Below, piece after piece: positions 1 to 64,000 of a DNA stretch of 64,000 nt. Positions within the stretch are counted from its first letter, which is position 1, and every line of letters starts with the position of its first letter. The notes beneath the pieces were generated by a model, which worked only from the letters and a program-made list of their open reading frames with translations, was not told where the DNA came from and did not search any database. This DNA comes from Dimorphilus gyrociliatus (taxonomy: Eukaryota; Animalia; Annelida), in the NCBI GenBank assembly GCA_904063045.1, contig CAJFCJ010000022.1:248001-312000 (forward strand). Direction: 5' to 3'. The position numbers and the translations under genes were made by a program.

Positions 1-153
1 ATTTCATGATATAGAATTATATAAAGGCTGTAGTTAGTTAGGTGTAAAACCTTTTTGTATAAAGGAAAAAAAAGTTGTAGCATAATTGTTCACATCTATT
101 AGATAGAATTCTTTATTAATTTGCTATTATTTAGATATAAAAGAGCAAACATT

Positions 154-1518
154 TTATCTTACCACAGGGTCTACAGCATTTGATCTATGCTTTGAACAAC
201 ATCGATACATTGCACAAAAGGAACAAGAGCTCCTTAACGACTTTGAAAAATGTTCAATAGTTATACAATATATTATAAAATTGCTGCTGGATGACGTCAT
301 TTCAAGTATATTTGCTAAAAGTCTGAACACGATATACTGCAGTTGATAAATACTGCATTTACCAAATATGGATTTGTATACACCGTATTGACTAATACAA
401 TCTGGAAAATGCCCGATTAAGAATACTACCGAGACACTAATTAACATAACGCTCACTTTGTACTGAATATTTGTATGGTCTGAAGTATGATTAAGATTTT
501 TTATAGACTTTTTAACTTTTGAAACAGAATTTACTAATAGCATATTAAAAATGAACACAAGAATTAAAGGTATAAACTTTGCGAGCGTTACACGAATCCA
601 AGAGTAAATAACGAAATCATTAGATGCTCCAAATGCAGTATTTAACATCCTGTATCTTGGTCCGCTAATTTTCTTACGAAAGAAATACGGTATGTTGATG
701 ATAATCGACAGCAAAACTATTAAAACTGGAAAAAGAAAAAATCATTTATAACAGTTATTATTGTTATTATAAATAATATTTTTTATCTGCAAATGAAAGA
801 AAGATACATTTTACAGTACAGTATTGAAAGACTAGTTATGTAAGAGTTTTTTGTTTTTCTCTACTCTACTTACAGCATATTTTCCTCGCTATTCTTTTCT
901 CATCGTACTTTTTAATCATTAATAAACCTTTTCGTATTTGTACGTATCTCTCCAAAGTTACAGCTGCAGTTGTCCATACTGTGCACGTTGCTGCTATATT
1001 TCCCAAAGGTATATAAATATAAACCTCGTAAATTCTTTTCAGTAGTATATTACTATTCTTTGTTGTTCCGCATCTGAAAATATTCGAAAATTGGGCCCAT
1101 TCATTTAAAACAAATAGAATAGGGGACAAGATCTTAACTTTTAAAACCCTCCTACATACCCGAGGCATCTAGATAAGCCTATAGGGAGGACGATTATTAA
1201 TAAAGATAAATCGGTCAAAGCTATAGAAGTGAGATAAGTATAAATTGGCCATTTAAATGCTTTTTGACAGAATATAAAAATGTTTAGAAGGTTTAGAACT
1301 ATTCCAATTGAGCAAATAGTTGGTACGACGTATATATATCCAATGAGTTCAGCACTTTTTGCCACTTCGTTGGAATATACTGCAAAAACAAAATTGAAAA
1401 TAATAAGAATACAAATATGCTTCCATAAATTTTGAAATGATATGTTCTATATCTAACATTCTATTACATCCTTAGAACATTCGCCAAAGCTTATGTTTAA
1501 TTCCATTGAATTTGCCAT
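154..1518 (-). CDS. Class A peptide GPCR, FMRFamide-receptor/sex-peptide-receptor-like family (copy A, ~350 aa)
   Basis: Model complement(join(154..725,874..1073,1160..1379,1458..1518)); GT-AG introns, phases add up to 1053 nt. TM1 GIVLN, TM2 YLTSIALTDL, TM3 VWTTAAVTLERY, TM7 SSSSNFIIYC, N-terminal sequon NIS. The first exon (donor GTTAGA) is the least certain. Confidence 0.88.
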
Positions 1519-1991
1519 TATGAATGACTATAAAGTTTGACATAGTTTTTGTATTTTATGATTTTGGACGAATATCTTATTGGATGCAGTAAGTGTTTAT
1601 CAAATAGATAAGAAAAAGCGTTTCCCGCTCATTTATCACCATAAAATACATTTGGTATGATTATTTTATTCATAGGCTTAAAAATTTTCCTTTATTTCTA
1701 GCTAAGGTATTAATGAGAAGAATGCTACTAGCATTGCTCTTACTAACTTTCCAATAAATCGTTAGAAATATAATTTCTTCCCCTATTCCGTTACAATATA
1801 GTATATTTTGTTTTTTATTTCTGTTTAAGAATTCACACAGTATAAACACACACGTATATATACAGAAATTCAAATATATATATATATAGATATATATATA
1901 TGTATATAGATATCATATTAATGGTTTTATCAATTCTGAAACAATATTCAAAGCAAATTTTAATAGAATCTAGTTTTTAAACTTGAATTAA

Positions 1992-3438
1992 TTAAAGTTT
2001 ATTGCTCTTTATCACCGATATTTGAATGCCAACTTTCTTCTTCTTTCGCATTGAACATAACAGTCTTAAGGATCTTACGAACTGTTCAATCGATAAACAA
2101 TAAATTAAAAAGTTGCAGCTAGAAGAAACCAATTCCAAGAGGTTACTTATAAGTCTGAAGATGAAATAGGCTCGTTTAAAAATACTACATTGTCCAAATA
2201 ACGATTTATAAACTCCATTTTGAACAAAACAATCGGGTATGTGAGAAATTAGGAATGCTATGGAAACCCCAAAGAGCATAATACTAATCTTATACTGTAC
2301 ATTTGCCGAGTCAGTTGTATGTTCAATTTCAGAACGAGCTTTGTATAGAGCTACTACAAGTAGAACATTAACCAAAATCACAGCTATAACTGGTATGAAT
2401 TTGGCAAGAGCAACTCTGATCCATGAAAATATTGTAAAACCTTTAGATTGTCCAAATGAAGTATAAGTTAATGTAGCGTCAACTTTATTAAGTTTCTTAT
2501 CAAAGAACAGAGGCAGGTGTATTATAATTGAAGTGGTAACGATTAAGACTAAAGAAAATTGAATAGATATAATATATATTTGATATATGCAGAACCTATA
2601 TACTGTATATACTGTATATGTATATCTTTATATATATATTAGTATATACATATATAGATATATGTTGTTATCGATAGATTACCGCTTATTAATCTCGCTC
2701 TAAATGCACTATTTGAGTTCTTTGCCAAGACTCCTTTTCTAATATAAATATAACGTTCAATCGTGACAGCAGCAGTTATCCAGACGCTTGAAGTTCCAGC
2801 CATATTTGAAAAAGGAATAAACATGTACGTTTCGTATATTTTCTTTCCAAGTATATTAATATCAGCTTTCAACTTGCAGCTGTTGAGGAACGTGGTAAAG
2901 TACTATTGAAATTAGCGTAATGGTCCTACAAATTTTAACTTAATAATTAAAAACTTAATAACATACCTTGAGCATCTGGCGAATCCGATAGGAAGAACAG
3001 TAATTAGAAGGACCAAATCGGCGGCAGCCATTGTTGTAAGATATGTATAGCTTGGAGATTGAAAGCCTCTTTGAAAGAAGATAATTAAATTAAGAATGTT
3101 GAAAGAAATACCAATTGCGCAAACAATTGGCACTAGGATGACGTAACCGATATCCTCGGAATTCAATACAACTTGATCTTGCGAAACTGTATTTTAACAC
3201 GTTTATTATAGAAAGAAAGAAAAAAAGACAGAATGAATGAATGAAGAAGATTGAAGAATTAAAGGAATTTTATAAATTACTAATAAAAGCTAAAATCTAC
3301 AATTCTTAAGATTCTTCAAATTAGTATTATAACTTTAAATGTACCTTGTTTTCTTTCCTTCCAGCAGTTTGTGTTATAGCTGGAGTTGTTATTAAAAAGT
3401 AATATTTGTAAGCCTAAAGAAAGCATATCCTCAGGCAT
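1992..3438 (-). CDS. Class A peptide GPCR, FMRFamide-receptor/SPR-like family (copy B, ~355 aa), tandem paralog of copy A
   Basis: Model complement(join(1992..2548,2683..2879,2967..3186,3345..3438)), 1068 nt; same three intron positions and phases (1,2,1) as copy A. YLTTMAAADL, VWITAAVTIERY, SSSCNFLIYC, sequon NNSS. The start codon could instead be further upstream (frame open to 3528). Confidence 0.88.
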
Positions 3439-4910
3439 AGCTGCTATTAAGAGAAATCTGTCCTGATAAAACTTTTTTAATGAACGCTTACACCTGCTTA
3501 TCATATAGATAATGATTGTTTTCTTCAATACAATTTATCAAACAGAGTGGACAAATGTAACTTGAGATTGAATTGTTTACGCCCGTTTATCATTCCTTCA
3601 ACAAGCACCTTTCCTCTTATAAATATGCTTTTACTTGGAGAAATAGTTTTCCTCTTATCAGAAAAATAGCAAAAACAAAAAATATCATATTTTTCTTGTT
3701 TATTTTGTTTAGCTGATGGAAATATTTGCTGAAAATAGATATAATTATTTTCCATTCCCTATCAGTTCTATATATAGTATGTATAAAGAGAAGGAGAAGG
3801 AAAAAAAATACGGGTGGGAGAAGGGGGGACAGAGAGATAGATAGAATGAGATGGATAGAAAGATATAGGCGTAAAGCAAAGAGAGAGAGAGAGAAACATA
3901 GTTGAGGAGATTGGGTAAGGGGTAATTAGATAGTTGTATTTGTAATGATTTAATTATGATCTTCAGATCTTGAAGATAAACAAAAAATATTTCTGAAACA
4001 AAAATATCGGGCGTGGTAAGAATTAAGTACATTACGCAGAGTGAGGGAGGGAGGGGGAGCAGAAAAGCTTTCTATATTATATATTGTATCACGTGCTCTC
4101 GTTGAAATTAGTCAATAGATTAGGGTTATATTGCAAATACCATTTGTACGCTAATATTCGGAAAGGACTAACTTAATAAATGATGTATAAAATAAATAAT
4201 ATTCATATTTTCTTTATAAAATTATTCAAGACCTCATTAGACTAATCCTTCTTTGTTGTTTAGTTCAAGTTGTTGTATTTATTTTATATTAAGTAAAATC
4301 ATTATCTGTTCTCATAAGTGAAAGAGCATTAATTTTGTTTAGCAAGTTTATTTTCGTTGAATAGAGATGAAGTGTAAAAAAACACACATAAAAGAAATAT
4401 ATTATTAGGAAAATTATCTAAAACATGCGATATTCATTGAGCTTTTAAGTTGAGTAGCAAGTATAACTTTCTAATATGAATACACTGTCATACTAAACCC
4501 TGTTAGCTTTTATGTTTTGCAAAGGTTTTGAAAGAAAAGAAGCCTTCTTATATTTCTTACCCGAAATGAAAAGATTTTTGTTATACACTTGTAGTCAAAA
4601 CTTATAATTTATGGACAAATGTAAGTTAATATTTTAATTCAACTTCAATAAAGCTTTCATTATGTATTGTTTTATTTTAAATTAAAACAATATATTTAAT
4701 GTACACAATGGTGTACAATGCATAGTTTATAGTGTATACGTATTATTATAACAGTCTATACGCTATATTAATTTGTACATCATTCATATACGCTATGTAG
4801 TATCCAACAGCTAGAAGAACACTCCTCCCTCTTTGTTATTTAAATTCTTTATTCATTCTCTTTTTTTTTGACTAAGAGGTTTCTTCTCTTACTACGCATC
4901 CAGGAAGTTG

Positions 4911-5344
4911 TCAATTGTTGTATAATTGTTCAATTTCCTCTTTTCTCTCTAAAGGGAAGAGGAGTGGTCGCATTCCATTGTCAATCTAAAACGGTTTCAT
5001 TCTACTGAATTATTTAAATATTTAAAGTATTTAAGTTATTGTCTATCTAACTCAAGAAGAAATTATCGTTATAAATAAACACCTAAATATTAAAGTATGT
5101 AGTAGAATTTAAATTAGAGAAAAGTCACCAAATGCCATCTAACCTGAGTCGGCTCACATGGAGTTAAATATAAGGCGGCTTTAGTTGTATTGTATTGTAT
5201 GATATAATACTATACATTTCGCGACATATATACTTGTTCCTTTCATAACAATACCCAATTAGGTAAGTCGTCTAGAGGAAATTCTAATTTCCTTATCGGT
5301 TCTGGTCGGTTAGCTTCTAAAGAGTTTTCAAAAACACCTGTCAT
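4911..5344 (-). CDS. Candidate unannotated small spliced gene or 3' part of one (unknown product)
   Basis: Exons 5344(or acceptor 5337)..5255, 5209..5144 and 4985..4911 join in frame through GT-AG introns of 45 and 158 nt: MTGVFENSLEANRPEPIRKLEFPLDDLPNW-YYIIQYNTTKAALYLTPCEPTQ-IDNGMRPLLFPLERKEEIEQLYNN*. No family recognised. Confidence 0.4.
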
Positions 5345-6386
5345 TCGCAACTACCTGCATTGCTTTTTGAAAATAGAGCTCAAGTTTAGTGTAACTTTCT
5401 AGGAATTACATGAAATACATTATTTAAAGTTGAGACTACAGGGTTAGCATTCTTAATAGAAGAACTATTAAATTAATCTACTCGTGTTTAGATAAAGTAC
5501 ACACGACAATGGAATGAGTTTTGCAAAATGTTTTGTATAAGTCGTCTTTACAAATTTAATTAACACTACAAGAGGTTTGGCAATATGGATAATTTCTCTT
5601 AAATTATCAATTGTCCACGTGTACAAAATAAGTATAGACAGACAACCGGTTGCTAAGAAGATCATATTTTCAAGGGCAAATAAAAGTTAACTCTTTCGAT
5701 TAACTTTAAAAGAGAAGAAATGTCCTATTTAACATTTTGGACTATGTCTAATTGATGACCTTTCCTATGACGCTATTGTTCAATATTCATTCAAATAATT
5801 ATGACAAAAGAAAAAATAAGATGGTAACTTTAATTAATAATTGAATGAATATGAAATTTCTATTTTAATATGTAATTGTTGATATTAAAATACAATAGAT
5901 AATTCACGCAAGATATACATAAAGGATTTATAAATATCTACTTAATTAAAATTTCACTCTTATGAAAATTAACATGAAATTTCGAGGAATTGAATTCTAT
6001 TAATAAGCTCTAGAGTTAATTCTGTCTGGTGTTTTTTTCATTCTTCTTCTCAGGCTTTCCGAATAAACGCTATAACACAATCATTTAACATTCTTCGTCT
6101 CCTTTGTTTACTGATTTCACGATAGATGTCAGCACTAGTCGATATTTTTCGTGTACGTTATCCCTATTAGATTTATTTTTGTAGACCGCATAAAAATATC
6201 GTTAATTTATTAAATTAATGCATAAAAACTTTCAAATTGATAATTCACATTTTTGCAATCGGTGCTAAAGAAGATAACCTTTCGGAGAAAAGTTTTATTA
6301 ATTAATTGATTGGAATTATAAGCCACTAAATTTTTATCGACAACAAATCTAACGCTTTCTTTACTAAATAGCTCAATTATCGCCCA

Positions 6387-6392
6387 CACGTG
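6387..6392 (+). promoter_or_regulatory. Canonical E-box CACGTG just upstream of the WDR89 start codon
   Basis: CACGTG at 6387..6392, 12 nt before ATG 6405, in a locally CpG-richer patch. Function is inferred only. Confidence 0.3.
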
Positions 6393-6404
6393 TTTACGCT
6401 GGAG

Positions 6405-8251
6405 ATGGATACTATCTCGAAATTAAAGAATTTGTCTTTATCTAGTAAGGTTTCTGTTTCTTTGGAAGTTCCAGATGAAGATTATGTTCTACATATAGAC
6501 TCTCAACCAGTGTTAGTTTTGACTTTGTCAATATTAGCCACTGATAACCGATATAATCTACCTTTCTAGTAAAGAGTATGGGGCGAGCGCCAAAGTAGCC
6601 GCAAGTAGTTCCAATAAGACGGTCTGCGTTTATAGAAGAAATGATTTAATCTTACAAAAATCGTACGGAAACTTCGATAAAGTCATAGTCGATGTAAAGT
6701 TTATAAAAAACGATTGGAATTTATTATACGCAGCCTCAAAAGATGGAAGGATAAGGTAAATAGCTTTAAATATCTTAAATAAGTTATTGACAAAGACAGA
6801 AACAAATAAAAGAAGAAAGAAAGAATTCAAATATACAGTATATACTGTATACATATTTTCTATATATAATATTAGAAAATGTTTTTCAGAGGATTCGATC
6901 TGAGATGCAAGGAAGATGCAGTCGTTTCTTTTGACAGTACTTATCTTAAGGAAAACGTGTAATTCCAATATCTAACAGTCTATTCTTGATTAGGTGATGA
7001 AATAAATCAGCTCATCACTTGTTTTGACATTGACTGCTCTGGTAGGCTTATTTGCGCTGGAACTGATAAATTGAATGATCCTGATGAAGAGGATACAGTC
7101 CACTTGATATTTTGGTATACTGAAAAGAACAAAGTCATTTGTCTAAATTAATTTTGTCTACTTTGTTAGGGACGCGAGAAAACCGCAAATTTTGGGAGCC
7201 TATTCCGATGGTCATGACGACGACATTACGCAAGTAAAATTTCATCCGGAAAATAAAGATATTCTAGCTTCCGGTTCGACGGACGGCCTTGTCAATATAT
7301 TTAACGTTTCCGAAGCAAGTGAAGATGACGCTCTACAAATGACTTTAAATACCGAATCTTCCGTTGTAAGTTTTTCCACCAATTCAGTATATTTGAACAT
7401 TATTAATAACTTGTTAATTATAGGCCGAGATTGATTGGACAGGGGATAAATCTGATCGTCTGTATTGTCTTACGCACACTGAATCATTATTGGTATGGGA
7501 AAGTAATGAGGTAATGAAATTTATTATCTAAAATAAATTGCTAATAAAAACTAAATAATTACATCTATATATACTCTATATAATACATATATAGAAAACC
7601 ATTCATTTATTCACGTGATTTATCTTTCATAGTGGGATTGTATAAGAAAAATTCAAGATATTAGAGAAGAAACAAAAGTAAGTAGTATTCATTGTTAATA
7701 ATTACTATAACTATTTTCCTTTAAAGAAATATTCAATCAACTATGCAATAACTTTAGTGCAAGTTGACGGTCATCAAACATTGGTCGCTGGTACAGACAG
7801 GTAAAAAATTCAATTTTTTACGACCCATTTCATAACCTAAACACAAATTTATTATAGAGGCAATTTTCATTTATTTTCATTGGATGACGATAAACTAGAT
7901 CACTTAACTGGATTAGAATTAGGCCATTCCGATATAGTCCGATGCGCAAAATATGATTCTGAAGTATTTATTGACATTTTCTATTCCATTCAAATAAATT
8001 TGATCTATTTTTTAGGACCAAAGTCTCTTAACAGGAGGTGAAGATTCTTTATTGTGCCTTTGGGATCATTCTGTTAAGTCTGCGACAGAAACGACAAGAT
8101 CAAAGAAACTAAGGGTGATGTATTAATTATATACAGATTGCGTAATGGATCTTTGTCTAATTGATTATTTTGCGTTTTTTTTCTTTAACTTGAATAGAAA
8201 TCAACATCTGTAAAAACTAGACCATATTCTGGAAGACCGAGTAAAAGATGA
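6405..8251 (+). CDS. WDR89: WD repeat-containing protein 89 (373 aa, 11 exons)
   Basis: join(6405..6511,6570..6755,6890..6936,6994..7114,7170..7365,7424..7510,7633..7677,7727..7800,7858..7963,8016..8114,8198..8251); all GT-AG, 1122 nt. Motifs YVLHID, ICAGTDK, FWDAR, GAYSDGHDDDITQVKFHP, SGSTDGLVNIF, YCLTH, GHSDIVR and SLLTGGEDSLLCLW match WDR89 as I recall it. Confidence 0.92.
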
Positions 8252-9423
8252 AGACAGGATGAAGAGAGAAAGAGTCGTTATTTCTTTGTTAAGATACTTT
8301 CTTTTTACTATTATTTTGTTTTTGATAAAATTATAATATTCAACAAGCAGAAGAAAGGAAAACTTATCTTTCATTATAAATTGAATACAACTTCGCGATT
8401 TGTCTAGGTTGCTTGAGCAGCATCTTGATCATTGATTGATATTTTTTATTATTAAAGATTCGAACTTTGATTAATGAGGGAATTTTAAAAAAGAGATTAG
8501 AAATACGTACGTGATCGAAATGAAGAGGAGGCGTCTTTCATTAATAAGACGCTACTTAATTATTTTTAATTTGGTGATAGGCATGGAGCTTCGCATCCTA
8601 ACTCTAAGGCGTAAGTAATGGGGTAATTGGGCTAGGAAAAATCTTTGAATAAATAAAACGTTTCAGTGAATTTAATATTATCAGCTAATTAATCAATTTG
8701 CAAATAAACTAATTAAATAACAACTAAAATAATCAGGAATGCCTCTGGAACTTTCTCTTTGAGATGTAAAATATTTTAGCGCAACCAACCGCCTTAAATA
8801 ACTTTTAAAATTATCTATGTAACTTATTTGACTATGAATATACATATATACATATATATGAATTTATATATAGGCTATATACATACTGCATATGTATATA
8901 AATAAAAGAAGACACCTAAAAAGAGAGTATCCCTTAAAGATCATGACCGATTTGGCTTTACTTCAAAGAAACTTTACTAAAAAGTATGTTAAAACGACCG
9001 GCCGTAGCGAGATGTAAATTGATTATATTCAAGTAAATAATAGGCCAAATAGAGTAGCCGAATAATCAACTTAAGAGAAGAAATGAGTATCTTTTATAGG
9101 AGAAAAAGATAAATAATTTATACAGTATATACTTATATAAACAATAATTTAAATATTTCTATTGCTTTTGTTTTGAGGAATTTCTGAAGATGAAAAGTTG
9201 AAATGTTTTAATCAACGATTTTTGAACAGGCTTTTTCATATTTGTTAAAAAAAAAAGAAACTTTTGAAAGAGAGAGAAAAAACGAGAAAAAAGTAGTAAA
9301 ATCAATAATATGCCCATATGTCTACGTATACGCTATATGTAAGAGTAGAGTGATGTTCTGAAAAATCGATAAAAGGCCCCATACTGCATCATTTTAAGGG
9401 CTAGACTCACTGCAGCAAGAATT

Positions 9424-10743
9424 ATGTCACTATCAGCATTATTGAAATGTCCTATATGTTTGGACTCATTCGATAAACCTCTAACTCTACCGTGTTTACA
9501 CTCCTTTTGTGAAAATTGCCTTGGAAACGTTGTAACTCATAAATCAGTATTTAATTGTCCTTCTTGCAGGGAACCTATCCAGACACCAAAAAACGGATTG
9601 AACGGCTTTAAAAAAGACTTTCGATTACAGTTTTTATTGGATTTTGGAAGTTTTTGCGCTAATTGCTCTTCTAAACCTACTCTAGTTTGTCAAGACTGCA
9701 CTGTTGAATTGTGTTCAAATTGCTCTACTCAGCATTCAAAAATACCTGCTTTTTCTAATCACGTCGTTTATAAAAGAGTTGAATGCTTAAAGCATAAATT
9801 AGATAAAAAATTTTATTGTAGCGACTGTTCTTCCCTACTTTGTACTTGTTGCGTATTCAATCAACATTCGGAGCACAAAATATCTCCAATCTCTTCTCTG
9901 AATATGTCTTTAGAATCGAAGCTCAAATCATTTGTTGGTGTGAAAGAAGCATTAAATTTCTCAGCTAAATTGGAGAGTCCCGAAGAGAGGTTGAAAATTC
10001 TAAAGGACGCTCTACAAAATTTATATCTACACGACGAAATTGGTAACTTTAATGCAGCGAACGTTGTTGATATATGCGCGAACCAGCAAGACTTTTTCTG
10101 TGTTGCTTTTCCAGATCGATTAGAAATTAGACGCTATATAAAGTTAGACGACATCCAACAAGTAATTAAACTGCCAGAAGTAAGGGCAATTTGCTGTCTT
10201 GATTCGAATGAGATTGCGGTTGCTCATCGTCACTTTTTGTCAATTTACAATATCTTTGGTCGCTACAAACGTCATTTGGCCTGTGTGCTACCCGACGTCA
10301 ATTTAAAATTGGATACTGACGGTAATTTGATTGTTTTAAGCCGATACGAATGTTTTAAAATAAACCTTAGCACGACTGAGCGTATAAAATATGGTTCTTA
10401 TAGTAAATTGGCCTGTGTGACGTCATCTGGCCTGTTGGTAGTGGCCAAGCATTATCAGATAAATGTATATAAAGATAATGTATTTGAACGGGTACTGAAT
10501 GTTAGAGCGGATGGTTTATGCTCGGACGATCGAGGCAGACTTTTAATATCTGACAAGAGGAATAACTCAATTTCTTTATATACCATTTTTGGAGAAAAGA
10601 TTACGACCATTCTTAACCTCAACAGGCCCAAAAAGATTGGACTTTCACCGGATGGTTACCTAGTAACTGTTCAAAAAGGCAACATAAGAATCTTTAAAAT
10701 TAAGCTGAAAATAAAAGACCCAAGCAGTAAAAGTGTCCCTTAG
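9424..10743 (+). CDS. TRIM-like E3 ligase: C3HC4 RING, two B-boxes, short helical linker, NHL-like beta-propeller (439 aa, intronless CDS)
   Basis: RING CPIC..LPCLHSFC..C..CPSC; B-box1 CANC..CQDC..LCSNCSTQH..NH; B-box2 CLKH..FYCSDCSSLLCTCC..QHSEH. C-terminal repeats DGLCSDDRGRLLISD and NRPKKIGLSPDGYLVTV. Possible 5' UTR acceptor CACTGCAG just before the ATG. Confidence 0.9.
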   Translation: MSLSALLKCPICLDSFDKPLTLPCLHSFCENCLGNVVTHKSVFNCPSCREPIQTPKNGLNGFKKDFRLQFLLDFGSFCANCSSKPTLVCQDCTVELCSNCSTQHSKIPAFSNHVVYKRVECLKHKLDKKFYCSDCSSLLCTCCVFNQHSEHKISPISSLNMSLESKLKSFVGVKEALNFSAKLESPEERLKILKDALQNLYLHDEIGNFNAANVVDICANQQDFFCVAFPDRLEIRRYIKLDDIQQVIKLPEVRAICCLDSNEIAVAHRHFLSIYNIFGRYKRHLACVLPDVNLKLDTDGNLIVLSRYECFKINLSTTERIKYGSYSKLACVTSSGLLVVAKHYQINVYKDNVFERVLNVRADGLCSDDRGRLLISDKRNNSISLYTIFGEKITTILNLNRPKKIGLSPDGYLVTVQKGNIRIFKIKLKIKDPSSKSVP

Positions 10744-12271
10744 CTAGAGAAGATGAGTAGTAGTTTTACGAAGCAGAAGAGGATGAAACTATGGAATTTG
10801 AGAAGAGGAGAAAGTCTAGAGAAGAGTGGTGAAGAAGTAGCAAAATCGGACGATAGCATTAAGAAGCTTGTTTCTCTCTGGTTGAAAGCATTTCATACTG
10901 TTTCAATTTTTGTACTATTGTGTCATATTCTCCATTATATCTGCACATTCGATTCCAGAAGTTTGTACAAATTGTTTGTATTGTTAAGCTTACATGACGT
11001 CATTATTTATTTGTATAAGAATTTATCAAGAAGTCTTACGTACTATCCCCCAACCCTGTTATTTTATATTTTCAACTTGACAAAGAAGGTGTTAAGGTTG
11101 TCCTAACTATCTCTATATTTATTTTCTATATAAACGTATAAAAAATAACTAAACTATGTGGAATAAATTTGCTATGGGCCTTAAATAAATGCATCTGGAC
11201 AGGATTTTCATTGGAAATTACAGATGTAGAAAGTGTTGGACAAAGAATAGAAGAATAATTTCCGCTACCATCAACTACTATTACTCTTCTTTTTTGACAA
11301 GTCTGTCGTATAATTGAAAGGGGGATATTTAGTGGTAAAATGACTGCATCGCGACATAAATACTACGTAATTCTGTATTGGCAAGAAATACTTATTACTC
11401 TCATTAACTACTATTGAAGTTACACAAGTGCTTCGAATACGTTACTTATTATATAATTTATAGTTAAATTTACTAATTAAAGCTATTTCTTCTGATTAGC
11501 CCATATCAATCAATCTAATGAACAGTATATACAGATATTAATTTCTTTTTCAGTTCTCATATGAAACATTATTACTCTAATCAATATTGATTTTTAACAT
11601 AGGCTTTATTTTTATTACTTTTATACATTTCATATAAAAATATCTGTTGAAAATGAAACAATAGAATTGCGATAAGAGAATTTATTAGTAATCTTTTCCC
11701 TGTCCATCGCCTCTAACTGGCTCTCTCAAAAGATGTCACTATCATGAACAGGGCGTATGCATGTACAATCATATGTAAAGAATCAGGAATTATATAATAG
11801 TGGGTTTAAGGCTAATGATTTTATGTATGAGGTAAATTATGCAATAGTACTTGATGATAATTCACCAGCTACTGCAAATTTATCTTTCTTAAGGGTTCTG
11901 GATCATTATTAGTAAATAATTAAATGGAATAATATAATGCATATTTACGTAAAAAAATAACTTGTAGTAAGTGAACTAGAAGAGCATTGTCGACTTTTTC
12001 CTTCTAGCCCCAAGTGAAAATCCATTAGTTTTGAATTATTCTCCTATGTTGTGGGGTCGATATTAAAGGTCGTTTTAAGTATTTCGTTTAAGGCCTATGA
12101 AAAAAAATGAGCAATTTTATTGTCTTTCTATGAAAAAGCCAAAACTTTATTCATTGTTTACTTGGAAAAATTACATAGGTTTATAATCTCAATGTTTGCA
12201 GTTTTAGATAAGAGTAGACAACTTGCTACTGCTGTTCTGGATAGTTAAAGTTATTTATTGTCCTTCGATAC

Positions 12272-13864
12272 TCATTTCCGATCATTGCCTTCAACATCTT
12301 GCACTGATTTATTCGACGTTTCTTTTTTGCCCCTGAGCTTATCGTATTGAAGAGTCGTTGAAATCATATAATCGTCTACAATCTTCTTTATTTTCAATTT
12401 TTCGTACAAGTGTTCCAATCTGCGTCTATGAATATTCGGATAGAAACCCCTAAATATCCTTTCCGACAAAATAGGGCCCCAATTCTTTATTAATGATAAT
12501 AGAAAAATAATGGCTAATAAGACAACAATCTTCTTGCCGTTGAACGAAAGATGCCGTTGATTATCGTCGTAATAGGATAAACTGGGTATTTGAATATCAT
12601 CTAGGCACTTGACCTTGTATTTTGAATCGAATATAAAAATGTTTGGTTCGCTGAAAGGTTTACCTATACCTTGTCTATAGAGATTACTTAAATTTGCAGG
12701 CATTGCATCAAAATTTGTAAAAGTTATATTTCCTTTTCCGTAGGCCCTAATCGTAATCTTTCCATTCTTAAAAAGGCTCTTAGTTAGGGCATGTAGGCAA
12801 GTTTCTCCGAGAAAGCAGGCTATAACTAAAAAGCTTAACGTAATAGAAAAGAGAACATTAAGGAAAATTGTTGTTATATCACCAAATGAATTTACAAGGG
12901 ACCTAAAACCAATCTTGATTTTGTAGACTCCAATCTCATTAGCCTTTTTCCTAACAGAATAACCGCTTTCTGCTTCCATTTCCTCATCGTAATCCTTAAA
13001 ATCAGCGTACATATACCTATTATTATATCCAACATCCGTTTTGTATTTATATAGGCTAATAAAGTTTGTTATAAGTAGATGACCTAATAGAATGTACATT
13101 AATATTTGAATATAATCGTTTATAGTATCGACAAAGGTTGAAGAATCTTTAATCCTTTTGCTAGTTTGATTGAATATTTTAAAGACATCTAAACCTAAAA
13201 TATTAACTGTTGGTTTAGATGTAAATTGAATTTTAGGACAAGTTGAATTTTCCATATTGAAATATTTATCACAACTATCATATCCAAAGCATAAATTTGA
13301 ATTTGTAAAATCAGGTTTATTTCCGGCTATAACATCTCCTAATTCTTCTCTAGCCTTTTTATAGGCTTCATTAACTGTACCACCAATATCTAATACTGTA
13401 AATATACTATTACAAAAGTTCTTTTCAAAAGGCTTTGTTTTTTGAACGAATGAGTTTGCAATATTAAAAAGTTCGGCTTTCAAGTACGTTGTTAAATGGT
13501 TAATTTCACACTTAATAGTGTTGGAGAGAGTTTGCACATGTAGCGTTATTTTTCTTATTGGATTATTTAACAGCAATTCTAGAAGAATAATTGAGAGTAT
13601 TAACGTACCCTCACTTGTAATAAAGGCGGCGGCACTCATACAAATAAACGTTCTTACGATTTTGCAGAAGATTCCACATAGAATGAGAATAAAAGCAATT
13701 GTTAAGAAAATGGCTGTCTTTTCCAAAGAGATTTCAAACTTCTTTATATTATTAATGTTAAAAAAGCTCCAATCATTATTTAGTACTAAGAATAGTGTAC
13801 TAAAATAAACAATGAATAGAACCGAGTACAATATTGAGTGAGAAAACGACGTTATTCTTTCCAT
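12272..13864 (-). CDS. DC-STAMP-domain multipass membrane protein (DCST/Sneaky/SPE-42/DC-STAMP family), 530 aa, intronless CDS
   Basis: N-terminal TMs then FCKIVRTFICM..EG..I..NPIRKI..V..L..TIKC; Cys-containing ectodomain; YKTD..YNNRYM..DFKDYD (family 'Y..D..FDN.YI..F..D'); late TMs; IFRGFYP..RRRLEHLYEKL (family 'FYP..R...LY..L'). ATG 13864 follows an acceptor-like GATAG. Confidence 0.78.
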   Translation of the reverse strand: MERITSFSHSILYSVLFIVYFSTLFLVLNNDWSFFNINNIKKFEISLEKTAIFLTIAFILILCGIFCKIVRTFICMSAAAFITSEGTLILSIILLELLLNNPIRKITLHVQTLSNTIKCEINHLTTYLKAELFNIANSFVQKTKPFEKNFCNSIFTVLDIGGTVNEAYKKAREELGDVIAGNKPDFTNSNLCFGYDSCDKYFNMENSTCPKIQFTSKPTVNILGLDVFKIFNQTSKRIKDSSTFVDTINDYIQILMYILLGHLLITNFISLYKYKTDVGYNNRYMYADFKDYDEEMEAESGYSVRKKANEIGVYKIKIGFRSLVNSFGDITTIFLNVLFSITLSFLVIACFLGETCLHALTKSLFKNGKITIRAYGKGNITFTNFDAMPANLSNLYRQGIGKPFSEPNIFIFDSKYKVKCLDDIQIPSLSYYDDNQRHLSFNGKKIVVLLAIIFLLSLIKNWGPILSERIFRGFYPNIHRRRLEHLYEKLKIKKIVDDYMISTTLQYDKLRGKKETSNKSVQDVEGNDRK

Positions 13865-14029
13865 TTTCCCTATCAGCAAAAATCAAGAAATGACAAACTT
13901 TTTACAACTTTGCCTAGTCGAGATAATTGAATAATAACAAATAAATACGTTAAATATTATGATTGGCTATGGTTCATTTTTTTAGCACGAAATACATTAA
14001 TTTGTCAATTATTCTCCCTCATATATTTG

Positions 14030-14260
14030 TATCCCTTTCTTTCTCATTCACTCACTCTTTCGCTCACTCTCACACTCACCCACTCACTCACTCACTCACT
14101 TGCTTGCTCGGTCGTTCTATCTCTTCTCTTTTTCTTTCTTTCCAATACTCCCACTCTCGCATTCACCTCCTTTTCTCGTAGTCTCTCCATATCTCTCTCC
14201 CATTCTCACCCTCTTTCTCCCTCCTCCTCTCTTCTTTATATCTTATTCTCTTGTTATATC
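14030..14260. repeat. (CTCA)n / CT-rich low-complexity tract
   Basis: Degenerate CACT/CTCA repeats at 14044..14100 followed by a pyrimidine-rich run; explains the spurious ORFs at 13963-14447. Confidence 0.85.
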
Positions 14261-15302
14261 TCAAAGCCGTACTCATTCTTTCACTGATTTATTCGCTAAC
14301 TCACGTTATCCCTCTCTTTACACCGGCTCTTTCTCTCTGTCTCTCTTATTTCCATTCTCATCAATATTTATTTATATAAACTATATATACTGTATAAATA
14401 GATGTATGTATAGTGGTTTTATTGACGACCAAAGATATTTACTTTGATTTCTTTTACCAATAAAAGATTTGTTATTGTAGTATTTTTTGAAACTCATTTT
14501 TATACGAATTAGGGAAACTATCCCTAGAATTCCCTATGTTTATTTATAAGTTTTCGCTATTTGCAATATACGATATATATATATAAATTTATATATGAAT
14601 TTATATATATATATATATATGTATATATTGGTATTTATCTCCTTTACATGCAATAAATCAGCACCGGAATAGGGCTATTTAACCAAGTTAATATATATAT
14701 AAACTTTTAAATGGGCCATTCAAACTGATATCGTATGAGCTACCAGCTACGTAGAATATTCAAATTCCTTCTTATCGTCGAAAACCAGTTGGAAAATTAC
14801 CTTCTTCCCATTTGCGACATTCCCCGATATAGCCATTTGACATTTTCACCATCAAAGATATAAAGCAGTGATAAGTAAATGGATTTCTTTTTGTTCTTTC
14901 TTTTCACCAATTCCATAAACATTCTATTGTTTTTCCTTATTTTCTTTCTACGCCAACCCGTTCCAACTACCAGTCCTCATCCTTCCGATAGAATAATAAG
15001 GCCTATTAAAGGCTTGTTGAACAAAACTTAATAAGAGCCGTTAGCCGGACTTGTAAATTGCATTTCTCCTTAATTAAGCTGCTAGCCTAAAGTATTGAAA
15101 GCTAGAGGCTGTTGTTTCTTCGCGATAATAACGATATTAGTAAATAACAAAACAGAATGAGAAAATAGGAAGTTTATAAAATTTTTCTCTTTTTTTTTGT
15201 ACAATAAACTTTTCTTTAAAACTTTAATTTTGTTTCTTTTTACAACAAAAACTGTGCAGATACTTTAAGCATAATTTTTATACTATTAATCTTTAAAAAA
15301 CC

Positions 15303-18300
15303 CTACAGAGAAGCCATACTGTCTTTTTCACCGAAATCCGTTTCCGTTTCTGTCGTCAAGCCTCCTTTACCCTTCAATTTTACTCTCTCAGCATCTGTCG
15401 TATTACCAGCGTCGCTGCCTGCGAAAAAATTCAATTATAGCAAGCGATTGGTGGCGGAAATTAACGAATATACGACGAACCGGTTGCACTAAAATGATTA
15501 GGGAAATTGGTGGTTGTATTTGACGATTTCTTGTAAGTTGTAGAATTCATTGTTAATTTTCTAACATTCTTCTCCGGATGAAAAATGATTATGTAAATCT
15601 TAGGAGTAAAGAGGCAGAGAAGAGCCACATAAGCGCTCAAAGAAATTGAGACGCAAAGCGTTGTTGTCTGAATCTGTTGAACGAATGTAAACAAGTTTTT
15701 TTTATAAAATAAGTATATCGCATGAATCTAGAGCAACTAGCAGAAGTTTTTCAATCAAATTAGGTCATCTCCGGCTACAAAGAAATAATAGACTATATCT
15801 ATATAATAGTGACAAAGAACCATAGTTAGAAACATCTGGATAGAGATGCGGGTCGTCCATCAATTTTTAGTATGTTTATTCATTTAGGGTATATAGTATT
15901 TTTTTAATAAAAGAGTCGATATTAAAGGATGACGTTTGTACCTGAATAAATAAAATGCTTATAAAAACAAAAGCGGGCTGAAGAGAATAAGCATCAGTGA
16001 GGAATAGAAGATCAAAAAATTGTTAAAATTGCACAAATGGTCAAGTTGAAATATCCACGTTACAATTGATTAATTAATTAATAAAAGGAGAAAGATAATA
16101 AATAAAGAAGTTGTCTACGCGCCATCTATAGGTCTCTTACCTGAAAATTATTCAAGGTTCCAAAATAAATAGGAAGAAAGGCCAACCAAATAATACAGGT
16201 GGTATACATAGTAAATCCTATGAATTTACTCTCGTTAAAATTCTCGGGAATTTTTCGTGTCTTTATAGCATAGACTGTACAAATGAGAATGAGTAGCATA
16301 TTGTATGTAAGCGAGATGAGGAAAGAAGTCTCTTCGATCCGGCACTTGAGTATCACCTCATTCTTTCTTCCACCCGGATTATAATGCCTTATCCCTGGAG
16401 GACTGACGAACAGCCAAACTCCTGCACACGCTATCTGGATGCCGATAAGGATTAAAGTGATTATCAGCTGGGATTTTGGAGATATGAATGGAGGTCTTTT
16501 AGCTGATTTTGTGGCGCTATCGAAGATTCTCGATATTCTATTGGTTTTTACAAGGAGTGACGAGTACATGACTGCAAAAGCGAAGCCGACTCCAAACCTC
16601 CTTATTGTGCATATAACGGCTGTAGGCTTAGCCAAGAGGAAGAATGTCATGAGGAAGTTACAGATGAAACCGCCCAGGAGAACAAAACTGAGTTCCCTAC
16701 CCGATGCTTTAACAATCGGAGTATCAATGTGTAAGAAGAAGGTGACGGCTACAAGGGATGTTAAGGTAATACCTAGGCAAGAGATGGCAACTGGAACCAG
16801 GGAATATACAGACAGCCACCTCATATGTTGTACCCATGAACGAAAGAATACATTGTTTGCGGTAAGTCTTTGATGACAAAGTCCATACTTAAAATTGACC
16901 GCCCATTATGAATTAGTGCTCTATATGGCAACAGCATGCAGTGATTATTTGGAATATCACAATAGAAAATCGTTTATATAAATTATTCACTAGATCTTTC
17001 AATTGACCTTTCGCTTAGTGCGAGAAAATTCCTTCTATATTGCTATCGTTCTTGTCAGATTTAGGAATAAATTTTTCACGTCATTAGTCTCACTGTTCTC
17101 TCGCTAATCGATTGACACCTAATTATGAGGTGTGCGTACTTGTGATTGTACCATGAAACCTTAAAAATTTAGTCTACTTTTACAATAACGTATAGCCTGT
17201 CTAGTCTGTCTGTATGGCACTATGTTATTGAGTATATTTATATATTCTTATTCGTTCGTTCATGAGCTATTACCGGAAGATCGTAGCATGAACTCTTTTC
17301 TTCATTAGGCCATCTACCTTCACCGCAATCTTCGCACGTTACTTCGTCCACAGTATATTCGAAATCTTTGCAAGGTGTGCAAATCCAACAGCAAGAACGA
17401 TCTCTCATTCTTTTAATTTCTCCTACCTTGCAAGGTGGGGAACATATACTTACGGGAACTTCAACGCGTCCGTCTAGCCATCGTATGTCGTCTTTTCTAA
17501 TAGTAAGTCCGTTCGTCCATTCTCCAACAGCTACGTATTCGTACTTATCGGTTTCTGTGTTTCGACGGTAATTCATAACGTTGTATCGTCCAAGACCATC
17601 GCCAGAGGCATCGAATTCGATTACGTCTCCAAAACGATCTGTAAGGAATTCGATTTTTTAGAGCTTTAACAGACTATTTCTGATAGGTTTTTCTGCTTGA
17701 CGGGTCAGGTGACGCTCTCTTCAGGGACGCCCACGTCTGTCAATATTTCTATTAGCATTTTTTTTATCAGTTGATACTCTCGCATTATCGAAAGAAAGTG
17801 AAAAAAGGGGAAAGATAGAAGTGGAAAAAAAATATTTTCTTTTGTAGTAAATCGAGTATTTTGCACAGTTTATTAAAGGTTGAAAATTTTCCTTTTTTCC
17901 TACAAAAACTAAAGGAAAACAAAAAGAAGTCTATAATGATAAAGCTAATAATATATCTTTTTTTCATGTTGTTGATAACCTTTCAAAGACCAAAAAAGCT
18001 ATTCGATATGTAAAGCGTATCTAAGTGGATATTTAAAAGGAATAAATCAAAAAGAGATACTTTTCCGGTGACAACTCAAAGGCAAAAATCATCTTTAATG
18101 CATACAATTTATTTAATAAATAAATGAAAAGTGTAGTCTAATTTTATTCATTTTCACGCTACTTAGATCACGATACAGGTGAGTGGACTACCGTGAAATT
18201 CATCAATGGCAGTATTTTAGATTCTATTCCTTGTTTTCTTTTCTTCTCATTTTCTTTTCTCTAACCTTACTTTTTCTTTGTTTCTTTCTTTATTTCTTTA

Positions 18301-21300
18301 TTCTCTATTTGCTCTTTCTATCAACTATTTATACTAGTCTGAACTGAGGGTATCGAATGAAAAATGGGGAAATTAAGGTATTTAAAAAGTTAGTAAAAGA
18401 GAAAAAAAGCAAAGATTGTATGTAATTTGCTGTTTTTAGAGAGACCCTTAGAAAAATAGATTACGTATCTGTACAATATATATTCTTAGACGTATATGGA
18501 TATTTGGATATACAGCAGTGTAGTTTTTCTTTTAGTCTCTTATTTTCCATATATATATTAGTATATAGATATATACTCGATTTAATTCTATTTTGTCAAC
18601 TCATCAACTATGGCTAGGGTCGAGAGTTACAGTTACGAAATGAAAGGTGGCGACAGTCTTCTATGGAAGCCAAATAATTTACTTGTAAAGTCGCCATATG
18701 AAAGGAAAGAAAGGTGCATCTTACTGTCTTTACTCCCTATTTATAAATAATTAGTTATTGTTCTACAAAACGTTAAGTATACATATATACGTCTATATAC
18801 TATATATAGACGTTAGCGTTGAGGGAAGAGGGCTACAAAGAAAACAAAAAGCAAAAGAAGAGAGAGCGAGAGAGAGAGAGAGAGAGAGAGAGTTGTAAAC
18901 TGAGAATAGAGAAAATAAAGAGTATAAAATTTTGAATATATCTCTAGGGGAGAGGAGAGAGAGAAGGAAGATTTGAGGTTTTAAGATTATCGCTAAATAT
19001 TTTGGTTGTCTAATCTAATAATATTTTCTTTTACTTTCGCTGCATTAATACGAAGATTTCGGTGGATAAAAGTATTATTTTTACAGACGACAAAGTATTT
19101 TGTATAACAATTTACAGTAATATACAAACTTTAGCCCCTTTTCTTTTCAGTTAAAAAGTTCGAATGTAAATATTGAAGCTATTAAACGAAAACACACTAA
19201 ATGGCTGATGCTGAGAAAAGAGCATTTGTGATAAATTGTTTGTAGAATGGAAAACCGTTTTTTGATTAAAAGATATCCATATATGTATAATTTTTTTCCA
19301 ATTTTCTAAACACTAAAAAGTATAGCTTTTTCACTCTTTTGTGTTTCGTTTTTCTATACAACTGCCGAGAATTTTTATGGAATTTACAAAGAAAATAAAA
19401 AGATAAAGAAACGAAGCAGATTACAAGCATAGAATATACGTTAATTCAATAATTAAGGAATGTTTGTTAAAAGGGAATGAATAAACAAAATGTTTATTAA
19501 ATTCAAGATGTTTATTGAATTGATTAGGATTTGAAAAAAGTGCTATTAGATTTTTTTTAGAGCTATTAAATACCACTTGACTATCTTACTTTTGCTAAAG
19601 TTGTTTCTTCAATTTGAACAAGAATTTAGCATTCGAAATTGCCTACCCACGTGACATGGTTTAGAAACACCCGCGGGTTACAATCTAAATTTCGAATTTC
19701 CTGCAATCTAACGGAATTCTCCTACTTTAATTCTCACGTGAGCTTTCTCCTATTAAGAGCTCGAAATAAAACACATTTTCGTAAACGCTCAGCTGTTAAT
19801 CTTCCGATCTAAATGTGAAAAGAAGGGAATTTATGTGAAATGAATACTGGTTTCTTAAGTCAATTTCCAGTTCAAATTTTAAATATAAGAATTTGCACTT
19901 GTTAATGATTATTTCCTTCTGCTACTCTCTATTATTTTTCTCCTATTAAGAAATTACTAGCTTTATCCGACCATGAAACAAGTATGCAATTTAAAATAGC
20001 TTTGGCACACTGCTGTATGATTAGAGACTTATGGAGTGATGTTAGTGCAATGGATGCCTGAATTTACCTGTTTAAATTAGCTTAGTGATAAATAATATAC
20101 CTTGTTTTGTATTAATAAAGAGAAAATTTCATGCATCTTTAATTAACTCTAAATTATGATAAAAATCAATAATAATAATAAAAAAACATAGGATTTTTTC
20201 TATGTTTCTTTTTATATATTTCAATAATAACGAAACTAAACTCTATTGACGCCTGTTCTGTCAGTCTGTCTGTCTGTCTGTCTATCTTTCTTTCTTTCCG
20301 TCTGTCTATCAGTCTCCCTTTCTCCCTTCCTCTCCCTCTCTCTCTCTTCGCTATTTTTTCTATCCCCACCCTCTCTTTCTTTTTATATTGAAACAACTTT
20401 GAATCATTACTGAAATGAGAAATTTTCATTCGCAGTTATTCCTGTCCTCTTTGGTCTATTAACAGCGCGGTGAATTGACTTATTAACGATGCATCCAATT
20501 TATCTCGTTAGAGAGTAGTTGGCAAAGAAAAATTACTTAATTCCTCAAACTCTTAAAGTGGAAAAATACTCAATAAATTTTCTTTAATAGAGTTTGATGA
20601 CTAAATTAGGCAATATGATAAATAGTTACTTGATATAACTTGACAAAATGTATTTATTTAACCCATAACCCTCTCTACAAAGAGTTGATAAGAAGATACT
20701 ATACAGTTCGGGTGTTGGCTGTTCTGCTATGTTTACAGCAAAGTGGAAGCCTCAGGCCAGTTCATTTGCATCGATGATGGACCATTGTAACATTTTTTTT
20801 TCAGCCTTTCGCTGAATGTTAGAATTAATACATGAGTATTTTGATTAAATTATAAATGTAACATAAAAAAGAAATCTTTTAGGGTAAATAAGCAAACTTA
20901 TATGATTTATAAAAAATTAGACAGCATACTGTATAGTGTATTACAGTATAACTTATTAATTCACTTAGTATACGTATATATCTGCTTTAGTTTGTCAACG
21001 TTTACCTTTTCTTTTAGTTTCTTAAGTTAAAGAGACAGAGAGAGAGAGAGAGAGAGTGATTAAGGTAGAAAGGTAAGAGAGAGACAGAAAAATCAGAGTT
21101 GAAAAAATTTTTCCTTTCTTTTCTTTTTGAAAAGAAACTTAAAAGAAGAAATATAAATAGAAAGAGGATAATAATAAAAAGAAAATAAACATATGTATCA
21201 TTTTTTCTTCTTAAAAAAGAGAATTATATATCAAAATATAGTTATAAAAGTAGGTATCGACCATATATATATATATATATTTATATTGGTAAACAAATAT

Positions 21301-24300
21301 ATACACAGTTGCAGCGAATTTTCTATCTGATCCGCCATAGTTTTTAAGCTGTCTATTCCTTAGAATATCTATTCTTCCCATCCTCTCTCTTGCCTATCCT
21401 CGCTCCTTCTTTCCCCTTTCTTATTATTTCTTATTTACCTTAAAGAAAATGGTTCTGCCTTTCTTGCCTTTAATTTGTTAAATTATCTAATTAGTTTTTA
21501 TCATTTTTCTCTTTTTTCCCTTCAAAAAGTTAACGTAAGAGAGAAGATAGGAAAATGTTTAAATGATAAATAAACATGCACATAATATACATATATGCAT
21601 TGATTTAACCACATATATATATATAAATGTGAAGAATACCGCAAAGCTCCAGTATCCCATTCCCGAGCGCTATGATTTAGATACATCTTCGTAGCGTTAA
21701 GAAATGGAACACCCGAACTGCGATTATTCCATATCGCCTATAAAATTCTATATTAAAAAAATATTTCCCTTATTTTTTATTCTCTAAGGTTTTCATAATA
21801 ACTTTTCTCCTTGTTCTTTTCACTGTTTCTCTTATAATTGTTACAACCTACCGCTCGTCTTTTCTCTCCCCTTCTCTTCTCTTTCCTTTTCTGTTTTTTT
21901 TTCTCATAATCCTTTCTTCATATACTTCAAGTTTTGTTATTTTCAAACTACTGGACTATATTCATTCGTGTTTTATTTTATTTTTAATAAATTCTTATAA
22001 AATATTAGATAATTTAATAAAAGACTTACAAAGCTTAATATAAGGCGGTGAATTATTTATCCTTACCTCAGGCAAAATTAATATCGAGACAAAAATTACA
22101 GCCATTTAGCGCTACCCTTTTTTTCTTTCTTTTTTTTAATGAAAAAAAAAGACGCCAAAGAGTCTTTTGGCGTCTTTCTCGCTCTCTCTCTCTCTTCTTT
22201 TTTTTCAGTGTTAAAGCTTGGTAGATTTTTATTTTTATTTATTTTTATAGTTGAATGTTTAGATATTATTTTACTCATTAATTTCATTTTGCTCAATTAG
22301 ATAAATACAGTTAAAATAATTGTGAATGTAAAATTTAAAGCTTATTTAACTGTTCGTTTAATTATTTATAAATCCAGATTATTGATGGATAATAAAAAAA
22401 ATAAGTATGTAGAAACAGTATTCAAGAGTTTGTTATCCTCTATCATTTTTCAACTACCCATCCTCCTATCCCCCTATCCCCCTATCATCCATCCATTCGT
22501 CTATGCATCTATTCATTCCACACCAAGCTATACGTATTCAAATGCGGTACAATTTGTATTTTGATAAATAGTGAATACTGGACAGAAGGAGGAGGGAGGA
22601 GGCGAGAGAGAGTGATGAGCGAGAAAAGGGGAGAAGAGTAGTAAGGAAAGTAATGCTCGCGAGATATTTTACTCCATTATTTTACTCCATTAAAAAAGCG
22701 TAAAATATATTACTGTAAATTGTCCTATTCAAAAGTAAATGACACAGGTAAAGGCCATGTGACTAAACAAAAATGAATTTTTTACGGGAAAAATGCCAAT
22801 CATTGTCTTGTTTGCTCTTAGCCTTCTTACATATTTAAGTCAGGCTAAGACGCATATCATCTCTATTGACAAATCTTTAACTAAACTGATGGATATAGTT
22901 TTGCTATTTATCTGCATATTCCGATTCATAAAAAGTAAATAATATTGTTTAGAATGTGTTGAAAGACTCAATGGAGGTACAAAATCAATTTTTAGCCTAT
23001 TCGGTTACAAACTATTGATAGACAAAGAGTGGATGATTAATTTTTTGATTTTGATTTTTCCTTTTACGCTTGTTTGAATAGCTTGCCAATGATATATAGA
23101 AATAAAATATAGTTATAGTTAAACTATAGTATGACAGTAAATCTGAATGACTTTGTATAATATAAGCAGTTGACAAAATTTATACAAAAGATTCATCTTC
23201 CCTCAATGTTCCTTGTTTTCTTATATATATATATAAATGTGTATAAGCTGATTATCTTAATTAGTTAACTTGGATAAAGTCTGTCAGTATTTTGAGGCAG
23301 AAAGACAGATGGATAGAGAAATAAAGAGAATGAAGGAAAGAGAGAAAGAAGGAAGAGTAAATTTTAACAGATGAAAAAAAAAATAATATAAAAACAAGGA
23401 GGAAAAAAGAAGAAGAAGAAAAAAAAGTTGGAGATATAAACGATATATTGAACATGTCAAGAATAGAGCAATTATTCATACAATTCCTTTGTTAAGGTAA
23501 TACATCAATTCTGTATATCTTTGTTGTTTTTTTACGATAAATTAATCGCCGACTTTATGAGAGAATGAAAATGTAAATTAATATTTCTCTCCTCTTCCAA
23601 TCGAAATGGATACAATAGGTAGAATGGATAAGAATATAAACTAAATGCATAAAAAGAAAACGTTACTCACCTTCAAAGGAAACGTTCAGTAGATAATGTT
23701 TATAAAATGTCTTTCCATCTCTTAAAAATTCACTCATACACGTCTTCCTATCGTCGTTCAACCAACATTGCTCTTCTAGAACTTTATTTAAGGCTTGAGC
23801 AACAGCATACACTGTATCGTACACAAACTGTAATTTACTTTCCTGTTTGAAGTCTGGAAATGTCTCGTTTCCAGTACAGAGAGAACCATTTTCTTTTGGT
23901 TTGAATTTACATTTGTGAGCTGATTCCCAGAATTCGTTAAACCAAGGATTTCTGGTGTTATTCGAGGGTCGTCTCCTCCTAAAATACGTGTCAAAATCTG
24001 GAATTTTCTTCGATTTCAACTCTATGGTTATAGCTCCTCTAGAAACGTTAGTTGTGTCTTTAACGGGTAGAGGATTGTTTCCCCAACCGTCCGATGCGAT
24101 CCAAACGAAAGAATCGATCATGTTGAGACGTTGGGCAGCTGATAGAAGTTGAGTAGCATCTTCAACTCTAAGAAAGAGGGCGACAACTCTAGCTTCATTA
24201 TTTTTAAGTTCTTTAACAATCTTTTCAAAATTTTGCTTATTGGACGACTGAGGAACCTTTGCTTCTATAGCCGTACAAACATTCCTGGCGGTTAATTCGT

Positions 24301-24918
24301 CTTTAAAAGCCTCTATTCCTTTTTCACCATAGTCTCCCTCGGAAGCTACTGTACTGACGTACGTCCAATTGAAAAAGTCGACAATGTCAGCCATCGCTCT
24401 TGCCTGAAAGTTATCAGGCGGAACTGTTCTCGCAAAATAGTCAAATCTAGTTTTATCACTTAAAACTGCTGATGTTGACGCATAGGAAACTAGAGGTATT
24501 TTAAAAAGCCTTAATAGATTAGCCACCTGGATCGTGGACGAAAGTAATAATATAGTCCAGCCTAAACAACTGAATGGAATGGGGCGTATAGGCCACATTA
24601 CTTAATAAAAGAACAAAGTACATACAATTTCTATCACATTGGTTAGTCCCAATTAAGTTCCATATATATTTGCTTAAAGGAAAAGCTTCCTTACTAAGTC
24701 ACCTCTTTATTTATTGGATATGAAATTTATATCCGGTGAACCAATTATTCTTCTCTACGTTAAAAACGCTGCCAATTTTCACTATTAACTACATTTATAG
24801 TTGTAAATACAAATTATTGTTAAGAAATACGTAGAATGCAATTTATATCTTTTGTATATTTCTCATTTCTTATATTTAATCTTACTCGCTGACTCTCTTT
24901 CTCTCTGTCTCTCTGTCT

Positions 24919-24951
<33 letters not shown>

Positions 24952-25626
24952 ACTTTCTTTTCTCTTGCTCTTTCTCTCTCTCATCTCTTCCCTTCACTTC
25001 TGTTCTCTTAACCCCTAACCATATATATCTCTCCTTCCCTCTTCCCTTCTTGCTCTTTACTTTTCTTTCTTTCTCTTTTTTTCTTTTTATGTAAAAGTAC
25101 AATAAACAGGAAAAGAATAACAACGAAATATTTGTTCAATTAGACCTAATTACGATAACTGATTAATATATACATTCAGTATATATATATAGATTATTTA
25201 TAGTAGTATATTTTATTTTCTTTCGTTCACGACCTGAATGGATACGCTGCTATAACTTCCTCCAATTACTGCAGCAACTGGCTGAGCATCCGACTGCCCG
25301 CAAGAGAAAGAGCGCATTGAAGCTCTTATAAAGTCCATTGACTGTTCCACAGCATAAGTATCTCTGGAGCAGGTGTCTATTATCCTAGCGCCCAAAGTTA
25401 TGTTCGGCAGTAAGTCCTGCTTGTTATTGATCTCTTCCAGAGTAAAGAACATGGCCTCTAGGCGCTGTATGCCTCGTTCTCCCTGAATAGGTCCGCACGG
25501 TGTCCCCGGGTTATCGCTCTTCTTATGAACCGGGAACAGGCCTCCTAAGAAAATATCTCCAGGCAGGTTGGCGATTTGCTGTTGTCCAAGCACCATGCAG
25601 ATTTGCAGGACGAGGAAGAGAAGCAT
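15303..25626 (-). CDS. GRM: Metabotropic glutamate receptor, group II/III (DmGluRA/GRM2-3)-like, 871 aa
   Basis: complement(join(15303..15418,15481..15673,16141..16833,17274..17638,23671..24526,25234..25626)), 2616 nt. Signal peptide; Venus flytrap with glutamate-contact motifs [51 protein letters not shown]; Cys-rich domain; 7TM ([57 protein letters not shown]). The acceptor at 16833 is non-canonical (see findings). Confidence 0.96.
18859..18892. repeat. (AG)n microsatellite in mGluR intron 2
   Basis: Near-perfect GA dinucleotide run. Confidence 0.9.
24895..24980. repeat. (CT)n microsatellite in mGluR intron 1
   Basis: CT dinucleotide run; source of spurious ORF 24852..25094. Confidence 0.9.
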
Positions 25627-27100
25627 TGACGGTCTTTATTCTTTGCCTATCGATGATCAATGTCGGATTTTTTCGTGTTTTTTGTTTTCGTTTATAGAAC
25701 CGGGAAATGTAAATTGATTAGACGTCGGAAGATCCGCTTGATTCCCTACATCGTCTCCGGAAACTGACTATTTCTATAGTATATTTAGTTATTTTATTTT
25801 AATCTTAATTTCATTAATCGGCTTAAAAGTAAACTTTGCCTTTACAGGGCAATAGTATCTTTTTGATTTTAATACCCATTTGTTTTTGTTCAAATGGATA
25901 AAAGAGATAAATTGATTATTTCTCAGCCAAGATTGTTTTACCTCATCGTCTTGAGGAGAGAGACATTAATTGTTAGGGACCTATATTCTATTAATTACAA
26001 TCTCAGGGGGTTCTTTTCCCCTTTTGCCATTATTTATATACATATTATTTTCCTTTTCTCTACTTTTCATACACCAAAAATGAAAAAGCTAATTTGATCT
26101 ACTTCCGCAAATGTTTTCAAACTTTTTTCCCGCCAAGAACATCAAATATAGAGTAAAAGAGAAGAAGAAAAAACACGTAGCTATCCTTTTTTATTTTTAT
26201 TATTAGTTAATTTAAAAAGAGAAAGTTTGTTTTGTTTTTACTCCTTCGAGAAAAGGCAAAAAGTTCTTCGCTCTGCCTCTCTTGCTCTTATTCTCTTGAT
26301 TTGTCCTTTGCGAATGAGATAAAGTAATTGATTGGCGGACTCTGCTTGTTTTCTACATAGTCTTCCGGAGAGACGGTTCGTTAGACACCTATATTAATTA
26401 TTAGCTTCGTCGTCTCCAAACTAACGCTTAATTTAGACGCGTTTCGAGACCTTATGGTCGTTAGAAGCCCAACGAAGATATTCTAACTGACTAGTTTATA
26501 AATGAGAGAATGACGAGGAACTATAACAAGAAATGTTTAATGTTCCGCGGCTAGAGAACACTCACTTTTGCAGTTTACTCTGTCAATATCTTATTCGACT
26601 CGTACTGCAAATATTGTATAGAAAAAAGTACCAGATGCGGCCTGCTCTACACATGTACACAATTAATGTCTATTCGTAATTAACACGCGAATTATATGAT
26701 AGGAAATATCTTACCTCCGTCAAAGAAAAGCGATAAAAGACGCCTGCGTCTCTGTAGACGGCGCTTTTTTTCGGAATTTCAACAGATCCTTTTCTCTTTC
26801 TCCCGCTCTCCGAGATAATCGATTGGTAAACTATCGAAGATTATCTTAGGCCAAATTTCGATCGTAAAGCGGTTAAGGTGGTAATTTCTTTAATTAATTC
26901 CGATCTCCCCAGTGACGTCCTAAAAGAGACGACGGCTGAATATTCGCAGCAGTCTTCAAGTTTTAATCATTTCTCTCCTTTTATTCCTCTTATTATTCTT
27001 TAAGTTTACGGTTAGCTGCCAACCGCCTTCTCCCTGCGTTCAGATGAACGTCCGCCCGGTAGACGGAGCTTCTGGCATAATAATAATTCGAATTATAATG
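25627..27100 (-). promoter_or_regulatory. Probable mGluR 5' UTR exon(s) and promoter
   Basis: CpG-richer island upstream of the ATG; minus-strand donor GGAG|GTAAGA at 26715/26714; TGACGT (CRE half-site) near 26913; ATTGG/CCAAT near 26822. TSS not determinable. Confidence 0.45.
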
Positions 27101-30100
27101 GCTATAAATCGATGACATGTGTAACTTAGACTTACGCTGTTGAATATCAATAAGCGAAGATCTTTTAAGCTTATTTATTGAATTTTATTTACTTTTGTTT
27201 AAAAAAGAGTTGAAAGAAAGTCAAGTTGAAGTAATAAAGAAAGATAAGTCAAGACAAAATTACAGATAACTTAATAATATATATATAAGTTCATCTACTG
27301 CTTTACTTTATTAGATTCGAATATTTCTCTTTTAACAAAAGTAAAACATATTATATTTATTTTACATAACTTGTCAATATTGAACAAGAATAAATAAGAA
27401 TATATTAACATGCTTAATTAGCTGGAACATCAAATATAGATCGTCTTCCAACTATAAATAAATATATACGTTTATGTATGGACCTATTTATATATATATC
27501 TTTATATCTACAAATAGACTATTTATAGATATATAGACACATAAATATATATGCATACTGATTATACATAAATAAATAAAGATGGACAACAGCTCTAAAG
27601 GTATGCAAAAATACTCGGAGGAATTGAGATATATGTTAATGTTTGTAGATTACAAACGATATATTTATAGGGTTTTATATTTATTAGTTAATTAGTTTAT
27701 TTATTATGTTAACTTTATAGTTCAATTTAAACAAGACCACACCTTCTGCCTACTATGTGCGCGTATATTACTATCTACTAGCACTTTTTAGCACGTGAGT
27801 TCTTGTATACTGTATATACACAGATTCATGTATTACCTCTCTGAGTAGATAGAACATATGGCTAGCTATGTTTTTATAGAAATTTTTTTCCGTCTATTCG
27901 CTTTTAATTTTGCTATGTAAATGACTTTAAAAGTAGTTTTTAATTATTTTTAATTACATAGTTAGTCAAGTAATAATAGTAAAAATAAGAAAAATAGAAA
28001 ATACATTACATGTCACAAATATAATATGATATTTATAGTAAATTTTTGTTTTTTTCTTCCCTTATCGTACTGGATATTTCTAGACAAGAAACGGAAGTAA
28101 AAACAATCACACAAACATAGAATTATAATGTTCGTCCTCTATTTCGTAAATTAGTTAGCTTTTATGTTTTTTTTCATCTAACTAGGAGCGTCTCTCTCTA
28201 GATACTTTCATTCAAAAAGGGATATAGGCAATTATACGGAAATAGACTACGCTATAAGGTCGGTGGAGCAATTAGCGCCATCAATGGTCGTCAGTCAGCT
28301 TGTATACTTTTTTCATAGCCAAAAATAATAGCTATGTTGTATATTAAATTGACAGAAAATAGCGCTTTTGCTACTTTACTTGGAGAATTAAAGTAAGAAA
28401 AACATAAATGTTTTTCCAACGAGTATTTCTATTTTTTTTAGTGAAAAATCCAACACCTCTTCGCCATTTCCTGTCTTTGCGTATACATTTCTTCTATCTC
28501 TACGTCTTTTCAGCTCCTTCATCTCCGTCTAGCCCTTGCTCCCCCATACCCCTCTCTTTCCCATACAGTATATATATATATACATATACTTATTTATTCT
28601 CTTTTCTTCTTCTTTCACTGTCTGCTCTTTTCTAATTTCTTTCTTAAACTTCAGAAAATCTAACAAAAGGACGTTTAGACGTCTACCAAAGATTATTTAT
28701 TTTGTCAATCCTTTTACATTTTTGTCACGTAAGACTACTCAGTATTGAAATTCTGTTTAATCAGTGTAAAAATGGTAGCAGGGGAGTCGTAAAAATTTCT
28801 TTAGTTTTTCTATTGTTCACTAATGAGTGAGTTTCAGATGGCGCTGTTTGGCCAAGACATGATGTGATTAATGACATGCTCTGTTAGAAACGGATAGTCA
28901 TAATCAATGAAGGGAAGTGTTTACAACGCAACTTTGCTAAACATGAGAACACAAGTAGTTATATTAAGAAAAATTTTAAAAATTGACGATTAGCAATCAG
29001 AGTCTGTCAAGTTTATAGCAATTTTCCTCTCTCTACTTCTTCGAGTATGTATGAATTTTATATAGGTCTAATTTATGAAAGAGAAAGTTGATGGCTATTG
29101 ACAATTCATTTTCGAAAAAGTGGAAAGAGAGAAGAAGTGAGACAGATATATAGATGGAAAGTTAGGTAGGTAGTTAGATAGATAGATAGAGGTGGGTGAT
29201 TGGATGGATAGACAGATAGATCGATAAATAGATAGAAAAAAGGGAGAGAGAGAGAGAGAGAAAGATAAGAGCTGAAGGTGGAGAAAGGAAAAACAAGAGT
29301 ATTTGCGGAGTTCCACTATGAGAATTTATTAAGATAAAAAATTCCATTATGTTTGTTAAGGTAATAATTGACTTTTTTAAGGCAAGAAGATTTAACTAGA
29401 TAAATTTAAAAAAAAAATAACTGGTCTCTTCTAAATAAGATTAAAATTTGTAAAATAAGTTTCTTTTACAAGTGAAGAAATGGATAAGGACAATCGTTTG
29501 GTAGGTCGAAAATATACTCGTTACCGTCCTGTATATCATTGACATTATACACTTGAAATTGATATAATTCTAGAACTAATTTTCAGGTCATACTTGTTGG
29601 TCAATCAGACAAACTTTTTAGACAATTTGATCCAATTTATAAAGATATCGGACAGTAGCAAATCTAGTAAAAACATCCGAGTCTATGTGTGCATAAAGGG
29701 CGTGGGATAAAAAATCAGACTGAGAGTGAGAGAGAGAGAGTAGATATTGAGAAAAGAGAGGGTGAAAAAGAGGAATTTCATATCTTCGTATATTTTAATT
29801 AATAGTTGATTGGAGTTGTATGAAATGGTACTTGGAAATTTCTTTAAATCAATGTCACGCATTTATTTAAATAGTTGTTTCCTCGACATTAATTTATATG
29901 TATATATATATATATATATATATTTTATCCAAATGTGATAGAAAATCGGTAATATAAAATATTAAGCGAGACTTTATAAATGAATATCGGAATTCAATTT
30001 ATCCGCTCTCCATTTTCTAGATAGTGGAATAAAGAATAACAGGCCCATGGCGCAACTACAGATTGGTCGCCTGAACCGATCCATATATAACTAGGCCTAT

Positions 30101-32694
30101 AATATTACAATTAACAAAATATGATACCGTGTGAAGCGTTTTCAAAATAGTTTGCCATTTTTATTATAAACAAACCTTGGAGCGAATTCTCATAAAAAAA
30201 AAGTTTCTTAATTTTTGCTGACTATTAAAAAAAGAGGAAAAAGAGTGAAATATTGAGTGGGAGGGTTATATAGTAAAGTTGGGAAAGAGAAGCTCTCTCT
30301 CTCTTGTATATATATAGCGTATATGCATATAATAATACTGTACAAACGACATATATAGTATTTATGTCCAATGTTCACCAATATTCTAACAGGAAGTTTA
30401 AAGAAATAATCTAAACTTTTTACTATAAAAAGCCACTATCTATTGCATAAGAATAGACTCAGCAATCTTAAGTCATCTTTGCTGTCAATCACATTCTATC
30501 CTATTTCTCACATTGTTTGAAGGACATATTGAACGTTTTCTCCTCTTCAACTCAGTTTAATGTTTGCGTGTTCAATTCTATCCAAATTACTAAATCGTTT
30601 TTAAGGATTAAGGTTCAAGTTGGGTTAATTATAGCATTTGAGCTTATTATTTTGCCACTAGTCTATTATCCACAAGTTTTAGAACAAAAAATCCATAGAG
30701 AAAGAGCAAATTATAGGGATAAAAGTGTATATAAAAAAACTCTTTCTCTATGCCTTTCCTCTCCCTTCTTCTTTATTTTTATCTTCATCTTCTTTTCATC
30801 TAACTTTAGTATTTTTGGTTAGCTGTATTCAAAAATTCATAATATTTTGCGAATCATAGAAATTCGTGTTGGAAATCAACAAAAGTCATTCCCTGCTGTT
30901 TAAAAAGTAAAGTAGACTGTATAAACGACTCTATGATATTGAAAATCTATTTCTGCGTTTGTTTATTGATACACTAAGACTAGAAAGAAAAAAAAAAACA
31001 ATTTTTTTTGCGCAATCGAGAAGAATGACTGTTCAAGCAGTAAATATCTTTCATTTTTAACGTTCAAATAAGAGACTCATTCAAAAAATGCACACACTTT
31101 TAGTAAGATGCGAGAACAAATGTTCGTATTGAATATTGCGGGAAGAAGAGAAAGAATAAGAATAATAATATAAAAGAAATACACAAGATGGAATTAAATC
31201 GAATGGAAGACATATTCCTTGTGTGCGTATTGGGTATTCTAGAATCATTATACATTTTAAATTCTCAAATGACAATAATTAGTTTTTACAAATTAGACAA
31301 ACTAGTTTCAGGCCCTGTGGAATGTATACTTTTACAAATAGCAAAATAATGTTTAATAATAATAATAGTCTTTTGATTAAGAAACTCGATTAAGTGTTAT
31401 TAAAGAGTTATTTTTATTTATTACGTTTGTCAACTTGTCTCGTATAGATAGAGGTTGACGGAGTGTAACTGGAGAGGGAGGAGAAACACGAGCAGGACGA
31501 CCCTGGCTGCAGGCTGGATGACTCAATTGTCAAAACCTAAATTTGCTTAAAATAACTTTCACAGTACTTGCGCTCAACCGAGCATAGTTATTTTAACGCT
31601 GGAGATGCCTCCTCTCAATAACCCTACTGTGATGTTTTCCTTGAGCGACGAATTCAATTTCTCTCTAAGTGCACCATAATGATTAGGATCGATCGTCAAC
31701 TTTTATCCATCACTACGTAATCAAACAATGTGATGCTCTCATTTTAGACATTTCTTCCTTGATAGAAGAACTCTGGTTCAAAATAAGGTAGGACCTAATT
31801 GGGCGTCTTTTCAAAAGGCTTATTCCACTTTTTTACAATTTACTTATGCGTTTGTTTTACAACTTATTAATAATTTACAATACAATAAACATCTAAATTA
31901 GAAAAGCTGTCAAAGGAAGAGATTCTTCTCTGGTTTTACGACTTTTGCTTAGTTTGCACCTTCTAGAACTAGTCTTAGTTCAACAATCGAACGTGCTGGT
32001 TACAAAAGAAGTAAAATATCTTGGGGGATAGAAAATTCTGTTACTGATAGTATTCTACGAAACAAAAACTACAATGGAAATAAAAGAAAATAAAGATTTA
32101 GAGAACGAAGAACATCTTGAAAAACGTTTTTAAATTCATAATTAATATCCATTTAGATAATTTTCTGATTACAAACATGCTATACTGTATAATTGATTCT
32201 CTAACTATTTCAGGGTCCCTCCTTATCCTTCTTTATACGCTTTACTTTTTCAATAATGATAACAGAACTAAATTATTCGCCAATAGCCTTGAATTTAACT
32301 CTTAACCAACACTTTTTAGGGTGTTTATTAATCGATTCTGGATATGATCATTATTCTTTCCACTCTTAATGAGAATATTTGCTAGCTACTGATCATCAGT
32401 CGCTATTGTTAATGTTTGCATAAATTAACTGCTTTGTAGAATCCTTATTTGGTTTAAAGCTATTTTTTCAAACAAAACTCTTGTCAATTGTATAACTGAA
32501 ATTATTTATCAATTTTTTAATTAAATCTTTGTCACCAAATGTGGACAATATAGGCTTATCAGTATGCAGTGAGGATAATATCATCCATTACAGGATACTT
32601 TTAATGAGTGTATTAAAAAGTTAGTGCATTTTATTTGACGTCTAACCCCGTTAAATTGTCATTAGTAAAGGTTTGAAGGGAGGTGGGAAGGAGA

Positions 32695-32743
32695 GATACA
32701 GAGAGACAAACAGAGAGGGAGAGAGAGATAGATATAGAGATAA

Positions 32744-32780
<37 letters not shown>

Positions 32781-32820
32781 GAGGGAGAGAGTAGCAGGCA
32801 GACAGACAGAAAGAGAGTTT
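32695..32820. repeat. Compound (GATA)n/(GA)n/(GACA)n microsatellite
   Basis: About nine perfect GATA units at 32745..32780, flanked by GA/GACA repeats. Confidence 0.9.
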
Positions 32821-35099
32821 AGAAACGTGAAAGTTTGTAAGGGATTTTAATTATTCCATCCCATAATCCTTCCCCTGTCTTAATCTGTTTTTGAAAGTTT
32901 TCGGCCCATCAGATGGCACTACTGTCCTGTAAGACTACGTTGTAAAATCAAAAACAAGTAATAACAACAATTAAAATAATGAAACCATGTAATTGCATGT
33001 AATAATCTCTTTACCCTTAAAATGATAGTAAGAATAGCATGGTTATTTTTTAGCATTACGCCTTTCAAATACCTAAATGTTGCCTTTAATGTTACCTTTG
33101 ACGGATACAAAACAGCTGATATACGTAAAACCAATTCACAAATATTTCGTATTTTCTCCAGATGAACTTATTTATTTATTGTATGAAAAATTCAGGAAAA
33201 AAGTATACATCTTAATAAAGAAAGACTCTATTTCATTCCACCTTTTATAGCACGAAGAACGAATCCGAGGAAGTGCAATCCAATAGTCTTTAGTATTATT
33301 TATCATCAATCTTTTTGTTATCATTGTTATCATTCAATTTCTTGGAAATTTATTTTAAGAACTTAAGAAGGGAACCCTGTTCAATTAAAAAGAAATAAAA
33401 GCTAGAAAGATGGCAAAAACGAGAATATTTTAGACATGGAAAAACTTATAAATTTATGTATAAAACAAATAGTCTGATCATTAAGCGTATAAAGCATTTA
33501 TGTGTTATTATATGCAGTTTATATCGTAGTATTTTCAATCCTTAGAATTACTGCTAAATTCGACATTTTTTTGATTCTTATAAGTTTATAAGGAGATTAT
33601 TTTCGTTGTTAGATGTTCAATTTAGAAAGTCTTAAACAAGCTTTTATTAATAATGGTCATTATAGATATTCTGAAGATTATAATAGATATATTGTAGATG
33701 TACAATGTAAACAAAACAAGCTATCTTAATATATGCCATTGGAAATCGTACTAGTTAATAGTTTCCGGTAGTTGGTATATTACTCTATTCAATCGGTTTG
33801 GAGCATCTGCTGCCGAATCAGCTATATTATTTATAATTAATGCTTTCTTATTTATATTAAATGTCTCTCCTTTCGTTTGTTAGTTGCCCGGTCTGTGTAT
33901 ACTAACATATGTATATATGTATTTTGTTTTTGTAGCTCTAAGATATGAAGCATTATCGTGAACTAGAATAAAGTCCTCTTCAAGCTGAGCTTAAGTTATA
34001 GATAGGAAATGGCTTTCTGAGAGTGTGATATACTACTCTAAATCCATCCTATTATCTACTGCTGCTAAATAAATTCACATATACTTTTCATCAAGGTATT
34101 AGAATAACCCCTGCAAAACTTGCATTAAGAAAATCTGTCATCCGTTGTGTAATATAGAACTATTTCGATAGTCATATTCCTAATATTCGTCTGTGAATAT
34201 TATATTGGGCGAGGACTGGTACTCATGGAAATTGTATGCAAATTTTTTCCTATCATCAATTTTTTTAGTGTCGGTTTCTAGTTCATTATTTTTATTCTTT
34301 TTGTTGGCTTTTGTCTTTTGGGACGTCTTTAAATGATTTTTACGCCCTCTTTCTAGATATTTTCTTCCTTACTGCGATGTTAGTTAGGAGACGAATAATG
34401 CTCATCTGTTAATAGTACAGCTTACCAGAGAAATTTTACACTCTTACTTTAATTTTGAGATAATGCCATGCTGTCTTTGCAGTCCTCCTGTTAAGTATCA
34501 AGGTATAAAAAACAACTCTTTTCTCTATTAGTTTTAATTTTTATTTTTCCTTCCTCAGAAAGAAGACCTCTTGCTTCTCTATAGTGATTAAACATACATA
34601 ATTAGATGAATAGCCAAAATTTCACTCCTCTTGTATAGAAGAAAAAGTCTATGGAAGTGTAATGTTCACAATACAAAATGTGGTTTATTGGTAAATTGAC
34701 TAATTCAGCTATACAACATATACGTTTACTATACATTCATAACGAAACCTTACAGTTTGACTGTTTTATAATTGTATAAACCGATAGAGTTTCCGTAATC
34801 AAATGAATAGTTGTTGTTTTTTTTCGTTCTCCTCTCAAATGAATATGTATTATGATAATTTTTCTCAAAGATTTGCACAATTATAAAAGTCAAGTGCGCC
34901 ATAAAGTTACATAGAGAAGGACAGGTATAAGCGAAACAGTAAAGAGTGGAAATAGAAGAATAAGAAAGAAAGAAAAAGAGAGGAAGAGTGAGTGAGTTAG
35001 TGAGTGAACGAAAAAGATAAAGATACGGAAAGAGATACTGGAGATATTAACTATATTATTACACATAAATTATATTATCTTTGCGATTTATTTGCTATC

Positions 35100-35965
35100 A
35101 TGGCTTCGTTTAATTTAAAAGAGTGGATTCCATTTATTGTAGTTATGTGTTTGTATGTTCTTCAAATTTATTAATTATCAAACTGTATCCGTTCAAAAAC
35201 AAAACAGGAATACTGACTAATTATTTTATAAAGATTTTGGCATTTACAGACCTTTTAACTTGCGGGTTTGCAGTTCCAGTTACAGCTTGTTTGGACATGG
35301 GTTTACTCAGAGACAGAGTCAGCTGTAAATTATGTATGAGTATAACGTATGGGTTTGTGTCTTTTTCGTTCCTTACTTTTGGCTCTATTTCTGTAGAGCG
35401 TTGGTTTTCTATTTATAGACCTCATATGCTGACTAAAAAGCACATTGGCGGATTAACTACAATTGCTTTAATTCTTTCGTTAGTGGCAGCTTTTCTAACG
35501 GCTCTTTACTTTGATATAAAAAATGAAAATTCGGAAAATAAAAGATGTAGATTTACACATGGTCATGGTCGAATTGTAGTTGGAATAATTTTCTCTATAT
35601 TTTTCGTTGCTGTGGTTCTTATTATCATCATTTGCTATACAACCATATTTATAGCAACCACTTCAAGGCTTAGGTGTATTAATAAAGTTATGATAGAAGG
35701 TATAAGATCAACAACGTCTAAAATTCAAACAAGATATGCTATTATGTTAATGGGTGTAACAGTGATCTTTCTCCTCTCCTGGATACCTTACTGGCTGGAA
35801 TTTTTTGGAGCAATAAGAAAATATCCTATTTTAAATAGTATTATTTTTATTGAAAACTGTACAAATTGCTTTGTATACTTAGTGTTTCTCAAAACTTATC
35901 GTTTAAATACTAAAAAGTATACGAAATCTATTGGGAAAAAACTGTTCTTTTGTCGAGATAATTAA
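35100..35965 (+). pseudogene. Orphan class A GPCR, intronless, frameshifted in TM1 (pseudogene or assembly indel)
   Basis: ATG 35100 frame gives MASFNLKEWIPFIVVMCLYV (aligns with the paralog's DLKFWTPLISCSVIYF) but stops at 35172..35174. The rest (SNLLII..FTDLLTC..ERWF..FLLSWIPYW..NCTNCFVY) is in another frame. Spacing against the paralog implies about 13 nt missing. Confidence 0.68.
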
Positions 35966-36743
35966 AGATTAAAAATGATTTACCAATTTTTGTCGTGATA
36001 TTGATATCTATCAATATAACTGTAAATACATACTAATATATTCTTCCATGTACTGTATATTCTTATATAATGTATATACTTCAAGAGACATTCTTGATTG
36101 ATTAATTTTTTCCAGTGCAAAAGTCAAAAAAGAACAATTCAATACTTTTACCAGAGATAAAAGAAAAAAATATGAGCTCCTTCATTCAACGTTATTCCAT
36201 CCTTTGTAGATATATTCTTTAATATCATCTCTCTCTAATGATAATAAGAATAATAATAAATTCAATAGTTTCCTTTGTCTCTAAATGTAACATACCAGAT
36301 TGTTTTTTACAATATATTGGTTTTATAAGGAGTTAGATTATAAAATGATCTAGGGTTACGTAAACTTAGAGAATATATCTATTTCTTTTTATTTGATGTA
36401 TTGTAATAAGATGAGAAAGATAATGACATCCGAAGGTTGTCTTTGAGAAAAATATAGATTTTATTGTATTGCTCTTAATGGATATTTCAAAACTTGTTGT
36501 TCGATTATATTCAACTCTAAGAAATCTTTGAAATATAACAAAAACTATTATATTTTAGTCCATTACTATTGCGATTTATCATCATTGGATGTGAAAGAGA
36601 TGCTTTTCCTTTACCATTATATAATCAATTCATCGATTTGTAGTAGTCTTTTATAACCTATCGTTTAAGTGAAGAGAAATTACTCTTTCAAGAGAGTTAG
36701 AATTGAAAATACACACTATTTCTTTCCCTTTAGGATTTGTAAA

Positions 36744-37700
36744 ATGAGCAACGGAACTGTCATACAAAAGTTGGACTTGAAATTTTGGACGCCTCTCATT
36801 TCTTGTAGTGTTATTTACTTTACTATTGGAGTGCCGTCGAATTTACTCATTACATTCGGATATCCCAATGCTAATAAGACAACTACACTATCTAATATCT
36901 TTATCAAAACTTTATCTATAATAGATTTCTTAACTTGTTTTCTTGTTGTTCCTCAAACGCTTCTTCTGGAGCTGGGATTTATAAGAAATTTGATTTTTTG
37001 TCGAATGTCTGTTGGCTTTAATTACTTTTTAGTTGCCTATTCTGTAGCTATTGTCGGGTGTTTAGCCATAGAGAGATGGTTTGCAATTAAGAAGCCTCAT
37101 ATTCTGAAGAAGAAGCATGTAATTGGAACTAGTATCTCGACGGCTGTTTTATCTCTTCTAATAGCCATAACTTTTTCACTATTTTACAAAATTTCCCCAT
37201 ATGAGAAGCTGGACGGGAGAGAATTTCCTAGTTGCAATTTCAAGTTGAGCTTAGGAGGAATAATTCTTGGAGTTGTATTAATGCTATTCTTCTTTGCCGT
37301 CCTTCTAGTTGTGACATTCTGCTATGTGAGCATATATTTAGTAATTTATAAAAAACTTGAAAAAAGATCCCAAATTAAGCCAATAATAGAAACTAACTCA
37401 ACAAAGATAACAGACACAAATTCAAATAGAAAAGATGAGAAGAAAGTAGCAAGAAATATTAACGCTGGTGGTGAATCTCTAAAATCACAAGTAAGATCGG
37501 CAACAATGTTATTTGGCGTAACTATAATATTCTTTCTTACTTGGGTACCATTTTGGTTGGATACGTTAAGAGTTATTAACAGAAATCAAATTTTACAATA
37601 TACGTTTTATATCAATAACTGTACGAATTTTTTTGTTTATTTCATTTTTCAAGAGAAATTTCGTAAAAGTATCTTTGGAATTTGTAAGAGTAGAAGTTAG
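36744..37700 (+). CDS. Orphan class A GPCR (318 aa, intronless CDS), same subfamily as 35100..35965 and 46998..56487
   Basis: ATG 36744 after acceptor TTTCCCTTTAG; sequon NGT; GVPSNLL, IIDFLTC, FCRM (TM3 Cys), ERWF, ECL2 Cys, FFLTWVPFW, NNCTNFFVY, helix-8 FRKSIF. Confidence 0.88.
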   Translation: MSNGTVIQKLDLKFWTPLISCSVIYFTIGVPSNLLITFGYPNANKTTTLSNIFIKTLSIIDFLTCFLVVPQTLLLELGFIRNLIFCRMSVGFNYFLVAYSVAIVGCLAIERWFAIKKPHILKKKHVIGTSISTAVLSLLIAITFSLFYKISPYEKLDGREFPSCNFKLSLGGIILGVVLMLFFFAVLLVVTFCYVSIYLVIYKKLEKRSQIKPIIETNSTKITDTNSNRKDEKKVARNINAGGESLKSQVRSATMLFGVTIIFFLTWVPFWLDTLRVINRNQILQYTFYINNCTNFFVYFIFQEKFRKSIFGICKSRS

Positions 37701-37886
37701 TAATGAATATATCAACTATTAATCATAATATTTATAAATACTGCATAAATCTGCATAAATATATACTTGTATATTAGTACTGTCGACACTTTATATAGTA
37801 ACATTTATATGAATTACTCTCATTTGTTTATCTACATTGTTTATTCCTTTGTTTCTCTTTTACCAAAAATATCTTAAATGAAAAAT

Positions 37887-40800
37887 TTATATATTCGATT
37901 TAACGCTCCATAAAATGAGATGGTTCAAGCTATCGTCGGTCCCAATTTCTTCTTCTTTTGTACCATCTTCTTCCCCAGATCTTTCAAAATCGTCAAAACC
38001 ATCACCTCCGCTAACAACTAAATCCCTATCATCGTCTGCCTTTACTGATGCTAAAAATCTAACGAGACCCGAATGACCTCTTCTTAAAGCTATTGGAGTA
38101 GGTGATGAACTGAGTGGCCTAGCCGTTGGCGTTAAAATGGGACAAGGTAAGACTAACAAGACTCCTGCACTTGTGCCTATCCATAATTCACCTCCTTCTG
38201 TACTCAAGATATCCGTTACTCTAAGGCAAGCAAGCTTATGTTGTCTAATGACATCGTCAAGACATTTAATTCTTTGTGATACAGCGTAGGAAACATTGAT
38301 TTCTGCTAGGACCTGTCTTGTTAATGTATGTATTAGAACCAAAGATGATGAATAGGCAAATGCTATCCACATGCCGTAAGAACCCGTTGTTCTTAGAGTT
38401 AGTATTTTTTTATTATCCGAAGATACAGCTACCTCTTCTTGCTCTAATAAATTCCTAGGATCTAGAATTATGACTTTAGAACTTGTAGCACACCATACAT
38501 CTCCATGTGCGGTCAAAACCATTTTAAGAACCGGTTCGTCCTGCGAACCTACCGAAGCTCTTGTAATTGACACATCAGTTTCATCTGTTCTATGCACTGC
38601 CGCTACTTGTCCTGAAGATAAGGCAACGAGTAATAATTCAGGATTGATAACGAGTAGATCATTCACAGCTGTATCTCCAACGGCCGTTTGCCTCCTTCTC
38701 TTGGTTGTCCTTATATTCTCATTACTAGGGAAGATGTGAAGACGGCCATCTGCTGATCCTAACCACATGGTACTTCTACTAGAATGTTTCAATTTTTCCG
38801 TTTCAGAGTCCTCTTCACTCTCATAACCATCATTATGCTCATATTCTCCTGATTTTATTGATGGTAATCTCTCTCCCCTTGGCCTATCTCTTATTGCAGG
38901 AACCAAGGTTATGCAGGTTACCTTCGAAGTGCAACCTGGCACCGTTGTATTTAAGGTAACTATAGGCTCTGGATTTACTGCTAGTAAGCATACATGCGTC
39001 ACGTGACCGTCGCTTTGGCAAATCCACATGTCGGCTGTATTTTGGGAAGGGCTAGCGCATGTTAGATGCATTCCTGCCCTAGTTCGTCTGATTGATAGGA
39101 CATTCTCGAATGTTGGAGATGTCTTTAAGCTAGGCCATTGGGTTGCTAATTGAAGTTTAGTTTCCTTAAAAGTGGTTTCCCAATACTGACGTTTCTCACC
39201 ATTTGTAAAAATAAAGGTTAAATGGCGTTTACCCTCTCTGCAAGAGAAAACTAATTAAGACAATAAAGCTAAATTTAGAATAACCTCAACTTACGGTAGA
39301 CTAGCGTAAATATCTAAGCGTGCAGCGCTTTTTACAACAGCTAATTCTTCTTCGGTGGTCCTTAACATTTCAATAAGGGTTTTATTTAAATTATCATTTT
39401 CGTTATGAAGATTAGACGCAGTTCTCCTCATTGATTGAATATTTGATAAATCTTCTTCCAACTCTCTTCTTTCAACGGAATTTGACTTCACTAAAGGTGA
39501 TAAATATACTGAATCTAGGGCAGCTCTTAAATAGACTTTATGCTTCACATTGTCGATAAAATCGGATGCTCCCAAGTGTGAATGTAACATAAGCGTTGCC
39601 GGTCGTCTAACGACACCAGAAGTACGCCTTTTGGCTGACGATACAATTAAGAGATCTGTAAATAACCAAAGAACGCATTGTTCGTTTCTAGGCGGCGTTA
39701 CAACGTTATCGTGGCGAACATAAGCCCTATCTGGATTAGAGGAAAGTTCTGTTAATAGCAAGTTTTCAAGTCTTTTAACTGTTGAGTGGAGATCGTGTTC
39801 TGCTTGCGATTCTTTCACGCTGTTTATCCTTATTGCAACAGCATGAACGGAAACAATTGCAGCCTCTAGGCCTGCTCTATCGGCATGCTCTGGAGGTGTG
39901 TGATGGAGTAGACGTTTCAAAAGTAATTCATAACGTGGTATACGCTGAGCGGGTTTGACTAGTTGTGCTTTAAGAGGAAGTTTACTCTTGAAATCTTTCT
40001 CTATTTGCTGCAAAGGAAATGCAATATAAATCATTGTAATAAAATTATGTTGATGTTTTGGCTAGTCTTGATTTTTCCGCCCAATAGATGGCGTTAACAG
40101 TTTTAACTGAAAAGGATGGATGACATTATGGACCAATCTCTATTTACGTAGAGTGGTTAGAATTAAGAAGTAGGTAGGCCGATGAAAGAAAAACTGTAGG
40201 AATTTTTTTAATCCCGTATCTAAAATAATGATTAAGTGTATAGAAAAAATATTATTAGACAGTAGAAAAGGCGGTTGGCAACGGTAGTAAAAACATTTTA
40301 TTTTTAGTGTTATGATTGTATTTAAATAACGGAGTTTATCTCTCTCAAAGCTAAAATTTCTAATTCAACATAAAGTGATTTTGATAGGATAGTAAAGGAT
40401 TCTTTTAATCAATAGAAAGAGGAAATGTTTTGATTTACCTCGCAGAATCTCTGGAAAATTGCCCTTTGCAGAAGAACGTCCAAAGTTCTCTCTGCCCTTG
40501 GAAAATTCTCTATAAACGATACATAACTTTCAACGACTGTTTCCTTTTGAAAAACGGCATTCATAGCTTCTCCAATCGGTTGAGAATTCATAAAAGTCAA
40601 TAGAGTAGCGTGATGCATGTATAGTTCTTTTACTTTGTAAAAGATTTCGTCAACAGTGTTGATGTCGAACGACGGGTTGGATTTCAACGGAATCATATAA
40701 CGCTGTTAAATGATTCATATTAAAAAAAATCTTTATAAATTCAAATATATACTATTTATATTCCGGTTTTACAGTAATATAATTATTGCAGAGCGTAAAA

Positions 40801-41690
40801 TTCTACAGCCCATGTGGTTTGGGGGCCGACTCTGAATTTAAGTGCACGCAGAAGGTTGGTATTTACAAGTTTCAAACTCTATGCTCTTTGATAAATATTA
40901 TTTATTTGTATTTTTAAGCTGATTTAGACCTATATTTTGTTATGTAATCCAATATTTTACTCATTCATTAGAAATTTATGAACATCTCATACAAGATAGA
41001 CCTTCACAACCGCTTCTCTTTATATCCCATTTGCATATGTTATTAGATGCTATTTTTAAATAGTTTAAGCCCTTTAAATGATTCCTTATTCTAGATTTTC
41101 AGTTATTTTTATAGTGGAGTGAAGATTTGTAGTTGCAGTTTAATTTATCTACTGCAAAAGTTTCGTTATATCAGTTTGCACCAAATTTTTTTAATAGCTT
41201 TCCATTAATATTTTTTATTCCATCCGAATGAAATAGACAAAACAGCTCTATTTTTCTATACTTTCTATTATCATTTTGAAAGTATAACGTCTGCAAAAAT
41301 TCCAGACTTACTGTTATATTACGTACCGAAACAGCGGCGACTTAACAGCTGCCAACTCTGAAAACTCTTGGGTGTTTATCCTGTTTACTTGCTCAGATAT
41401 ATTTCAAGTGCACAATTTAGACATTGTATTAAGACGAATGAATATGCAATAAATGATAAATAATCCTTTTACTATAAAGTATTTTAATTAATAAATTAAT
41501 TAATCTACGAATTAATTAATGAATAGAGAGATATAAAAAAAACTGATAGCCCAAAATATGCATTAAGTAGAATATGAAAACTTTCCTTTTGCCCTCTATA
41601 AAAAGAAAAAAGAAAAAAGAAAGGAAGAAGATAACCTATATAGGCTTAATAAACATACTTTCTTATATTTCTACTGTTATATCATATACA

Positions 41691-41731
<41 letters not shown>

Positions 41732-44700
41732 TATACACTATATATATATATTATTCCTAGAATACAAAAATCTAAGACGAAATGTGCAAGCAATGAAATT
41801 TAAAAAAAAGGAGGACTTTAGAAAAAGGTGTATATAAATAACCTACAAGCAGACTTCGGCGTGGACTGTAAAGAAAAGAGGAACTATAGAAAACACATGC
41901 ACCTGATAAAAATTTTGGCCTTAGGGTTGTAATACCACCATTTACTGAATATTATTATATAATTATAGGCTTCCCACGTTGTTTTATTAACTAATATTAA
42001 GTTACATCAACATTATTATCGATATAAAAGAGTAAGGAGGTTTACAAAAAAGTTTAAATGCAATTAAAACAAGTTCCGTATTGAGTACTGTTGAGTCATT
42101 TAGTATTATGAACTTTTATCTAGAGTATAAGCGAAAGTACTAAGTAAATAAGAAATTATGATGAAGCGAGTAAAGAGAAGAGGAAAGGGAAAATGAACGA
42201 ATAAAGAGAAATAATTAAAGAATATCTATATGATATTCAAAAACAAAGGTAACCTCAAAAAAAAAACACTATTAATTAGGGTAATTCTTCTTCGTACCAT
42301 TGTAAAATTTACGCTAATTAGGTTAAAAGATGATGACCAATCAAAAAATTTTATAGGTTTGGCAGAGTAATAAAACGGTCAGACAAACTACGAAGTCGTA
42401 ATTCAACTTAAAAACTTGTATGAATAATTAAAGAATTTCTCTTCTTTAGTGTAGGAATGTTTTAATTGAAAGGATCTATTAAGTTTTGTGATATATATAT
42501 ATATGTACGAATATCATGAAGATGAGCTATTGTGATATTCTAACAACAATTGCATAATAATACGTTATTTCTCTCTTTGTCTTATATAATTTTACTACAC
42601 ACACATGCTTATCTTATAAGTAATCGCCTTGTACAATTTTTTGCTTCAAGAAAATGCTTTACGCTCAGAATTAAAGAAGGGGATAAATTGTTTGATTATT
42701 ACGTAATCGCTTTTCCGGATAACAGTATGATTGATACGGTTAATGTCTGACTTACCTCCACAAGTTTTTGCAAGGTGGCAACGTATTCCCTTTCGGTCGT
42801 ATGCAATTCGCGAACGATCATTTCACGCTTGTCCTACATACGTAAAAAAGCGTTAAGTGGAGCAAGCGAGTTGTTTACATTCTTTTTTTGCGGTAGCAAA
42901 ACACTTAGGCCTACCTTAGCACCGATCTTCTCCCCTTCTAACAAATCGAGATCGGGAACGCTTCCTAGATGTGAATTCTTTAACAAAGATCTCTTGTGTA
43001 AAATAACGGAAGCTGAAGAGGCTGATCTGGTCAAAGACTTTTTCACATTATCATCGAGCGTCGAATCTCCCACAACTCTTAATTCATTATTAGCAGCTGG
43101 TTTACGTTTTTTTGACGGTTTTCGACGATGGATTATTTCCGGTTCAGAACTATCGTCGGTGACCTCGATTTGTTTATTAGTTCCTGTTACCATAGCTATG
43201 GGCCTTGAAGGAAGTTGTTCTTTTAAGAAGAGTGCCGGTAAACTTCTTCGAGTGTTAGATTGAATTTTCCGCGGACGTTCTCCATCCGAAAACGATTGCC
43301 TTCTGTCCAACTTTTAAAAGAATGGAAAAATAAACAAATTGATCAATAAATAAACAGCTAAAATGAAACTTTATATTAAAAAAAGGAGAGAGAGAAAGAG
43401 AATGAATGGAGATAATTTATAAAAATTCTAGTAAATTACGCTGTTTTTAACATAGTTAGGGAAGGTAAGTTAAAGAAAAAAGCATTATCATCTTGTTTTT
43501 TTCGTTTTGAACTTTTTCCCTTCATTTTGTATGCAAGAAGGGAAAAGACTCCTTCGCAGAACCCAATCTTTCTTTATGAATAGAGAAAATCATTATCCTA
43601 ATATATAAATATATATATATTTATAGACAAATGTTCTGTATATTATACGTATTCTTTCTTTACAACATAAGAAAATATATTTTCTTCATCTTCTTCATCG
43701 TCTTTTCTATTTCCTACTTCCATTCTCTCTCTCTCTCTCACTCCATGTCCCTCACTCTTTCTATTACTCATTTTCTCCTTTTTTATTCTTGACCTTCTAT
43801 CGTTTATTTTAATTTTTTGATAATAAAAAGGCGAGAAAACAGTCATTACGCTTTTTTATCTTTGCTTGTTTATAGAATCTATGTGGCAAAAGTCTATAGT
43901 TCCCCTAAGAACTAATTAGAAGCTGATAAGAACAGATGCTAATAATTTGGTAGCAACTTTAATTGTTCGACACTTTTTCCTGTTCATTTATAGGCATTTG
44001 AGTGGTGAATAAGAAACATTTATTAGTTAATCATTAAACTGGCGCTCTCAGGAAGAGATTATACCATTGCGAAATCTCTTTCATAGAGGAGAAATGAGAG
44101 AATAAGACAGAAAGACTTGTATGTAAAATAGAAAAGGTAGGCAGGACGATATAGTTAGCTTTCAATTACTAAAACTAAAAGATATACGCTTAGAAAGAGA
44201 AAAGTGAAGAGTACTGGTTGAGATGAGCTGGAATCTGGGAACGCTGTTCCACGAAATACTGCAGATGTTATTTATTAACTAGACTTTCATCATCACTTAG
44301 ACGTTGTGGCTAGTTTAAAATTATTCATAAATCTTAAAATTTCTCTTTAGTACTTTTTAATTAATTTATCTATTCCTAAAAATAGTTTAGGCGGATGGTA
44401 TTTTTAAATATCTCTTTCAAGATGTTAAGTTAACTTTTTAACCTGGGTTGGTATGGGGAATCATTTCTGATTAAAATGGGAATTTAGGAAAAGAAAATAA
44501 TAGTACAAAAAGCAAAGAAAAACAAGAAAAAACTTCTAAAATACTAAGAATTATGCTTTGTTTGTTTTTGTTAGATTATGAATGGATCAAGCGATAAAGA
44601 ATTATTAGAATCCCTAATTTTTTTGTCAAATTAACCTTTGGATTTCTTGGTTCATATTCGGTCTGCGTAGAACAAGTGCGATTGGAGGGCTCATCGCAAG

Positions 44701-45208
44701 TTGTGACAATAACTTTAATATCGTGTTCCTTAGAAGGGGCTTCTTTCTCCTTTTCATCATCTTCCTCTGCCTCCTCTTCTTCATCCTCGTCTTCGTCCTT
44801 TAGGGATTGTACGGTTTCGACAGTTTCGTTAGCAGAAGAGAAACTAATATCACTCTCTTCATCTTTTACACTCTCAAAGTCCTCTTCAGAATGTCCCTGG
44901 ATGGGTTTTTCATTCATTTCCCCTTTACTTTCCTCTTCTTCAATTTGCCTAATGATCCTCTTCAAAACACTGCTGACGACCGCCTCTATATTTTCGGCGG
45001 AAAAGTATAAAGAAATAACGCCGCACTTTGATTCGTCTATGACTTTGCGTTTCTTATTTAACTTTAAACGCCTATGTAAGAAATCGGCGGTATACGATAC
45101 AAAACGAATAGAATCTAGTAAATCGTCGTCCGCCTTCAAATTCCTACAGCAGTCGGACCTCTGCAAAACTGTAGTAGTATTATTACCGTCTGCAGAACAG
45201 CTTTGCAT
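37887..45208 (-). CDS. ARHGEF17: Rho guanine nucleotide exchange factor 17 (TEM4/p164-RhoGEF)-like, ~1124 aa as modelled
   Basis: complement(join(37887..39237,39295..40007,40439..40702,42756..42833,42915..43310,44636..45208)); all GT-AG and in phase. DH domain (KREMIVRELHTTEREYV, KPAQRIPRYELLLKRLL), split PH, RRTRAGMHLTCA, and propeller tail HKLACLRVTDIL..LWIGTSAGV, GHSGLVRFL, SGGDGFDDF, DDSLNHLILW characteristic of ARHGEF17. The 5' end is uncertain (acceptor just upstream of 45208; possible exon near 45420..45345). Confidence 0.92.
41692..41752. repeat. (AT)n microsatellite in ARHGEF17 intron
   Basis: Long TA dinucleotide run. Confidence 0.9.
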
Positions 45209-46997
45209 CGCGCGTTCGCCTTGAAAATTGCGCCTGTTTATTATCGGACGATAAGAACGCCCTCTGGGTTGGGGAAATACGTGTATTTTTTTCTCTTTCT
45301 ATTTTTTGATAAAATGAACAACAGCGTTACATTTCATTTACAACATGAAGGAAAAGGCTCGTTCTGCACGTTTCTTGCTCCTCGAACCGCTGTGACGCCA
45401 CACCAAAAAATGGACGCTACTGTTAATTTGATGTTTTTTTCTTAAAATAGCTATATTTCATGAATATTTGTATATAAACATGTAATGTATATTTATACAT
45501 AATTAAATATATATATATATATATATATTTAGTTATGTGTATTAGTATATAAATGTATATATATATATATACTACAGTAGTTTTTGCAAGCATATATATA
45601 TTTATAACTATGTTTTCAGAGATGTTAATTTCTTAGTAGCAACGTTAGCGGTACGGGTTTGTATCTATATTAAAAATACAGTAGATAATTTGTTCATAAA
45701 GATCATACAGGTTATTTACAATAAATATACAAGTAAATAAATAAATATATAAATAAATTGACACATGTGCAATTTGTATAGATATACATAGATACTCTAT
45801 ATATGTATCATAGACAGAAAAGCATTAAAAATATAATCATCTTATCGAATTGAATTAAGTTTCGTAGAAACTGCTTATGAAAAGATAACAAAAGCATTAA
45901 TAAACTAACATATTGTCATATACAGTTTGTTTTGCGTTCATATCGAACATGAATGAATAAATAAGAAAAACACTCTACATATAAACAGCTTGAAAATAAT
46001 CAAGCTTTTTATTCTGTATGAAGTTATAGAGCTGTTGAGGCGTCTCATTTTTTTCCCCTCAGCTGAAGCATCAAGCTACTTTAGTAAGGAGGAAAATCTA
46101 TTATAAAAAATCGAATAAGAGTTTAACGATAGTTCTAAACTACTTTAAACGCATTAAGTTTTGCAGATAAAAACAATTTTTATCATCTAATTGAAAGAAT
46201 ATTCTAAATATTTCAGTCATTTTGAAGAGAAAATAAAAAATATTTTCTGTCAAGTTTTATTCTGACCGGAAATAAAAAAAAGAAGAAATGAAAAAGAAAG
46301 CCTTTCCTTTTTTTTATTTGTTTCAGTTTGCTATCTGCTTTATTTGTTTTTTAAACTTTTAGAAAATTTATGGTCGATTGGCTAGATTCTTCTAGATTCT
46401 TTTACTTTTAAATGTTTACCGACTGAGTGGTAAGAGATTTAAAAGAGACTTAAATATTTATTATACCTCAAAGTTTTTATCGTACTAATTTTTTCAAGTT
46501 CATTCTATTCGTAGTTCTTCCTCTACTCCCTCTCTTTCCCCCTTTATCTCCTTATTCTTTTTTCATTTCTTTTTTTCTTCTTTCCCCCTCCCCTCCCTCC
46601 CCAAAAAAAGAAAATAAAGAAAAGCTTATCAATTCTTTTTCTTTGCCAGCTACGTTTCTCGTCAATAGAGAATACAAAGAAACAAAAATTGAGAAAAGAA
46701 GAGAGGACAAAAAAAGAGACGGATAGAAAAATAAAAAGATTGGGAATTATAACTTGATTGGTAAACAAGACAATAAAATTCGACAGTCAACTTCCTTTCT
46801 CTTTAGATTTTAATGGTTTGGTATTTTTTTTGTTCTGTTTTGTTTTTATAAAAAAAAAACTATTTCTTTCTTTTTCCTTCAATAAAAGAGTTTGTCTTGA
46901 ATGATTGTTTCTTTGTTTGATAATAACGAACCGCAAAACGTTGTATTGTCTTTCTCTTTTTTTAATTTTTTTTGTGTCCATTTCAAAGGTCACCAAT

Positions 46998-49900
46998 TTA
47001 TTTACAGTTGAAGATCTTCTTGAGATCGTCTCGGAAATTCTTGTTCATAAATGAATAAATGACTGGGTTAGCTGCGTTATTAGCAAAATATAAATAAAAT
47101 ATAATTGGGATATAATCAATAGCATTTAACGCCATAAGGCAAGCAGGAAAATAAGTGACTATAAAGACGACTGTAACAACAAACAGCATTAAAGCCGTCT
47201 TTAAATTCGCCATCGCATTTCTATCTCTTTTTACAGTCGATTTTCTTTTATCTCTGCGAGATTTTTTTCTGCCATTTTCGGGTAGGAGCTCCCCATCGGC
47301 CCCATTCAACCCTGTCACTTGAGTGGGGGCATCATCCTCGGCAACTTGCTCTCTCAGAGTAACCAAAGGGAGAGCTCGATTTTTCGCCCTTTCACTCCTT
47401 CGTTTTTTTAAGGATTTAAAAATTAAAATATACAGAATACTGACGATAACGACGGAGACAAAAAAGACGCTTGTGTAAATTGTATGGTAGACTTCCTGAA
47501 ATTTTTGAGGAATAATGCGATTCGTTGTCTGACATCTTCCGACGAATTTTTCCGAGACATTCATTTGCATTCCTCTATTTGGGTCGATATATTGGTGGAC
47601 ACTGTAAAATAGAGCCGTTACGACACCGAGCACACAGGCTACGATACCGAGAACAATTGAGAGAATTTTTGCACGATGAATATTGAGTAGATGAAGAAAA
47701 GGATGGCATATGAGAAAGTACCTGTTATATTTAAAAAATAAAATACAGTATATATAAATATTTATATGGATATTAATAAAAATGCTGAATATATTGCGGT
47801 ATATAATGTTATGGATAATGTAGGTTTTCTCTTGTAAATACTGTATACGATGTACTGTCATGTTTACACAAACACATACATGTATTAGAAATTTGTATAG
47901 CTGAATAAATTTATATTCGCAATCCATACAGTGGCCCTGAGGCTACCTGCTAATTAATTAATCGTCTTGAAAAATATGATATTACATGTTGAACACTATT
48001 TTCATCTGGATTATTACTAATTCAATCGTATGTTATTTTATTCTCATTCGGAAGATGCTATTTAAACTGACTATACTGTCTAGGATTAGGTTGGGGGTTT
48101 TAGACAGACTTTAAACCTTAAGCTCTAAATCTCTATCTTGATATTGAGTTAAGAGGATTGAATGATACCTATACGTATTCGATAATATACTGTATACAAT
48201 AATTGAAAGAAAAACGTTACATATCAGGTAAATTCCAACTTATGGTAACATCCTTAAACGGAGCCAGCTTCTCAGGCAAGCCTTTGAAGATTACCACTAT
48301 CTGCTTAGATTTCTTCATTTTATATTTTGAAGATTTAAAGTCTCATCCTTTCTAATGAATTATTCATTATATTTTCGTCTATTCAAATTGATATTCCAAT
48401 TCGTAGAGTGTTAAAGATAAAGAAAAGTCAGAAGATTAGTAAAACGAAACGTGAATAGAAATAAGAGAACGTTATGATGATATTTTTCGAGTCCTATTGG
48501 AAAATTATCTTTGATTGTAGATAGTATAATATTTTTTACCTTAAGCACTCTCATACCATTTTATTCCTACAAGTTTTGTTGAGAGAAGTGTACAAAAAAT
48601 ACAAGGCGACAATGCATATGTTTTTCCGCGCCTTATTCTATCTATCTGTCTCTCCCTCTCTGTCCATCTGCAAATCTGTCAGTTACCTTTCGTCCTTATC
48701 CTTTCAGTTTATGTATTTGTATGTACCTCTTTTAATATAATAATTGGTTTTAATATTATCTATCCAGTAATAAAATTATTCTCTCTTTTTTTCCATTAAT
48801 ATTTCAAGATTGAGTGCACCCAAGAGAATTCTTTTAGCTATTCTGCCTTATTTAAATGTAGTTGAGTATTTCTTAGAGTAAATACGCAATATTTGGCACA
48901 TTTTTTATCTCTTTATTATAACATCAAGTTTATCAAAGGCTTTCTTAATATGGTTGTAAGATTGTCATAAATGTACGGAAAATTAAAATGTAAGCTTTAC
49001 TCTATTATTACTTATAGAAAAGTTTTCATTCATAGATTCTCGTAGAACTACAATACAGGCTAGACCTTACAATTGATAGATATAAACGAAGTTTGTTCCT
49101 TTATCGTCTCTTATGGTTCTAATAATAATGAAAACAGTAATAATAATATACATACAACATCTAGGTGATGAGATATATTCATTCACATAGTAATTATTAG
49201 CAATTTAATGATAGTGCCCTTTACAGTATACTATTAAATCTCTTATATAAGAATATTACTTGGGCCTTTTAATGTTCCTTTGCAAAGGTAAGGATCTTAT
49301 AAATATATTAATAATTTTTCTTTCTATAAAAGATAGATAAAACGAATTAATTTGGTAAAGGCGCTTGATTCTTTTCTTTTTTCTATTTATCAAATACTGA
49401 TTGCTGTTAGTCTTAATAATTTCTTTTTTTTTGGGAAGAGGGGGGGGGAATGCCACTTATTTCTAAGAATAGCGTATATCGTGGGTGTAAAAGTTAATTA
49501 ACTCAATCCGTCAACAATTTTCAACACACAGGTACCAAATATTTATTGGACGTTTACTCTTGACAGAAAACGAAGAATTCTTCACTTGTTTGCCCTTGTT
49601 GACAAATAGAAACGTATCTTTAAAGCTCTAATATCTTGCATAGAAAGAAGCTAATAAAAGAAAGAGCTTCTAAAGGTAGATTAAGATGTAAAAGTTGTAT
49701 ATAGAAATACAGAATATAATATTCTGTTTAATGAAGATACATTTTACTTCCGGTGAAAAATTTATTAATGAAATACTCTTAATCTTTAACTGACGGTTAA
49801 ACAAATGTAACTTATAAAAGTTGACAAGCTGAAGAATGATAGAATATCATTATAATGAGAGACAAACATACTAAAACTGAGTGTTTTGTCAATTTAACAA

Positions 49901-52900
49901 ACAAAACCTTTATTTTTCTATTTTAGGGAAATTCTAATAGGAAAATATTTGTAATCTTTAGAAATTCAACTAAAATCGGCAGATAATGAGAATTTATCAA
50001 ATTAGCTTAATAATGATCTATAAAAACAACGTTTATACGTTTATATACCTGCTAATTGTATATGTATAACCTTTTCTAAAGGTAAACAATATATACAATG
50101 TATGTGTATATTTTTAATCAATATATTAAATGAAGTAAATAGTAGTTTATACAGAGTAACAAATAAGGGAATACTTATCTTAGTTTATATCAGTATAAGA
50201 GAGAAAAAATGCCAATTTACTCTTTAAAATCAACAAAAGATGGTGTTTCAAATAGAAATGTTGACAATTTGGGAATTTCTATTGTAAATGTCAACTTTTA
50301 TTCGGTAAATCTAAATCGTATACCCTTCTTTTCAGCGAGGAACATTCATATTCCCATATATACAATTAATCTATCTACAACGAAGCGTATTGAATAAACC
50401 AGGGAGAGTAGAAAGATAATTAAATCCTATTTTTGCGATCCATCCTTACAATATATACAGTATATTAAAGAATTTGTATATTCAAGCTATTTCGTATAAT
50501 TAAGCTAAATTCATTAAATATTTAAGCCCATTCTCTATTTTCGGAGATTATTGCTGAATTAGATTTTTCTATATGAAAAATTAAATAAAATTAAAAGTAG
50601 TTATCTTTTTCCTATTAAAATATAGGCTTTCATCATTGTTTTTTCTTTAAAAAAACAAAATAAAAAAATCTAAATAAGAAGAGAGATTTTAATTTTACTT
50701 ATGTATATTGGATGTGCTATGTGTACATTATGCATATGGATGATTTCTTTTAATTATTTTGTATTGGATTGTATCTTTATAAATTGAAATGTTTGTCTTT
50801 ACATTTGCTAAAGCAGAATGATTTGGAAAGTAGTTTATTTTCTGAGATAAACACGAGTTTGTACTCTAAACAGGAATCTCTCTAGGTGAATACAATCCTA
50901 TTAAAAGTAATGTAATAAAAGGTGACGTCATTTCTATCATTTTCTAAATTCTTGGTATTTATTGTCCTAACGCTAATGTTCTTTGAATTGAATCAACCAA
51001 TTCTGCTATACTTTACAAGAGTAAAGAATACAAGATAAAAGACAGGCGGTAGCTAGAGGAAAAGAGAAATATTGAAAGAAAGACAAGCGAACGGATACAA
51101 GAGAGAGAACAAAACAAAATAATAGAAAAACTGAGAGGATAAAGCAGGAAGAGATAGAGAGAAAGGATATTGATAATTTTTGTCTTTGGTAATAGTAAAC
51201 TGATTGCTTTTTCGGTTAGGCGTTTTTTTATTTGAATTTTATCATTACTTTTATTGACCTTAAAATATGCTAATTGGTATCTTTTGTCCAATAAGAATAA
51301 GAGATAACGCCTTATAGAAGACACAAAAGAAAATATTTAGTGTAAAAATCTTACCTGTCAAAAGCAATAGCTACCATGATAAAAGTCGAACAAGGAATAT
51401 TCGACGTGATCAGGAACTGATAAATCTGGCAGAGGGGATCATTACCAATCTCATAATGAAGGTACTCCATTATAATCGTATAAGGCACGACAACTAAGCA
51501 CGTAATCAAATCAATGATAGCAAGGGCGAGAATGAAGATAGTTGATACTAGTTTTTCCTTCTTATTAGCGAAGACATAGAGTACCAGAGTATTTCCGGCT
51601 GTTCCTAAAATGCTGATGAAGCTGAGTATAGATGCAATAGCTATGAAGGTCGCTGTATCCGATTTCGTTTGATTTGTTTGGTTCAATGTGATTCCAATAT
51701 CTTCCTAGAAAGGTGAAGTAAAAGTAAAGAGAATCAGTTTGCGTACTCTTATAGGGTCGATAGTTTGTCATTTAATTTGACGCGCCTGTCGAAGGACACT
51801 CGAGGTGGGAATTGCAAATTTTTCACTTGGTTTTGATTTGCCTGGAAAGAGCTCTTTGGTTCAGTTACACCAGCGTAGAAACGCTTTTTTTTTTATATTT
51901 TAAACCTTTTCTGTAATTTTCGCTTTTTATTGATTTATTAACGTTTTGAAATGTTGTCATTAGATTTTCATTATAAGACTCTTTAGACTTTTTATGTTAT
52001 TTTTATGGAATGTAATCGTTTCTAAGAGGTTCATAAAAGCGAAAGGCTGCAATCTGGACTATATCATAATAATTGATTAAAAATGTTTGACTGCCGTTGA
52101 TAATGACTAAGTAATAATTTAACATGGACGTGTATTATTTAGCTCAATAGCCGTATACTGTGGGAAAACTAAATTGAAGCATGACAAACATCACTTACTC
52201 ATGGGACTTTTACTGTGATATCTATGTCGCTTAAATCACTGAAAAACTATTAATGTATAATAAGATTAATTAGTAAAAGATATTATAAAATATAATATTG
52301 AATAAAGACCAATTTCTGCTAATTAAATGGCCGTTTATTGTCTTAAACTAACTCGATATAAAAGACTTTAGTCGATTTGAGACTAACTACTAATTTAACA
52401 TTTGTAAACAATTTATATTTAAAATATTTTCTTTTCCTCTCTTTTTACTTAGATAAAACTTTTTTTCCCTTTTTTCCCCCTTTCTCTACACCTTCTCTAT
52501 TTAACGCCTCTTTTCTTTATATGCAGTCTCTCTTCTTAATTTATACATTGTAGACTTTTCGTAGGAAATTAACCTCAAAATTGGAATGCCTTTTTAGGGA
52601 GATAAATAAATTGAGCATATCCTGTGTACATTTATGCAAATACCTATACAATTCATATATACTGTATATATAAACGTCTAATTATATTATATAAATATAT
52701 TGTATAAATATGAAGTATATACTATATACAGTATATGTAGTCTTACACAGTGTATTATCGTATAAATACTACAAAAGTATTTTTTTGTTTTTCATGAAAA
52801 GACGGAAAACAGAGTAGTACGTTTGATTTTATTCATTTCAAAGATGGTTACATTAGAAAGATCAAGGCTTTAGTTTTAAAACTCTTACAGATTTATGCTT

Positions 52901-55900
52901 GTTGTCTATAAATAATTAGCTACTAGAGTAGATCCATCGAAAGAAAATTTATACAAAGGTATGTCCTCAAAAAAGTTTTTCTTTAATAAAAGCAATTAGA
53001 GTTAGATAAAAAAAATATGGCAGAGAACATAATTGAAATAATATACTGAAAATCATCTCTAACCAGTTTCTATTGATAAATTATGAATATAGACTACACA
53101 CTCAATATACTTTTAATAAGCTTCTGTCAATTTTTGAAAATATTCAATTTCTTCTCATCTTGGTATTTTTCTCTAGTTTTGCTCTTTGACAATCAGTTAG
53201 ATAGTTGAATACTTTAATGTATCACTTATCAATAATCTTCAACTCTTTTACCTTCTTTTAAAGTCTTTTATTTCTAATTGAAAATTTCAAAAAAAGAGAC
53301 AATACAAAGTTATCTTTCAATGTGGATGATAGATGTAAAAGGAATAGTACACCGGAAGTGGTTTTATAAAGAATACGTAATTTACGTACTTTTTAACCGT
53401 TTCGTATTGTTTCGTGATTAAAAATAAAATAGATTAAGTGTAGATCTAGATGAAAGTCTACTACCGAATTAACTCTTGACAAGCAAATTTCATTGGGAAG
53501 AATATTGAAAAATTCGAATTGATTTGTTTTTAGGCCATTTGAAAAAATGAAATAGGATTGAGACGAATATAGAGGGAAATTGTTTTCCTCGCCATGCCGA
53601 AGCTTTTAAGCAATTATCTAGATTAAAGCAGAATAACTTGCGTCATCAATCGCCTTCATCTTTAAGATTTGTAATACATTACACTAAAGAAGATTTGTCG
53701 AACTACTAAAATTCATTAGCGTAATAATTGAATAAGAGATACGGTTAAATTGAAAAATTAAGCAACTGACAGATCTCTACTCCAAATGTACCTTCCTGTT
53801 CAGAGTTATCGGTCGACTTTGCTGTCGTATTTAAAAGTCAAGGATTGTTTACTTTTTACATTTTCATTTTAATTGTTAACTCTGTGGTCAATAGAAAACA
53901 AAAGGAGAGGAGAGAAATATTCTAACAGTGATCGATGAATACATTTCATTCTGTGAACTCTATGCGAATAAATCGCTATATTATCAATTAACAGATATAC
54001 TCTATATAAATAAAAACTGAATGTAAAAACTAAGATTTTTTTAACGCTATTGTGAATAGCGTTATTTGAATAACCCCTAAACCAAAAAGCCTGAGGTCTT
54101 TATCTGACTTCTCTTTATATTTTTAGCCCTATATTCACATACGAATCATTAAGCTTAGCTTGTTCCAAATCCAGATTCCGTTAAAAAATTCCAATTAAGA
54201 TATGGGCACTTGTATTTGCAAAAACATTATAGTATTGTACTTGTATAAGATAAATTTATATAATATTTACACGATATATAGAACGTTGTATTGATTTTAT
54301 TCATTATATTTCCAATAACTTGATATTTTTCCATTTAAAATAGAAAGTTTTTTATTAGCTTTGTTTTTAAGAGAAAAATAGGAAAGGATGAAAATTTTTA
54401 TCTAATACAAAGTGGTAATAAACTCTAAAATAATCGTTTTATATCATACTCTATTACGAATCAATTTAATCTATGCACTTTTTAATTTATCAGATGTTTC
54501 ATCAATTAAATTTAGTATCATTATAAATAGTTTGAAATATCGACCAAAGCTTATTGTTATATCTATATCTGTGACTATCATCTATATGCTTTTTTATATA
54601 CTCTATATAGTACAATCGTGGTCATAGTGGAATTAATGAGCGATATTAAATCTATATACTATAGTTCATTGATGAACTGAAATATAATAAATTACTTTAA
54701 TATCCTTCTCTTCTTCTCTGGGAACTCTATGTAGAAGAAATCATCCTCACAGAAAAGGTATCGTAAGGCTTAGATAAAAAAAGTAGTTGCGTGAAAGAAT
54801 ATGAGAAAGTGAAGGGTGTGTAAAACGTGTTGGTAAATCTCTATAAAGAAAAAAGAGCATAATCGAGACGATCCATTAAAAATATCTCTCTTCATCGAGA
54901 AGAGAAGTTGCAGTAAATTTTAGATAAACCCTAAACTTTATATTAGAATATTTACTGTATATATATATATATATATCTCTTTCTCTTGGAAGAATTGAGT
55001 AATTCTATATGTTTAATATAAAAAACTGTATTTTTTTAAACATTTAAATAAACTATATACATTTTACATTTGTCTATTTGTATACATCTTAATGTATTAA
55101 GTTCAGGCTATATATTTTTATATCTCATTGCCTAAAGAATGGCAAAATAGACAATAAATAAACAAACATAATGTAATTTTTTTGCTTTTTTTATTCTCCC
55201 TATAAAAGGAAAATAGAGAAAATAATGAAACAAAGTGAAAAAAACAACACAACTGGACGGCATTATTTTCTCTTTTTATCTTACCAAAATCGTCTCCTAT
55301 AGACTTATTTCAAATAAATAATTTATATAAAATCTTTATTAATCTAAATGCTAAACAATTGTTTTCATAGCTCTTATACTCTTATTCTACTTTTTATCAC
55401 CTACGCTTTAGTCTGTTTTATCCAAATTCTCTTCTTCAAATAAGTATGAAGAGTGAAATGAAAAAAAAAAGAAAACGAAAAAAACAACTAAATAATCTAG
55501 AGAGATTACTTAATGTTAACGTCTATCATTATCTAGGTGATTTAAAGCTTTCACTTTTAGATATTATCAACAATTGTAGATATCATAAGCTAAAAGATTT
55601 TGTTGTTAGTCGTCGCTCAGAAGATACACAGAGAATGACAGGTAAAAGAGAAAGTAAATTTTACTCCTTCTGTCACCTTTTCCATGGAAATCCATCAAGA
55701 AACGTAACAAAAAAAATAGATAATCATATTTATATTTCAAAACGCCTTTTCCTTTGTATATGCTAACTATTTACAAGATTTTTATCGTCTTTTAGTTTCT
55801 AGCTATTTAAATAATATATTTACATAAGTGAATAATTGATAGGTAGAGAAAGGAAGAAATTAAAAAGGAAACATTAAAGTTATATACTGTATATATGCAT

Positions 55901-56487
55901 AGACTCCACACATTTCGATAAAAAGAATATAAACGTTTATATATGTTTATATATGTATATATGTGAAAATTTATATGTCTAGTTCATATTAGTTCATATA
56001 TGCTTTATTAAATTTACATATACAGTATATATATATATATAGTATATATAAATATAGATATGACTTATCTTAAGCTATACAAGGATATTCATTTACTTAT
56101 TTTAAGTCTCTAGCATTGTTTTTCTACGGTTAAAAGGCAAAACTTGTCATGTTTAATAAATATGAAAGTATAAAAGAAAAATATCTATTTGTTTGAAAAC
56201 AATACATTATCATTGGCGAATCGAATATTAGTACGATTCTGCTTTACTCATTAGTGAGAGCTTTCCATGCTAGAAATAAAGTTTCTGTTACACCATTTAA
56301 ACCAAGTTTAAGCAAAAACTCTTGACAAGAAATGAATGGGAAATATTAAGAAACTTACATCGACCAAGACGCAGCCTATGTGAACCTCGCAAGCAATTAT
56401 TTTTTTCCTAAAAGCAGCCGACATGCTTGATCGTCCCTTTTAGCGAACGTTCGAGTCGAGAGCTAGCCGCATTCTCACCTTGCTCAT
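46998..56487 (-). CDS. Orphan class A peptide-type GPCR (CCK/orexin-receptor-like lophotrochozoan orphan type), ~360 aa
   Basis: complement(join(46998..47721,51355..51704,56479..56487)), 1083 nt. GTAGN, LAIIDLITC, LCQIY, FDR|YF split by a phase-2 intron, GRCQ, FIVTYFP, NNAANPVIY, NFRDDL; sequons NQT x2. The first micro-exon (ATG AGC AAG|GTGAGA) is inferred; see the finding on alternative starts. Confidence 0.88.
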
Positions 56488-56760
56488 GATGAGAATGACG
56501 CCTCGTTCCCGACTCGTTCGACGCCATCTGTCGGTTTTTGACGAACTTTACGGGCGATTGTAAGTATAACGGACAATCGAACGTGTTCGTCACAGTAAAT
56601 AGCTCATTTTCGCCTTACCTGATTTCCAACACTCGCCATTATTCCGTCAAGCGTCCAGTTTTCATTCTATAATGGGCCAGTATCGATCAAACCCTTTTTT
56701 TGGGAGCGATTAATAGTCGTTGATTGGAGACAGTGCTTATATCAAAGAGATCTGTATGAT
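56479..56760 (-). other. 5' leader exons of the orphan GPCR containing upstream ORFs
   Basis: Donor ATCAG|GTAAGG at 56619/56618, acceptor CGACAG|ATG at 56528/56527 (91-nt intron); ATGs at 56665, 56639, 56527 and 56487. Confidence 0.6.
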
Positions 56761-59692
56761 GTAATAGAAAAATGAACAAATGTTTGTAAATGGATAAAAC
56801 GCTTATTATTACTTTAAAAGGTGAAATATCCTTTTAAAAAAACCGAAATAACACAAACAACCAAACGCTATTGGCGAGAAAAATGTTGTTAACCAAAAGA
56901 GCGATGGTTTTTCCTATCCATCAGCTGCTTTTTAACCCCAGAGTATCAAACAATTATTCTATCATAGGCCTATTTTAATACGTCGTCTCTCGTTCATATA
57001 AAAAACTAGTCTACACTTTAAGGACTTATATAAGGAATTGTCTCAGCGGTATAATTCGAAAATAAACTGCAAAGCACTAAAGAAATCAAGTAAGAGACGT
57101 TTAAATTTTTGCCTTCTATATAAATATTATACGTTTATTTATATTACATGATTATATATAGTAATGATATTTACAAATAATACTTAATCGACGCTACTCT
57201 CTTCAGAAGATAAATTTAAATATATACAACTGCCGGGTATACAATTAATAAAATCTATTGACACAAATTCGGATCGTTGAAGAATATTATAAATATATTT
57301 ATAATATATATTTATAGCGTATATACTAATATATATATATATATACATATTTAAGTATAAACTATACATTACACTCTTTCTTGTTCAAAGCTTTCTTAAA
57401 GAGTATCTTATCTTATTAGCATGAATAGAGTGACACACAATTTCTCTTCGTTATTTTTACTTTTCGTCTACCTCTTCCTATACGATTGCGATTGTCAAAC
57501 AATTGTAACTATACTCTTTATCGATATGGTAATAAGTTTTATCTATTATTTATCGCCACAGAATAATATTACAAATAGGCCAGAGGGTATAGAAAAATCT
57601 CTATATCCTTTAGATAATTTAGATTTATAGTACAATTAAAAGTGGGGATTATAAAGATAAAGGAGGCGTCTAAAATACTTTATTTAAAAATATATTTTTT
57701 CATAAATTATTAATTTGTGGAGATTAATTCATAAAAACATAAAAATACATATTTTTCCCTCACCCTTTTACTCTTATTATCCTACCTCTCCAACCTTTCT
57801 CTTTCTTCCTTTTTTGTCATTTACAGTCATTCTCTCTTATCTATATTCCTCTTTTCATTCACTTTCCTTCCCCTAGCATTCACACTCCCTCTGTCACTCC
57901 GTTTCTTTCCTCCTATAAGAGGTTAGCTATTCTTTTATCAGCTCATTTTTTCTATAAACATTTTTTCAGAGTTATCCTTAATGAAATAAACTTGTAGAGT
58001 ATCGTATTTTTTAGTAGATTAAGTAAGAAGAAACACGGGAGGAATAAAATTTTTTTATCAAGCGTATTTTATCTACTGATGATTGATTGTAAGGGTGTGG
58101 TTATTTCTTTTTTTTTAAATAGGTATGCATCTTTTGTACTCTTATTGTACATATTAAGAATTTATCGCTTATCTATATATTTACATATTGGCAAATAATG
58201 TATATAATGAATATTTAGAGTTTTGATCAAAGCACGACATGTCGATTTTTCTTTATTTTTTATCTTTATCCAATTTTAGATAATAAAAAGAAACATCCAC
58301 GAAACGTCCTTATTAATCGTACTATTCGATTTTCTAGGTTTCATTTCTTTGTGGACTACTAGTCATTAATCATCCCAGTGAATAATGTTACCCAGACTTT
58401 CTCATATGAAACGAATCGACGTCTCTTTCCGATTATATCATCATTAAGTTAAACACAGGTATTTGTAGAAAATCTCTTTGGAATATTAATGTCAGATAGA
58501 AATGCACGAAATAGAATACTATCAATTCCATTGCTCAGATTTAAAACATAAATAAGTTTCTTTCATTTTAACCGTACAAACCCAATAAAATAATCATAAG
58601 GAAGTAAATTACTGAATTATGCTAATGAAACCCTTTAATGCCTTTAAGATAGAAATTTATTATATAATCATAAGAGATAGATAGATAGAGACAGACAGAC
58701 AGACAGACGGATAGAGACGGAAGGGCAGAGGAAAGGAGAGAGGAAGAATTATAACGAATAAATATCGTCTAAGAAATGAAGGGGAAGAAAATGGAAGAGA
58801 ATAAGACATGGAGAAAATGAGAAAAAGAAAGGATGAGAGCTTAGAGTCAAGATTAAAATTTTATCGGTACTTTTCTGGTTCAAAAACGATTTATTTCGCC
58901 TAGCTGACTAATCTATTTTAACAATCCGTTTTAACAAACGTAGATTTGGGTATAGTTGACGAAAGTAAGTACTATTGATATATAAACATAAGGATTTAAA
59001 GTACAAACATTTTACATTAAGCACTCGTAGGTAAAAGAGTGGGGAGAGAGGGTAAAAGAGCGAAAGTAGAGGTAGTTTATAGAGAGAAAAAACGTATTAT
59101 AATCATTTTAAACGAAAAAAAAGTACTCTTTTATTTACTATTAAAAAAAATCAATCACGTGTGATGCCCTTTTTGTTTACTTTAGATTAATTGCTTTAAT
59201 GACACAGACATATATATATATATATATTTAAATAGATAGATTTATATATATATATATATAAACTATTTTCTGTATATACTCGCTTTAATTTATCTCATTT
59301 ATCTCTATATCTTTGAATAGCTGACAATTGTTTTTCAGTATATTCTTAATTACATTTCATTTTAGACATTAAACTAAAATCCAAAGACACCTAATAATAC
59401 TTGATGAAAGGATTACTATTAAAAATATGCTGCTTTTTATATGATAGAACCGCCGAAAGAGGAGAAAAAGCTTAACCACATCTGGGTCATGTTCTCCGGT
59501 TTATCGAACTTAGTTAATCGAATAGGCCTAACAAAGGCTTTCGCTTTTTTTTTTATATAAATGAAACAATTGATGACTGTTGCATAATTATTCTAGACGT
59601 ACTGCATATATGTATTCTATTATATTTAGTAGAAAGAATACCTAGCTTTTGTATCTTTTACAAACTAGGTATCGGATGTATTGGAGGTGACG

Positions 59693-60405
59693 TTAATCCT
59701 GAAACCGGAAAATATGCAAGGATAGAAGAAATATACGCTGATTAGAAGCTGTTTTTTACCATTTCATAGAATCTTATCACTGTCATCTAGTTTGTTATTA
59801 CATATAATCAGATGGTTGATTAAACAGAAGCGAAAAAACTGTATAATCTTTAATGTGCCAAAAGAAACAACCCATATGTTAGTATTGATAGTATCTCAAT
59901 ACCATAATGAGGCTTAGATCTATTTCACACCTTACCACATTTATCTGCCGTATTCCCTTATGCGTCAATATTTTAGTTCTTTTATGTGGTTCAAAATCTA
60001 TAATTATCATAGCTAATAAATTAAGAAAGGCTGGTTTAAGAATCTAAATAAGAACAGTATATCAAATTCTCTATCTTATTATATATATCTGTACTGTTTA
60101 TCGTCAAATAAGAATAATTACATATTGTATATTAAGTTAGATTCTTGTGTCGTACAGAAACAATTATCTATCCCATCTTACGCTTGATCAATAGTTTGAG
60201 ATAAACATTGCGGTAACCTTAAAAGATGCTATAAGATCCGTCAACATGCTTATTCGCAATCTATCATTTGTATATTAATAGCTAGAATCAACGTACTCTT
60301 TCACGATTATTGACAAATGATCTATTGAACTTGAAATAGATATGATACTGTTCTTAATAAGCCAACTAAAATTGCACGAAAATTTTTCATCGTCAGCGAT
60401 TTCAC
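59693..60405 (-). CDS. Candidate unannotated multi-exon gene (3' part), unknown product
   Basis: Exons 60405..60297, 60260..60218, 60043..59936, 59786..59760 and 59698..59693 join in frame with GT-AG sites, but one intron is only 36 nt. No homology recognised. Confidence 0.3.
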
Positions 60406-63400
60406 CTATGTAAAAAATATTTTTTACTCTTTGTAAAATTCTTATTATTTATTCCTTTAATCTTTTCAAACAATTGATGAAATAATTGATTGAAACAATT
60501 ATGATCGTATTACTTAAAGGATTATTAATAAAAAATATATATTCCAAGTGTAATCAATCAAACCTGCCTAACAAAGGATAGGCTCAAGGAGGGAAGAAAT
60601 GAGATCTCCTAGTCTAGATACTTCCTAAATAATTACTCTTTTTTTCCGCTTTTTATTTTTAAGCAAAAAAAATGACGATTATATTTCTTTGTGAAAAGAA
60701 ATAGAGAATATATTTATGTAACCAATGGCAACTAGTACATTTGAAAATGGTAAATATATAGTAAAAGTCCTAATTAATCGGTTGACTTGGATTTTATGAA
60801 CTGAAAAGTCTCTTTTCAAATTCTATTTGCTAAATAAATTATTAATTGTTGTTGAAAAACTAGGGAAAATGCTGCTGTTTATATAAAAGTATGTGTTTTC
60901 TGAGTATACTGTATAAAATTTCAAAGCAAAGAATAGCATTCTCTATGATCAGAATATTCATGCTTTATTTATGTAATTCGTAATTGTTGAATACAATACT
61001 GCCTGTTAACTCTTCATTTAACCTTATAAGTAAAATAGCACATAATGAAAAATAAAGCATGATAAATAATTGATAATTTTTTAAGGGTCACGGCTACTTT
61101 TTCAATAAGAGGAAGGTTTTTCTCTTTAAGGCGAACATAAGCAAAAGTTTACACCATAAATCCTTTATGCATAGGAGAACCAACGTAAGTTTTTTTTATC
61201 TAAATATATATATATAAAAGAGTTAAGTATGTACTGCAGAGATAGCATTTGGTAATGGACACAATGTAATATATAAGGAGAATATTCTGCAAATAGTATA
61301 GACGGATGAAGAAAGAGTATAACAAGTTATAAATAACAATACAAGATTCTTTAAATTAATATAAACTTAACCAATAAAAGTAAAAAAAATAAGAAACAAT
61401 AGATAAAAGGATAAGGAATTTTGATAGAAAACAAATAGACTTGTATCACCTTTTTCTAACTAGCATTTATCGAATTCGAAGCCGGATGCTTGGCACGATT
61501 AAATAGAAAAAAGAAAACTTAGTAATTAACGGACGATCTCAGTGGTTTTTTTCCTTTCTCTATTGCAAAATTGTAATTAAGAAGGAATCCTTGTTTGCAT
61601 AGAAATGGTTTCACTTTTAATACGTTTTTCTTTCGTCTTCTACCATTATCACTGATCTCAAATTTCTTTCTTTATCCTTCGATTTCCGGTCATGATGCAA
61701 AGTGGTCTAAGTATTTAAGCAGACCTCCTCATCTTCTTTAAAAGATTTTTCATTACATACTTCTCTTTATTGTACATGTTTTATTGAGCAAAAGTAACGT
61801 TATGTAGAATAATAACAGACAATGGCATTTTTCATATATCTTCTTTTTTGTTATATAAGATATCTCTTTATGATTAGTTTATCTCCATTTCTCTTTAATT
61901 AATATACGTATTACACAGATTACATTCAGTATGTATACGATATATATTTGTGTATTTATATATAGCACACATGTGGTTTCAGCTAGAGTATATTATTATT
62001 GTATTTTGAATAAATAATAGCACTTATCCATTTATACTCTAGATAACGACTTTCTAAATACACGAATTCAATTGAATAGCAATATTATAGATGTAATTGC
62101 TTTCTCTAATTTAGAGATACCTTCTTCGTAAACTTTTTTAAATGGATATAAAATTCCATTTGTCTGGACAAACTCATTATTACCCTGGAATAATTCAGAG
62201 ATTGTGATACGCATCATATTTACGCTAGACTCACTTTGGACACAAATTTTTATGCTTAGATGATTTTTCTTTTAATTAGGCCTAAATTTTCTATAAGAGA
62301 ACATAAGTTACTTACAACAAATTATAGGGAGACTAAATTGGATAGCCTTTTCTTGGTCATGCTATTTTCTTAATACTACTTTACAAGGACGAAATTAAGC
62401 GTAGTTTTCTTTCTATCCGTACGTATCTGTATAATGCTCTATCCTTGTGTCTCTCTGTCTCTGTCTCTGTCTCTCTCATACGCCCCCACACCCACATTCA
62501 GATTTACATACATATACATATGCATACCCACTTTTTCAACATTGCCTAAATGTATATTTAGCTATCTTTAAAAATTTTCTTAGTCTCTTCTATTTAGAAT
62601 TAATTAAAAGAAATACGCGGATGGAAAGCTAATAGGTCTTTTTCTTTTTACTGCAAACTAGAATCATTATAAAAATGACAAAACAAAATAAAAAGAGAAG
62701 AAACTTTAGAAAATATTTAGACTAAAAGGTAAAAAATAAATTACTCGTAAATTCGTAAAACGTGGAATGGAATTCAATTTGAATTTTGGTCTCTACAATT
62801 TGTTCTGCGCATTTAAACAAAGCGCTTTCCTTATTATACTTTGTTCACCAATAGCCTATAATTTATTAGTCACCACTCAACAAATTCGCAATCTCGTCTC
62901 ATAGGTCAAAGCTTCCGTGAAACCTAATACTCTAGAGCATCGGCAACTTTCTCCTCTATAAAAGCCTACATGATTTCTTAGAGTATTATTACCAGTAATC
63001 TTACAAATAAACACTATTTCTCAGTTGTATGTTTTACTTATCGGCCCTTTGACAAAAATTACAACTCATTCTTTAGGCTATAAAAGTCAGTGACAACTCG
63101 GATGTCTCTTTACCATCTCTTTTTATTCACTCTCTCTCTCTCTCTCTTCTTTCCTTTCTCTCTTCCCTATCTCTCCCTATCTCTCCCCTTCATTCTATCG
63201 TTTTTTTCTAATATTTTTTAATATATATTCTTGAATAAAATTTAATTGAATGATAATTAAATCACTATTTCTTTGTAAATAAATCAAGTATAGCTTTTGT
63301 GGTAAGTTATGATTTTCACTAAAAGTTCACTTGTACATGATCCAGTATATCTAAACAATTTTTGTTCTTAATTAATAATCTAAACAAATATAAAGATAAA

Positions 63401-64000
63401 AAAAATTAATTAAGATTAATTTACTATCAAGGAAGCTACACGACTATTGCCAAGGTAGAAGCCTATTACCTAGGTACTACTTGTTATTGTGTAAATTTAT
63501 CTACAATCTTCAATATATATTCATGCTAGCATATATATATATATATATGTACAGTATATAAATTTATATATATACTGTATATTCTGTATATACATGAGCG
63601 CATTAATTTACTCAAGATGATAAATATGCTAGATAAATAGTAAATAAGTATTAGTGTATATATAGAAAATACAAATTTATATGTACTGTATATATAGCAC
63701 AGATATAAATATTTATATATATATATATATATATTTGATAAATCTACTGTAAGGGTGCACATCTGTGCATAAGTCTTGTGTATTAAATGTAGAGTAGATA
63801 CGATGACACCTACGCTTGTCTAAAGGGCACCTTGAAGAAAAAAAACAACTTGACAAATGTTCGATTTTTTAATGCTTTTCTTTCTTTTTACATTAAATTT
63901 ATAAAAGTGTAAAATAATTGGGACTTTATTGAAATATAATAGTCAGGTGAAACTTACATTTTTCAGTTTGCTATAGAAGAAGAATGAACGTATTGATAAT

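Follow-up and report, generated by a model that had tools for sequence, protein, structure and literature searches.

In zebrafish, introns bridged by (AC)m–(GT)n repeats at their ends do without U2AF2, as demonstrated by experiment (Lin et al., 2016; PMC4691745). Two introns of a predicted metabotropic glutamate receptor (mGluR) gene of the annelid Dimorphilus gyrociliatus, located in the 64,000-nucleotide stretch of DNA that was analysed (the window), resemble this class: complementary low-complexity arms occupy opposite boundaries of one spliceosomal intron in an animal, the bridge enforces, or in our case would enforce, pairing of the intron's own 5′ and 3′ splice sites, and the 3′ arm replaces the normal pyrimidine tract. 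Like bridged introns, mGluR introns 1 and 3 have complementary ends within the same intron and a bridge in the whole-intron fold, whereas the AC/GT dinucleotide repeat of the zebrafish class is absent from their arms, which have a GAAN-like sequence. The zebrafish arms are plain dinucleotide repeats found in thousands of introns, while the mGluR arms are a specific sequence of 13–15 nt confined to this gene; and the zebrafish introns are canonical at both ends, unlike mGluR intron 3, which ends in GG and whose clamp is a predicted one.

Pairing between the 5′ splice site and the branchpoint region has been reported in yeast (Goguel and Rosbash, 1993; Libri, 1995; Charpentier and Rosbash, 1996; as cited in PMC4691745). 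As summarised there, such intra-intron pairing brings the distant sites of long introns effectively closer and makes splicing better, a likeness to what we propose here; the yeast downstream arm precedes the branchpoint, whereas the mGluR arm is downstream of the likely branchpoint and extends up to or past the 3′ splice site. The docking and selector sequences of Dscam1, in the description given in PMC4691745, are alike in that a single sequence has complements at several other splice sites within one pre-mRNA. That description has an array of mutually exclusive exons, whereas the mGluR gene has no such array, no isoforms were seen in its RNA contigs, and the arms of introns 1 and 3 have a partner in the same intron.

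The nonconventional and intermediate introns of euglenids (PMC4770533; PMC3935182) also have a stem joining the intron ends and adjoining exon ends, one or two non-canonical borders, direct repeats that blur the cut and a short stem motif common to different introns. By this comparison intron 3 resembles an 'intermediate/nonconventional' subtype (conventional at the 5′ end only) and intron 1 a 'conventional/intermediate' one; non-canonical borders together with an end-joining stem are found in intron 3 only. The euglenid signature pairs (+4 to +6 with −8 to −6, mostly CAG/CTG) are absent from the mGluR introns: positions +4 to +6 of intron 3 are ATA and unpaired, and those of intron 1 (GTG) pair with −10 to −8 (CAC). 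Euglenid intron positions are young and lineage-specific and their removal is thought to be non-spliceosomal, in contrast to the old positions and GT donors of the mGluR introns. In larvacean tunicates splicing is non-canonical, and most Fritillaria introns are non-canonical (PMC13326754); there, as here, an animal spliceosome accepts introns that break the GT/AG rule, but tolerance in Fritillaria is ascribed to a changed U2AF and to snRNA modification, whereas the mGluR case concerns single introns with a clamp.

Structure of the mGluR gene and the borders of intron 3

The gene lies on the minus strand and has six exons, which when joined and translated to check frame and phases give one frame of 871 codons. 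Judged by homology, the product is a group-II-like metabotropic glutamate receptor (class C GPCR): the domain order ANF_receptor, NCD3G, 7tm_3 is present (precomputed Pfam hits on exon-wise homologues), and the best named matches of the receptor homologues are 'metabotropic glutamate receptor 2/3'. The features are as follows.

Exon 1, 25234..25626, minus strand: ATG at 25626, signal peptide and first part of the ligand-binding domain; phase-0 end
Intron 1, 24527..25233, minus strand: 707 nt, GT..AG, weak donor GTCGTG
Exon 2, 23671..24526, minus strand: ANF_receptor domain (PF01094); ends in phase 1
Intron 2, 17639..23670, minus strand: 6032 nt, strong GTGAGT..ACAG sites; end pairing absent (−8.0 kcal/mol)
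Exon 3, 17274..17638, minus strand: end of the ligand-binding domain and the cysteine-rich NCD3G domain
Intron 3, 16834..17273, minus strand: 440 nt, donor GTAATA, GT..GG with a non-canonical 3′ end
Exon 4, 16141..16833, minus strand: 7tm_3 domain (PF00003), with the greater part of the seven-helix bundle; phase-0 end
Intron 4, 15674..16140, minus strand: 467 nt, GTAAGA..ACAG; end pairing absent (−9.2 kcal/mol); joint in runs X1 and X2
Exon 5, 15481..15673, minus strand: final transmembrane helix and first part of the tail; phase-1 end
Intron 5, 15419..15480, minus strand: 62 nt, GT..AG; joint in X1 and X2 (cut +1); end pairing −3.9 kcal/mol
Exon 6, coding part, 15303..15418, minus strand: runs to a TAG stop

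The intron phases (0,1,0,0,1 from intron 1 to 5) and the in-frame summed length of exons 2 and 3 (1221 nt) were as given in the initial annotation. The junction of exon 1 with intron 1 was placed by homology and GT-AG, and the exon's end at residue ...SVSIQ is common to the homologue L015 and to L017 of a related lineage. The join of exons 2 and 3 was confirmed by a contig loose end at 17640; exon 3, which ends in phase 0 at ...YDLP, is supported by RNA contigs, and PF07562 was found on the relative's ORF. Exons 1–5 align to L015, the closest homologue (65% identical), which has the same structure and intron positions but short GT-AG introns without end pairing. Since they are shared with this homologue, the positions of introns 1 and 3 are old; the position of intron 3 is absent from the nearest paralogues in this genome (L003 and L005). 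A public protein record that is 100% identical to part of exon 2 has only 243 residues, and the gene appears to be annotated in pieces in public records, which the reading of intron 3 set out below would account for.

The acceptor of intron 3 is GG instead of AG and is truly used. The intron is excised exactly as modelled, its 440-nt gap being joint in contigs of both X1 and X2 (contig depth figures were left out as measures). A 4-nt repeat (GGTA) makes the cut ambiguous and leaves five equivalent cuts, all of them non-canonical, with GT..GG as the likeliest borders. Three other AGs, at −54, at −34 and 14 nt into exon 4, are skipped over in the RNA contigs; use of the last as acceptor was thus rejected, as was use of a cryptic in-frame AG at 16889-16888 (18 extra residues), likewise unused in contigs. 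An assembly or base error was dismissed given that X2 contigs match the window exactly and that the related lineage also has GG. Reverse-transcriptase template switching across the stem, at the GGTA repeat, is unlikely because the join restores the conserved frame exactly in two libraries and because exon 4 is under strong purifying selection in both lineages. The end sequences do not fit a U12-type intron. A contig with intron 3 unspliced was assembled in X2 beside the spliced form.

Complementary arms at the ends of introns 1 and 3

The initial annotation had reported a motif near donors and its complement near acceptors, and the coordinates and letters of all its copies were correct. The motif TGAACGAA lies at +5 to +12 of intron 1 (25229-25222) and +12 to +19 of intron 3 (17262-17255); its complement lies at the 3′ ends of intron 3 (16837-16844) and intron 4 (15678-15685), with a one-mismatch copy at the 3′ end of intron 1. 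The arms, and the lone copy, are as follows.

Intron 1 5′ arm, 25220..25234, minus strand: exon −1 to +14, G|GTCGTGAACGAAAG, covering the 5′ splice site
Intron 1 3′ arm, 24530..24544, minus strand: −18 to −4, CTTTCGTCCACGATC, with one A.C mismatch to the 5′ arm
Intron 3 5′ arm, 17250..17264, minus strand: +10 to +24, CATGAACGAACGAAT
Intron 3 3′ arm, 16835..16849, minus strand: −16 to −2, ATTCTTTCGTTCATG, also the intron's only pyrimidine-rich tract
Lone complement copy, 15678..15685, minus strand: TTCGTTCA in the RNA sense, 4 nt before the intron 4 acceptor

The four arms form one sequence family, with 0, 1, 1 and 2 mismatches to CATGAACGAAAG, and read as degenerate GAAN or NTTC tetramers. Orientation is constant, the motif itself being on the donor side and the complement on the acceptor side. 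No partner for the acceptor copy TTCGTTCA was found within intron 4.

The 8-mer occurs 8 times in the window against 2.76 expected, a count reached in 0 of 100 shuffles, and 4 of these copies are at intron ends, where about 0.004 were expected in ten 25-nt windows (roughly 1000 times expectation). The other four, which lie outside the gene, are background: a coding ORF contains two of them and purine-rich spacer the other two. Across the genome the 15-mer was found only at the donors of introns 1 and 3; the 12-mer count was 30 against 27 for the control, and there were no other clustered pairs. The matching motifs at the intron ends are not due to chance.

Introns 1 and 3 each carry both arms and hence can each close on themselves. 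The intron 1 arms form 12 of 13 pairs (duplex energy −17.7 kcal/mol) and those of intron 3 are complementary at 14 of 15 positions (−18.7 kcal/mol), compared with end-pairing energies of −3.3 to −12.6 kcal/mol in 11 control introns (three in this gene, four in L015 and four in paralogues). In pseudo splice-site windows of this sequence, a single pair reached −17.7 with P = 0.003–0.005, and at least two of five same-intron pairs reached this strength in 8 of 10,000 simulated sets (P = 8e-4). These values bear on a null hypothesis already proposed for the motif, by which degenerate (GAAN)n sequence near donors meets (NTTC)n pyrimidine tracts near acceptors by chance. All arms can indeed be read as such tetramers, and purine and pyrimidine microsatellites abound in the genome; however, the null windows were drawn from the same microsatellite-rich sequence, pyrimidine-rich acceptors included, and the value of about 8e-4 for two same-intron pairs, the excess of the 8-mer at intron ends and the conservation of the arms in a diverged lineage make pure chance extremely improbable. 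The (GAAN)n repeat and pyrimidine tracts may nonetheless have supplied the sequence from which the arms arose.

The closing stem is present in both the minimum free energy and the centroid structures of whole intron 1 and whole intron 3; in intron 3 the predicted stem reaches +7 on the 5′ side and crosses the 3′ junction into exon 4 (+1, +2). Whole-intron folding energies are unremarkable (z = −1.6 for intron 1 and −0.5 for intron 3). The stems coincide with weak sites, and introns 2 and 4, with GTGAGT and GTAAGA donors, have none. Generic inverted-repeat scans of the window were swamped by (TA)n or gave no more than a small surplus of inverted repeats (23 inverted, 18 mirror and 16 direct). 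A mirtron or structured RNA gene was rejected, the introns being far too long for a mirtron and Rfam giving zero matches in 15300-25700.

We consider it probable that the motifs serve as the paired strands of intron-closing stems, which give structure-assisted splicing of two long, weakly marked introns. The arms would pair within one intron and loop out its interior, so that the foot of the helix would bring the 5′ and 3′ splice sites of that intron together; in intron 3, where the helix would span the 3′ junction, the cut would be set at GG, with the donor only some 6 unpaired bases away. Median intron length in D. gyrociliatus is 66 bp and its splicing is adapted to short introns (PMC7854359); in an animal tuned to introns of about 66 nt, such a clamp would make a long intron behave like a short one and would compensate for poor or absent consensus signals, with the chemistry assumed to be carried out by the spliceosome. 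With this model we infer both that the arms pair in vivo and that splicing depends on the pairing.

Conservation of the arms in a related lineage

In the related lineage exons 1–4 are under purifying selection, with 18–43% of third codon positions differing; the exon 4 protein is 96% identical and 56 of its 69 nucleotide differences fall at third codon positions. Against this divergence all four arms are retained, as are the GT..GG borders of intron 3 and the A.C mismatch of intron 1. The 5′ arm of intron 1 is identical; on its 3′ side the arm CTTTCGTCCACGA (−18 to −6) and −5 are identical, with the mismatch retained, while the splice-site bases have changed from TCCAG to TTTAG (altering −4 and −3) and 2 nt are inserted just upstream. 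The last 17 nt of intron 3 are identical, and the sole arm change is in its 5′ arm, C to T at +16, where the pair stays (C-G to U.G). Intron lengths differ (707 nt here against 772 nt in the relative for intron 1; 440 against 588 nt for intron 3), arm flanks and intron interiors have changed, and only 10–17% of intron windows of arm length are conserved as well as the arms. The 5′ end of intron 4 diverges directly after GTAAGA; the relative's locus (L014) ends inside this intron, and a search with exon 5 matched only distant species. The last 80 nt of intron 2, which hold no arms, show only 2 changes between the lineages; conserved blocks inside the long introns of the gene may be regulatory.

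Covariation between the two lineages amounts to zero double compensatory changes and the one pair-preserving C-to-U. Arms conserved in this manner could also be single-stranded sites for splicing factors, or inhibitory structures that slow splicing for regulation by intron retention. Such a role would accommodate the masking by the stems of the donor of intron 1 and the pyrimidine tract of intron 3, the unspliced contig that stands alongside the spliced form in X2, and the lack of a partner for the motif at the intron 4 acceptor. The occurrence of both the motif and its exact complement, always in donor-sense and acceptor-antisense orientation, fits pairing instead of one protein site; moreover the motif has no genome-wide enrichment, both runs contain the spliced form and strong purifying selection acts on the protein. 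On balance we hold a role as protein sites or retention structures to be decidedly unlikely.

The arms might alternatively be the terminal inverted repeats of a small element inserted in both introns, or the product of local copying, with no role in splicing. Protists and tunicates are known to have introns that derive from transposons and end in inverted repeats (PMC4770533; PMC13326754). The four arms plainly belong to one sequence family, and short direct repeats flank both introns (GGTA for intron 3 and CAGGT for intron 1), although such letters are also commonplace at splice junctions. Introns 1 and 3 each occur once in the genome, intron 1 apart from a (GA)n tract, so that the many related copies of an introner or MITE are absent; together with motif counts at control level (the 15-mer at these two donors only and the 12-mer at 30 against 27), this excludes a dispersed repeat. 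Furthermore, introns 1 and 3 share no sequence beyond the arms, both positions are old as judged from the 65%-identical homologue, the arms are intact across a divergence that scrambled the interiors, and the intron 1 arm begins at +2, leaving no space for an older intron around an insertion. A mobile relic or local copy is therefore unlikely. The intron-closing stems, for their part, are compared in two lineages only, where conservation could reflect a sequence motif instead of pairing.

Predicted pairing within and between introns

Either donor arm (intron 1 or intron 3) is able to pair with each acceptor arm, whether of intron 1, 3 or 4, at −8.1 to −20.6 kcal/mol, and the intron 4 copy pairs on paper with the donor arms of intron 3 (−14.5 kcal/mol) and intron 1 (−12.7 kcal/mol). 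The initial annotation had stressed one cross-intron helix, between the intron 1 donor and the intron 3 acceptor, and proposed a docking/selector system that switches isoforms. That helix exists on paper, with 15 uninterrupted pairs, and the complementarity of the motifs stood; the emphasis on the cross-intron pair did not, since introns 1 and 3 each hold both arms. Likewise, non-random complementary RNA arms at splice sites were upheld and are conserved in the relative, for which reasons RNA pairing that bears on splicing is likely, while the isoform switch was not sustained.

In such a system the shared arms would be docking and selector sites, and competing helices, in which the intron 1 donor meets the acceptor of intron 3 or intron 4 and the intron 3 donor that of intron 4, would join non-adjacent phase-0 sites to give in-frame exon-skipped receptors. 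Its attraction is that the most stable single duplex is the cross-intron one (−20.6 kcal/mol), with the relative's A-to-G at intron 1 +16 retaining a pair of this helix as G.U, and that one motif is common to the arms of two introns and to the intron 4 acceptor, a sharing that a pure same-intron clamp does not need; nor does intron 4 offer its copy a partner. Every motif-bearing intron (1, 3 and 4) is also phase 0, but this alone has a chance of 1 in 10. The best of 25 duplexes reaches −20.6 in 2.75% of simulated genes, so the cross helix alone is weak evidence, and the two same-intron pairs together (−36.4 kcal/mol) match or exceed in stability the best cross arrangement (−35.1 kcal/mol); the same-intron stems appear in the minimum free energy and centroid whole-intron folds.

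The nearer partner of each donor arm would moreover be transcribed minutes before the far one, with the 6 kb intron 2 intervening. The gene has six constitutive exons and no cluster of alternative or mutually exclusive ones, and exon-skipped products would have a truncated ligand-binding domain. In contigs of X1 and X2, from which rare forms drop out, only neighbour joins were seen over 14900-17900: the predicted 17274-to-15673 join was absent, there was no foreign loose end at 16833, and contigs spanning exons 3–6 held no exon-skipping joins, at low sensitivity. Docking/selector sites of this kind are thus very improbable. We are just as doubtful of a true selector code in the reused sequence, which stands at both ends of introns 1 and 3 and at the acceptor of intron 4; under such a code introns would usually self-close, and blocked or delayed pairing would let the donor arm of intron 1 or 3 capture a downstream acceptor.

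Intron-closing clamps are the reading that we favour, but two further points count against it. The intron 1 stem buries the GU donor, and that of intron 3 buries its sole pyrimidine tract, so that pairing could inhibit splicing; X2 does contain the unspliced intron 3 contig. In addition, any complementary pair would serve as a clamp, and the use in four arms plus a fifth half-site of one motif, which elsewhere in the genome is at chance level, is not accounted for by clamping.

If the clamps work as proposed, the gene would provide a compact natural test of RNA structure replacing consensus splice signals in an animal: the donor of one long intron is very poor, another intron has no AG yet is cut to the base, and this arrangement has been kept across a deep lineage split. 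Should a selector code prove true, a helix rather than AG would direct the spliceosome's cut and in-frame exon-skipped receptors would result; the arm sequence common to these introns leaves room for such cross-talk between introns. Gene finders restricted to GT-AG will break genes like this mGluR. Working clamps would also show how long introns may persist in a genome adapted to very short ones.

Gene structure and complementary arms at the intron ends

The mGluR gene was modelled by hand as six exons on the minus strand:

25626-25234, minus strand, exon 1
24526-23671, minus strand, exon 2
17638-17274, minus strand, exon 3
16833-16141, minus strand, exon 4
15673-15481, minus strand, exon 5
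15418 to the stop codon at 15305-15303, minus strand, exon 6

The joined exons form a single open frame of 871 codons with intron phases of 0, 1, 0, 0 and 1 (introns 1-5), the intron 1 junction being a putative one placed by homology. Searches exon by exon gave the domain order ANF_receptor, NCD3G, 7tm_3 and best named relatives described as 'metabotropic glutamate receptor 2/3'. A record of just 243 residues in the public protein databases (NCBI/UniRef) matches part of exon 2 (23671-24526; protein P0121) at 100% identity; public annotation therefore seems to split this gene into pieces, with the breaks plausibly falling at its weak and non-canonical introns.

The 8-mer TGAACGAA is present in eight copies in the window against 2.76 expected, a count reached in 0 of 100 shuffles of the window. 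Four copies lie at mGluR intron ends, sense after donors and antisense before acceptors (4 in ten 25-nt intron-end windows against about 0.004 expected); one of these four, a lone TTCGTTCA, lies four bases upstream of the intron 4 acceptor. The remaining four are background: two in a purine-rich spacer and two in a downstream coding ORF. This ORF (12272-13879, minus strand), a single exon of 535 codons, follows closely after the mGluR gene, and both of its copies of the 8-mer complement are coding; the protein read from its first ATG had no exact match in the protein collection.

The coordinates and sequences of the initial annotation were all correct on re-reading, and the uninterrupted helix of 15 pairs that it described between introns 1 and 3 is present. 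It had overlooked that each of these introns contains both arms. In intron 1, TCGTGAACGAAAG (+2 to +14 from the intron 5' end) faces CTTTCGTCCACGA (-18 to -6 from the 3' end) with 12 of 13 positions paired and one A.C mismatch; in intron 3, CATGAACGAACGAAT (+10 to +24) faces ATTCTTTCGTTCATG (-16 to -2) with 14 of 15 paired. End pairing was calculated as the duplex energy between the first and last 30 nt of an intron. Across the mGluR introns the presence of a stem tracks splice-signal strength, as detailed below.

Splice signals, stems and end pairing (duplex, kcal/mol)
Intron 1: donor GTCGTG (weak); stem present; -17.7
Intron 2: GTGAGT..ACAG (strong); stem absent; -8.0
Intron 3: donor GTAATA, 3' end GG (weak); stem present; -18.7
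Intron 4: GTAAGA..ACAG (strong); stem absent; -9.2
Intron 5: weak donor, only 62 nt; stem absent; -3.9
Eight other real introns, from the closest homologue and two paralogues: -3.3 to -12.6

As a null, pseudo donor and acceptor windows were drawn from the same microsatellite-rich window. A single pseudo-site pair was as stable as -17.7 kcal/mol with P = 0.003-0.005; at least two of five same-intron pairs reached this level in 1 of 1200 simulated genes, and at least three of 25 pairs in 2 of 1200. In 2.75% of simulated genes the most stable of the 25 pairs reached the level of the cross helix (-20.6 kcal/mol), which the initial annotation had called the cleanest; taken alone, this helix is weak evidence. 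In whole-intron folds of introns 1 and 3, the closing stem is predicted in both the MFE and centroid structures; the predicted stem includes the GU donor in intron 1 and runs from +7 through the 3' junction into exon 4 in intron 3.

The non-canonical 3' end of intron 3

Contigs from two RNA runs, a marine metatranscriptome from a slightly diverged strain (X1) and a 2017 run of the organism that is identical to the window (X2), were compared with the window over 14900-17900. Introns 4 and 5 appear as GT..AG joints. At intron 3 exactly 440 nt are skipped, restoring ...YDLP/VQHMRW... as in other mGluRs; the cut is ambiguous across 4 nt (GGTA), and none of the five equivalent readings (AT..TA, AA..GT, TA..GG, GT..GG and GG..TG) is canonical. 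An unspliced X2 contig spans intron 3 with the GG in place, which rules out an assembly error. An in-frame AG at -54, an AG at -34 and an AG 14 nt into exon 4 are all unused in the X1 and X2 contigs. The likely branch site is CTTAC, with its A at -30, upstream of the 3' arm. Since the first AG beyond this candidate is the unused one within exon 4, the cut would not be set by AG scanning, and the stem is the obvious candidate to set it instead.

One X2 joint omits 58 nt (15870-15927) whose GT..AG borders read on the plus strand, within intron 4 of the minus-strand gene; this could be an intron of an antisense transcript or a 58-nt length variant.

Conservation and origin of the arms

A related lineage was reached via a protein sharing 96% identity with exon 4; the genomic contigs of this lineage come from public Logan assemblies (exons 3-4 on L014; exons 1-2 on L017-L019). 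The two lineages are well separated: 18%-43% of third codon positions are different, and first and second positions change little; this bias indicates that all four exons (1-4) are translated in frame in both. Intron 1 of the related lineage is 772 nt long, with both arms and the A.C mismatch identical, TCCAG replaced by TTTAG in the stretch separating the 3' arm from the splice site, and 2 nt inserted immediately 5' of the arm. In intron 3, which measures 588 nt, GT..GG is kept and the last 17 nt are unchanged; a single change in the 5' arm, C to T at +16, converts a C-G pair to U.G. Outside the arm, the 5' half of this intron is unalignable, with a 147-nt indel. End pairing in this lineage is -20.2 (intron 1) and -17.9 kcal/mol (intron 3). 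As a control, introns 2 and 4 lose similarity at their 5' ends directly past the donor hexamer. Of intron windows of the length of the arms, only 10-17% are conserved as well as the arms. No double compensatory change was found in the arms between the two lineages.

Conservation extends beyond the arms. Blocks of ~190-260 nt, >90% identical to the related lineage, lie in the 3' halves of introns 3 (16850-17040) and 1 (24600-24860; both minus strand), the 5' halves of the two introns being scrambled; the 3' end of intron 2 is also highly conserved, without an arm, with only 2 changes in its last 80 nt (17639-17720). These regions may be regulatory elements, which would explain why introns 1 and 3 are long; a search of Rfam with the conserved intron blocks found no RNA family.

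A second homologue (L015/L016) encodes a 65% identical protein that is the reciprocal best match of the mGluR gene. Its introns occupy the same four positions, are 118-234 nt long and all GT..AG, and have end pairing at background. The positions are therefore old, and the derived condition is the long, weak, clamped one. L015 could be a paralogue that the D. gyrociliatus genome has lost or the orthologue of another species present in the same samples. Logan runs SRR23372228 and SRR23372229 each contain both the 90%-identical lineage (L014/L017) and this homologue, consistent with either mixed samples or a related lineage with a paralogue missing from this genome. Where the mGluR gene has intron 3, the short canonical intron of this homologue has AATGAGCGAAAT at +14 and, 12 nt later, a near-complement, AATTCGTCATT (L015:3303-3360); this local hairpin motif has three mismatches to the arm consensus and alone is not significant.

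Intron copy number and genome-wide arm counts argue against a mobile-element family as the source of the arms. Each of introns 1 and 3 occurs once in the genome, except for the (GA)n tract of intron 1, and no similarity between them was found beyond the arms. The degenerate 15-mer TCRTGAACGAAMGAA has two matches in 78 Mb, which are the intron 1 and 3 donors; the 12-mer CRTGRACGAAMG has 30 genomic matches, of which four fall within the mGluR gene, and its reversed control has 27; no second clustered pair was found elsewhere in the genome.

Genome contigs C1 (78-95 kb; 3.25-3.27 Mb), C9 (1.958-1.977 Mb), C5 (3.08 Mb), C16 and C23 carry at least 20 more class C receptor 7TM exons, several in tandem arrays. 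Many of these paralogues have the cysteine-rich and 7TM parts within one exon; intron positions thus vary among paralogues. One on C16 near 945 kb (L005:580-1100) has a 519-nt intron within the cysteine-rich domain that, with its boundary taken from homology, seems to start with GC (AG/GCATGAACAAATAAG); the sequence past this donor resembles the intron 3 arm (CATGAAC...AATAAGA), with end pairing of only -9.8 kcal/mol.

Proposed cross-intron switching and probable same-intron clamps

The initial annotation had proposed that the shared arms act as docking and selector sites, as in Dscam, giving exon-skipped mGluR isoforms. The four arms and the lone motif before the intron 4 acceptor do form one sequence family found at chance level elsewhere, and a common arm sequence between introns is not needed by a simple clamp model. 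However, every donor arm has a closer partner, which the polymerase reaches well before the distant one, and the same-intron arrangement sums to -36.4 kcal/mol versus -35.1 for the best cross arrangement. The gene also departs from Dscam in having no array of alternative exons and in its isoforms, as judged by the contigs over 14900-17900: the predicted 17274-to-15673 join was not found in X1 or X2, and the sole loose end is at 17640, the end of exon 2. As contigs hide rare forms, this is an absence of support for switching and not a disproof.

Same-intron clamps, as modelled here, most likely aid removal of the long mGluR introns 1 and 3. A clamp would place both splice sites of an intron at the foot of one helix and could offset poor splice signals, the absent AG included. 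The closest known system is the zebrafish class of introns bridged by (AC)m-(GT)n, in which the sites of one intron are made to pair with each other and U2AF2 is dispensable (PMC4691745); yeast pairing between the 5' site and the branchpoint is related. Euglenid intermediate introns have a similar architecture, although their signature pairs and intron age do not fit those of the mGluR gene (PMC4770533). In D. gyrociliatus, where the median intron is 66 bp and splicing is reported as adapted to short introns (PMC7854359), a clamped long intron would act as a short one.
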